From: an uncultured delta proteobacterium
GTDB lineage: Bacteria; Desulfobacterota; Binatia; Bin18
Direction of reading: 5' to 3'
Assembly (NCBI GenBank): GCA_963733195.1
Contig: CAVTCR010000064.1
Span: 21,032 to 85,031, forward strand
DNA length: 64,000 nt
In this document: piece after piece, positions 1 to 64,000 of the stretch
How positions within the stretch are numbered: the first letter of the stretch is position 1
Layout: every line of letters starts with the position of its first letter
The notes under the pieces: model-generated
Seen by the model: the letters and a program-made list of their open reading frames with translations, nothing else
What the model was told of the DNA's origin: nothing
Databases searched by the model: none
Translations under genes and position numbers: made by a program

Positions 1-127
1 TCACACCAAGAGCGAAAAATACCCGAGAAAGCTTGACAACTTCGTAAGCTGGCTTTATTTCCTGCAAGGACTAAAGTTATACAGCTCATGTCAAAATATC
101 AATCAATTCTGAGGATTGCTTAGTGTT

Positions 128-883
128 ATGATTGAAGTCCAGCAGCTTACCAAGCGCTACGGCGACCTCACCGCCATCAACAATATCTCTTTTAGTGTTA
201 CTTCTGGACAGATTCTTGGTTTTCTTGGGCCGAATGGTTCAGGAAAAACCACGACGATGCGCATTATCACCGGCTTCATGCCGGCGTCTAGTGGGACAGT
301 GAAGGTCGCAGGGTTCGACATCTTCGACGATTCCTTTGAGGCCCGCAAACGCATTGGTTACCTCCCTGAGAATCCGCCACTCTATAACGACATGACCGTT
401 GCCTCGTATCTTCGCTTTGTCGCGCGGATCAAGGGAATGCGAAAGGCTGACATTGCTGATGCGCTAGACCGAGTCGTCAATCGCTGTGGTCTCACGAGTG
501 TCACCGATCGTGTCACCGGGCATCTATCGAAAGGGTTTCGTCAGCGTGTCGGACTGGCACAGGCGATCATCCATAATCCGCAGGTGTTGGTGCTCGACGA
601 ACCCACTGTCGGCCTTGATCCACAACAGATCATCGAGATCCGTTCTTTGATCAAAGAACTTTCTGGTGCGCATACCGTCGTGCTTTCCACGCATATTCTC
701 CCAGAGGTTGCGCAGGTCTGTGAAAAAGTCGTCATTATCAGTTCTGGACGGGTGGTGATGGAAGATATGATGACCAATCTCGCTCAGGGAAAATCGCTCG
801 AAGATGTTTTTCTCCAAGCGATCTCACAAGATGAACCGCAACGGAGCGCGCAACAAGGCCTCGAGGCTGAGGTGGCACAATGA
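128..883 (+). CDS. ABC transporter ATP-binding protein (GldA-like)
   Basis: Walker A GPNGSGKTT, signature LSKGFRQRV, Walker B VLVLDEPT, H-loop STH; ATG at 128. Confidence 0.92.
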   Translation: MIEVQQLTKRYGDLTAINNISFSVTSGQILGFLGPNGSGKTTTMRIITGFMPASSGTVKVAGFDIFDDSFEARKRIGYLPENPPLYNDMTVASYLRFVARIKGMRKADIADALDRVVNRCGLTSVTDRVTGHLSKGFRQRVGLAQAIIHNPQVLVLDEPTVGLDPQQIIEIRSLIKELSGAHTVVLSTHILPEVAQVCEKVVIISSGRVVMEDMMTNLAQGKSLEDVFLQAISQDEPQRSAQQGLEAEVAQ

Positions 884-1656
884 GAAACGTGTTCACCATT
901 GTCGGCAAAGAATTGCGCTCCTATTTTGTTTCACCGATTGCTTATGTCGTACTGACCGGGTTCCTGCTGCTCGGTGGATGGTTCTTCTTCAACTTGCTGT
1001 CTCGATTTAACCTCCTCTTAAGTTTGTATCTGCAGATGCAACAAGGCGGAGACGCAGCAAATCGCTTAAATCTAAACGATTACGTTATTGCCCCGCTCAT
1101 GCACAATTTAGCGATTGTTCTGGTGATCCTCGTGCCGATGATCACGATGCGTGCGTACGCAGAAGAAAAAAAAGGTGGAACCTACGAGTTGTTATTAACC
1201 TCACCAGTGCGCACTGGTGAGATTGTCTTAGGGAAGTTCCTCGCCTCGTTTCTGTTCATTTGCATCATGATCGGTCTTACTGGGGTCTATCCGGCGATCT
1301 TGATGAAGTTTGGCAATCCAGAGACTGGAGTCATTGCTTCTGGTTACCTGGGGTTGATTCTCTTAGCGACGGTGTTTGTCGCGGTTGGACTGTTAACCTC
1401 CTCACTCACGGAGAACCAGATCATTGCGGCAGTGAGCGGCTTGGTGGCGACCTTGTTGCTCTACATCATCGGCTGGCCAGCGGAAACAGCTGGTGATGTA
1501 CTTGGACCATTGCTCCGTTATCTTTCGGTTACCGAACATTTTGCTGAAATGGTGAGAGGGATCATTAATACCCGTTCACTGGTGTATTTTTTCAGTCTCA
1601 TCGCGCTGGCACTGTTCCTCACCCAGCGTTCGGTTGAGTCACTGCGCTGGAGGTAA
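880..1656 (+). CDS. ABC-2 type permease (GldF-like)
   Basis: Six TM segments, AEEKKGGTYELLLTSP motif; ATGA overlap with the upstream ATPase. Confidence 0.88.
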   Translation: MRNVFTIVGKELRSYFVSPIAYVVLTGFLLLGGWFFFNLLSRFNLLLSLYLQMQQGGDAANRLNLNDYVIAPLMHNLAIVLVILVPMITMRAYAEEKKGGTYELLLTSPVRTGEIVLGKFLASFLFICIMIGLTGVYPAILMKFGNPETGVIASGYLGLILLATVFVAVGLLTSSLTENQIIAAVSGLVATLLLYIIGWPAETAGDVLGPLLRYLSVTEHFAEMVRGIINTRSLVYFFSLIALALFLTQRSVESLRWR

Positions 1657-1661
1657 TCCCA

Positions 1662-3209
1662 ATGGCACGACTGGGATCATTTTACGGAGTCGTTGGGATC
1701 ATTCTGCTCCTTTTTGCCGGAGTCGCGTACTTTATTACTCGTACTTTTTCCTCGTACGTGGTTATTCATCTGGTGATGGGGCTCCTTGCGCTTATTGCCT
1801 ACTTCGCCTCAGCGCAAGGATCGGTCAGAGGATTCCTCGGCGAGCGTTCAACGAAATACGGTGCCCAAGCTGTGCTGTATTCGTTGATCTTCTTCGGCGT
1901 GTTGATTCTAATCAATTACATCGCGGCCAAAAACTCACACCGTTTTGACATGACGAAGTCTGGCATTTTTAGTGTTGCGCCGCAAACGCAAAGCGTTCTG
2001 CAGAAACTCGATAAACCACTAGAGGTTAACGCTTTCGTCGAGGCCGGTTCTGACCCAGCTCTCCGTGAGTTACTCAGCAGTTACCGATACATTTCCGATA
2101 AGGTGAACTTCCGACTGATCGATGCCGATAAGCAGCCTGATCTCGCCGAGAAGTTTCAGATTACCGCTATCCCTGCCGTCCATCTTCAGTATGGTGATCG
2201 CACCAATGTGGTAACGAAACTCTCAGAGGAAGAGCTGACCAATGGCATCATCAAAATTACCCGGGCCGAGAAAAAGGTGGTCTATTTTCTCTCTGGCCAT
2301 GGCGAGCCAGATATTGCTGACATACAAGAGCCGCGCGGTTATGGCCAATTGAAAACCGCGCTCGACAACGAGAGCTACGAAGTTAAATCTCTTGTGCTCT
2401 CGACTGATGCCGCAATACCAGACGATGCCAATCTGTTGATCGTCGCCGGTGCGGATCGTTCATTACAAGAACACGAAGTGAAGGCGATCGATACCTACTT
2501 GAAGAAGGGGAAGCATGCTCTATTTCTGCTCAATCCCCGAGTGACACCGGAGCTGACGACCTATCTTGAACAGTGGGGAGTGAAAGTCGGCAACGATGTT
2601 ATTGTTGATGAACAGCTGCAATTGTTGAAAGGACGAACGTTCACTCTCACACCATTTGTTACTGCCTACGGACAGCATCCGATTACCGAGGAATTTGGTC
2701 GCCGCACTGCGCTCACCACGTATGGCCTCTCTCGTTCTGTTGAGCCTCAGGCTGATGGAAAACAGGGAGTAACTCCAGTCAGCTTGGCGCAGACTGGACC
2801 TAATGCTTGGGCGGAAACTGATTTAGAAAGCATCTTTCAGCGACAGACTGCTGGTCTTGATGAAGCCGACCGCAAAGGGCCAATCTCTCTTGCGGTTGCG
2901 GTCACCGCGAATCTGAAAGATATGGGAGCCGGGCAAGACGGGACGTCAAGGCTTGTTGTCTTCGGTGATGCGATTTTCGCTAACAACCAATACATCGGAC
3001 AATACTTTAATCGCGATCTGCTGTTGAATTCTATTAGCTGGTTGGTAGGCGAAGAAGGGCTAGTCTCGATTCGTCCGCGCACAATTCAGGCCTCTCGGGT
3101 GCAACTCACGCAAGAGCAAGGAACGCTCATCTTCTATCTCTCGGTATTGATTCTACCGGAACTCCTCTTGATTCTCGGTCTTGCGGTGTGGTGGCGTCGG
3201 TCGTCGTAA
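1662..3209 (+). CDS. GldG-like ABC auxiliary component
   Basis: N-terminal TMs, RFDMT motif, VYFLSGHGE motif, NRDLLLNSISWL, C-terminal TM ending WWRR. Confidence 0.85.
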   Translation: MARLGSFYGVVGIILLLFAGVAYFITRTFSSYVVIHLVMGLLALIAYFASAQGSVRGFLGERSTKYGAQAVLYSLIFFGVLILINYIAAKNSHRFDMTKSGIFSVAPQTQSVLQKLDKPLEVNAFVEAGSDPALRELLSSYRYISDKVNFRLIDADKQPDLAEKFQITAIPAVHLQYGDRTNVVTKLSEEELTNGIIKITRAEKKVVYFLSGHGEPDIADIQEPRGYGQLKTALDNESYEVKSLVLSTDAAIPDDANLLIVAGADRSLQEHEVKAIDTYLKKGKHALFLLNPRVTPELTTYLEQWGVKVGNDVIVDEQLQLLKGRTFTLTPFVTAYGQHPITEEFGRRTALTTYGLSRSVEPQADGKQGVTPVSLAQTGPNAWAETDLESIFQRQTAGLDEADRKGPISLAVAVTANLKDMGAGQDGTSRLVVFGDAIFANNQYIGQYFNRDLLLNSISWLVGEEGLVSIRPRTIQASRVQLTQEQGTLIFYLSVLILPELLLILGLAVWWRRSS

Positions 3210-3228
3210 GTATACTCCTCGGTTTCGT

Positions 3229-4678
3229 ATGAACCTGCGAAATTCGCTCATCATGCTGGTTATCCTCCTTGCATTGGGAGGATACGTCTATTTTGTTGAG
3301 GTTCCGCATGAGAAAAAGGCTGCCGAGGAAAAGAAGCTGTTGACCCTTGATAAGGAGGCAGTGAGCGAACTCACTCTTACTTATCCCAACCGTACCCTGA
3401 CTTTGAAAAAAACTGATGCTGGGAAGTGGCGGATTACGCAGCCAATTGAAGCAGATGCCGATGAAACAACTGTGAAAAATTTGATCAACGCAATTGCCGA
3501 TGCTGAGGTAAAGCGGACACTCGATGAGGCTCCCCAGGATCTCGCAGTTTACGGACTGACCACACCAGTAGTGAAGGCAAAGCTCGTACTCAAGGATGGG
3601 AAGAGCTTTCCGCTTGATCTCGTTCGGCAAAGACACCCCAGTTGGTTTTTCCACTTACGCCCAGAAAGAAGGAGACGCGAAAGTCATACTTGTGCCGCAA
3701 ACGCTGCGCATGGGTATGATCAAAGAGGTCAAAGACCTACGGGATCGGACCATCCTGACGTTTAATGATGACGAAGTGAAAAAGTTGGAAATTCGTGGAC
3801 CAGACCGAGAGATCGTCTTGAATAAAGCCGACGGAGGATGGACATTGGAAAAACCCACGCCGGCGAAGGCTGACGATACCGAAGTCAAAACATTTCTGTC
3901 CAACCTCCGATCACTCCAAGCGCAAGACTTTCTCGAAGAACCGATGCTCGGATCGCAAGAGCTTGGATTAGAACCCCCACAAATGTCGATTACACTCACA
4001 CTTGATGCAGATAACGCGCAGAAGACGGTGCTGATTGGTGGGGAGAAAACTGACGACAAAGGAACCAAAACCCGCTATATCAAACGCGCTGAGCTAGAAA
4101 AACCGCTCTTTCTCGCTGGCGAGTGGATCTGGCGCGATCTTAATAAAGGCGTTGCCGATTTTCGTGACAAAACCGTGGCGCAGTTCACTGCCGAGCAGGT
4201 TAAGAAAGTTGAGGTAAAGCGCCAGGATGGAGAGAACTTTGTCCTCACTCGCAGTGCTGAAAATAAATGGAGCATCGATAAAACGCAAGAAGGAACTCTC
4301 AGGGAACCAGCGTTGAGTCAATTTGTCGACGAGCTACGACAACTGCGCGGATTTGAGATTGCAGCCGAGAATCCGACCGATCTCAGTGCGTATGGACTAG
4401 ATACCCCCTTTGTTTCCGTTGCTGTTTCTGATGGTGAGGGAAAGAAACTCGCGACCGTCCTGGCTGGACAAAAAGGTGAAGGAGCGGAACGAAAAACCTT
4501 CGCGATGGCCGAAGGAAGCCAGACGGTCTTTGGCTTGCGAGATTACGTTTTCGATCGACTCAACAAGAAGCCTGTCGATTTTTGGGAGAAGCCGGCTGAG
4601 AAGAAAGAAACCCCGGCCGCGTCACAACCTGCGACTTCTGCTCCTGCGACTGAAAGCCAAGAAGAGTCGACTCACTGA
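3229..4678 (+). CDS. DUF4340 domain protein (three repeats), one frameshift near 3613
   Basis: ORFs 3181-3765 and 3596-4678 join (KSFPL/ISFGKDTP); repeated L..YGL..P motif; typical fourth gene of GldAFG-like operons. Confidence 0.8.
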
Positions 4679-4699
4679 CGGCGTTTCTAATCTATCAAT

Positions 4700-4731
4700 A
4701 AAAACGCCAGACTTTGTCGAAGCCTGGCGTT
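4700..4731. terminator. Probable intrinsic terminator between convergent genes
   Basis: Stem AACGCCAG...CTGGCGTT with an A-run on the left (U-tail on the minus strand). Confidence 0.55.
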
Positions 4732-4740
4732 AGTCAATCA

Positions 4741-5523
4741 CTACCCTAGAAAACGAGTTACCGCATTCACGAAAGCTTCTGGCTGTTCATACGGTACCAT
4801 GTGGCCAGCTTGGTCGATGAGGGTAATGTCAGCTTGCGGAATCAGCTTCTTGAATTGGTCGGCATAGACTGGTGGGATTAGCTTGTCGCTCTTGCCCCAG
4901 ACTACGAGAGTAGGGGCAGTGAGACGATACAAACGTTTTGATAACCGACGGTTAGGAATTGGGAACAAGATCTTCCCTGCCATGCTCATGCGTTTCGAGT
5001 TGCCGATGTAGAACTCCTTCAGCGCCTCGGGGTTTTTGAGATCAAGTCCGGCGGTGAGCAGGGTCTCGCCTTGGGCACGATCGTGAAAGAGATACTGGGC
5101 ATATTCATGGGGTAAGAACGAGAAGATGTCCGGAATCGGACTCTTTTCAATCCATAACCCTGCTGAACAGACCAACACCAGTTTTGTCACATCGTTGGGA
5201 GCAAGACTCGCCATCTCGGCAGCAATCATCCCACCCATAGAGTGACCCATCAGGTGTGGCTTATTCAAGCCTAACGCTGAGACGACATCCCAGCCATGCA
5301 GAGTGAAATCGAGCATGTCTTCCAGCAGTTCTTCACCAGTGGATTCGCCGTAAGCAGGGAACTCAGGAGCAAACACGTGATAACGAGTCGCGAGGCGATC
5401 GAGAAACGGATTCTCGGCGAAAAGACCGCCTGCACCGTGCATGAAAACAAGAGGTGCGCCACTCCCCGCCTCAAGTACGCGAACTTTCGCCCCGCGCTTG
5501 GTCTCAATTTTGTGGATCTTCAT
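4741..5523 (-). CDS. Alpha/beta fold hydrolase
   Basis: HGAGG oxyanion loop, GHSMGG nucleophile elbow, WGKSD and AGH catalytic Asp/His; start MKIHKIE coupled to the upstream LLM stop. Confidence 0.9.
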   Translation of the reverse strand: MKIHKIETKRGAKVRVLEAGSGAPLVFMHGAGGLFAENPFLDRLATRYHVFAPEFPAYGESTGEELLEDMLDFTLHGWDVVSALGLNKPHLMGHSMGGMIAAEMASLAPNDVTKLVLVCSAGLWIEKSPIPDIFSFLPHEYAQYLFHDRAQGETLLTAGLDLKNPEALKEFYIGNSKRMSMAGKILFPIPNRRLSKRLYRLTAPTLVVWGKSDKLIPPVYADQFKKLIPQADITLIDQAGHMVPYEQPEAFVNAVTRFLG

Positions 5524-6781
5524 AGCGGGAGCCTCCCGTCCTGCCGTGCTTGTTCTACTGTGGTTTCTGGTTGGAGACGTTCCTCCATCGGCTTGCACCA
5601 CCAGCGGTTGTCGTCTTTCCACTCTGGCCACATGTTACGAAGCTCAGGCATGACTTTCTCGGCGAACAGTTTCGTCGAATAGCGAGTTTTCCAGTCGGGC
5701 ATATTGCCAACATGCATCAGACAGAAAATGTGTCCGACGTGTAGCCCTTTGATAAGTTCTTCCATTTGTTCGCGGACTGTTGCCGGACTTCCGGCAATCA
5801 CATAGCGACCATCGATAGTTCTTTCCAGGAGAGCGAAGGGAAAAGATTCTGCATATCCTCACTTAAGGCATTAAGCACATCTGCTTGTAAGGTCTTAATC
5901 GTGCGATATCCAGGAGCATCAGCGAAACCGCCGTAAATATGCAGGCAGCGGTTATAGAAGTAGTTGACGTGCTCAGCGTACAGCTTCTCTGCTTCTTGGT
6001 CTGTCTCGGCGACACAGATTGTTTGGGCAAACGCTCCACGATAGGGAGATTCATCCTTGCCGCGTTTGGCTACTTGATCCCAGTAGCCATCAAGTAACTT
6101 CTTGCCACGCAGATAGCCAGTGAAAGACAGATAAGAATAGTTATAGTCGTTATCGAGGCAGAAGTCCCACGTTTCAATTGAGCCACCACCAGGAATGTAA
6201 ATGGGTGGGTGTGGTTTCTGAATCGGCTTTGGCCAGAGGTTCACATGACGTAACTGGTTGTATTTGCCGTCAAATGCGAATGGCTCTTCCTCTGCCCACG
6301 CGCGCCTGACAAGTTCATGGGCTTCGGCGTATTTATCACGCGTTAAGGCAGGAATTTGCCCGTAGCAATAATTCGTGTCCATCGAGGTGCCGACAGGGAA
6401 CCCGGCGAGTAGTCGCCCACCAGACATGACATCGAGCATGGCGAATTCTTCGGCGACACGAATAGGAGGATTGTAGAGGGCCAACGAGTTGCCAATCACC
6501 GCGATAGCTGCCTTTGAGGTACGCCGAGATAATCCCGCAGCAATGATGTTTGGTGAGGGCATAAGTCCATAGCCGTTTTGATGATGCTCGTTGCAGCCAA
6601 TACCGTCGAAGCCGACCTGCTCGGCATATTCGAGTTGATCCATGTATTGGTGGTAAACGAAATGGCCTTTCTGTGGATCATACAATTTGTTAGGAATATC
6701 GACCCACACTGAGTGATACTTCTCGCGAAAATCATCCGGCAGGTACGGCCACGGCATCAAGTTGAACCACGTGAACTTCAT
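5520..6781 (-). CDS. Luciferase-like (LLM class) flavin-dependent monooxygenase, 1-bp frameshift near 5817
   Basis: GFDGIGCNEHH, PIRVAEEFAMLD..SGGR, WPKPIQKPHPP; continues as IDGRYVIAGSP...LFAEKVMPELR in ORF 5520-5801. Confidence 0.88.
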
Positions 6782-6807
6782 GCGATCCTCCTTATTCGAT
6801 CGACTTC

Positions 6808-6829
6808 ATATTGATAAGTTACTCAATAG
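6808..6829. promoter_or_regulatory. Palindromic operator resembling the Vibrio LuxR/SmcR binding site
   Basis: ATATTGATAAGTTACTCAATAG (TATTGA-N8-TCAATA) between the divergent LLM and TetR genes; a minus-strand TTGACA at 6846-6851 places the -10 inside it. Confidence 0.7.
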
Positions 6830-6880
6830 AAGATACTGGTAGCTCTGTCAACGTAATACGATGAGCCTACAGTAGAGTCT

Positions 6881-7558
6881 ATGTTGAGTGAGTCAGTAAG
6901 TTCTATCCGTTCTCAACTGGTTGCGCCAAAGCGTTTCCGGGCACGACGTCTTGCCCCGCTGGAGCGGCGTGTGCAACTGCTAGAGTGCGCATTACGCGTC
7001 TTTGCTCGACGTGGGTTAGGGGCAGCACGACATGCGGAGATCGCCAAGGAAGCAGGAGTATCTGTCGCGACCACGTTTTTTTACTTTCCGACCCGGACGG
7101 ACCTTGTGAAGGCGGTGCTTGATGAGGTCGAACGTTTCTATTGTGCAATGGCTGAGCAAACGCACCAGAACTCCCTTCCAGCTCCGCAGGTAATGTTGGA
7201 CCACGCCAAGACCTTTGCCGACTCAGTCGACTCGCACCCCGATTATGCTCGAGTTTGGCTCGATTGGAGTACGGCGATCCGCGACGAAGTCTGGCCACGG
7301 TATCTTCGGTTTCAAGAACGAGTTGTCCAGGTTATGGAACGTACGATTCGTCGAGGACAACAGGAGGGATCTCTCTCGACTGCGCTCGACCCGAGCGACG
7401 AAGCGCATTTACTCTTTGGGTCGGCTCACATGATTGCGCAAATGAAGTTTACTCGACAGTCACCCGAAAAGATTGAACGGTTTCTTCATACACTGGCTCG
7501 TGTCGCTATTGGTGGTCCAACAACAAAACCCATTGTGTCGGTCACCGTTGAGGAGTAA
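6881..7558 (+). CDS. TetR-family regulator, LuxR(Vibrio harveyi)/HapR/SmcR-like
   Basis: HTH ...VFARRGLGAARHAEIAKEAGVSVATTFFYFPTRTDLV and ligand-domain motif VWLDWSTAIRDEVWP, both close to remembered HapR sequence. Confidence 0.85.
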   Translation: MLSESVSSIRSQLVAPKRFRARRLAPLERRVQLLECALRVFARRGLGAARHAEIAKEAGVSVATTFFYFPTRTDLVKAVLDEVERFYCAMAEQTHQNSLPAPQVMLDHAKTFADSVDSHPDYARVWLDWSTAIRDEVWPRYLRFQERVVQVMERTIRRGQQEGSLSTALDPSDEAHLLFGSAHMIAQMKFTRQSPEKIERFLHTLARVAIGGPTTKPIVSVTVEE

Positions 7559-8105
7559 GGAGCTGAGTTTTGAGAGAGGCATCTAGCGGTTTTGCACCTA
7601 ACCAAATCGCGAAATAGGCCGCAGCAAAATCAGCCCCCTCAATGACTCCTTTGGGCTTGCCATTCAGTGCCAGCTCGGTCCCTACTCCTGGAATATAAGT
7701 GAGCGAGTAACGATCACCAGGTTTGACGTTTTCGTACAAGGTGTTGAGCCTATCGAGACGCGATCGAAACGGTGCAACTTGCGCGTCAGGAAAATTGTCA
7801 GCAAGAATCTTCTCTGCGGCTTTACCGAAATCAGCCCCAGCAATCGACCAAAAATATTCCAGCTCAAGCCGCTTGGGAACATCGGTCAACACATCTTCTG
7901 GACGAGTTCCTTCTCCAAGATACAGCGCAGCAACGTAACCTTTGAAGATGACACGATAACGCAGCAAGCCAACGTTGTTCAATGTGAGCGTTGTTGTTCC
8001 AGTTTGGTAGCGATCGGCGAACATGACGCCTTCGATTGTTGCCGCTTGGGCAGCGGTCATCAGAACAACAGACAAAAAGATAACTCTCACGAGAATGACC
8101 GTCAT
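7542..8105 (-). CDS. Chalcone isomerase-like protein (secreted)
   Basis: Signal peptide, LNNVGLLRY..F.GYVAALY, FAAAYFAIWLG..P.D..LK..LL. Confidence 0.82.
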   Translation of the reverse strand: MTVILVRVIFLSVVLMTAAQAATIEGVMFADRYQTGTTTLTLNNVGLLRYRVIFKGYVAALYLGEGTRPEDVLTDVPKRLELEYFWSIAGADFGKAAEKILADNFPDAQVAPFRSRLDRLNTLYENVKPGDRYSLTYIPGVGTELALNGKPKGVIEGADFAAAYFAIWLGAKPLDASLKTQLLTPQR

Positions 8106-8152
8106 TGTTCTACACATTCCTTCGTTGGATGCTTGTCTCTCCGGGCATAACG

Positions 8153-8722
8153 TCATCTCCGTGTAGGCGGGAATCCAGGGATTTGCACCGGTTCTGGATA
8201 TGAGTCATGGTTGTTTTCCTTTGCCAACCAGACGAGAATCGGCATAGCGACGCCCCAAACAATCGCCATCATGATAAAGCTAAAAGTGCGATCTGGATTC
8301 AGAGTGAGTGCACCAAGCTGAGCACCTGAATAGTAACTCACCGGTCCGCCGATAACACCAAGAATTGCTGCTAATCCATATCTCCCAGACAACCAGCGGA
8401 GAGAAGTATGCAATGTTGTGGCAAAGGCTACCCAGAGGGAAACCATCCAGAGCGGACTGATCCATATTCCGGGGCTAGTATTTATAAATGAGAAAACACC
8501 TAGAAGAGCTTGGAGACTATCAAGAACAAAACCGAAAACACCGGCAGTGATAAGGAGGCGAAGTTCCTGGGTATGAGAGTAACCGGACAAGAAATAGAAA
8601 TGGAGTGCGAGTAGCACGAGAACTGAAAAAGGCCCGATGAGCAGATACTGATGGGCTGCACCGAGAACACAGGCAAACCACGTACCGTAGAAGGCAACAA
8701 TATTTACTAAAATTGGATTCAT
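8153..8722 (-). CDS. DUF2878 membrane protein
   Basis: NIVAFYGTWFACV, PLWM..LW..FATTL..SL.WL, GGPVSY..GA.LGA; usual neighbour of cfa/DUF1365. Confidence 0.8.
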   Translation of the reverse strand: MNPILVNIVAFYGTWFACVLGAAHQYLLIGPFSVLVLLALHFYFLSGYSHTQELRLLITAGVFGFVLDSLQALLGVFSFINTSPGIWISPLWMVSLWVAFATTLHTSLRWLSGRYGLAAILGVIGGPVSYYSGAQLGALTLNPDRTFSFIMMAIVWGVAMPILVWLAKENNHDSYPEPVQIPGFPPTRR

Positions 8723-10005
8723 GCGATTGGAAGGGGCGGAAGAATAGGTTTACGTTGGCAAAGAGGTTTGGTCAGCAGCATTTGTACATCACCAATCACC
8801 CGTTCGCGAAATCCCCCTTCGCAGTAACAGAGATAGAACTCCCACATACGGATGAACTCTTCCGAGTAGCCGAGAGCCCGCACGCGGTTGAGATTAGCGA
8901 AGAATCGCTCGCGCCAGTGACGCAGTGTCTCGGCGTAGTGGAGCGTAATGTCCTCCATATGGAACAGTCGCATATCGGTCGCGCGTGCCAGAGACTGGCT
9001 GATCGTTGTGATGGAAGGAATACAACTTCCGGGGAAAATATAACGCTGAATGAAATCAACCGAGCGTTTCGCTTGCTCGTATAATTGATCAGCGATGATG
9101 ATGGCTTGGAGCAGCATTATGCCGTTTGGTTTGAGCAGATTGCTGCAACACGTGAAGTACGTATCATAGAAAGCGTAGCCGACTGCTTCGATCATTTCGA
9201 TCGAGACCAACTTATCATATTGGCCTTTGAGGTCGCGGTAGTCTTGGCGCAAAACAGTTATCTGGTCACTCAGTCCTGCCGCATGCACACGCTGTAGTGC
9301 GAACTCATACTGTTCCTGGGAGATTGTGGTGGTCGTCACGCGACAGCCGTACTGTCGTGCGGCATGTAAGGCAAATGTTCCCCAGCCAGTACCGATTTCT
9401 AGCAAATGATCGTTGGGAGAAAGTTGCAGCTTCTGGCAAATACGATCGATCTTTGCTATCGAAGCGTCCTGTAGTGTACTGTCCTCACGCTCAAAGATCC
9501 CACACGAGTAGGTCATCGTTTCGTCGAGAAACAGGGCAAAAAAATCATTGCCAAGGTCGTAGTGGGCGGCGATATTGTGACGGCTTCCGTTTTTGCTATT
9601 GCGGTGCAAAAAATGAAAGAGCTTGCGTAGTGGGATGGTAAGACGGGCAAGACCAGTTTCTATGCCGTCGAGAACATCGCGGTTACGCGCAATGATCCGG
9701 GTCAATGCAGTAAGGTCATCGCACGACCAAAATCCGCTCATGTAAGCTTCACCTGCACCTACACTCCCACCGAAAGCGATGTCTGTATAGAAGCGCGGAT
9801 CACCAACGTAAATCGTCACCGCGAGTGAACAGATGTCGGTGCGTGTACCGAAAATCTGACAGCTGTCACTTTCGATGAGGGTGATTTCACCGTGCTGTAA
9901 AGTGAGCAAATGAGTCAGTACCGCCTGGCGAGCCAGGCGGGTGAGAAACGTCAGCTGTGCGGTATAGGGAGTTGGTATCGCAGTCGGAACAATTGAGTCC
10001 TTCAT
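8719..10005 (-). CDS. cfa: Cyclopropane/unsaturated fatty-acyl phospholipid methyltransferase (Cfa/UfaM-like)
   Basis: NIAAHYDLGN, M.YSC, LEIGTGWG, SIEMIEAVG, FIQRYIFPG, RMWEFYLCYCEGGF. Confidence 0.9.
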   Translation of the reverse strand: MKDSIVPTAIPTPYTAQLTFLTRLARQAVLTHLLTLQHGEITLIESDSCQIFGTRTDICSLAVTIYVGDPRFYTDIAFGGSVGAGEAYMSGFWSCDDLTALTRIIARNRDVLDGIETGLARLTIPLRKLFHFLHRNSKNGSRHNIAAHYDLGNDFFALFLDETMTYSCGIFEREDSTLQDASIAKIDRICQKLQLSPNDHLLEIGTGWGTFALHAARQYGCRVTTTTISQEQYEFALQRVHAAGLSDQITVLRQDYRDLKGQYDKLVSIEMIEAVGYAFYDTYFTCCSNLLKPNGIMLLQAIIIADQLYEQAKRSVDFIQRYIFPGSCIPSITTISQSLARATDMRLFHMEDITLHYAETLRHWRERFFANLNRVRALGYSEEFIRMWEFYLCYCEGGFRERVIGDVQMLLTKPLCQRKPILPPLPIA

Positions 10006-25506: not shown

Positions 25507-27255
25507 CTAATCCTTCCGCCGCTCGGAAAATTCGTAGATCCCTAACGCTTCACGCCCTTGCCACACCGCCCGCGAAAGGCCGAAGGTCACATCAAGTGCG
25601 TTCCCTTGCGGAGCGTGACGGACAATAGGAATCCGCGTCAACGTTTCTCCGTCGCAATGCAACGTTAAAGGAGTAGGTGGCGTTAATGAAACATGAAACG
25701 CGCTCGGACGTCCCTCGTGTAATGTATATTGCAGTTGCCAATGCTCTGGTTGTAATGCGTGGGGCACTCCATGGTGGTAGATAACCCCGGCAGAGCGGGG
25801 TCCATCGAGTGTTTCGACCCAATAGAGGAAGACGCCCAAGTCCGGCCCGAACGGTAGTGACAGCAAACGACGCGGCAGCAACCGCCCAGTCTCTTCCGGC
25901 TTCAACAAATCAAGGAAACCCCAGGCATCGATCGTATGCCGACGGTCACGTAAGTTGACCTCACCGCATAAGTGCGCCAGGTATAAGGGTACTGGGGGTG
26001 ATGGCAATGGCACAGGCAGTGTGAGTGTCAGCGAAATCTCGGCTGGCTCAACCCACGAGGCAGCCAACCCATCTTCCAAGCGGATGAATGCTTGTGGATG
26101 AGAGAAGCGCATGACCGTACCACGGTACGAGATGGCAAAGCCTGTGGGTTGCGCTTGCCAGGTCAGCCCACCGACATGCACTCGACTCGTATCGGTCGCG
26201 CTATCATCTTCACCGGTAAACAACACCATCTCAGTGCCACCGAGAAACATCATCAGGCGGCCTGAGTGGGTCGGTTCCGCCGGATTACATTCAATGCCTC
26301 CGAGCAAACCTAACCCGCTGACAGGGTCGTGGAAGTGCAGACCCAACCGCACCAGTTCTGAGGCATGGCGGAGTGGAATTGGTGCGCCGTTGAGGTGTGC
26401 AGTGGAATGTGTCCGACGCGGTACGGTAATAGTAGAGAACTCGATAGCAGGTACACTAACGGAAGGTTTCGTCTGACCGAGAGTCTGGCAAAAGACTTCA
26501 ACAAACGTGTCGCGCGCCGGCCCTGGCCACCGTAGGCCAACGCCAAGTTCACACTGTACCGCATTCACTTTGCCGTCCACGGAGAGCTGTGCCAGCGTAC
26601 GGATCACAGGTAACGGGTCCTCGGCGAAGCGGCTACTGAAGAGCTGCATGACGTTATTCTTATCCGCTGCTGGGTAGCGTCGCCCGATGGCAACATCGAT
26701 TCCCTGCGCGACCGCCATGTTGCGAAATGACAATACTTCCTCAGCAAAGAACTGCGCGCTCAACGTTGGAGCCGCAAACTTACTTGCTGGGCCGATGGTG
26801 TTTCCCCGTTGTTTGAGCCCAACGCCAAGATCACATACTGGTTGCACCACGTTCCAACCGTGCATGAAGAAGACACGAGCCCAGCCATGCTGCGCAACGA
26901 GCGCCGAAATCAGCGCAGCAAGCGCTTCCAGAAACCACACAGCCTCTTTCCGCACCTGGCTAATACGATTTAAATCAAGTTCGTTGCGGTCGCGTGCATG
27001 GTTGATGAGAGCATAACCACTGGTGAGTCTTGTAAGTTCAGCCGTCAACTCAGCCGTGTAAAGATCGTTGACCTTAATACTATCAAGAATTGGTGCTTCG
27101 GAAGGTCGGCGTCCACCGTGCGGAGCCACAAACACGATCGGCGCATCACCGACGATATAAGTCATCCAGGACGGAATTTGGGACTCAAACGCGAATGTCA
27201 CAGTGTCAGTATAACGTTTTTGACGAAAGAAGAAATGATGAACCCGGAGTGACAA
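25507..27255 (-). CDS. Hypothetical two-domain protein, N-terminal N-formylglutamate amidohydrolase-like fold
   Basis: APHGGR, ND..T, DLNR, MHG, DLG motifs followed by a beta-rich C-terminal domain; start uncertain. Confidence 0.55.
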   Translation of the reverse strand: MSLRVHHFFFRQKRYTDTVTFAFESQIPSWMTYIVGDAPIVFVAPHGGRRPSEAPILDSIKVNDLYTAELTAELTRLTSGYALINHARDRNELDLNRISQVRKEAVWFLEALAALISALVAQHGWARVFFMHGWNVVQPVCDLGVGLKQRGNTIGPASKFAAPTLSAQFFAEEVLSFRNMAVAQGIDVAIGRRYPAADKNNVMQLFSSRFAEDPLPVIRTLAQLSVDGKVNAVQCELGVGLRWPGPARDTFVEVFCQTLGQTKPSVSVPAIEFSTITVPRRTHSTAHLNGAPIPLRHASELVRLGLHFHDPVSGLGLLGGIECNPAEPTHSGRLMMFLGGTEMVLFTGEDDSATDTSRVHVGGLTWQAQPTGFAISYRGTVMRFSHPQAFIRLEDGLAASWVEPAEISLTLTLPVPLPSPPVPLYLAHLCGEVNLRDRRHTIDAWGFLDLLKPEETGRLLPRRLLSLPFGPDLGVFLYWVETLDGPRSAGVIYHHGVPHALQPEHWQLQYTLHEGRPSAFHVSLTPPTPLTLHCDGETLTRIPIVRHAPQGNALDVTFGLSRAVWQGREALGIYEFSERRKD

Positions 27256-27470
27256 AGGGAAAAAGACGAAAGGGACGGGTGGCTTAGGCTTTGAACTGCC
27301 TCCCTGGCGCCTGTAAAGGGCAAACCAGCTATGGATAACCCTCAGGGAGAAACCGGATACCGACTTTCGTTATTCGTTCAGACTTGAGCTTTTATGGTAG
27401 GGGGGGTAAGGTACGTGGTGTAATTTCTCTTTAGTAAAGGCTAACGAGCGCACCCTACTTCGACCTTTTT

Positions 27471-28496
27471 ATGCTTCCTTCTGGCGCAACAGTATCTATT
27501 ATTGTCCCCGTGTATAACGGCGGGGAAGAATTTCAAGCCTGCCTGAGAAGCATCGCACAGGCGGTCCCTCAGCCGATGGAACTGATCGTTGTTGCCGACG
27601 GAGATACCGACGGTTCTCGCGAGGTCGCAACAACTTTTGGTGCACAAGTCATCCCTCTGCCCTCTCCCGGTGGACCGGCACGAGCCCGGAATATAGGAGC
27701 CCGCAGAGCGCAAGGCGAGATTCTCTTCTTTGTTGATGCCGATGTCACGGTCCCTCCGGATGCGGTTGCCCAGGTAACCGCAGCATTTCTCGCCGCGCCT
27801 GACGTTGTCGCGCTGTTTGGCTCCTATGACGACCAACCCGCTGCACCTAACTTTCTATCGCAGTATAAAAACCTCCTCCATCACTATGTTCATCAAACAT
27901 CGCGGGATGAAGCCTCCACGTTCTGGGGCGCATGTGGTGCGATTCGCCGTGACGTGTTCTTGCTTGTTGGCGGATTCGACGAACGGTATCGCTTCCCTTC
28001 AATTGAAGATATCGAGCTGGGATATCGCCTGAAGCGGGGGGGCTACCGCATTCGCTTAGACAAGTCCCTCCAGGTGAAGCATCTCAAACATTGGCGGGTG
28101 GCATCTTTGTTGAAGGCAGATATCTATTTTCGTGCCTTACCTTGGACTGACCTTATCTGGCGGGAGGGCGGTCTGCTCAATGATCTCAATTTAGGTTTCG
28201 CCAGTCGGGTGAGTGTTGTATGTGTCTACCTACTCATCGCTACAATCATCGGGGCAGTGTGGTGGCCACGTCTTCTTATTGTAACCGGACTGTTCATAAC
28301 AACGTTATTAGCAAGCAATGCGCCTCTCTATCAATTCTTTCTGCAAAAGCGCGGAGTGTGGTTTACGCTCTGCGTGCTCCCGTGGCACTGGCTTTATTAC
28401 GGCTATAGTGGTTTAGCCTTTGTCGTCGGCAGCATGAAACACTTCGTGAAACATTATGGGCGGAGTCAACAACGAACGACTGTCACCGACACATAG
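27471..28496 (+). CDS. Glycosyltransferase family 2 with C-terminal TM helices
   Basis: SIIVPVYN, DG.TD, GPARARN.G, FVDAD, GGFDE, IEDIELGYRL. Confidence 0.9.
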   Translation: MLPSGATVSIIVPVYNGGEEFQACLRSIAQAVPQPMELIVVADGDTDGSREVATTFGAQVIPLPSPGGPARARNIGARRAQGEILFFVDADVTVPPDAVAQVTAAFLAAPDVVALFGSYDDQPAAPNFLSQYKNLLHHYVHQTSRDEASTFWGACGAIRRDVFLLVGGFDERYRFPSIEDIELGYRLKRGGYRIRLDKSLQVKHLKHWRVASLLKADIYFRALPWTDLIWREGGLLNDLNLGFASRVSVVCVYLLIATIIGAVWWPRLLIVTGLFITTLLASNAPLYQFFLQKRGVWFTLCVLPWHWLYYGYSGLAFVVGSMKHFVKHYGRSQQRTTVTDT

Positions 28497-28533
28497 TGCG
28501 ACATAGGCACAGAATCGGGTGAGAATAGAAGAC

Positions 28534-30375
28534 ATGAGCCAATCCCCAGTCATCATTATCGGTGCTGGTCCTGCGGGACTGACTGCCGCATACGAGCTAG
28601 GAAAGTCAGGGGTACGCTCGGTCGTTGTGGAATCCGATACTCAAGTTGGTGGGCTTTCTCGAACGGTGAATTACCGTAACTTCCGATTCGACATTGGCGG
28701 GCACCGATTCTTCTCGAAGATTCCGCAGATCAATACAATTTGGCAGGAGATTTTAGGCGAAGAATTTCTGGTTCGCCCTCGTCTGTCGCGTATTTATTAT
28801 GGGGATCGCTTCTTTGATTACCCGTTGAAGGCACTCAATGCCTTGGCTGGACTAGGGCCTATCGAGGCGTTCTTGGTCGGCCTTAGTTATATGAAAGCGC
28901 GACTATTTCCCCATGAACAGGAAACCAACTTCGAGCAGTGGGTCTCGAATCGTTTTGGTCAACGGCTCTACGAAATCTTCTTTAAGACCTACACCGAAAA
29001 AGTGTGGGGAATGCCGTGCAATGAAATCTCCGCAGAGTGGGCCTCACAGCGCATCAAAAATCTCTCGCTCAGTGAAGCGGTTCGCAATGCACTGTTCAGT
29101 AATGGTCGAGCAATAGACGGGCAGGTCATCACCACGCTGATAGATTCTTTTCATTATCCGCGTCTCGGGCCTGGTATGATGTGGGAACGGTGCGAAGAGC
29201 TTCTACAAACACAAAATTCGCCGATTCTGCGTGGCGTACATGTCGAGCGGATTCACCACCAGCATGGACGGGTTGAACGCGTTGTCGGGCGAACACAGAC
29301 TGGCGAACGGACTGAATATTCTGGGGCACATTTCATCTCTACCATGCCGCTACGCGAACTGATCTTTGCTCTTGACCCAGCTCCACCGCAGGCCGTCCTG
29401 CACGCGGCGCGGCAACTTCGCTATCGCGACTACTTGACCGTTGTTCTGATCGTTAAACGTGCGGATGTTTTTCCGGACAACTGGATCTATATCCACTCAC
29501 CAGACGTGAAACTGGGACGCATACAGAACTACAAAAACTGGAGTCCGGCTATGGTACCGGACTCGACGCGAACTTCCCTCGGCTTAGAGTATTTCCTCTG
29601 GGACCAGGATGAAGAATGGAATTGGCCAGACGAACGTCTCATCTCCGTCGGTATTCGCGAGTGCAGTCGGCTTGGTTTGATTACCCCAGCAGAGGTTGAG
29701 GACGGTACAGTGGTACGTATGCCGAAAGCGTATCCAGTGTACGATCAAGGGTATCAAGACAATCTCGCAACGATCCGTCAGTATCTTGCTACATTGTCGA
29801 ACCTGCAAACGATCGGACGGAACGGCCTCCACCGCTACAATAATCAGGATCACTCAATGCTGACTGGGGTGTATGCTGCCCTCAACGTGTTAGGTGAGCA
29901 ACATGACGTCTGGTCCGTCAATACCGAAATGGAGTACCACGAAGAGATACGTAGCCAAACAGCAGAAGTGGGACCCTCTGATCGTGGGACGCCAGTGCGT
30001 CTTACAAAGGAAGAGCCCAGAGAAGCGTCCGTTGAAGCAGTAATCGCCGAGGCATTTGCGAAGCTTGACCCAGTAGCATTCGGGATTGCCATTGGCGTGG
30101 TAAGCAGCCTCGTTCTTCTTCTCGTAACCTCGGTGCTCCTGCTTAAAGGAGGATCGGTTATCGGCCCGACCCTGTCACTATTGGGCCAATATCTCCCTGG
30201 CTACTCTGTTACCTGGACAGGCCTGGGGCTCGGTCTTATTGAAATCGGCGGCGGTGGGTTTGTCTTTGGCTATTGCGTAGCGTGGCTACGCAATTGGGGA
30301 ATGACCGTTTATGCCGCTCTCCTTCGACGACGAGCGCAGGCAGCAGCACAGCGCACCCTGTTGGACAAAGTATAA
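28534..30375 (+). CDS. FAD-dependent oxidoreductase (HemY/UDP-galactopyranose mutase-like) with fused C-terminal membrane domain
   Basis: GAGPAGL, FDIGGHRFFSK, F.YPRLGPG, AYPVYD, GRNG.HRYNNQDHSM; hydrophobic tail. Confidence 0.82.
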   Translation: MSQSPVIIIGAGPAGLTAAYELGKSGVRSVVVESDTQVGGLSRTVNYRNFRFDIGGHRFFSKIPQINTIWQEILGEEFLVRPRLSRIYYGDRFFDYPLKALNALAGLGPIEAFLVGLSYMKARLFPHEQETNFEQWVSNRFGQRLYEIFFKTYTEKVWGMPCNEISAEWASQRIKNLSLSEAVRNALFSNGRAIDGQVITTLIDSFHYPRLGPGMMWERCEELLQTQNSPILRGVHVERIHHQHGRVERVVGRTQTGERTEYSGAHFISTMPLRELIFALDPAPPQAVLHAARQLRYRDYLTVVLIVKRADVFPDNWIYIHSPDVKLGRIQNYKNWSPAMVPDSTRTSLGLEYFLWDQDEEWNWPDERLISVGIRECSRLGLITPAEVEDGTVVRMPKAYPVYDQGYQDNLATIRQYLATLSNLQTIGRNGLHRYNNQDHSMLTGVYAALNVLGEQHDVWSVNTEMEYHEEIRSQTAEVGPSDRGTPVRLTKEEPREASVEAVIAEAFAKLDPVAFGIAIGVVSSLVLLLVTSVLLLKGGSVIGPTLSLLGQYLPGYSVTWTGLGLGLIEIGGGGFVFGYCVAWLRNWGMTVYAALLRRRAQAAAQRTLLDKV

Positions 30376-30399
30376 CTTTCTGTCACAATAGGTATCGCC

Positions 30400-30693
30400 A
30401 TGACAAACGAGGTAAGTGAAGCAATCGCTCGTATTCAGGCTAGTGTGCTCGCACTTGTTGGCGCACTGATTGGTGGCGTTGGGTTATTTCTTATGACGGC
30501 CTGGCTGTTGCTCAAAGGTGGAGTTTGGGTTGGGCCACATTTAGAGTTACTCGGGCAATACTTCATTGGCTACTCAGTGACATGGCTCGGTAGTATCGTC
30601 GGGCTTTTTTACGGTGCTATCACTGGTGGTGTGCTCGGCTGGTCGATCGCCTGGATCTACAACTGGGTTCTTCGTCAGCGGCACCCTATGTAG
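30400..30693 (+). CDS. Small membrane protein, paralogous to the C-terminal domain of the upstream oxidoreductase
   Basis: Shared LLLKGG..GP.L.LLGQY..GYSVTW.G motif. Confidence 0.75.
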   Translation: MTNEVSEAIARIQASVLALVGALIGGVGLFLMTAWLLLKGGVWVGPHLELLGQYFIGYSVTWLGSIVGLFYGAITGGVLGWSIAWIYNWVLRQRHPM

Positions 30694-30905
30694 AACAGGG
30701 CGATACATAATGCCGCACGCTTCAAAGCGAAACTGGGCGCCCAGATTCTCGAACTGCACGTTCTGGTTGAACTCTTCAGACAGTGGCGGATTCATCGGGT
30801 CTTCCGTCGCTACCGAAGCTAAAGACAAAAGTAACCATCCCCTCTATTCACAATAGTTCTCTTCGGGCATGCTCACAGATCACAAACAGTAGCAAGGAGG
30901 GAGCT

Positions 30906-31295
30906 ATGGCAACCGCGATTCTTTGTACAGCACTGCTTGGGTTGTTGGTGTTCGTGCTTGGTTTTGCTGTTTCCATGACACGCGGGAGTACGAAGACCGT
31001 ATCGGGCTACAACCCCGATCCTGCCGATCATCTTTACAAATTGGTTCGCGCACACGGCAACACCATCGAGTATGCACCAATGCTTGCGATTTTGATGTTG
31101 CTGATCGGCGCACGCGAACATTCTTCGTGGATGCTATGGACAATGTGGATTGCCACTGTGAGCCGCTATCTCATCGCGATCGGGATTGTTGTCTCACCGA
31201 CGCTCGACAAACCACATCCGCTTCGATTCGCAGGCGCGTTGGGAACATACCTGAGCGGGATTGCTCTGTGCATAGCTGCGTTTTTGGTCATATAA
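30906..31295 (+). CDS. MAPEG family membrane protein
   Basis: VRAHGNTIEYAP, four TMs, AAGGAGG RBS. Confidence 0.85.
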   Translation: MATAILCTALLGLLVFVLGFAVSMTRGSTKTVSGYNPDPADHLYKLVRAHGNTIEYAPMLAILMLLIGAREHSSWMLWTMWIATVSRYLIAIGIVVSPTLDKPHPLRFAGALGTYLSGIALCIAAFLVI

Positions 31296-31302
31296 GACTA
31301 CA

Positions 31303-33444
31303 TTATAGTCTCTGTGCCCGGATATGTCGTTGATAGATTTTTGGCAGTTCACGAGGTAAAGACAGGAGATCTTCAATGACCATATACCGCGACGAAGCAC
31401 ACATCTCACGCAAATAATCGTGCCCACCTATATCAACTGTGAGACAAAACGGCACAATACCGCTCCGTTCTGCTTCGCGGAATGCCATCCTCGTATCTCG
31501 TAGACCATAGGTTGGCGGAACGACCGGCTTTCCGTACCCGGCATCTTCAGGGTAGCCGTCACTGAGTAACACAAGAAGTTTTGTTCGACTTGAGAGAGCC
31601 TTCAGTCTGCGGGTGGCGTGACGGACCGCGGTCCCTATTCGTGTTCCACCCCGTGGGGTCAGCCCACCAATGCGTCCTTGGACTTCGACTGACAACGGAT
31701 CACGAAAAGTTTTCACCGGATACACTTCTACGTCGTAGCGACCGTTGCTGGAAAAGCCATAGATCGCATACGTATCACCGATCTCCTCCAAAGCGACAGC
31801 GAGGAGTGTCACTGCTTCCTTGACGACGTTGATGATTGCCGGGTTGTTCTGCTGAACTGCTATAGTCGCGGTTGCCGTTTCATCAACAACCTGCTCAGCT
31901 GTTGATGCGCTTAGGTCCAGCAGCAGTAAGACGGCAACATCGCGCTCAATCATCTGTCGAGCCGAATACAATTTTGTTGAGGGGGAATTACCGATGAGTC
32001 GATCAACTCGCGCCGCAACTGTGGCATTGAGGTCGATCTCTTCACCATCTTCCAAGCCTTTGATCTGGTGATACATGCGTGGGCGTAAACGTTGAAACTC
32101 ACGCTTGATCTCTTGGGTCAGCTCGGTGTAGGTCATAAGGGTTTTGGAGAAGAACGCACCTTCATCATCTTGTAGCGTAACCTCCCGAAGCTCACACCAA
32201 TGGGGACGATAATCATCAATCTCATAGTCCCATTCGTCGTACACATACCGCAGATCGGCTGTAGTGAGGGCTCGACGGCGACGTTCAGCCTGGGTTTCAT
32301 CGCTCGGCGAAAGCCCCTCTGCTTCGCCGTCGAGTTCGCTGCCAGTGAGAAATCCGGTTGTGTCTTCCTCACCAAACCCACTGCCTTCAAACTGAGAGTT
32401 ATCCTGAGAAGCAGAAGGGAGTCGTGACTCGTCACCTAAGAATTCGACGTACAACTTGGTTGCCAGTATCATCGAATGTGAGACTGAGCCGCTTGTTGCA
32501 AGATTCCTCCACACGGAGTCAGAAAGCTGCGCTATAATAACCGCGACTTCAGGCCGCAAGAGGCTGGTAAGAGTTTCTGCCCATGTCAGGTCTGCTCGTA
32601 ATCCCGGATACAGTGCAATGAGGCGTGGAGCGATGCGTTTCCCCTCGATCGCGAGAAAAAGCCCTTCAATGAGATCGGGGCGAGGAAAAAGCTGGAAGTA
32701 AGAAGTGAAACCATCCGAGGGAGGAACGGCTGAGCGATTCACCCTCTGTATAAGGGGAGAGAGAGTCAACCACAGTGCAGACGGTGAACAGGTGTAGGTG
32801 CCAAACTCTACCCGTCCAGCGTGATGCGCCACGAGAACTCGATAGAGCCGGAAATTCTCCTCATAGGTTGCGAAGCGTTCGACACAGAACGGCAGGGGCA
32901 TCAGAATCTCGTGTTCTAGAGCCAAAGGAGGGGGGAAAGAAACCGTGTCGACCTCGGTGAGGGCTACCGTCACACCACTCAACATGTGAAGAAATTTGAG
33001 CAGCAACCCCTGAACATCACTGAGATACACAGCTGGGGATACACCACGAAGCGCCAATAGGCTGGTGCGCGATCGTAACGCGAAGAATGCCGTCCCTGCC
33101 TCGGAATTGCGGCAGCCGACAGACTCACCTATCGCAATCCATTCTAAGGTGCGCTTCTCACCTCCCTCGTCGAACACCCGTCCAAGTGTACGAAAGAGTG
33201 GAACGATGCCAGCCGGAAAAACCTGCGAGAGTTGTGCGACTCGTTCAAGTACGTTGACGCAACTCTCGGGTGGCAGCATACGAAGCGTAGGGCCAATGAG
33301 AGGAAGAACGCCAGGCAGCGATCGATGGTCGAACTCCGCCGCAACAGAAAGACTACGCTCTAAGAACAATCGCGAGGTAGGCGCGAACTGATCGAGAAGA
33401 TCCGACAACCGTTGGCGCTCAGCCTCGGCTAAGAGTGACAGCAT
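31303..33444 (-). CDS. NorD/CbbO-like VWA domain protein
   Basis: YDEWDY..DY..WC, DGEEIDL, MIDAS DLSAST, TRIG.AVRHA, LSDGYP. Confidence 0.82.
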   Translation of the reverse strand: MLSLLAEAERQRLSDLLDQFAPTSRLFLERSLSVAAEFDHRSLPGVLPLIGPTLRMLPPESCVNVLERVAQLSQVFPAGIVPLFRTLGRVFDEGGEKRTLEWIAIGESVGCRNSEAGTAFFALRSRTSLLALRGVSPAVYLSDVQGLLLKFLHMLSGVTVALTEVDTVSFPPPLALEHEILMPLPFCVERFATYEENFRLYRVLVAHHAGRVEFGTYTCSPSALWLTLSPLIQRVNRSAVPPSDGFTSYFQLFPRPDLIEGLFLAIEGKRIAPRLIALYPGLRADLTWAETLTSLLRPEVAVIIAQLSDSVWRNLATSGSVSHSMILATKLYVEFLGDESRLPSASQDNSQFEGSGFGEEDTTGFLTGSELDGEAEGLSPSDETQAERRRRALTTADLRYVYDEWDYEIDDYRPHWCELREVTLQDDEGAFFSKTLMTYTELTQEIKREFQRLRPRMYHQIKGLEDGEEIDLNATVAARVDRLIGNSPSTKLYSARQMIERDVAVLLLLDLSASTAEQVVDETATATIAVQQNNPAIINVVKEAVTLLAVALEEIGDTYAIYGFSSNGRYDVEVYPVKTFRDPLSVEVQGRIGGLTPRGGTRIGTAVRHATRRLKALSSRTKLLVLLSDGYPEDAGYGKPVVPPTYGLRDTRMAFREAERSGIVPFCLTVDIGGHDYLREMCASSRYMVIEDLLSLPRELPKIYQRHIRAQRL

Positions 33445-33445
33445 C

Positions 33446-34318
33446 TTATGTTAACTTTGCAGGACGGGACGTTGATGCTTCACCGGTACTCCCTCGATTG
33501 ATCGTGCTTTTCTTGGCTCGGGCTTCTTGAGCGAAACCGAAACGTCGCCACATATCTGGCCCGATTGCGGTGAGTCCACCATCAACTACCAGCGCTTCAC
33601 CAGTGACAAATCGAGAATCCTCACTAGCAAGAAATAGTGCCGCGCCAGCAATATCGTCCCCTACGCCATGATCGGGCCAGGGCTGAAAGGTATCAAGTCC
33701 TTTTGCCGCGGCCTCAGGATTGCCTTGATCCGTCAGTCCCGTCAAAATTGCGCCCGGACAAATGGCGTTAACGCGAATGCGATCAGGAGCCAGTTGGACG
33801 GCTGAAGCTTTCGTCAGATTGATGACCGCAGCTTTGGCAGCGGAATACACGAGCGGTCCAGAACCTCCACTCAAACCAGCCGTAGAGGCAGTATTGATAA
33901 TCACTCCACCTTGCCCCTGCTTCTTCATCACACGCGCTGCGTGTTTGATTCCGAGAAACACACCTTTGGTGAGCACATCAAACGTGTAGTCCCACTCTTC
34001 TTCGGTGATGTCCCACACTGGCCCAATCGCACCACCCACACCGGCATTGTTGAAGACAATGTCGAGCCGACCAAATTGTGAGGTCGCACAGTCAATCATC
34101 GCCATGATGTCCGCCTCTTTCGCTACATCAGTACGAATGAAGCGGACGTTATTCGCTTGCCCAGCATTCTTTGCTTGCGTTAACGTCTCTTGCCCTGACT
34201 TCTCATTATAATCGGCAACGACAACTTTTGCTCCTTCGGCAAGAAACCGCATAACGGTAGCGCGTCCCATACCGCTTGCACCTCCAGTAATAACCGCAAC
34301 TTTTCCTGCTAGTCTCAT
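33446..34318 (-). CDS. Short-chain dehydrogenase/reductase
   Basis: TGGASGMG, NNAG, YSAAK, VTG..LVVDGG. Confidence 0.92.
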   Translation of the reverse strand: MRLAGKVAVITGGASGMGRATVMRFLAEGAKVVVADYNEKSGQETLTQAKNAGQANNVRFIRTDVAKEADIMAMIDCATSQFGRLDIVFNNAGVGGAIGPVWDITEEEWDYTFDVLTKGVFLGIKHAARVMKKQGQGGVIINTASTAGLSGGSGPLVYSAAKAAVINLTKASAVQLAPDRIRVNAICPGAILTGLTDQGNPEAAAKGLDTFQPWPDHGVGDDIAGAALFLASEDSRFVTGEALVVDGGLTAIGPDMWRRFGFAQEARAKKSTINRGSTGEASTSRPAKLT

Positions 34319-34458
34319 GAGCAAACTCCTCTCGCATTTTCGTAACCGTGCTCAACATGTCAGCTTTTCCCTACCGGCGGCAAGAGCCGCTGCCCGCCCT
34401 AGCTTGAGAGCCATAGCAAAATCTCATAAGTATCTCCAGCAGAAAGGAGGATAACGTC

Positions 34459-35517
34459 ATGATGCACTATGTCTATGCCGGAGCAGCACCGTGGAGTGGA
34501 GCGAGTCCAACCGATCAGCCTGGTGGCCTTTTCCGCCAGGTGGTTGGGAGCCACGAATGGCAGCATTTAAATAACGGGCTCCCAGAAAAAGCAGAGATCC
34601 GTGCGATTGCTATCCATCCACAGAATTCACAGATTGTCTATATCGGCACGCAAGATGGCCCCTATCGTAGTAGCGACAGTGGCGATCATTGGGAGCGGTT
34701 GAATCTTCCAGATTCTAGGATGGTGATCTGGTCGATTCTCTTTCATCCACAGAACCCGCAGACGCTGTACCTGGGTGCCGCACCACCGGCGATCTATCGC
34801 AGCGACAACGGTGGAGATAGTTGGCGGCGATTACCCATCATCGAACCTGCAGGAATGGTGAAGATGGGCTTTCCGTGTCGAGTCATACGTATGACAGTAG
34901 ACCCAAGCAATCCGAACGAGCTGTATGCTGGACTCGAGGTCGGTGGTGTGATTCGCAGCCTTGATGGCGGCGAAACCTGGAATGATTGTACAAAAGAGTT
35001 ACTCAAATTCACTGAGCAGGATCATCTCAAAAGCCAACTCGTCAGTGATACTCAAACTGAAGGGATGATGGATTCACATGCCCTCAGTGTGAGTGCAGCA
35101 CGACCAGGCACCGTGTTCCTCGCTACCCGTATGGGCCTCTTCTGTAGCCCTGATCGCGGAGAAACGTGGCAGGAAATGGAGATTTGGCGACATTCACCCT
35201 TGTCCTATGCACGTGATATTCAAGTCGCGCCACATGATCCCACCATGCTCTACGCCGCACTGAGTCCTGCCGCAATGAGCAATGCAGGTTCACTCTATCG
35301 TAGTCAGGATCTTGGACAGAACTGGCAGCGCTTTGATCACGATGTGACCGTGAAGAGCACAATGATGACGGTTGCGCTGAGTCCGAGAGACGCCAAGGTT
35401 GTGTACTGCGCTACGCGCAAGGGTCAAGTGCTTGGCACTCAGGATGGGGGAAAAACTTGGGCTGAGTATCCACTCCCGGCAGCGAAGCAGGATGTGTATG
35501 CGTTGGCTTGTACCTAA
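34459..35517 (+). CDS. BNR/Asp-box beta-propeller protein
   Basis: Repeated S.D.G.(T/S)W Asp-box motifs. Confidence 0.8.
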   Translation: MMHYVYAGAAPWSGASPTDQPGGLFRQVVGSHEWQHLNNGLPEKAEIRAIAIHPQNSQIVYIGTQDGPYRSSDSGDHWERLNLPDSRMVIWSILFHPQNPQTLYLGAAPPAIYRSDNGGDSWRRLPIIEPAGMVKMGFPCRVIRMTVDPSNPNELYAGLEVGGVIRSLDGGETWNDCTKELLKFTEQDHLKSQLVSDTQTEGMMDSHALSVSAARPGTVFLATRMGLFCSPDRGETWQEMEIWRHSPLSYARDIQVAPHDPTMLYAALSPAAMSNAGSLYRSQDLGQNWQRFDHDVTVKSTMMTVALSPRDAKVVYCATRKGQVLGTQDGGKTWAEYPLPAAKQDVYALACT

Positions 35518-35605
35518 TGTTCCGTCGCATTGATTTTACTGGGCTTGAGTTGTTCCTGTAGTGCCCCCTCACCTCACCAAATCTTTTGCGCTGAAATACT
35601 AGTTC

Positions 35606-35630
35606 GTCGGGGCGCGGCATGCCGCGCCTC
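35606..35630 (+). repeat. REP-like palindrome
   Basis: GTCGGGGCGCGGCATGCCGCGCCTC between convergent genes. Confidence 0.5.
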
Positions 35631-35641
35631 TTCTCGACTTC

Positions 35642-36325
35642 TCATTTCCCAGCAGCCGTCTCAATTCCCAGCAGTTCGACCTCGAAGATGAGTGTTGCGC
35701 CGGGTTTGATCTTTGGCGGCGCGCCACGATCACCGTAAGCAATCGATGAGGGGCAGACCAAACGGCTCTTCTCGCCAACTTTCATCTTCTGTACGCCCTC
35801 AGTCCAACACGGAACGACTTGGTTGAGCGGAAAGGTCGCAGGTTGCCCGCGCTGCACCGAACTGTCGAATACGGTACCGTCAGTGAGCGTTCCATGGTAA
35901 TGAACCTTAACCGTGTCTGTAGCCTTGGGTGATGCCCCGTTTCCAGCCTTGATTGTGGAGAACACCAATCCAGACGCGGTCTTTGTCGCACCTTTTTCTG
36001 CTGCGGCTTTGGCAAGAAAGTCCGCTCCTGCTTTCTTTTCTACCTCAGCTCCTGCTGCCATGCGAGTCTGCTGAAGCTGCTGCACCTTTGGCATAGTTTC
36101 TTGCATGTTGACCTTTGGGGTTCGCTTGAGCACCCCATCAGTGAGCCCTGATTGCACCATCTCCAGTTCAGCCTCGCTCAGGTTAAAAGGACCCAGAGAC
36201 TGGCTCAGTGCCACACCAAGTGCATAGAAAGTCTTCTGCTCGTCCGTGGTCGGGTCAGCGGCAAATGCCGATGAGAGCGCAAGACAAAACACGGCAGTCA
36301 GTACAGAAGTGAAAACTTTATGCAT
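35642..36325 (-). CDS. fkpA: FKBP-type peptidyl-prolyl isomerase (FkpA/Mip-like)
   Basis: Signal peptide, FKBP_N dimerisation domain, VHYHGTL.DG.VFDSS, AYG..G, LIFEVELL. Confidence 0.88.
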   Translation of the reverse strand: MHKVFTSVLTAVFCLALSSAFAADPTTDEQKTFYALGVALSQSLGPFNLSEAELEMVQSGLTDGVLKRTPKVNMQETMPKVQQLQQTRMAAGAEVEKKAGADFLAKAAAEKGATKTASGLVFSTIKAGNGASPKATDTVKVHYHGTLTDGTVFDSSVQRGQPATFPLNQVVPCWTEGVQKMKVGEKSRLVCPSSIAYGDRGAPPKIKPGATLIFEVELLGIETAAGK

Positions 36326-36448
36326 AAAATATCCTTTTTCGTTAAACCTCCCTTTCCCATTGATCACGTACATGAACCAATAGTGAGGAAGTCCATAAAT
36401 TGATAACAGTGGAAGGCAGTCTAAGTGATCGGGGATAGACAATCAAGG

Positions 36449-36853
36449 TCAAGCTGACGCGGGGCGCTTCAGCCATTGCGGATTATTCACTAGAAGTTTC
36501 TCTCGCACACACTCGCGAGCATGCGCGAACACCAGCCCTCGGTACGAACCAGTATCAGCCTCACCCTTCCGAATACGTTGGCAGAGCTCTTTGGTTCGCT
36601 GTTGAATTGCTTTGCGTAGTTCAGACTGAGAAGATGGGCGCTCCATCACTGGCAGGAGTTGATTCAGTCGCTCCCACTCAGCGAAGAGATCTTCTTCTTC
36701 ATGCTCCAGCTCACGCATGACAGCACGGAGCACGTTCGCAGCCACCCGGCCGTAGAACTGTCGCGAGCCGGTGAGATTGGGTACCGCCTCTTCATCGAGG
36801 AAGTGCGTCACTGCTTGTAAGAATTCTATGACGGTTGGACGATCTTGCATCAT
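36449..36853 (-). CDS. DUF6285-like protein
   Basis: MQDRPT..E.L.AV..FL, RVAAN, KL.V.NP; coupled to the upstream APH gene. Confidence 0.7.
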   Translation of the reverse strand: MMQDRPTVIEFLQAVTHFLDEEAVPNLTGSRQFYGRVAANVLRAVMRELEHEEEDLFAEWERLNQLLPVMERPSSQSELRKAIQQRTKELCQRIRKGEADTGSYRGLVFAHARECVREKLLVNNPQWLKRPASA

Positions 36854-37890
36854 TCCTCCATGAGGTGGAGCAATTCCCACTCGGTCTCTGCTGTACGACG
36901 ACCAATCGCTGCAAGCTCGACACTGGGATTCTGTCCGTCAAGAAACGGCTGTGTCAGCGTGAGACAGAGCACTCCCCAGCGCAGATTGCCAAAGATTTCC
37001 CAGAAATGTACACGTGCTGGATCGACAGGGTATCCACCCGCTGCTTCGTATGCACGCCAGAAATCTTCGCGCTTGCCAACCCCACCAACCGGTAGTTCAT
37101 CGTTGCCAAAACGCCATGAGCGGACACACATCCAGCCGAGATCTTCTAATGGGTCACCGATGTGTGCGAGCTCCCAGTCTAAGATTGACCGCACACCGTC
37201 TGGACCGAAGATCACATTGCCCATGCGGTAGTCACCATGCACCAGCACCTGTGCTTGCTTTGCTGGCATATGTTGTCGTAACCAGCGGAAGGCAAGCTCA
37301 AAAGCCAGATGCGGTTCGCGTGACATCGTCTCGTACATCTCTTCAAAGCGTACGATCTCTTCCTCTGCTGGTGAACGCCCGTTTTGAGGGGCCGGGAGTC
37401 CTTCGAGACGATACTTGTCGATCGGAACACGATGAATACGCGCGAGCCGCGTGCCGAGCTGCTGCGCCATCGTTTGTCGAGCCTGGCTGAAGTTGGGGTC
37501 GCGGAACAAGCGGCGTGGAATCGTTTCACCTTCGATCCGTTCCATGATGAAGAACGGGACACCCAAGCTGTTATCGCCCAGAAAGTATGGCTTGGGCACT
37601 AAGACGCCCTCGGCATAGACTGCCTCGATAATGTGAAACTCTAGCGTACGATCCATCACCGATTGTGGTCCTTCGAGGGGGTCACTGCGCAGGATCAAAG
37701 GCAGGGTCTCTACTTGCCCATGCGTGTGCTCGATAATTGCATCGAACGACCAGGTTTGACGTGAAGCACCACCAGTGAGCAGTCGAAGATCTTTAATCTG
37801 CACTTGCCGAGCTTGGGAGGAACCTTTGATAAAATCGGCTAACAGAGGCGCAAGGTGCTCAGGAGACATCTGTTTAGTTGTAGAGGTCAT
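36850..37890 (-). CDS. Phosphotransferase (APH/ACAD10-kinase-like) family protein
   Basis: GGASRQT, VHGDYRMGN, LDWELAHIGDP.EDLGW. Confidence 0.88.
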   Translation of the reverse strand: MTSTTKQMSPEHLAPLLADFIKGSSQARQVQIKDLRLLTGGASRQTWSFDAIIEHTHGQVETLPLILRSDPLEGPQSVMDRTLEFHIIEAVYAEGVLVPKPYFLGDNSLGVPFFIMERIEGETIPRRLFRDPNFSQARQTMAQQLGTRLARIHRVPIDKYRLEGLPAPQNGRSPAEEEIVRFEEMYETMSREPHLAFELAFRWLRQHMPAKQAQVLVHGDYRMGNVIFGPDGVRSILDWELAHIGDPLEDLGWMCVRSWRFGNDELPVGGVGKREDFWRAYEAAGGYPVDPARVHFWEIFGNLRWGVLCLTLTQPFLDGQNPSVELAAIGRRTAETEWELLHLMEE

Positions 37891-37956
37891 GTCACGAATT
37901 ACGGATCACGTACCACGTGTCACGTATGACGTGTCGCGTAATGCGTGGTGCGTGTT
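37891..37956. repeat. Heptamer-periodic quasi-palindromic repeat, copy 1
   Basis: About nine degenerate 7-mers (TCACGAA TTACGGA TCACGTA CCACGTG ... ATGCGTG GTGCGTG). Confidence 0.7.
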
Positions 37957-38000
37957 TAAGGTAAGAATTCCAAGCTATTTTTGAGGGTCATCTCTGGGTT

Positions 38001-38210
38001 TTAGGAAAGGTATCCCATCGGCTCGCTTTTCAACATCTCGGCAATAATTTGTCCTTGGGTTTTCTGTCTCGGCGGTTTCTCGCTTTTCCCTTTCACTACA
38101 AACACTCCGTGGGTGTAGCGTCCCTCTCCCCGCTCGCACACGTTCCAGAGCTCTTGCCATCGTTCAGGATACCGTACCCAGGCTCGCATCAACTCGTCTT
38201 GTTTAGACAT
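38001..38210 (-). CDS. Small hypothetical protein
   Basis: 69-aa ORF with GGAGA RBS; may extend to 37975 through a frameshift. Confidence 0.45.
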   Translation of the reverse strand: MSKQDELMRAWVRYPERWQELWNVCERGEGRYTHGVFVVKGKSEKPPRQKTQGQIIAEMLKSEPMGYLS

Positions 38211-38392
38211 GCTCTGTTCTCTCCATTACAGATACTCCCCATCCTTACCGCCTCTAACAAACTTCGTCCTCCAGGTCTATCGCTTACCAACAGCTACGTA
38301 ACCGACTTGATTTCCCGGGGGCCAAGTGGAATGCTACAGCTTACATTCTTAACGTCACATAGCAATTTTTTATCTCTTAAGGAGGGCAGCTT

Positions 38393-39082
38393 ATGGGTTT
38401 GCCGAACGGGATTCATCACCTAGCTATCTGTACAAAGGACATCAAGAAGCAGATTGAGTTCTTTACCGACGTCTGCGGGATGGAACTCGTTGCGCTCTAT
38501 TGGATGCATGGAGTGAAAAACACCTTCCACGGTTTTCTCAAAATGGGCGACAGTTCTTCGATTGCTTTCGTTCAGGGACCGGAAGTGGGTGAAATCCAAC
38601 CCATCAAAGGAGTCTCTCATCCAGCTTGGACTGCGTCGCCAGTCGCACCCGGCGCCATGCAGCACATCGCCATGAACGTCAATACCGAAGCAGACCTCCT
38701 GAGCATGCGTGATCGCGTGCGTGACCGTGGCTATTGGGTAATGGGCCCCATAGATCATGGCTTCTGTAAATCGATCTATTTTGCTGGCCCTGAAGGTTTG
38801 ATGTTGGAGTTCTCAACCTCTGAAGGGCAGGCAATTGATGCCGAGGCATGGATTGATCCAGAGGTAGTGAAGTTAGCGGGCATCAAGCCAGAAGAATTGC
38901 AGCGCTACAAAGCTCCCGCAGCGTTCGAGTCGCAAGGCGGTAAGGTCCCACAAGTCGCCCCTGAAAAGAGTAAGTTGATGATGGAATTTCCACCCGAGAA
39001 CAGCGCGGTCCTGAAGATGACAGATGAAGAGATCCTGAAGCGATTGAGCGAGACGACACCACCAGTACAGGTGCAGCGCTGA
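38393..39082 (+). CDS. VOC (glyoxalase/bleomycin resistance) family protein
   Basis: GIHHLAI, MQHIAM, DHGFCKSIYFAGPEGLMLE. Confidence 0.88.
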   Translation: MGLPNGIHHLAICTKDIKKQIEFFTDVCGMELVALYWMHGVKNTFHGFLKMGDSSSIAFVQGPEVGEIQPIKGVSHPAWTASPVAPGAMQHIAMNVNTEADLLSMRDRVRDRGYWVMGPIDHGFCKSIYFAGPEGLMLEFSTSEGQAIDAEAWIDPEVVKLAGIKPEELQRYKAPAAFESQGGKVPQVAPEKSKLMMEFPPENSAVLKMTDEEILKRLSETTPPVQVQR

Positions 39083-39110
39083 GGAAATAGGACAGAACGC
39101 CGTGTATAAG

Positions 39111-39171
39111 AATCACGCAACACGCATTACGCATCACGTGTTACATGGTACGTGGTGCGTGTTACGTGGAC
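39111..39171. repeat. Heptamer-periodic quasi-palindromic repeat, copy 2 (inverted relative to copy 1)
   Basis: CACGCAA CACGCAT TACGCAT CACGTGT TACATGG TACGTGG TGCGTGT TACGTGG. Confidence 0.7.
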
Positions 39172-39194
39172 TAAGTCCCCACGTTTAGTATTGA

Positions 39195-39450
39195 TCACCT
39201 CAAGTGCGACATCACCTGCTTGGCAAACAATTCGAGCGACTGCAAAACTTGCTCGTGCGGGAAACTGCCAAAGTTCACTTCAAAAATTGGTTAGGTTAAG
39301 CGAAAGTCCTTCTGTGTACGTTGCAAGCGTTGGATGCATTTTTCCGGACTGCCAAAGATTATGCAGTCTCCTTTATCAAGATCTTGATACGTAGCGCTTC
39401 CCATCACTTTTGTCAGGCCGCCTTTGTACACCTCATAGTCCTCGACTGAA
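39195..39450 (-). pseudogene. C-terminal remnant of an LLM monooxygenase
   Basis: IIFGSPEKCIQRL...RLT*PIFEVNFGSFPHEQVLQSLELFAKQVMSHLR with an internal stop and no N-terminus. Confidence 0.72.
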
Positions 39451-39505
39451 AAGCAGTTTGCTATGGTGCAAAGCAAGTGAATAATTCCCCCAAAGGAGGC
39501 ATACA

Positions 39506-40417
39506 ATGCGTATCGGCATGATGATCGGTGAAGGTGCGGGTGAGTCACCAACGTTGGACGAAATCATTACTCGCGCGCAACGAGTTGAGGCTGCTGGCCT
39601 AGCCTCAGGTTGGATGGCGCATATCTTCGCGTACGACGCCATGACTATGCTCGCTCTGGTTGGACGGGAAACCAAGCGGATCGAGTTAGGAACCGCTGTC
39701 GTTGCCACCTACCCACGCCATCCTGTGGCGATGGCACAGCAAGCACTAACGACACAGGCTGCAAGTCATGGGCGGTTTACGTTGGGGATTGGTCTCTCCC
39801 ATCAAGTCGTGATTGAGAAAATGTATGGCCTGTCGTACGCACGGCGTATTTCTCACATGCGAGAGTATCTTTCTGTGCTGAAACCACTCCTGCGTGGAGA
39901 AGCGGCGAAGTATCGCGGCAAAGAATACAACGTCAACATGGGGCTCACGGTACACGGGGCGACTCCGGTGCCGATCATCATGGCCGCGCTAGGACCGCAA
40001 ATGCTCGACCTTTGTGGTCGAGAAGCGACCGGCACCCTCACTTGGATGGCAGGTCACAAAGCCCTCAAAGAACACGTCGTACCTCGTATAACTACTGCCG
40101 CCCGCGAGTCTGGCAACGCCGCACCACGAGTGATTGCCGGCATGCCGATCGCAATTGCGAATGATACGACCAAAGCCCGAGAAGTCGCTGCTAAAGTGTT
40201 TCATGTCTATCGCGATCTGCCAGCGTATCGCACGATGCTCGATCGTGAAGGCGTAGCAGAGCCCGTCGATGTCGCATTAGTCGGCGACCCAGCAACCGTA
40301 AAAGGTGAACTAAAGCGACTCGAAGATATTGGTGTGACTGATCTCTGTGCTTTCGTTTTCCACGCCGAGCCGGGAGCGTTTGAGCGAACGGTAGATTTTC
40401 TAGGGTCGCTGACGTGA
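39506..40417 (+). CDS. LLM class probable F420-dependent oxidoreductase
   Basis: IELGTAVVATYPRHP, GRFTLGIGLSH, AALGPQML. Confidence 0.88.
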   Translation: MRIGMMIGEGAGESPTLDEIITRAQRVEAAGLASGWMAHIFAYDAMTMLALVGRETKRIELGTAVVATYPRHPVAMAQQALTTQAASHGRFTLGIGLSHQVVIEKMYGLSYARRISHMREYLSVLKPLLRGEAAKYRGKEYNVNMGLTVHGATPVPIIMAALGPQMLDLCGREATGTLTWMAGHKALKEHVVPRITTAARESGNAAPRVIAGMPIAIANDTTKAREVAAKVFHVYRDLPAYRTMLDREGVAEPVDVALVGDPATVKGELKRLEDIGVTDLCAFVFHAEPGAFERTVDFLGSLT

Positions 40418-40433
40418 CGGAGCACACAACCCT

Positions 40434-40603
40434 CAATTAGACCGCAAAAGGTTGGTCCATCAAGCCTGTCACCCTAAGTGCAGCGAAGGGTCTCTCAAGA
40501 GAGACTTCGCGGAGTTTATCCTGAGCAAAGTCGAAGGGCTCAGAATGACATAGCCGGGTGGTCGCATCAGAAAATGTACGAATGTCATACACTCTGGTTT
40601 AGT
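40434..40603. repeat. Nested palindromic intergenic element (TGTCA..CTGAG/CTCAGAATGACA family), MITE/REP-like
   Basis: Core TGTCACCCTAAG...GCGAAGGGTCTC...TTTATCCTGAGC...GAAGGGCTCAGAATGACA at 40467-40550; related copy at 53449. Confidence 0.65.
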
Positions 40604-40606
40604 TTT

Positions 40607-41344
40607 CTACGACAAACTCATCCCGCCATCGATGATAATCATCTGCCCGGTCACATACGATGATAACGGCGACGCGAGGAAGAGCGAAACACCGCCCATT
40701 TCTTCCGGCGTTCCCCATCGATGCAAGGGGATCTCATTCAGTGAGTCTTCATAGCGACGCGGATGGTTCCATGTCACTTTGGTGATCTTCGTTGCCACGA
40801 GTCCAGGGGCGATGCCGTTGACACGAATACCATCGGTTGCCCAGGCTTCGGCTAATGACTTCGTGAACGTTACCAACGCTCCTTTGCTTGCACTATACGC
40901 TGGATTGCCAAACACTGCGTGGAAACTCGCACCAGAACCGACGATAACGACCGTTCCTTTTGTCGCTTTTAGCATCTCATAGAACTTCATGCAGCAGCTC
41001 ATCACACTCATCAGGTTCACATCGAGTACTTTGCGAAAGTTCAGCATTTGGAACTCGGCGCGTTTGTACATCACAATTCCTTGTGACAACACCAGCGTAT
41101 CGAGAGAGGAGAACGGCGGCTTAAGGTTCTCGACGATTGCGTCGTCCGACACATCCCACTGAAAATAGGTCATGCCAGAAAAGTCGGAGGCTTCGTCATC
41201 TGCATAGGCACTGGCTGATACTCTTGTCCCACTGACAAAGACGTTCGCACCATGGTCGCGAAACACGCGGGCAATGCCGTTCCCGATTCCACTGGAACCA
41301 CCAACGACGAGGACATTCTTACCGTGAAAGTCGATTTCATTCAT
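40607..41344 (-). CDS. Short-chain dehydrogenase/reductase
   Basis: VGGSSGIG, YSASK, VNGIAPG, DGG. Confidence 0.9.
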   Translation of the reverse strand: MNEIDFHGKNVLVVGGSSGIGNGIARVFRDHGANVFVSGTRVSASAYADDEASDFSGMTYFQWDVSDDAIVENLKPPFSSLDTLVLSQGIVMYKRAEFQMLNFRKVLDVNLMSVMSCCMKFYEMLKATKGTVVIVGSGASFHAVFGNPAYSASKGALVTFTKSLAEAWATDGIRVNGIAPGLVATKITKVTWNHPRRYEDSLNEIPLHRWGTPEEMGGVSLFLASPLSSYVTGQMIIIDGGMSLS

Positions 41345-41354
41345 ACCGATATCC

Positions 41355-42317
41355 TTACGAAGTGAACGATGAATTTTTAGAGCGTGATGAAGCGACGGCA
41401 TCAAGCCACGCCAAAACTGCGTCAAGAAACGGCGGGAGACTTTTGTATAGTCGCATGGGCTCCGGCATGGTGCGGATGGTCGAAGCTAATTCAGCAGCGC
41501 GTTCGGGTTGAGTTGCGAGTTGACACAAAGGCCGTACATGCACACGGATGGTAAACACAATATTTTGCGTCCGCGGCAGACGACGCAGCGTTTGTCGTTC
41601 CATACGAATCCACAATTTGTCTCCGGCATTCTGCGCGGTGATATCGGGATTCAGTCCTTTGCGACCATGTCCCGTCGGCTGAAAGAGGGTGGGATCATCG
41701 ATGAGACCCCAGTTCACTCGCCAGACCGGCTTGTCCACTTTAAGCCGATCGAAGAAGCGATCCATTGTCGAAGCAAGCTCTTCTTCGTACCCCGGAACTG
41801 GTCCATGCACGGCATTCAGCGGTTTCCCTAACTTGTCGGCGAGACGCCAGCGTGTAGGAAAACAGAGTGACGCGCCAACAAGACGGTATACTCCACTTGC
41901 TGCGTCCAATCGCATCAAGCACAGGTCCTCCTGCACCAAGCGTCCAGCAAGATCGAGTGGGTGCAAACTCTGCTGCGTAAAATCCCACGCCTGCAGCGTC
42001 GCAAGGTTATGCAGCAGATTCCCTTCTCGTTTAAATAACGTGGGAAATCTCGCTGGCAGATGTGCCACAATCAGTTCTAAGACTTCAGCCGATCCGTCAA
42101 AAGCTTCTGGAAGTACGGAAAAGACCTCTGGATGACGTTCACGCAGCAGCCGTTCCTTTTCCGCCAGCTCGACTACCATACTCTCATCCGGCTCGATCCA
42201 ATCTTGAAGATCAAGCGGCAAGAGGTTCATTGCTAAACGAAATCGCCCAGTTTTATACGGGGCATACTCTGGTGCACACGGCAATTGCGGAGTCGTACTC
42301 TGGTCGGTCACGGTCAT
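41355..42317 (-). CDS. DUF3445 / heme-dependent oxidative N-demethylase alpha-subunit-like protein
   Basis: VQEDLC, CFPTRW...KLG..L..VH.PVP, R.NW, R.ERQTLRRLP....FTIR. Confidence 0.82.
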   Translation of the reverse strand: MTVTDQSTTPQLPCAPEYAPYKTGRFRLAMNLLPLDLQDWIEPDESMVVELAEKERLLRERHPEVFSVLPEAFDGSAEVLELIVAHLPARFPTLFKREGNLLHNLATLQAWDFTQQSLHPLDLAGRLVQEDLCLMRLDAASGVYRLVGASLCFPTRWRLADKLGKPLNAVHGPVPGYEEELASTMDRFFDRLKVDKPVWRVNWGLIDDPTLFQPTGHGRKGLNPDITAQNAGDKLWIRMERQTLRRLPRTQNIVFTIRVHVRPLCQLATQPERAAELASTIRTMPEPMRLYKSLPPFLDAVLAWLDAVASSRSKNSSFTS

Positions 42318-42410
42318 CTTTTTAGGGAGTCACAACGGTTCGCGCAAGAGCGAGTACACAGCAGAAGCTGCACCTTTCTTTACTACGCAGTTGTAATCCA
42401 TTGCAGAACC

Positions 42411-42433
42411 GTAGGGCGGGCTTTGCCCGCCAT
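42411..42433 (+). repeat. GTAG-family REP element
   Basis: GTAGGGCGGGCTTTGCCCGCCAT; near-identical inverted copy at 52104. Confidence 0.7.
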
Positions 42434-42487
42434 CGCTCGGCTAGACAAATCGATATCTTAGTGTACCAGACACATAGAGGAGGAACC

Positions 42488-43168
42488 ATGGCGCAATTGC
42501 GGCCCGTCACGAAAGACCTGTGGGTGATTGATCATCCGTTGCAGGTAGGAGGTTTACACCTCGGCACGCGCACAACCGTTGTCCGACTTTCCAATGGTGG
42601 TCTCTGGCTTCACTCACCTGGACCGCTGTCACCGGAACTTATGAATGAGATTGCAGCACTCGGATCGGTTCAGGCGATCGTCGCACCAAACGCGATGCAT
42701 CACTTGTACCTCACCGAGAACCTCCGCACGTTTCCCAATGCAGCCGTGTATGTTTCTCCGGCCCTCCCGGCGAAGCTCAAAGAACAACATTCGTATGAGG
42801 TCCTGGGCGACGATCCACCAGAACTGTGGCGTAACGAACTTGCCCAACATCTCATGCGTGGTATGCCCAAGCTCCAGGAAATAGTCTTCTTTCACCACGC
42901 AAGTCGTACCCTCGTCCTGACTGATCTCGCCTTTCATATTCGGAATTCTGACTCATGGTTTACTCGGCTCTTTATGCGTCTGAACGGAGCCTATGGTCAC
43001 TTTGGACCCTCGCGTATACTTCGTACCCTTGTGAAAGATCGGGCAGCCCTCCGCTCTTCACTTAAGCGGATACAGGAGTGGGATTTTGATCGCATCATCG
43101 TCGCGCATGGCGAGGTGCTTGAGCAGGGTGGGAAGCTCACAGTCCAAACTCAATACGCTTGGGTCTAA
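42488..43168 (+). CDS. DUF4336 domain protein (metallo-beta-lactamase-like)
   Basis: TRTTVVRL, HSP, APN..HHL, E.VFFH..SRTL.LTDL, WDFDRII.AHG. Confidence 0.82.
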   Translation: MAQLRPVTKDLWVIDHPLQVGGLHLGTRTTVVRLSNGGLWLHSPGPLSPELMNEIAALGSVQAIVAPNAMHHLYLTENLRTFPNAAVYVSPALPAKLKEQHSYEVLGDDPPELWRNELAQHLMRGMPKLQEIVFFHHASRTLVLTDLAFHIRNSDSWFTRLFMRLNGAYGHFGPSRILRTLVKDRAALRSSLKRIQEWDFDRIIVAHGEVLEQGGKLTVQTQYAWV

Positions 43169-43217
43169 TGACTCGGCCATGAAACCCCGTTGCTCTTTGA
43201 GGTTAAAGAGCTTGCCC

Positions 43218-44197
43218 TTATCCACTAAACGCCTCTAATGTAGCTCTAACGCCACGGTTGTAGTCTCCGTCGATCGCCATCGGAAAGAGCACGACATATG
43301 ACGCGCCGGCTTTTTCAAATTCTTCTATCTTCTTGTGACACTCTGTGCAGTACCCATCGCCGCGACTTGCTCGGCCATGTTTTCCGACACGGCGGTCGCC
43401 GCGGCTGCCATATCGCCTTTCGCAGCCGCGGCTGCAATCTGTTCCGCTTCTTTGACAAACCCTTGTCGTGCCAGGAAGCGATTGTACAGGGGACGCTGCC
43501 CATACGCCGCAAGCACTCGTCGCACCGCACGGAGCGCTACATCACGATCCGAGGATACGCAACAATGAACAAGCGGGGCGATGGGCATATCCGCTAGTGA
43601 TCTGCCAGCACGTTGTGCACCGCGAATGAGATGTTCTTTCACTTCCTGTAATCCGTGTGGTGCACACTGGGAGGTAAAGCATCCGTCAGCAAGCTCACCT
43701 GTGACTTCCAGACATTTTTGCGAGGCAGTACCGACGTACACAGGAATCTTATGCATGGCCTGCGGGACAGTCATGCCCATCTTTTTCATCTGTGACAGCG
43801 TCTCATGCTCGCCACACAACGCACTGGTCAATGATCGAATGTACTCACGCAGTACTGCTGCGGGGTTTTTCATCTCGATGCCATACAACTTGTTCAGGGC
43901 TTCGGAGCTGGTCCCCAGTCCGAGCAATAAACGCCCTGGAGCGAAACGATCGATCGTCATTGCATGCAGTGCCGCTAACAACGATGGGCGTAGGTACACA
44001 TTGGTGATGCAAGTACCAACCTGAATGCGAGAGGTGACGCTTGCCAGGTGCTGAGCCACAGCCAGTGCATCAGAGCCAGCTTCAGAGACTAACACAGAGC
44101 GGAACCCACGTTCTTCTGCCATCCGCGCATACGTCACCAAGTTCTCTACCGCACCAGGAGCCAGGCTGTTAGTGAGAACGAGTGCAGGTGTTTGCAT
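43218..44197 (-). CDS. LLM class flavin-dependent oxidoreductase, frameshift near 43340
   Basis: RIQVGT.I.N.Y.R, GRLLLGLG, GELADG; continues ECHKKIEEFEKAGASYVVLFP to a stop at 43218. Confidence 0.82.
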
Positions 44198-44332
44198 TAT
44201 CGATGTCCTCCGTCCGTTGCTTCTTTAGCACCATAGTGCTCAACGCACGATACGCTGGAGATGCAAAACATAGCAACTGAGGCCCTCCCGAAGAAAGAAT
44301 AAGATGCCTGTTATATCCTCTGCAAAAGATCA

Positions 44333-44493
44333 GGACATCATCTCATAAATCGTACGGATACTGACGTCATGCTTCTTGAAGTCGGCGACCGCAGTGCAGG
44401 AGATTCGGTGAGCTATCCGGCTGATGATATTCAGGCCGTCTTAGGTACTGACGGTAAGGGCAGTTTACACATAAGGACGGTAGGCCGTACTAA
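44333..44493 (+). pseudogene. C-terminal remnant of a cupin-domain protein
   Basis: GHHLINRTDTDVMLLEVGDRSAGDSVSYPADDIQAV, then after a frameshift FTHKDGRPY*. Confidence 0.65.
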
Positions 44494-44542
44494 ACCTATT
44501 CGTTCGCAAGATCTATGAATTGAAACCACTCTCGGAGTCAGT

Positions 44543-45322
44543 ATGGGAAGAATGCATCTTTTTGAATTTGAAGATCAGCCGTGGTTTCCGCGATTGATTC
44601 GCGCGTACATGCAAGATCATCTGACGTTCATGGGCAATCTGTCGGGACCAGCCTACCAGGCTTTCGTGGAAAAGCTGAAAGGTGCGATGGAACGCTTGCG
44701 ACAGAATGAACTGCTGGATCTCTGTTCTGGCAGCGGCGGCCCAGCGCGCACGGTCGTGCGGTTGTTGCGCGAGCAGGGGCTAGAGGCGCGTGCCCGCCTG
44801 AGCGATTTATTTCCCAACGTGACTGCATACCAACAGCTAGCGAAAGAGTCTGGCGGGACGCTGCAAGGCGTGGATGCTTCGGTGGACGCCACCAACGTGC
44901 CCGCAGAGCTGAACGGTGTTCGCCTCATCGCCAATGGGTTTCATCATTTTCCTCCTGCACAGGCCAAACAAGTGTTAGCCGATGCGGTCACGAAACGCCA
45001 AGGTATTGCCGTGATTGAGATGGTCAATCGCTCAGCTTTCGCTTTTGTCGGGGTCTTGATAGGCACCGTGATGGTGTTTTTTGCGGCTCCTTTTCTCAAA
45101 CCGTTTCGTGTTTCCCGCTTGGTGTTTACTTATCTTGTACCTCTCGTTCCACTGTTTTTATTGTGGGATGGGTTTGTCTCTTGTTTGCGAGTCTATTCCC
45201 CTGCCGAACTGCGAGACTTAGTCTCGCAGCTTGGCGCCACGAACTACGAGTGGGACATTGGTACGACTCGTGTCGGCCCCGGAGTGGCGACGTATCTGAT
45301 TGGCATCCCCGCGGTATCTTAA
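44543..45322 (+). CDS. Class I SAM-dependent methyltransferase-like protein
   Basis: HLFEFEDQPWFP, LDLCSGSGGP, VDAT.VP, FHHF, WDG.VSCLR.Y. Confidence 0.8.
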   Translation: MGRMHLFEFEDQPWFPRLIRAYMQDHLTFMGNLSGPAYQAFVEKLKGAMERLRQNELLDLCSGSGGPARTVVRLLREQGLEARARLSDLFPNVTAYQQLAKESGGTLQGVDASVDATNVPAELNGVRLIANGFHHFPPAQAKQVLADAVTKRQGIAVIEMVNRSAFAFVGVLIGTVMVFFAAPFLKPFRVSRLVFTYLVPLVPLFLLWDGFVSCLRVYSPAELRDLVSQLGATNYEWDIGTTRVGPGVATYLIGIPAVS

Positions 45323-45519
45323 GTAGAGAACCGCCTGTTCAAGAGAGGGAGGCGAGGAGGTATGTCGTTCTAAGGATAGCAACCAGACCAGGAAGAACAT
45401 TGAATAGCGTGTATGCACGGCACACACTCCCTAACGGCACTAGGTACCAAGCTGTTCGTCACAATGAGTGCCAGGTTTGCATTGTTAAGGTTCTCTGTAT
45501 TTTTTTGCAATGGTCACGA

Positions 45520-45966
45520 TCACATCACGTTCACGACAATGCGAAAGATCATCAGCAAGGTACACAATGCCCCGATGCCGAAACAGATCGCGCGGGCTGG
45601 CTGAATCCCTTTGGCGTAGACGAACGTGTGAATGACACGGGCCACGGTGAACAGACCACAAAGAAGAATGACTCCTGTGACCGATGCCCCACTCAACACA
45701 TAGATGAGTCCTATGGCAAAGAACAGGGGAATATTTTCGAGGTCGTTGCGTTGAATGCGGAGCGCTCGTGCGACTTCAGGTGCTTCCTCTGGTTTTGCAA
45801 CTGTGCCCTCGGGTGCAAACTTTTGCGCATCTTCCGGGTTGATGTAGCCGTTAACTTTTTGTCGTCTCGATCCAGTGTAGAAAGCTGAAGCAAGCATCTT
45901 CACACCGAGTATAGCTGCGCAAAGGGCATAGATACCGAAGGCTGGGTTATCACGTAATGCTTCCAT
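45520..45966 (-). CDS. MAPEG family protein (MGST1/PTGES-like)
   Basis: NPED, R..RNDLENIP.F, F..AR..HT. Confidence 0.85.
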   Translation of the reverse strand: MEALRDNPAFGIYALCAAILGVKMLASAFYTGSRRQKVNGYINPEDAQKFAPEGTVAKPEEAPEVARALRIQRNDLENIPLFFAIGLIYVLSGASVTGVILLCGLFTVARVIHTFVYAKGIQPARAICFGIGALCTLLMIFRIVVNVM

Positions 45967-46073
45967 TGAGGGCTCTCCTTTTTTCCATTCGCAAGTGTAC
46001 CGTATTGTCTTCAAAAGGCGCTCACTGAACTGAGCTCATGCCTCCTCCATCACCTTACCGGCTATAGGTCGCC

Positions 46074-46415
46074 TTACGGCGCAAACATCTCTTGCAACAC
46101 CGTTAGGGCTCGTCCGAGGGTGTTCGGAGCAAGCCGCCCCAGCCTACGTACCAACCGCTCCCGATCTACGGTGCGAATCTGATCAAGTACGACATGCCCC
46201 GATCGCCTGTCAAAGCGGCAAGGCACACGGAATGGGTACGGATGCCCACCCGTGGTCAGCGGAGCGACGATAAATGTCCGCAGGTAACGATTAAGCTCGT
46301 CAGGCGATACCACTACGCACGGCCTCGTCTTACGGATTTCGCCACCACGTGTGGGGCTCAAGTCGACCAGAAAGACTTCTCCACGTTGTACAACGTCGGC
46401 TGCTACCACTCCCAC
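46074..46415 (-). CDS. mazF: MazF/PemK family toxin
   Basis: RGEVFLVDL.P..G.EI.K.RPCVVVS, APLT, DQIRTVD..RL. Confidence 0.92.
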   Translation of the reverse strand: MGVVAADVVQRGEVFLVDLSPTRGGEIRKTRPCVVVSPDELNRYLRTFIVAPLTTGGHPYPFRVPCRFDRRSGHVVLDQIRTVDRERLVRRLGRLAPNTLGRALTVLQEMFAP

Positions 46416-46651
46416 TCCTCTTCATCGAAACGAGTTGACGTCGGAGGATCAAGCAACCGATCCTCATCCCGATTCTGCAATCGCTCCGCTGCCTCACCCC
46501 ATCCGGCTCGCGAGCGGCTTGCTGGGGTGATGACGATAGCTCCGTTGCGGGCGCGAAGCTCGACCTCATCGGTCAGACCTATTTCCTCGATCAGAGGTTT
46601 GGGAAGACGGATACCACGTGAGTTGCCAACACGAATTAAGCGTGTTTTCAT
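46403..46651 (-). CDS. mazE: MazE/AbrB family antitoxin
   Basis: GNSRGIRLPK, acidic C-terminus, overlaps the toxin start. Confidence 0.92.
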   Translation of the reverse strand: MKTRLIRVGNSRGIRLPKPLIEEIGLTDEVELRARNGAIVITPASRSRAGWGEAAERLQNRDEDRLLDPPTSTRFDEEEWEW

Positions 46652-46672
46652 TTCAGAGTTACTCCATCTATA

Positions 46673-46710
46673 GTGATCACAACGTAATCACAGAGCCAGA
46701 GACAGGTCAA
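46673..46710 (-). promoter_or_regulatory. mazEF promoter with autoregulatory palindrome
   Basis: Minus strand TTGACC-N18-TACGTT; palindrome GTGATCACAACGTAATCAC at 46673-46691 covers the -10. Confidence 0.6.
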
Positions 46711-46726
46711 CTCTCTAGACGGGCTA

Positions 46727-48134
46727 GGGTGCATAACCAGCGGAGTGGCAAAGTGGGAGATAAAAGCGGTAAGGCAGAGGCGAAACCAGCGGATAAGGAG
46801 GAGGGGTAGGGATGAAAGGGCGAGAAGAAAGCGGACACGACAGGGGCTGGAAGGTGACCTTTGAAGCAGTGGCTGGACGGCGAGGAGGGCGGGGGATCTT
46901 TGCGATTGAAGATGAAGGCGAAGAAATGGCGCGGCGGACCAAATTAGCCGATATGGCCGAGCGGATTGCGGCATATGATCGGGGGTATGAAGGGAATCGG
47001 CGCCGGTGTCCGCAGTGTGGGCAGTGGCAGCAGTACAAAGGGGAGCGAGCGCGGGAGGTCGAGGTCGAGGGCGGGACGTTAACGAGTCGTGCGGGCGTAT
47101 TATGTGTGTCCGCGCTGTCACACGGCGAGTTATCCGTTAGACGAGCAGTTAGGGTTGGGGGAGGGCAAGAGCAAGGACGATTGCGGGAGAAGCTGGCGTT
47201 AGTGGCGGTGTTGGTGCCGTATCATCAAGCCCCGCAGGTGTGTCAGACGTTGTTGGGGAGTGAGCGGTATGCCAGCAGTTTACGCCGGGTGGCGTTGCGG
47301 GAAGCGGAGCGGCTAACGAGCAGTGGGCATCAGCATAGGTTACGGGAGCGCGAACAGGACCGGATTTATCTACAAATCGATGGGCAGTTGTGTCCGACGC
47401 GGGAACCCAGGCAGGGTCCTGAGGATCAGGGGTATCGGGAAGCCAAGGCGGTAATGGCCTTCTCGAGGCCGATGTGGCGGAAGTGAGTAAGGAGCGGCAT
47501 GAACTGTTAGCCAAAGTCCTGAAGGCCCAGATCACGGACTGTGACGCCGTTTCGCCCGCTCGTCGCCGAGGTCTATCAGCACGCACGGGGCCCGCAAGCG
47601 GCCGAAGTGATCGTGCTGGCCGATGGGGCGCACTGGATCTGGAACTTGGTCGGCGACCTCCTGCCCCACGCCGTGCAAATCCTCGACTTTAGTCATGCCA
47701 AGCACTACCTGTGGGAGGCCGCCAAACTCATCTATGGCGAAGGATTCGGCCTTTGTTGCCCCGTGGGTCAAAGAACGCGAAGCGTTATTGTTTGCCGATC
47801 AAGTGGAGCAAGTGATTGCTCACCTACACGCCTTCGTGGACCTCGCGCCAGGCCTCGCCGCGATTATTCACTATTTCCAACAGAACCAAGAGCGCATGCG
47901 GTATGGAACGTATCAGCAGCGTGGCTATTTCATTGGCTCCGGGGCCATTGAGAGCGCGGGCAAACAACTCACCGCCGCACGCATTAAGGGACCAGGCATG
48001 CGCTGGAACGTCACCGCGCTGAACGCCCTCCTCGCTTTACGCTGTGTATTTCTTGAACACTCCTGGACAGATGTATTGGGATGCGCAAGCGCAGCTGGCC
48101 GCCTGATTACCACTCAGAAATTGGTTATGCACCC
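46727..48134 (+). mobile_element. ISKra4-family insertion sequence (frameshifted transposase at about 46812-48107)
   Basis: TIR GGGTGCATAACCA / TGGTTATGCACCC; 9-bp TSD GACGGGCTA at 46718-46726 and 48135-48143; motifs IDG, ADGAHWIW, LDFSHA, IGSGAIES, G.GMRW. Confidence 0.9.
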
Positions 48135-48732
48135 GACGGGCTAACTGACCACGATGATGGTCAATGAGCGTGGGAGAAACCGATTCTCCTGGCCGCATTT
48201 TCGGACTGGTTTCTCGGATGCACAGGGAGCTGTTTTTTCTGGCGTCCGGTATTGTCCGGAAACTTAGGAGATGCTGTTGGTCAACGTCTTTTTTGACTAT
48301 TTTGTTCCCACTTGTGAAGTTAAAACGGTCAGGAAACCAGGCAAGAAGATGATCTGTTCTCCCATTACATCTTGGTTTTTGGACTGTGAGTAGCTGTTCT
48401 TTCCCACTTTGAGGAGTTCGCCAACAGTATCTTAAGATTTCCCTGACGGCATGAAGAAGCCACAAACCCTGTCGTACGAACGATATTCACTACGGTAATC
48501 GAGTAATTGTATATTGATGCCTTTGCCCAAGTAGTCGAACAATCTGCTGCGGCCAGTCAACAATCACCGCAAAGAGGTTCATCACATCTCGCCCAAGGAC
48601 GCTCATATCAAGGGTGTCTACTTCAGTAACCCCGGCATATTGTCCACGAAGAGTCACCTTACCTCCTTCTACCTGAGTCAAGCGAATTTGCGTTTCGACG
48701 AGAATCGACGCGACTATGCCACCAACACCACC

Positions 48733-49971
48733 CACGGCAAACGCGCTTCAAGTGCTGCAAAACCCAAGGAGTTGGGCGAGGTAGGGAATATGCCATCCGG
48801 CGCGCTTGCGCTTCACTTTCAGCGAGCCTTTGCCGGTATCCCCGCGTAACAGGGAGAGCGCGAGGCGGTTCAGGAACGCCACATTCTCTGCTGCCGTGCG
48901 ATCATAGACCCGGCGGGCATCTTCCCGAAACACGACATCTAACACCCAGTGCAGTCCGTTCTCAATGCTCCAGTGGCCCCTAATGGCGGTGCCAATGCGC
49001 CGAGCATTCGGCGGGAGACTACTGAGAAAATAACTCCCCTCGATGCTCTCCACGCCCGTCGCCTCACACCACACGACGCGGGTGACCATGACGATCGTGA
49101 ACACGCCCAGCCACGCCGCGCCCTGCGCCGTCGACAGGTGGCCGCGTGCAGGCAACACCTGCACCGTGCGCTGTTCGTCACGCCCGTGGCCTTGGTCTTC
49201 GGTGGTATAGAGTCGCGGGGACCGCGCCGGGGGCGTGGCGGCGGTGGCAAAGGCCGCCTGGATCTCCGCGTGCAAGGTGGGCTGATTCGCTTTGACTGCC
49301 AAGATGTAGTCCCCGCCCCCGGCCACGATGGTCTCCGCAATCGCCTTTTGACACCCCATCGCATCCGTGGTCACAATCTTGTCATGGAGGTCCAGGACTT
49401 CGAGTAACTGCGGCATCGCCTTGATTTCATTGGATTTGGCGTTTACGGCCACCTGCCCCAGCGTGAGCCCGGTTTGCCCCGCCCACGCACTCACCACATG
49501 GAGTGCTTTCAACTGCGGGGTGGTGCGCCGAGTCTGGCGCAGGGTTTTCCCATCCAGGTGAATCCAGTCGCCCGGCAGGCCGCGCCGCTCCAATAGCCAC
49601 GGCAGCAACACCTCCTGCAAGGGCGCGGGTTTGAGCATGGCAAAGACGCGGGTGAAGGTATCATGGGCCGGAATCCCATGGGGCAACTCCAGAAAGGAAC
49701 GAAAAAACACCTCATTGAATTGGGCCCATTCCGCCATCTCCACAAAATCATCACAGCCGGCAAGCACCCCACAAAAGCCCAAGATGATAATATCGACCAA
49801 GCGATGTTTGAGATTCTCGCCTTGGCGGCGGGGATCGGCAATCGTCTCCAGCCGCTCCACCAGGGCACAGGTCAGAGGGGGCATGGAACCTCCTTCTGTC
49901 TCCGGGACAACCGTGCTGCCCTCTCTATTCTAACCCCTTCTTTTTACAAGAGTCGAAGCGCGTTCACCGTG
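48733..49971 (-). mobile_element. ISAs1-family insertion sequence
   Basis: 17-bp TIR CACGGCAAACGCGCTTC / GAAGCGCGTTCACCGTG (2 mismatches); 10-bp TSD CAACACCACC at 48723-48732 and 49972-49981. Confidence 0.93.
48748..49884 (-). CDS. ISAs1 transposase (intact ORF)
   Basis: DPR, GIP.HDTF.RV, LDGK, KSNEI, DAMGCQ, K.NQ, HGR.E.R, R.HWSIENGLHWVLDV.F.ED. Confidence 0.95.
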   Translation of the reverse strand: MPPLTCALVERLETIADPRRQGENLKHRLVDIIILGFCGVLAGCDDFVEMAEWAQFNEVFFRSFLELPHGIPAHDTFTRVFAMLKPAPLQEVLLPWLLERRGLPGDWIHLDGKTLRQTRRTTPQLKALHVVSAWAGQTGLTLGQVAVNAKSNEIKAMPQLLEVLDLHDKIVTTDAMGCQKAIAETIVAGGGDYILAVKANQPTLHAEIQAAFATAATPPARSPRLYTTEDQGHGRDEQRTVQVLPARGHLSTAQGAAWLGVFTIVMVTRVVWCEATGVESIEGSYFLSSLPPNARRIGTAIRGHWSIENGLHWVLDVVFREDARRVYDRTAAENVAFLNRLALSLLRGDTGKGSLKVKRKRAGWHIPYLAQLLGFCST

Positions 49972-50144
49972 CAACACCACCGATGTGGTCTGTTGCCATG
50001 AGAGGGGACTGAGGTAGTGCAGCTAAAATATCAGCACTGAAGACCGTCCGATCTGCGCCAGTATCAAGTAAGAACGGAACTTTGATCCAAGAACTATTAT
50101 CCGTAAGGACTTCTGCGTGTATCACAGGTCGCGTTATACCATCG

Positions 50145-50462
50145 TCACATAGATGCCACACTCCTTCGATCAACATAAATTCGGGCTACCTTCTCTTTCG
50201 AAATGATGCGGGTGAAGCGACCGTCATCTTCAGGATGAGCGGTCGTCGCTTTCATCAAGACTTTTTCAGGCGTATCTGCAAAGAAAAGCTCTTCACCAGC
50301 GATGCAAATGCATTTGCCTCGATACTGAGTGTAGATTTCAGCCGCATGCGCTTCGAACCATGCCCAATTACGTGCAAACCGCTCATCCTGCTTCTTAGCT
50401 TTTGCCAGTTCAGTAGTATCCGTGACTTCTTCTAAGACGATGTGAGGCTGCTTTGCAGTCAT
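50145..50462 (-). CDS. DUF5678-like small protein
   Basis: N..WF..H..E...QYRGK.ICIAGEE....D pattern; overlaps the protease start. Confidence 0.65.
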   Translation of the reverse strand: MTAKQPHIVLEEVTDTTELAKAKKQDERFARNWAWFEAHAAEIYTQYRGKCICIAGEELFFADTPEKVLMKATTAHPEDDGRFTRIISKEKVARIYVDRRSVASM

Positions 50463-50568
50463 ACTTACAACCTTTTAATTCGTGAAAGTTGTACACATCC
50501 TACACCACTCAGTACCGGCTGACAGTAGTCTTCTCCGATGTCGTCATCTGTGCCGCGCCCTTAATAGA

Positions 50569-51324
50569 TCAGACACGTCCCAAAAACTCCAACACCGCCT
50601 TGTTAAACACCTCCGGCTGGTCGATGTTCGGCGCGTGGCCAGCATCAGGAATCACAACTTTGGTCGCGCCGGGAATTTTACTGGTCATATAGTCTGACGC
50701 AGCAAAGTACGCTTCGTCTTTCGACCCAACGCCAATCAGCGTCGGTACTTTGACCGTCTCTAATGAGTTGATGATTCGTCCGTCACGCTGGGCCAGCATG
50801 CCACGCGCTGCAAGCGCGAGCCCTTGCGCCGATCGATGGGTGCAGGCCATCACTTCAGCACTGCGTCCCAAGGCTTCCAGTCCTTTGGCTTCAAAGTTCT
50901 TTGCCATCGCTTCAGCGCGTTTGTTCCACCCTGCACGGGCATCGTCTTTTTTGTATCCTGGCCCGGTGTCGAGCAGGATCAATGCCTTCACTCGTTCGGG
51001 ATGAGCAAGATGGAACGCGAGCGACATATAGCCACCGAGTGAATGCCCGGCAATCACTGCTCGTTTTTCTCCGCAGGCATCGAGCAATGCCGCCATATCG
51101 CCAACGATCAACTCTTCTGAGTAACGCGCTGTGTCGTTTGGACTGTCGCTTCGCCCATGCCCACGCATGTCCCACAGAATCCACTTGTAGCGTTGTGACA
51201 GCACGGCCATGTTGGCATTCCACATTTCGGCAGTGGCACTGAAACCGTGAGTGAGGAGTACGGCAGGACCAGAGCCGTGGACTTCGTAGTAAACATTGAC
51301 ACCATTTCTCTCAAGCGTTGGCAT
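50569..51324 (-). CDS. Alpha/beta fold hydrolase
   Basis: THGF, DMRGHG.S, GHSLGG, G.KD, AGH. Confidence 0.9.
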   Translation of the reverse strand: MPTLERNGVNVYYEVHGSGPAVLLTHGFSATAEMWNANMAVLSQRYKWILWDMRGHGRSDSPNDTARYSEELIVGDMAALLDACGEKRAVIAGHSLGGYMSLAFHLAHPERVKALILLDTGPGYKKDDARAGWNKRAEAMAKNFEAKGLEALGRSAEVMACTHRSAQGLALAARGMLAQRDGRIINSLETVKVPTLIGVGSKDEAYFAASDYMTSKIPGATKVVIPDAGHAPNIDQPEVFNKAVLEFLGRV

Positions 51325-51427
51325 TCGTAGCCTCCATATGACCTCTTGCGAAGAGTTGTTCGCTCCTCCGCTAGCATTCCCTCAGTGAGAGATCAATGCT
51401 AGGAGTTGGGCAGAGGAGAGATACTCA

Positions 51428-52096
51428 ATGGCAGAAATCGGCGTGTATGAGGCAATGCGAACCTTGCGAGCGGTACGACGACTACGAACAGATCCAATTC
51501 CTGATGACGTGTTGCACCGGGTGTTAGAAGCCGCGACCTGGGCACCGACAGGAGGCAATCGGCAGCCGTGGCGAATGATTGTCGTCAAAGATCGCGAGCG
51601 AAAGCAGAAGCTTGGGGCGTTGTATGCTGAGGTGTGGGGACCTTTTGCCAAGATGTACCGCACCCGACTCGGTGATATGCCCGAAGCCGCACGAGCAAAA
51701 ATGGAAAAGATGTTAGGTGCAGGAGACTATCTCGCTACACATTTTGGTGAGGCTCCGGCGATTGTCATCTTCTGCTTCAATCCGAAAGATATGGCGATTA
51801 CCGACGCGAAGCTCGATCGCGTCTCTGTTGTTGGCGGTGGATCAGTCTACACGGCGGTAGAAAACTTGCTGTTAGCCTGTCGTGCGGAAGGATTAGGCTG
51901 CACTCTGACGACATTGCTGTGCGAACGTGAACCTGCGGTCCGTGAACTGCTTGCTATTCCGCAACCGTGGGGTACCGCTGCGGCGATACCGATTGGCTAT
52001 CCGATGTTGCGTGGGCACGGACCGATTTCGCGCCGACCGGTTGAGGAATTGACGTTTGTTGATACGTGGGGAACGGCAATTACAAAGAATGCATGA
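51428..52096 (+). CDS. Nitroreductase family protein
   Basis: RAVRR, APTGGNRQPW, NLLLA.RA.GLG, IPIGYP. Confidence 0.9.
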   Translation: MAEIGVYEAMRTLRAVRRLRTDPIPDDVLHRVLEAATWAPTGGNRQPWRMIVVKDRERKQKLGALYAEVWGPFAKMYRTRLGDMPEAARAKMEKMLGAGDYLATHFGEAPAIVIFCFNPKDMAITDAKLDRVSVVGGGSVYTAVENLLLACRAEGLGCTLTTLLCEREPAVRELLAIPQPWGTAAAIPIGYPMLRGHGPISRRPVEELTFVDTWGTAITKNA

Positions 52097-52103
52097 TGCA
52101 GTT

Positions 52104-52126
52104 GTGGCGGGCACAGCCCGCCCTAC
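52104..52126 (-). repeat. GTAG-family REP element
   Basis: Reverse complement GTAGGGCGGGCTGTGCCCGCCAC. Confidence 0.7.
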
Positions 52127-52137
52127 ATTCACTCTCC

Positions 52138-53399
52138 TCAAGCAAACATCGGAAACGTTTCAAACTCGCCTTTCAACAGTGAAGCAGTGTCAGTGTAGCC
52201 TAACCACTGCTTCATCATGGTCGCGTAGACGCGACGGAAATCAGTCGTGTACAACAAGTTACCATCATCGAGTTCGGTCAGACTCAACTGGCTTGCCGTA
52301 GAGTCCACCTTTGACTGGACCACCAAGGACAAACATCGGCGTTGCGGTGCCGTGGTCAGTGCCTTTGCTGGTATTCTCCGGTACGCGACGACCAAACTCA
52401 GTAAACACCATCACGGCGACGTCTGACCCACGACCAATGCGCTGCATATCATCGACAAATGCCCGCAGTGCGTCGGCAGTGTACGTCAGTAGCCGAGAGT
52501 GGAGATCAGGTTGATGAACATGGGTGTCGAACACGTTCCCGGCGTAGGTTACATAATAGAGGCGTGTTGGCATTTTGGCATTGATTAACGCCGCAACTTT
52601 ACGCATGTCGAGCCCTAAGCCGGCAGCGTTGGCACCATAGTCCACTGGCGTCTTGTAGTCGCTCCACGCCTGGCGCACGAATGACGCACTCTCAGTCGCG
52701 TTCTCGGCAATGTTGGTAAGAAAGTCGAGCGACGGGTTGCCAGTCGTTCGTGCCTGACTGAAACGATCGAAAACCGCTTTCTGTTGATACACACCATTAC
52801 GGGTGAAGGTGGCTGGATCGTAGAACACTAAGGGTGAGTGATTCCGGCTACGCACTGCGGGTGATTGTGCTGTCGCAATATTGACGATGTAGTTCCGCTC
52901 ACCCTTTTGGATCCATGCCGTCAGCAAGCCGTCCCATCCAGCCAAGTTTCTCCCCAGCATTGGGCAGCCCGGTGTGCCAGAAGCCCATCGACAGAAAATG
53001 TGAGAGTGAGGGTTTTTCATATCCACAACCGTGCACGATGGCGAGTTTGCCGTCTTTGTACAGTTTCTCAAACCCAGCCATCGAGGGATGGAAACCAAAG
53101 TGCTCGTCGATCTTACGTACTGTTTTGGCAGGAATGCCAATGGTTGGACGATGACGATAATAGGCATCATCACCATAGGGCACGATAGTATTCACTCCAT
53201 CGTTTCCGCCTGAAAGTTCGACAACAACTAAGATCCGCTCAGCCTCGCGGGCTTTGGTGCCGTCATCAGCTGCAGCAGCCAAAGCTGAAGCCGCAGTTTG
53301 AAAGAAGGCTGGTAATCCTGCTGTGATACCAAGGCCATAGAGACCTAACCGCAAGGCATCACGGCGAGTGAGAGAGCAATGAGAGCACTTTGTAGACAT
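52138..53399 (-). CDS. DUF1501 protein with Tat signal, two or more frameshifts
   Basis: TRRDAL, LSGGNDG.N, FDTH..Q, TEFGRR..EN..GTDHG, DFRRVYA across three ORFs. Confidence 0.82.
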
Positions 53400-53448
53400 A
53401 CTATACCCCTATCGGGAGCAGCAAACTTTACGATGGGTCTTTCGCCCT

Positions 53449-53580
53449 TGTCATTCTGAGCCGGAGGCGAAGAATCTCTCTTAAAAAGGAACCTTTACAG
53501 GATTTATCCTGAACATCCTTCGACTTCGACGCCACGCGTCTACGCTCAGGATGAACGGGAGTGAAGGGTTCAAGATAACA
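53449..53580. repeat. Nested palindromic intergenic element, second family member
   Basis: TGTCATTCTGAG..GCGAAGAATCTC...TTTATCCTGAAC..CCTTCGAC...GCTCAGGATGAACGG...GAAGGGTTCAAGATAACA. Confidence 0.6.
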
Positions 53581-53605
53581 CCCATAAAACCGCAATTTCT
53601 CCTCT

Positions 53606-55588
53606 TTACCCGAGCTGATACTCAGGGGTACTCATAATCGAATGCACAAGGAGGCGCACTGGTTCCTCCAAATAACTGGCCGATGCGTTAATGCGATCAG
53701 TTCCCAGCTCTTTGGTGAGAAAATCGATCATCGCTTGACGGTCATCCTGAGACAGTGGCACGCGCAGGAGTCGAGCGAAGAAAGTAGTCTACCACGTCGG
53801 TCGTGGTTTCCAGCTTCGCCCTAGTCACTATCTGTGTGAAATTGAGCTGAGCGGTACGACGTGGAATCGGCTTTACACGACGAAAGGCCTCTTCCCAGCC
53901 GTGCGTACTGCCGTAGCGTGTATTATAGTCCTCGTCGGCACCAGCCATCAGGTTAAACATCGACATGCCGCCACCATACGAAGAATCGACCTCGTCTTCT
54001 TTGGTGGCTTCAGTAATCTCCATTCCTTGGGAGATCTTTACCGCGACCTTCCGGTTGGTCTCTGGCATATATTGATCTGGTGCGCGGAAATTGACGACGT
54101 CAGGGAATAATACCTCACGGGCAAAGTTCCCTCGTGAGAGCAAGAGAGCAGGGGTCACCCAACTACGACCGCCTTCCCAACCCGCAACGTTGGGTGGATG
54201 AAACAGCTCCTGCCCTAAGCTTTCAGTGATGGCGTTGAAATCCGGAATGCCAGGAACCTCCGTCAGTCCTAACTTACGATAGGTCGAGACCGCCAAGATG
54301 GACCGGGCTTTTGATCTGCGTACCATACGATGAGGGACCATAAAAATCGCGCGACAAAAAGATCGTTGTCAACAACGGCGTAATTGCATACTTGTTGTCG
54401 TATAAAATTTTACCGAGTTTAGTAGACAGTTCAGGAGAAAGATCGTCGCGCACGAAGTAGCGATAGAGTTTGCCGGCAATAAATCGCGACGTCACATCTC
54501 GTGAAAGAATAATATCGATCACATCAACGCCGTCAAATTTTCCCGTGCGGCCAAGAACAGTTTTTTCTCCATCGTCATGCAGCTCCGGTTTGACGACGAA
54601 CTTGAGACTATCATTGGTCCAGCCAGTGAACGCACGAGCAGCTTCACGAATGTCATGCTCGGTATAATTACCGACACCCATAGTGAAAAGTTCGAGAATC
54701 TCACGGCCGAAGTTCTCGTTGGGTTTACCTTTGAGATTTTCTCCAGCATCGAGATAGACCAACATTGCCGGGTCTTTGGCAACACCAACCAGCAAATCAC
54801 GAAAATTGCCGTTGCCATGTTTGTGAAACAAGGCGAGCTGTTGCACCATCTTGCGATAATCGCGCACCTTGGTATCAGATGTTGCGAAATGGCCATGCCA
54901 AAAGAGGGCAAGCTTTTCTTCTAGGGGACGCTTGGTGCGGAGCATGCGTTCTGCCCACCACTGACCAGCGCGGTGAATCTCCATCATATCTGCCCGCAGC
55001 CAATAGAAGAAGCGATTTACTACTGGTTGCAGAGGTCGATCTCCTCCAGGTTTGACCTTGACCCCCATCGCCTCGCCTTTTTCGCGAGCGATGCGGACGA
55101 CATCCTCGCGACTCTTGGGAAAAGGTTCAATTGTCGGATCAAAAATCCCAGATTCATCAAAAGGTGGAAGATGATTATTCTCAACGTTCTGATATTGCAC
55201 CAACCAACGCACTGCGGCTTCCGGTGTCATCGCCGCAAGTCGATCGACTTCTTCTGGGGTGCCACCAAATCCAGCGCGCTCTAAGAGATGCGCCGCACGG
55301 TTCCGACTCCAGTCAGCTTTGGTAATAGGAGTAAGGTCATCGGTCCAAGAGGCCGGACCGGCACCAGCACCGCCACGTTGTATGGGTTCTTTATCAGCAG
55401 CAGTCGTCGTCGCAGCGGTCACTAAGACAGCATACCCAGTATGGCCAAGAGAAAGGCTTGAGTTTGCCCTTGGCGCCATCGCCATCGCTCTCATCAGTTT
55501 CGCCCTCCGCCATTCGGCTAGCATTCCTGAGCAGCGATAGCAACTGTGCCATTCTCAGAGAAAGGGAAAACACAAAGATTGGATACAT
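53606..55588 (-). CDS. DUF1800 protein, frameshifted; start uncertain
   Basis: HLLERAGFG, FWHGHFATS, PAMLVYLD, PNENFGRE.LELFTMG, ARAFTGW, PPNVAGW, PEYQL. Confidence 0.82.
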
Positions 55589-55913
55589 AGAACACCAGGG
55601 CGCGCTCTTCGTGTTGTCAGAGCAACACCTGGTGCTTTAAGAACAGGCAAATCACAGCTCAAGCTTGAGGTAGACAAATCCCCGTACTTTCACTATTGCC
55701 CCTTAGCAAGACTTTCTCGTGAATGGAAAGTAACGATACCCTTCATCGCTTCAGCAAAAATAGGATAGTCTTGTTCTTCCTCATTAAGCGAGAAGTCCTA
55801 TAGGTGCGGCTTGTCTGGGGTGTCTACCCTGCTCTAGAAGGGAATACTTCTTGCTGACGCCTAATGTACGGCTTAGTCTCGACAAAGTTCGACTAAACGG
55901 AGGAAATGCGCCT

Positions 55914-58900
55914 GTGGCGATACGTGTCGCTTTACATCATCTGACAGAATATCGCTATGATCGTCTGGTTTCGCTTTCGCCTCATCTTATCCGTCTCCGC
56001 CCTGCTCTCTCATTGTCGCACGCCGATCACCGCCTATTCCCTGAACGTCAAGCCAGAGAACCATTTCATCAACTGGCAGCAAGATCCTTTCGGCAATTTC
56101 CTCGCCCATCTGGTCTTTCCCGAGAAAACCCGAGAACTCACTATCGAGGTGGACTTCGTTGCCGAGATGACTGTCATTAATCCGTTCGATTTTTTTCTCG
56201 ATCCGTATGCGGAACAAGTTCCCTTTTCCATATGAACCGCAACTGGCGAAAGAACTAGGGCCGTACTTGGAAATCAAGGAACGTGGCTCCGCGGCTGATG
56301 CAATGGCTGGCTGGGGTGGATCGGTCGCCACAAGCAACCGTGGATTTCTTGGTGGAGCTTGAACCAGCGTTTGCGGCAAGACATCGATTACATCATCCGC
56401 ATGGAACCCGGCGTACAGACGTGTGAGGAGACTTTCATGCTGGGAAAAGGGTCCTGCCGAGACTCTGGTTGGCTCTTGGTGCAGATCTTGCGTCATCTTG
56501 GTTTCGCCGCGCGGTTTGTTTCCGGGTATTTGATTCAGCTGAGGCGGAGTCGAAATCCCTGGATGGACCTTCTGGCCCTGACGGCTGATTTCACTGACCT
56601 CCATGCCTGGGCGGAAGTGTTTATTCCCGGCGCGGGATGGTTGGGGCTTGATCCTACCTCCGGCTTATTTGCCGGGGAGGGGCATATCCCCTTGGCGTGC
56701 GCGCCCGATCCGGTGAGTGCGGCGCCGGTGACTGGATCGACGATGAGTGTGAAGTGGACTTTCAGTTCCACATGAGCGTGACGCGCATCCACGAAGAGCC
56801 GCGCGTCACCAAACCCTACACTGAGGCCAATGGCAGGCGATCGAGGCGCTCGGACATGCGGGTTGATGCCGACCTGACTGCCGGAGACGTGCGGTTAACC
56901 ATGGGCGGTGAGCCAACTTTTGTCTCCATTGATGACATGGACGGAGCGGAGTGGAATACTGCTGCGCTTGGTCCGAACAAGCGAAAACTTGCGTGTGAGT
57001 TGCTCCAGCGACTGAAAGATCGGTTTGCGCCTGGCGGCGTGCTGCACTATGGGCAGGGCAAGTGGTATCCCGGAGAGTCTCTGCCGCGTTGGGCGTTATA
57101 TTGTTTCTGGCGGCAGGATGGCGCGCCGGTGTGGCGTGAGCCGGCATTATTGGCGAGACGAAAGCAAAGAATACCACTACGACATCAGGCATGCGTATCA
57201 GTTCGTCCGTGCGCTAGCGCAACGCCTGGGCGTGCCTGCGGCATATGCGCTGCCTGGCTACGAAGAGCACTGTGTACCATCTGTGGAAAGAGGGCACGCT
57301 GCCTGCCAATTTGGACCCTTTGCGGTATAAGTCTGGATGATCCAGAAGAGCGTCGCCGCCTAGCACGCATTTTTGATAGAGGGCTCGGAGAGGTCGTAGG
57401 GTATGCCTTCCCCCTGAAATGGCAAGGCGAAGCGCAGGAGGGCGGCTGGCGCAGTAGTCAGTGGCTCTTCCGTCGTGAGCATATGTTCTTGATCCCGGGT
57501 GATTCGCCGATGGGGTATCGCCTGCCGTTGGATTCTTTGCCCTGGGTTCCCCTTGAAGCAAGGGATCTGGAACCGGAGCAATCGCCGTTTGCTCCTCGGC
57601 CCGCGCTGAAAGATGTTCATGGAGAAGTGGCTGCGCGCTATGCTCAGTTTACGCCCACGGTTCTTGCGCCTCACGACGGCATACGAGAGCAAGTGCTTGA
57701 GCCGGCGTCTCCGAGAGGCGCGGATTCCAGCGAGGCCGTGCGGAGGGTGCTCTGTGTCGAGTCACGCGATGGCCGTTTGTATGTGTTTCTTCCGCCCGTA
57801 GACGGTTCCTCGAGCATTATCTCGATTTGATCGCGTCGATCGAATCGACGGCGGCTGAGTTCAGCTGGCCGGTGTTTATCGAAGGATATCCTCCACCGCC
57901 TGATTGGCGGCTGCGTCGTTTTTCCGTGACGCCCGATCCTGGCGTGATCGAGGTGAATATTCACCCGGCTCACAATTGGGAGGAAGTAGTTACACATACA
58001 ACCGTGCTTGTACGAAGAAGCCCGTCTGTCTCGTCTTGGCACGGAGAAATTCATGCTCGACGGGCGGCATACCGGGACAGGAGGAGGAAATCACATGACG
58101 TTGGGCGGCTGCAACCCCGGCGAACAGCCCATTTTTGCGTCGCCCAGACGTTGTTGCAAAGCTTGCTGACCTACTGGCAGCATCATCCTAGCCTCTCGTA
58201 CCTGTTCTCTGGGCTCTTCGTGGGGCCGACCAGCCAGGCTCCACGAGTCGATGAAGCGCGCCATGAAAGCCTCTACGAACTCGAGATTGCATTCCAGCAG
58301 GCGCCGCGCGGAGAAGCACCAGCGCCGTGGTTGGTGGACCGTCTGCTCCGCAATTTATTGGTTGATATGACCGGGAATACCCATCGCGCCGAGTTTTGCA
58401 TTGACAAATTATATGCGCCTGAGAGTGGGAGTGGTCGTCTGGGACTCGTGGAGATGCGCGCTTTTGAAATGCCTCCGCATGCGCAGATGAGTATAGTGCA
58501 GATGCTCTTGCTCCGTGCGTTGGTGGCGCGGTTCTGGAGCACTCCGTATCAACACGCGCTCGTGCGTTGGGGAACCGCCCTGCAAGACCGCTTCATGCTG
58601 CCGCACTATCTCTGGCAAGATTTGCGCGAGGTGGTCTGCGAACTGCAAGCGGCTGGCTATCCGTTTCAACTGGAGTGGTGTGCGCCATTCTTCGAATTCC
58701 GCTTTCCGCACTACGGCACGATTCAGGTGCAGGACATGCAGTTGGAATTGCGCATGGCCGTCGAACCCTGGCATGCGCTGGGAGAAGAAGCCACGTTGGG
58801 CGGAACGACCCGTTACTGTTGATTATTCCGTCGAGCGTCTCCAGGTCAAGGTCAGCGGCATGACGGATTCGCGTCATGTCGTCGCGTGTAACGGGCGACG

Positions 58901-59247
58901 GGTTCCGCTCCGATCCAACGGGAACCGTGGCGAGTTTGTTGCCGGAGTGCGATATAAGGCGTGGCAGCCGCCGTCCGCCTTGCACCCGACTCTGCGCGTG
59001 CATAGTCCTTTGGTCTTTGATATCGTGGATACATGGATAGGTCATTCTCTCGGTGGGTGTACGTATCACGTGGCGCATCCCGGAGGACGCCACTACGAGA
59101 CATTTCCGGTCAATGCCAACGAGGCCGAGGCGCGTCGTCTTGCCCGCTTCTGGCCGTATGGGCATACCCCCGGACCAATGCAACCTTCTCTAGAGGAGCC
59201 GCACGGCGAGTTTCCTCATACCCTTGATCTGCCGCCGCTATGTATGA
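55914..59247 (+). CDS. Transglutaminase + DUF2126 (putative amidoligase) fusion, many frameshifts
   Basis: [91 protein letters not shown]. Confidence 0.85.
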
Positions 59248-61788
59248 GTGTTGAAACCCCTCAAGCTTTCCGATCACCTCCGGTTCGTCACAGAGTATAC
59301 GGCGATCACAAGTTCGTATGATGAGATGTGCTCCGGGAGCAGGGACTCTCCGTCCGCATTGGGAATACCTGATTCGTTCGCTGGACACACTCGGCGCACC
59401 AAGAACTGTCGCGCCGGGAGCAAGAGGCAAAACGTCTCCTGCGTGAAAACGGCGTGACCTACAATGTCTACAACGATCCCCAGGGTGTCGCGCGGTTTTG
59501 GGAGCTTGATATCGTTCCGGTCTTGGTGACCAGCCAGGAATGGAGCGCAATTGAACGAGGCTCTGATCCAACGCGCCGAACTGCTCAACCTTATTCTGGC
59601 GGATCTGTATGGCCCACGGACGCTTGATCGCCAAAGGGCTGCTGCCGCCGGAAGTGGTGTATGCGCATCCAGGGTTTCTGCTGCCGTGCGTCAATGTCGG
59701 CCAGCAGGAAATTGTCATCTGCCCGCTCTATGCGGCGGATCTCTCGTGCGCCCGACGGCAGTATTGGGTCATTGGGGATCGCGCCCAGGCGCCTTCCGGC
59801 TCCGGCTACGCTCTAGAAAACCGCATCGTGTTGTCCCGCGTGTTGCCGAGTCTATATCGCGATTCGCACGTGCACCGCGTGGCCCTCTTTTTCCGTGCGC
59901 TGCGGTCAACCTTACACGCGCTCGCGCCGCAACGGCGAGACAATCCACGCATTGTCTTGTTGACCCCTGGACCAGGAAATGAGACCTATTTTGAGCACTC
60001 TTATCTCGCTGACTATCTTGGGTTCCTGTTGGTGCAGGGGAGAGACCTGACCGTGCGAGACGGGAGAGTGTGGCTCAGCACGGTAGATGGGCTGCAGCCC
60101 GTGGATGTCATTCTGCGGCGTGTGGATGACACTTTTTGCGATCCTTTGGAGCTGCGTGCAGGATTCGTTGCTTGGGCACCCGGGTTATTCCAGGCGGCTC
60201 GTCTTGGCCATGTCGCCATAGTGAATCCACTCGGGAGCGGCGTGTTGGAAAATCCGGCTCTCATGGCGTTTCTTCCAACGCTAGTCGCGTCAGCTATTAG
60301 GTCAAGATCTACGCCTCCCTTCGGTGGCGACGTGGTGGTGTGGTGGGGAAGCGGAACGAGCGTACGTACTCGCGCATCTCGACCGCTTGGTGATCAAGCC
60401 GATTTTTCCGCATCCCAGCTCGGCGACCATCTTTGGCGCAGGCTTGAGCACGGAACGAGCGACAAATGGTCAGCCGAACGAATTACCGCCCAGCCACATC
60501 TGTTTGTCGGGCAAGAACAAGTGGCGCTCTCGACCACGCCCGTATTGACGCGGATGGCGATTTAGTGCCTCGACCGATGGTCATGCGGAGTTTTCTGGTC
60601 GCGCAGGAAGAATCGTATGTTGTCATGCCTGGGGGGCTCACGCGCGTCTCGCCGAGTCTAGAAGATTGGATTGTCTCGAACCAGCACGGCGGAATTAGTA
60701 AAGATACCTGGGTGTTGGCGTCGGAACCGGAGCGCGCCGTCAGTTTGCTTCCGTCGGCAACGAATCGATTGATGTGATCCGTTCGCGCGGAGAAATCCCA
60801 GGCCGCGTGGCAGATAATCTTTTCTGGCTAGGTCGATATGCTGAACGCGCAGAAAACACAGCCCGTTTATTGCGGACGGTTCTGGTGCGACTGGTTGAGG
60901 CCGACACAGGGCGTGAGGATCTTAGTGCACCTAAGTTATTGCAAGGAGTAACGCATTTGACCGCGACGTATCCCGGATTCGTCGGGGAGGGAGCAGCAGC
61001 ACTCATTGCAGCGCCAGAAGAAGAAATCCTCGATGTGATTCACAATCGGCAACGAACTGGCAGCCTGCAATGGACGTTGAACAGCGTAGGGCTCGTGGCG
61101 CGGTCGGTCCGAGATCGTTTATCAGACGATAGTTGGCGTATCATTAACAGTTTGTCACAAAGTTTAGCGGAACAACCGATCCAATTGAACATGGCACTGT
61201 CTGGGTTGGAACAGGTTATTTTCCAGCTCGCAGCCTTTACGGGATTGACCACTGAACGCATGAGCCGAGGCTATGGATGGCGTTTTCTTGATATGGGTCG
61301 TCGTCTAGAACGAGCGTTGTTCTCCGGCGGCCTCCTGCGGACGGCGTGTATTGCCGCCGAGGAGTCGGGACACGGGCTCTGGGAAGCCCTGTTAACGATC
61401 ACGGATAGCCTGGTCACCTATCGCGGGCGCTATCGGTCGCACTTCCAGGAAGCTCTCGGTGCTTGACCTCCTGATGCTTGATGAAGGAGCACCGCGTTCC
61501 ATCATCTATCAAGTCGTGTGTCTCCAAGAACATGTCACGGCATTGCCAAAGAAAGCAACGGTCACCCATCTAAGCGCTGAAGAACGATTGATATTAGAAG
61601 CACTGACAATGTTACGGTTAGTGGATCTGGATCGTCTTTTACTCGTTCCCCAAGGGAAGGAAGACCCGGAGGGATTGGAGCCACTGCTTGCTCGATTGGG
61701 ACACCTCCTGCGTTCTCTCTCGGATGCTATCACTTTGAGTTACTTTCGACAAACTGAGTTCCCACAGCAACTCGTGGATATTCAATAA
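59244..61788 (+). CDS. Circularly permuted ATP-grasp type 2 + alpha-E (DUF403) fusion, frameshifted
   Basis: [71 protein letters not shown]; ATGA/TAATG coupling. Confidence 0.85.
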
Positions 61789-62702
61789 TGCAGTATCGTG
61801 TCAGGCACACCACCCTGTACCGCTACAGTGAGGTGGTGCCCTTATGCCACAACGAAGCTCACTTGTTGCCGCGGAATCTTTCGCGCCAGCGTTGTATCGA
61901 TGCCTGGTTGGATATTTCGCCATCCCCCACGGTACGCCATGAGCGAAAGGATTTTTTTGGTAACCGCGTCGTGTACTTTTCCATCGAAGAGCCGCATACG
62001 ACATTGGCGGTGACCGCCCAGAGCGAACTGGAGTTGTTACCTATGCCACCTCCCGACCTGGAGACAACAGTGGCATGGGAAGAGGTGCAAACGTTACTAC
62101 GCCAGGAGACGAACCGTGGCGCGTTAGAGGCACGGCAGTTCTTGTTGGATTCTCCTTTCATCACGGCAACGATGCCGTTTGCGGAGTACGCCCAGGCGTC
62201 ATTTGTATCGGGCCGTCCGCTCTTGTCTGCCGTCCAGGATCTTATGCGACGGATTCATAGCGAGTTTACCTATGATCCCCAATTTACTACGGTTGCGACC
62301 CCAATAAGTGAGGTCTTGGCCCACAAGCGCGGGGTCTGCCAGGACTTTGCCCACTTTGCTATTGCCTGTCTGCGTGCATTGGGGCTCGCAGCCCGCTACG
62401 TAAGTGGATACCTTGAAACCCTCCCACCTAAAGACCAACCAGAACTCATCGGTGCTGCCGCTTCTCACGCCTGGATATCGGTGTACTGCCCGGAACTCGG
62501 ATGGATGGATTTCGATCCGACGAACAACCTGATGCCATCAAGTCAACACATCGTCGTGGCGTGGGGCCGTGATTACAGTGATGTTACCCCCGTAAAGGGT
62601 ACAATCCTCGGTGGAGTAGAGCACGAGTTACAGGTTGGAGTCGAAGTGAAAAAAATTGAAGACAAACGACTCTACCATGTAGCAGAATTTCCGTTACGCT
62701 GA
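61788..62702 (+). CDS. Transglutaminase family protein
   Basis: H.T.Y.Y, D.FGN, catalytic triad GVCQDFAH / SHAW / FDPTN, GRDYSDV.P. Confidence 0.92.
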   Translation: MQYRVRHTTLYRYSEVVPLCHNEAHLLPRNLSRQRCIDAWLDISPSPTVRHERKDFFGNRVVYFSIEEPHTTLAVTAQSELELLPMPPPDLETTVAWEEVQTLLRQETNRGALEARQFLLDSPFITATMPFAEYAQASFVSGRPLLSAVQDLMRRIHSEFTYDPQFTTVATPISEVLAHKRGVCQDFAHFAIACLRALGLAARYVSGYLETLPPKDQPELIGAAASHAWISVYCPELGWMDFDPTNNLMPSSQHIVVAWGRDYSDVTPVKGTILGGVEHELQVGVEVKKIEDKRLYHVAEFPLR

Positions 62703-62808
62703 TCTTAGAGGGTTGAGTGACTTTGGCAAAGCGAGCGATCAGCGTCCACGAATTTCCCCCGTCCGCTCTCTGAGTTCTCTACGACCCTCAAATCAATAGG
62801 AGTCTCGC

Positions 62809-63888
62809 ATGCGTACTTTTCGCTGTGTTTGCGACAATGTCCTTTTCTTTGAGAATAGCTTTTGCCTTCAGTGCAGCCGAGAAGCCGGCTACTGTCCAGC
62901 CTGCCGTATGGTTGTGGCATTACTGCCAACGGACGGAAATCGGTTCTCCTGTGGGAACCCAACCTGTGGTGCATTACTCGTCAAGTGCCACAATTACATA
63001 GCGTACGATGTGTGTAATGGTTGTCTGCAAGCCACAATGAGCACTCCGCTCGTTGACGATACATCAGAAGGGTCGCTCTTGTGTGACTTTTGCCGCTTCA
63101 CCCACACGATTCCTGACTTGAGCGTGCCAGGAAATATCGAAAAGTGGTATCGCTTAGAAGTTGCGAAACGGCGATTACTCTACGACTTAAACCTACTTCG
63201 GCTTCCGTATGGAACCGAGCCCCATGGAACACGCTTAGCCCTGCGCTTTGACTTCAAAGCCGATGTCATTCCGTCGCATGAGCTGTGGTGGAACATGGGC
63301 GACAAAGAACAAGTGTTCACCGGGCATATGGATGGCACTATTACGATCAACATCCGCGAGGCCGATGATGTCGAACGTGAGCGGCTGCGGGTTGAACTCG
63401 GGGAAGCGCAACGAACATTGCTGGGGCACTTCCGACATGAGATTGGTCACTATTATTGGGATGTTCTCGTCAAGGACCAACGAGAAATTGACTTCACCGC
63501 AGTCTTTGGGGATCACACAAACCCAAGCTACCAAGAGGCTTTACAGAGATACTACGCTGACCAGCCGCCTGTGAACTGGCAATCACAGTTTGTCAGTGCT
63601 TATGCGACTATGCATCCGTGGGAAGATTTCGCCGAGACTTTTGCGACATATCTGGAGATGGTCAGTACACTCGACACTGCTCATCATCTGGGTTTTCCTG
63701 GCGTCTCTTCCTTCTCTGATCTGGATGCGATGGCTGTGCAGTATCAACAATTGGGGATTACCCTCAATGAGTTAAATCGCAGTAAAGGACTCTTAGACGT
63801 TGTACCTGAAGTGATCACTCCGGGAGTGAAAGAGAAGATGCGATTCATTCACCAACTTACGTCGTCTGCTCGTAGGGGCGTTGGTTAA
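62809..63888 (+). CDS. Zinc-ribbon + putative zinc metallopeptidase (DUF2248/Peptidase_Mx)
   Basis: Cys-rich N-terminus, E.AKRR, TGH..G.ITIN..EAD, RHEIGHYYW (HExxH), SAYA..HPWEDFAE. Confidence 0.85.
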   Translation: MRTFRCVCDNVLFFENSFCLQCSREAGYCPACRMVVALLPTDGNRFSCGNPTCGALLVKCHNYIAYDVCNGCLQATMSTPLVDDTSEGSLLCDFCRFTHTIPDLSVPGNIEKWYRLEVAKRRLLYDLNLLRLPYGTEPHGTRLALRFDFKADVIPSHELWWNMGDKEQVFTGHMDGTITINIREADDVERERLRVELGEAQRTLLGHFRHEIGHYYWDVLVKDQREIDFTAVFGDHTNPSYQEALQRYYADQPPVNWQSQFVSAYATMHPWEDFAETFATYLEMVSTLDTAHHLGFPGVSSFSDLDAMAVQYQQLGITLNELNRSKGLLDVVPEVITPGVKEKMRFIHQLTSSARRGVG

Positions 63889-64000
63889 TCAGTCTTGAGG
63901 GTATCCTCAAGCGAGCCATAGCCCAGCGTCACCTGCCACTCGCTTCCCGGTACTGTTGTATGATCGCTTGCAGCATATCTATCCCATTTGTATCTTGGAG

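Follow-up and report, generated by a model that had tools for sequence, protein, structure and literature searches.

Proteins of the LuxR/HapR type are central to quorum sensing in Vibrio, are drug targets, and are usually described as Vibrio proteins. The locus described here raises the question of what a gene of this kind might be doing in an uncultured soil lineage: is it a genuine relative of the Vibrio regulators and, if so, does it behave as they do, or as something simpler and more local? The gene lies in a window (the whole stretch of DNA that was analysed, 64,000 nucleotides long), where it takes up positions 6881..7558 of the forward strand as an ATG-started ORF encoding 225 amino acids. 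It is present as a single copy in its own genome, and the locus is chromosomal, since the window also holds a full rRNA operon.

The first-pass annotation of this DNA had proposed a homologue of LuxR/HapR/SmcR in a non-Vibrio lineage, quoting two strings, RRLAPLERRVQLLECALRVFARRGLGAARHAEIAKEAGVSVATTFFYFPTRTDLV and VWLDWSTAIRDEVWP, both of which are present, exactly, in the translation of ORF 6881..7558; the HapR strings that it set beside them are nearly matched by a family member from V. tritonius (P0271). Against Pfam, the regulator scores 42.6 bits with TetR_N (PF00440), with the TetR C-terminal families all falling below their cut-offs, and its best NCBIfam model is NF040929, the LuxR/HapR/OpaR equivalog (108.3 bits, E 3.9e-31; curated cut-off 350), followed by ScbR at 54 bits. 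A phmmer search of PDB sequences returns 18 distinct LuxR/HapR/SmcR/OpaR proteins, with E values of 3.2e-33 to 1.2e-25 over residues ~17-205 of the query, the top TetR from outside this group being 3vuq, at E 2.6e-10. On these NCBIfam and PDB-sequence scores the resemblance is therefore correct and well past chance, and the lineage is indeed not Vibrio, the closest named relatives coming from metagenome-assembled genomes (MAGs) labelled Binatia, Methylomirabilota and Deltaproteobacteria.

Overall identity to the Vibrio LuxR/HapR proteins is ~29-33%; against P0271 it amounts to 34/59 positions in the DNA-binding domain and 26/134 in the ligand domain (alignment A2). The claim that similarity extends into the ligand domain holds in the form of fold and signature motif (PDB search, Foldseek), and so does that of gap-free spacing between the HTH and the W-rich motif, as the alignment with SmcR contains just two gaps, of which the first falls in the N-terminal arm and the second close to the C-terminus. 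An AlphaFold2 model, built from a 109-row family alignment (mean pLDDT 93.7, pTM 0.84), has a TetR fold with nine helices and places the HTH at ~residues 51-72. When this model is compared with the PDB using Foldseek, all chains listed at ranks 1-43 are LuxR, HapR or SmcR, matching over both domains with target-normalised TM-scores of 0.77-0.93 and rmsd values of 1.6-3.2 A; the best is Photobacterium marinum HapR (8zf2; 0.92-0.93, 1.6 A over 188-189 columns), with the LuxR-DNA complex 7amn second (0.87-0.88). The ligand domain of the model thus superimposes on that of HapR/SmcR, a point on which the annotation had staked its proposal. Subfamily and fold being observed in silico, the regulator shares with the Vibrionaceae LuxR/HapR/SmcR/OpaR/LitR proteins (NF040929; 2pbx, 3kz9, 7amn, 8zf2, 8zf3) the same TetR fold in both domains, together with the W-rich helix motif VW(L/F)(D/E)WS..RDE.WP and an N-terminal arm with many arginines.

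How large is the group to which it belongs, and where do its members occur? A word-indexed search gave 745 family proteins at E<=1e-3 among 1898 candidates, with identities to the regulator of 60-100% in the best 120 of the 745. Nearly all are metagenomic, under NCBI labels that include Methylomirabilota, Binatia/Binataceae, Thermodesulfobacteriota and Myxococcota, and many have been auto-named "hapR" or 'hemagglutinin/protease regulatory protein' by JGI. An exhaustive search of representatives clustered at 50% identity returned 6957 at E<=1e-3, of which 302 reach <=1e-10 and 91 reach <=1e-30; ten of the representatives were looked up, among them a Vibrio (P0270) and a Thaumasiovibrio (P0238) protein, along with others from cultivated non-Vibrio bacteria, namely Agarivorans, Pelagibaculum and the alphaproteobacterium Fretibacter. 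We therefore do not regard the locus as the 'new system' that had been suggested for it, as the regulator belongs to an environmental subfamily of great size (302 clusters at the E<=1e-10 threshold), many members of which JGI already names after hapR.

For its placement, a quick IQ-TREE analysis of 155 rows was made, comprising the window protein, every fourth close hit (195-260 aa), all representatives of 190-285 aa (those outside this range being excluded), two extra Vibrio proteins and, as outgroup, six TetR proteins from the same genome. The HapR-like ingroup is split from five of these outgroup proteins with a support of 99; the sixth pick, a non-homologous ORF (L007; BLAST E 2.8), fell inside the ingroup, with a branch length of 8.7. 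The Vibrionaceae clade (Vibrio and Thaumasiovibrio, support 100) excludes the regulator and sits beside Agarivorans and Pelagibaculum in a 22-row group (support 92), the window regulator being in a 33-row clade (support 89) within a separate group of 124 rows (support 88). It does not, then, group with other TetR clades, the outcome that the annotation had named as counting against it, but falls inside the HapR-like subfamily, in keeping with the gap in PDB E values (1e-25 versus 3e-10). The expected sister relationship with LuxR/HapR is not recovered in the maximum-likelihood tree, yet it is compatible with the AU test, in which forcing the window and Vibrionaceae clades together costs 11.3 log-likelihood units (p 0.271; 62-row subset). 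From the tree and the AU result we therefore place the regulator in the LuxR/HapR subfamily yet outside the Vibrio clade; it is a genuine LuxR/HapR relative, but no orthologue of the Vibrio master regulators.

Such homologues are already implicit in database annotation. A non-exhaustive search of titles and the beginnings of abstracts found no print description of non-Vibrio HapR-like regulators, and the protein belongs to the HapR/LuxR subfamily as a member not studied before, its source being an uncultured lineage of soil bacteria. The contigs of seven related loci (L008, L009 and L011-L015) coincide with genomes of the same family, from which it follows that this GTDB family spans MAGs labelled Binatia, Methylomirabilota and Deltaproteobacteria. 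Some same-family MAGs are labelled 'Enterobacteriaceae' by their submitters, which we take as a placeholder label.

Upstream of the regulator lies a divergent intergenic region of 99 bp (6782..6880), which separates it from a luciferase-like (LLM) flavin monooxygenase gene and holds two predicted operators and, by inference, both promoters; a simple scan found no sigma-70 consensus in this spacer, so the promoter positions are putative. The first predicted operator, O1 (TATTGATAAGTTACTCAATA, 6809..6828), is a perfect TATTGA-N8-TCAATA palindrome that ends 28 bp from the monooxygenase ATG. The second, O2 (TACTGGTAGCTCTGTCAACG, 6834..6853), is a predicted, degenerate site with 4/12 core positions off, placed 25 bp from O1, and between its end and the regulator ATG there are 28 bp. 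The palindrome resembles the boxes published for Vibrio: the ChIP-seq motif of V. alginolyticus LuxR is TTATTGATAAATTTATCAATAA, and its 9-4-9' box is TTATTGATA-N4-TATCAATAA, built on the 9-mer TTATTGATA (PMC8034623), while HapR motif 1 is YTATTGA ... AATAR, with such dyad sites found upstream of hapR orthologues (PMC2677876). By hand comparison, the window 22-mer at 6808-6829 agrees with the LuxR motif, as printed in PMC8034623, at 17/22 positions.

This operator proved to be deeply conserved. We scanned 39 of 40 related loci in species-representative genomes (the remaining one, L047, a 24-residue match, was excluded) for the 12 core bases of TATTGA-N8-TCAATA, in an interval that opens 400 bp upstream of the start of the match and closes 60 bp past that start, and found a core box with <=1 mismatch upstream of the regulator gene in 32/39. 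Over all 39 loci the best site has no mismatch in 24, one in 8, two in 2, three in 1 and five in 4; in equal-sized control regions 700 bp downstream, a core with <=1 mismatch occurs in 0/36. These counts overstate independence, because many of the 39 loci are close kin. The palindromised family consensus reads YTATTGA(T/C)A-N4-T(A/G)TCAATAR (that is, YTATTGAYA-N4-TRTCAATAR), and the box recurs in clades with differing neighbours; two genomes of gammaproteobacteria also have it in front of a distant paralogue (L059, L060). Across the eight closest loci the intergenic regions are alignable only in the block of O1 and O2, with the boxes 25 bp apart (alignment A3); in 5/8 both sites have <=1 mismatch each at this same distance, and the rest carry one perfect and one degenerate site. 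The conservation of the operator is, like the subfamily and the fold, an in silico observation, and the position of the box upstream of the regulator's own gene is as reported for hapR orthologues in PMC2677876.

Synthesising these findings with those set out below, we consider it likely, on the evidence of sequence, that the regulator is a local, probably ligand-released autorepressor of the divergent monooxygenase-hydrolase operon. As a homodimeric TetR-type repressor of the HapR/LuxR subfamily, acting locally, it would bind O1, and weakly O2, in the 99-bp spacer, such that both the divergent LLM and hydrolase operon and its own promoter would be shut off. A small, probably hydrophobic ligand would then enter the C-terminal pocket and release the protein from DNA, and the adjoining oxygenase pathway may have a substrate or product to which this ligand is related. 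The annotation had itself offered an ancestral-type, ligand-sensing local repressor as one of its readings, and this is the one now favoured by the single genomic operator, the divergent enzyme operon and the missing activation residues.

That the protein would bind DNA, and would repress rather than activate, is a prediction that can be set against its residues. SmcR numbering was validated on the V. tritonius row (P0271), with an offset of +1 and 26/29 named residues reproduced. Equivalents of R11, R17, R32, S49, T52, Y56, P58, T59 and R60, which make DNA-backbone and arm contacts, are retained (the roles of the DNA-contact residues being taken from PMC8034623), and the R36 equivalent is an alanine. 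In the LuxR-like arm, where the register is ambiguous, the R11 equivalent is R23 (arginine in 36/37 clade rows) and the place of R9 is taken by A21, which has an arginine on either side (R20, R22). Most DNA-contact residues, as well as the operator core, are thus common to the regulator and Vibrio LuxR/HapR. The position of N55 is taken by F67, and across 37 close-clade rows (A2) it is F in 31 and V in 6. According to PMC8191795, N55 is completely conserved in LuxR/HapR-type proteins and is needed for binding to degenerate sites and for activation, and the substitutions N55I/Y/K/S/A abolish activation while palindromic 'repressed-type' sites are still repressed. The same paper gives S76, L139 and N142 as residues contacting RNAP-alpha; in the regulator these are C88, V151 and R154, at positions that vary across the clade.

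These residues bear directly upon another reading of the locus, in which the protein would be a local activator or dual regulator of the same operon, or would be controlled by means other than a ligand, e.g. proteolysis, as has been demonstrated for SmcR with an inhibitor bound. LuxR/HapR proteins are capable of activation, and the stability of SmcR depends on ligand as well as on ClpAP (PMC12977469). There is also a weak hint that the operon is transcribed in nature, in that a soil RNA library yields almost identical contigs spanning the 5' part of the LLM gene up to 6802. Activation nonetheless sits badly with the missing activation residues and with a palindromic, two-half-site box, which is of the 'repressed-type' in Vibrio according to PMC8191795 and PMC8034623; moreover, O1 is so near the LLM ATG (28 bp) that a dimer bound to it would presumably block initiation. 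We regard this reading as rather unlikely and prefer that of a repressor.

A repressor of what, and of how much? The regulator's own assembly (6.95 Mb in 87 contigs, 93% complete) contains the exact core once, at O1, and this genomic uniqueness, too, is observed in silico. With the family position weight matrix (PWM), the genome yields 20, 7 and 2 matches at >=12, >=15 and >=18 bits, as against 14-19, 4-5 and 0-1 in three block-shuffled genomes, and the three next-best matches fall within long ORFs, one of which begins in a way that we take to be that of an ATP synthase alpha subunit. Since the exact core occurs once, PWM matches arise at about the shuffled rate and the next-best of them are inside ORFs, we predict a regulon of one locus. 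Within the window there are two core matches at <=1 mismatch, where 0.08 would be expected; the site at 21563 (1 mismatch) scores <12 bits by the family PWM, lies within overlapping ORFs and is taken as a chance match. We also considered control of the convergent cluster of chalcone-isomerase-like and CFA-synthase genes and rejected it, as none of its genes goes with the regulator in any of the 40 related loci and no operator is found there.

A regulon of this size is hard to reconcile with a quorum-sensing master regulator in the Vibrio style, that is, one active at high cell density under Qrr control, with many degenerate sites and a large regulon of activated and repressed genes. LuxR/HapR is, to be sure, the closest family in both sequence and fold, the operator core is identical to that of the published motifs (PMC2677876 and PMC8034623), and the N-terminal arm is rich in arginine. 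Against these stand the single exact operator in the genome, with weaker matches at the shuffled rate; the loss of N55 and of all three RNAP-alpha contact residues; the score of 108 bits against an equivalog cut-off of 350 (NF040929); and a gene that is accessory, being found in 9/24 genomes of the same family and in 0/2 others of the same genus. A search for Qrr (RF00378), run without a Vibrio positive control, gave no match in the 93%-complete genome (150/230 candidates scored), in the window at the gathering score, or in 14 control genomes, none of them Vibrio. Taken together, six of the eight defining features of Vibrio master regulators that we tested are lacking here, and we consider this role extremely improbable. 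In a wider survey of 300 scored genomes of the class around G042, two carry a weak HapR-family match and none exceeds the cut-off.

The predicted target is a pair of enzymes. The LLM gene (PF00296; 5520..6781, reverse strand) is the first gene of the divergent operon and is present as two split ORFs, 5798..6781 and 5520..5801; the second, an alpha/beta-fold hydrolase gene (4741..5523, reverse strand; PF00561 and PF12697), encodes 260 aa from an ATG at 5523 and overlaps the LLM stop by ATGA. No specific NCBIfam family is matched by either enzyme. Among solved structures, the monooxygenase comes nearest to LLMs that are uncharacterised and to luciferase subunits (E 1e-16 or weaker), and the hydrolase to carboxylesterases and meta-cleavage-product hydrolases. 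The annotation had wondered about part of an undescribed signalling or signal-degrading module; this we abandon, as the two neighbouring enzymes, a luciferase-like monooxygenase and an alpha/beta hydrolase, match generic families only, and nothing specific to a lactonase, an acylase or autoinducer synthesis was found.

Synteny in the closest clade, observed in silico, ties these genes to the regulator. A divergent LLM gene is present in 8/8 of the closest loci (L008-L015), and the hydrolase follows it in L010, L013, L014 and L015, which are all four of those with sufficiently long contigs. The LLM is 86-93% identical in 7/8 of these loci (68% and fragmented in L011), with the regulator only 63-74% identical across the same eight. 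Further out, the partner changes: in a survey made with a crude gene caller, which missed the regulator in 6/39 loci and so left 33, the same regulator and box stand in 16/33 loci (the next clade) beside another divergent gene of ~396 aa that has no Pfam match. As a lead only, the ESM Atlas groups its product close to clusters of AurF-like di-iron oxygenases, with a score of 0.97; its companions, in differing subsets of the loci, include a ~165-aa protein (4 loci) and a 4Fe-4S ferredoxin-type ORF (8 loci). Regulator and operator therefore remain constant while the cargo changes, which is the signature of a local TetR.

The state of the monooxygenase gene leads to a further reading, in which the module is in decay and the regulator is a leftover beside a pseudogenised enzyme, controlling nothing useful now. 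Relative to four orthologues (L010, L013, L014 and L015), the LLM gene is split by a 1-nt deletion between 5816 and 5817; the intact orthologue in L010 is one frame of 420 aa that scores 118.8 bits with PF00296, and tblastn matches in L013, L014 and L015 are in frame. The frame is intact, too, in a 271-nt soil contig (96% similar, with 11 differences), which has one extra base behind 5816, and in a second genome of the same genus (G002, 100% complete), where a chalcone-isomerase-like gene is followed after 146 bp, on the same strand, by LLM (98.8% aa identity) and hydrolase (95%), with neither regulator nor operator. The enzymes evidently need no regulator, given that G002 keeps both intact in this way. 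In G001 (84% complete) the module is absent at the corresponding site, and O2 in the window is degenerate. Speaking for a functioning module are the intact regulator ORF and the perfect O1; moreover, the frameshift in the LLM gene, which would leave the operon broken here if it is real, comes from one metagenome-type assembly of 87 contigs, in which a single-base indel may be an assembly error. On balance we hold decay to be quite unlikely, and keep to a working local repressor, carried by a gene that is accessory and that occurs, the regulator's own genome included, in 15/41 of the genomes searched.

The case for control by a ligand comes from the pocket only. Of the 17 residues that line the pocket of SmcR (PMC12977469 and PMC5790914), the regulator has 2/17 identical (W126, A175) and 5 conservatively replaced. 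Its own clade has a pocket set of its own, with H108, F112, L127, Y141, Q145 and A182 in 37/37 rows and W126, V149 and A175 in 36/37; being near-invariant, this set would argue for a real, conserved ligand site. The invariant residues are common to sub-clades with different adjoining enzymes, and this makes it less plausible that the neighbouring enzyme's substrate should itself be the ligand. For the Vibrio proteins, the annotation's description of a pocket without an established natural ligand agrees with PMC12977469 (2026), where the native ligand of LuxR/HapR proteins is still called unknown. After the LuxR/HapR chains, the next Foldseek matches are TetRs of the fatty-acid/acyl-CoA type (E ~1e-6, target-normalised TM-scores of 0.77-0.82), namely C. 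perfringens 6azh, B. subtilis FadR (3whb/3whc) and T. thermophilus PfmR (3vpr), which are 15-17% identical to the regulator and share no operator with it. This likeness, drawn from a predicted model, provides a lead, namely that a long hydrophobic ligand may fit the pocket.

The arrangement as a whole recalls the TetR/TetA and QacR/QacA systems, in which, as here, the target operon is divergent and a short common spacer holds palindromic operators, and where autoregulation goes with a C-terminal ligand pocket, both of which we would also ascribe to the regulator; it differs from them in being HapR-like with a LuxR box, and in having an oxygenase and a hydrolase, rather than an efflux pump, as its target. 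From Vibrio LuxR/HapR it differs in having one predicted target instead of hundreds, and in being an accessory regulator, from a soil lineage, that adjoins its predicted target operon. As far as our searches of the literature show, the deep conservation of the operator, the predicted single-site regulon and the missing activation residues are new observations, and they fit a derivation of the Vibrio regulators from local repressors. It is tempting to go further, and to speculate that the first members of the HapR/LuxR subfamily were ligand-gated repressors, each acting locally on an oxygenase operon, with one operator 'word' kept across phyla, and that the Vibrio regulators are derived, having gained N55, the RNAP-alpha surface and Qrr; we consider this broader proposal doubtful. 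If true, environmental members with adjoining target enzymes would help in finding the chemical class to which the native ligand belongs, the targets being an LLM monooxygenase and a hydrolase here and, in the neighbouring clade, a candidate AurF-like di-iron oxygenase, which some of the loci combine with a ferredoxin.

For its own genome alone, the significance of the locus is modest, amounting to one further TetR regulator with one predicted target operon. More widely, it shows that the LuxR/HapR subfamily is large and mainly environmental, and suggests both that the LuxR box is older than its role in quorum sensing and that, in this branch at least, the architecture is that of a simple local repressor. 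It may also provide a tractable, non-pathogen model for finding out what is sensed by such a pocket, and by which changes a repressor with local effect becomes a global activator-repressor. As minor observations, one RNA run (X5) shows no cover of the regulator, which does not imply that the gene is silent, and matches are seen in soil-labelled sequencing runs, no run containing half of the sequence words and the best share being 0.32.

We suggest that the luciferase-like monooxygenase, which is encoded divergently from the regulator, is either under strong constraint as an enzyme or has been recently transferred, as it is more conserved than the regulator itself. In seven of the eight loci closest to the window (L008-L015) its amino acid identity to the window's protein is 86-93%, with the remaining locus, L011, being fragmented and 68% identical; regulator identity across the same set is 63-74%, far below that of the monooxygenase. 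The monooxygenase of the same-genus genome G002 (locus L063) is 98.8% identical to that of the window, and here both it and the alpha/beta-hydrolase are retained without the regulator and without the operator (G002:C29 1366-1513, as compared with window 6782-7558), the pair sitting 146 bp after a chalcone-isomerase-like gene and on the same strand.

Within the window, the monooxygenase gene (5520-6781, minus strand) is split into two ORFs by a 1-nt deletion at 5816-5817, as judged against four orthologues; the frame is unbroken both in a near-identical soil contig and in G002. The split copy may be a genuine pseudogene or the product of an assembly error. Contigs from the soil metatranscriptome X5 tile the 5′ part of the gene (window 6072-6802), with 0-2 differences per 151 nt, and end at 6802, 7 bp before the perfect operator palindrome O1 (6809-6828); DNA runs carry on past this point. 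This pattern hints, weakly, that the gene is transcribed and that a 5′ end lies close to the operator.

A different divergent partner is found at 16 loci (L016-L020, L023-L027, L030, L032, L033, L035, L037 and L039), where the gene directly upstream of the regulator, and on the opposite strand, encodes a conserved protein of ~396 amino acids, which has no Pfam match and is placed beside AurF-like di-iron oxygenases in the ESM Atlas. Its companions, which differ between subsets of loci, are a ~165-amino-acid protein (four loci) and a 4Fe-4S ferredoxin-type ORF (eight loci). This protein and its companions may form an uncharacterised oxygenase system controlled through the same operator.

On the other side of the window's regulator lies a co-directional and tightly packed run of genes (7542-13014, minus strand), the first of which is chalcone-isomerase-like (PF16036 match) and overlaps the regulator gene by 17 nt at their 3′ ends. 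The remainder, judged by eye alone, resemble genes for a DUF2878-type membrane protein, a cyclopropane-fatty-acid-synthase-like methyltransferase, a DUF1365 protein and an amine-oxidase-like flavoprotein. A complete rRNA operon (14498-19234, minus strand; 23S 14498-17457, 16S 17672-19234) offers a possible means to classify the organism.

The operator core is matched once more in the window, at 21563-21582 (TGTTGAGGTTATCTTCAATA), with a single mismatch; this site is probably due to chance, given its low score against the family operator matrix and its position inside overlapping ORFs. Three distant paralogues of the HapR subfamily are present in each of two gammaproteobacterial genomes, G042 (L057, L059, L061) and G171 (L058, L060, L062), and ‘LuxR-box’-like palindromes lie upstream of some of them: two sites at L059, each with one mismatch, and at L060 one perfect site along with another bearing a single mismatch.
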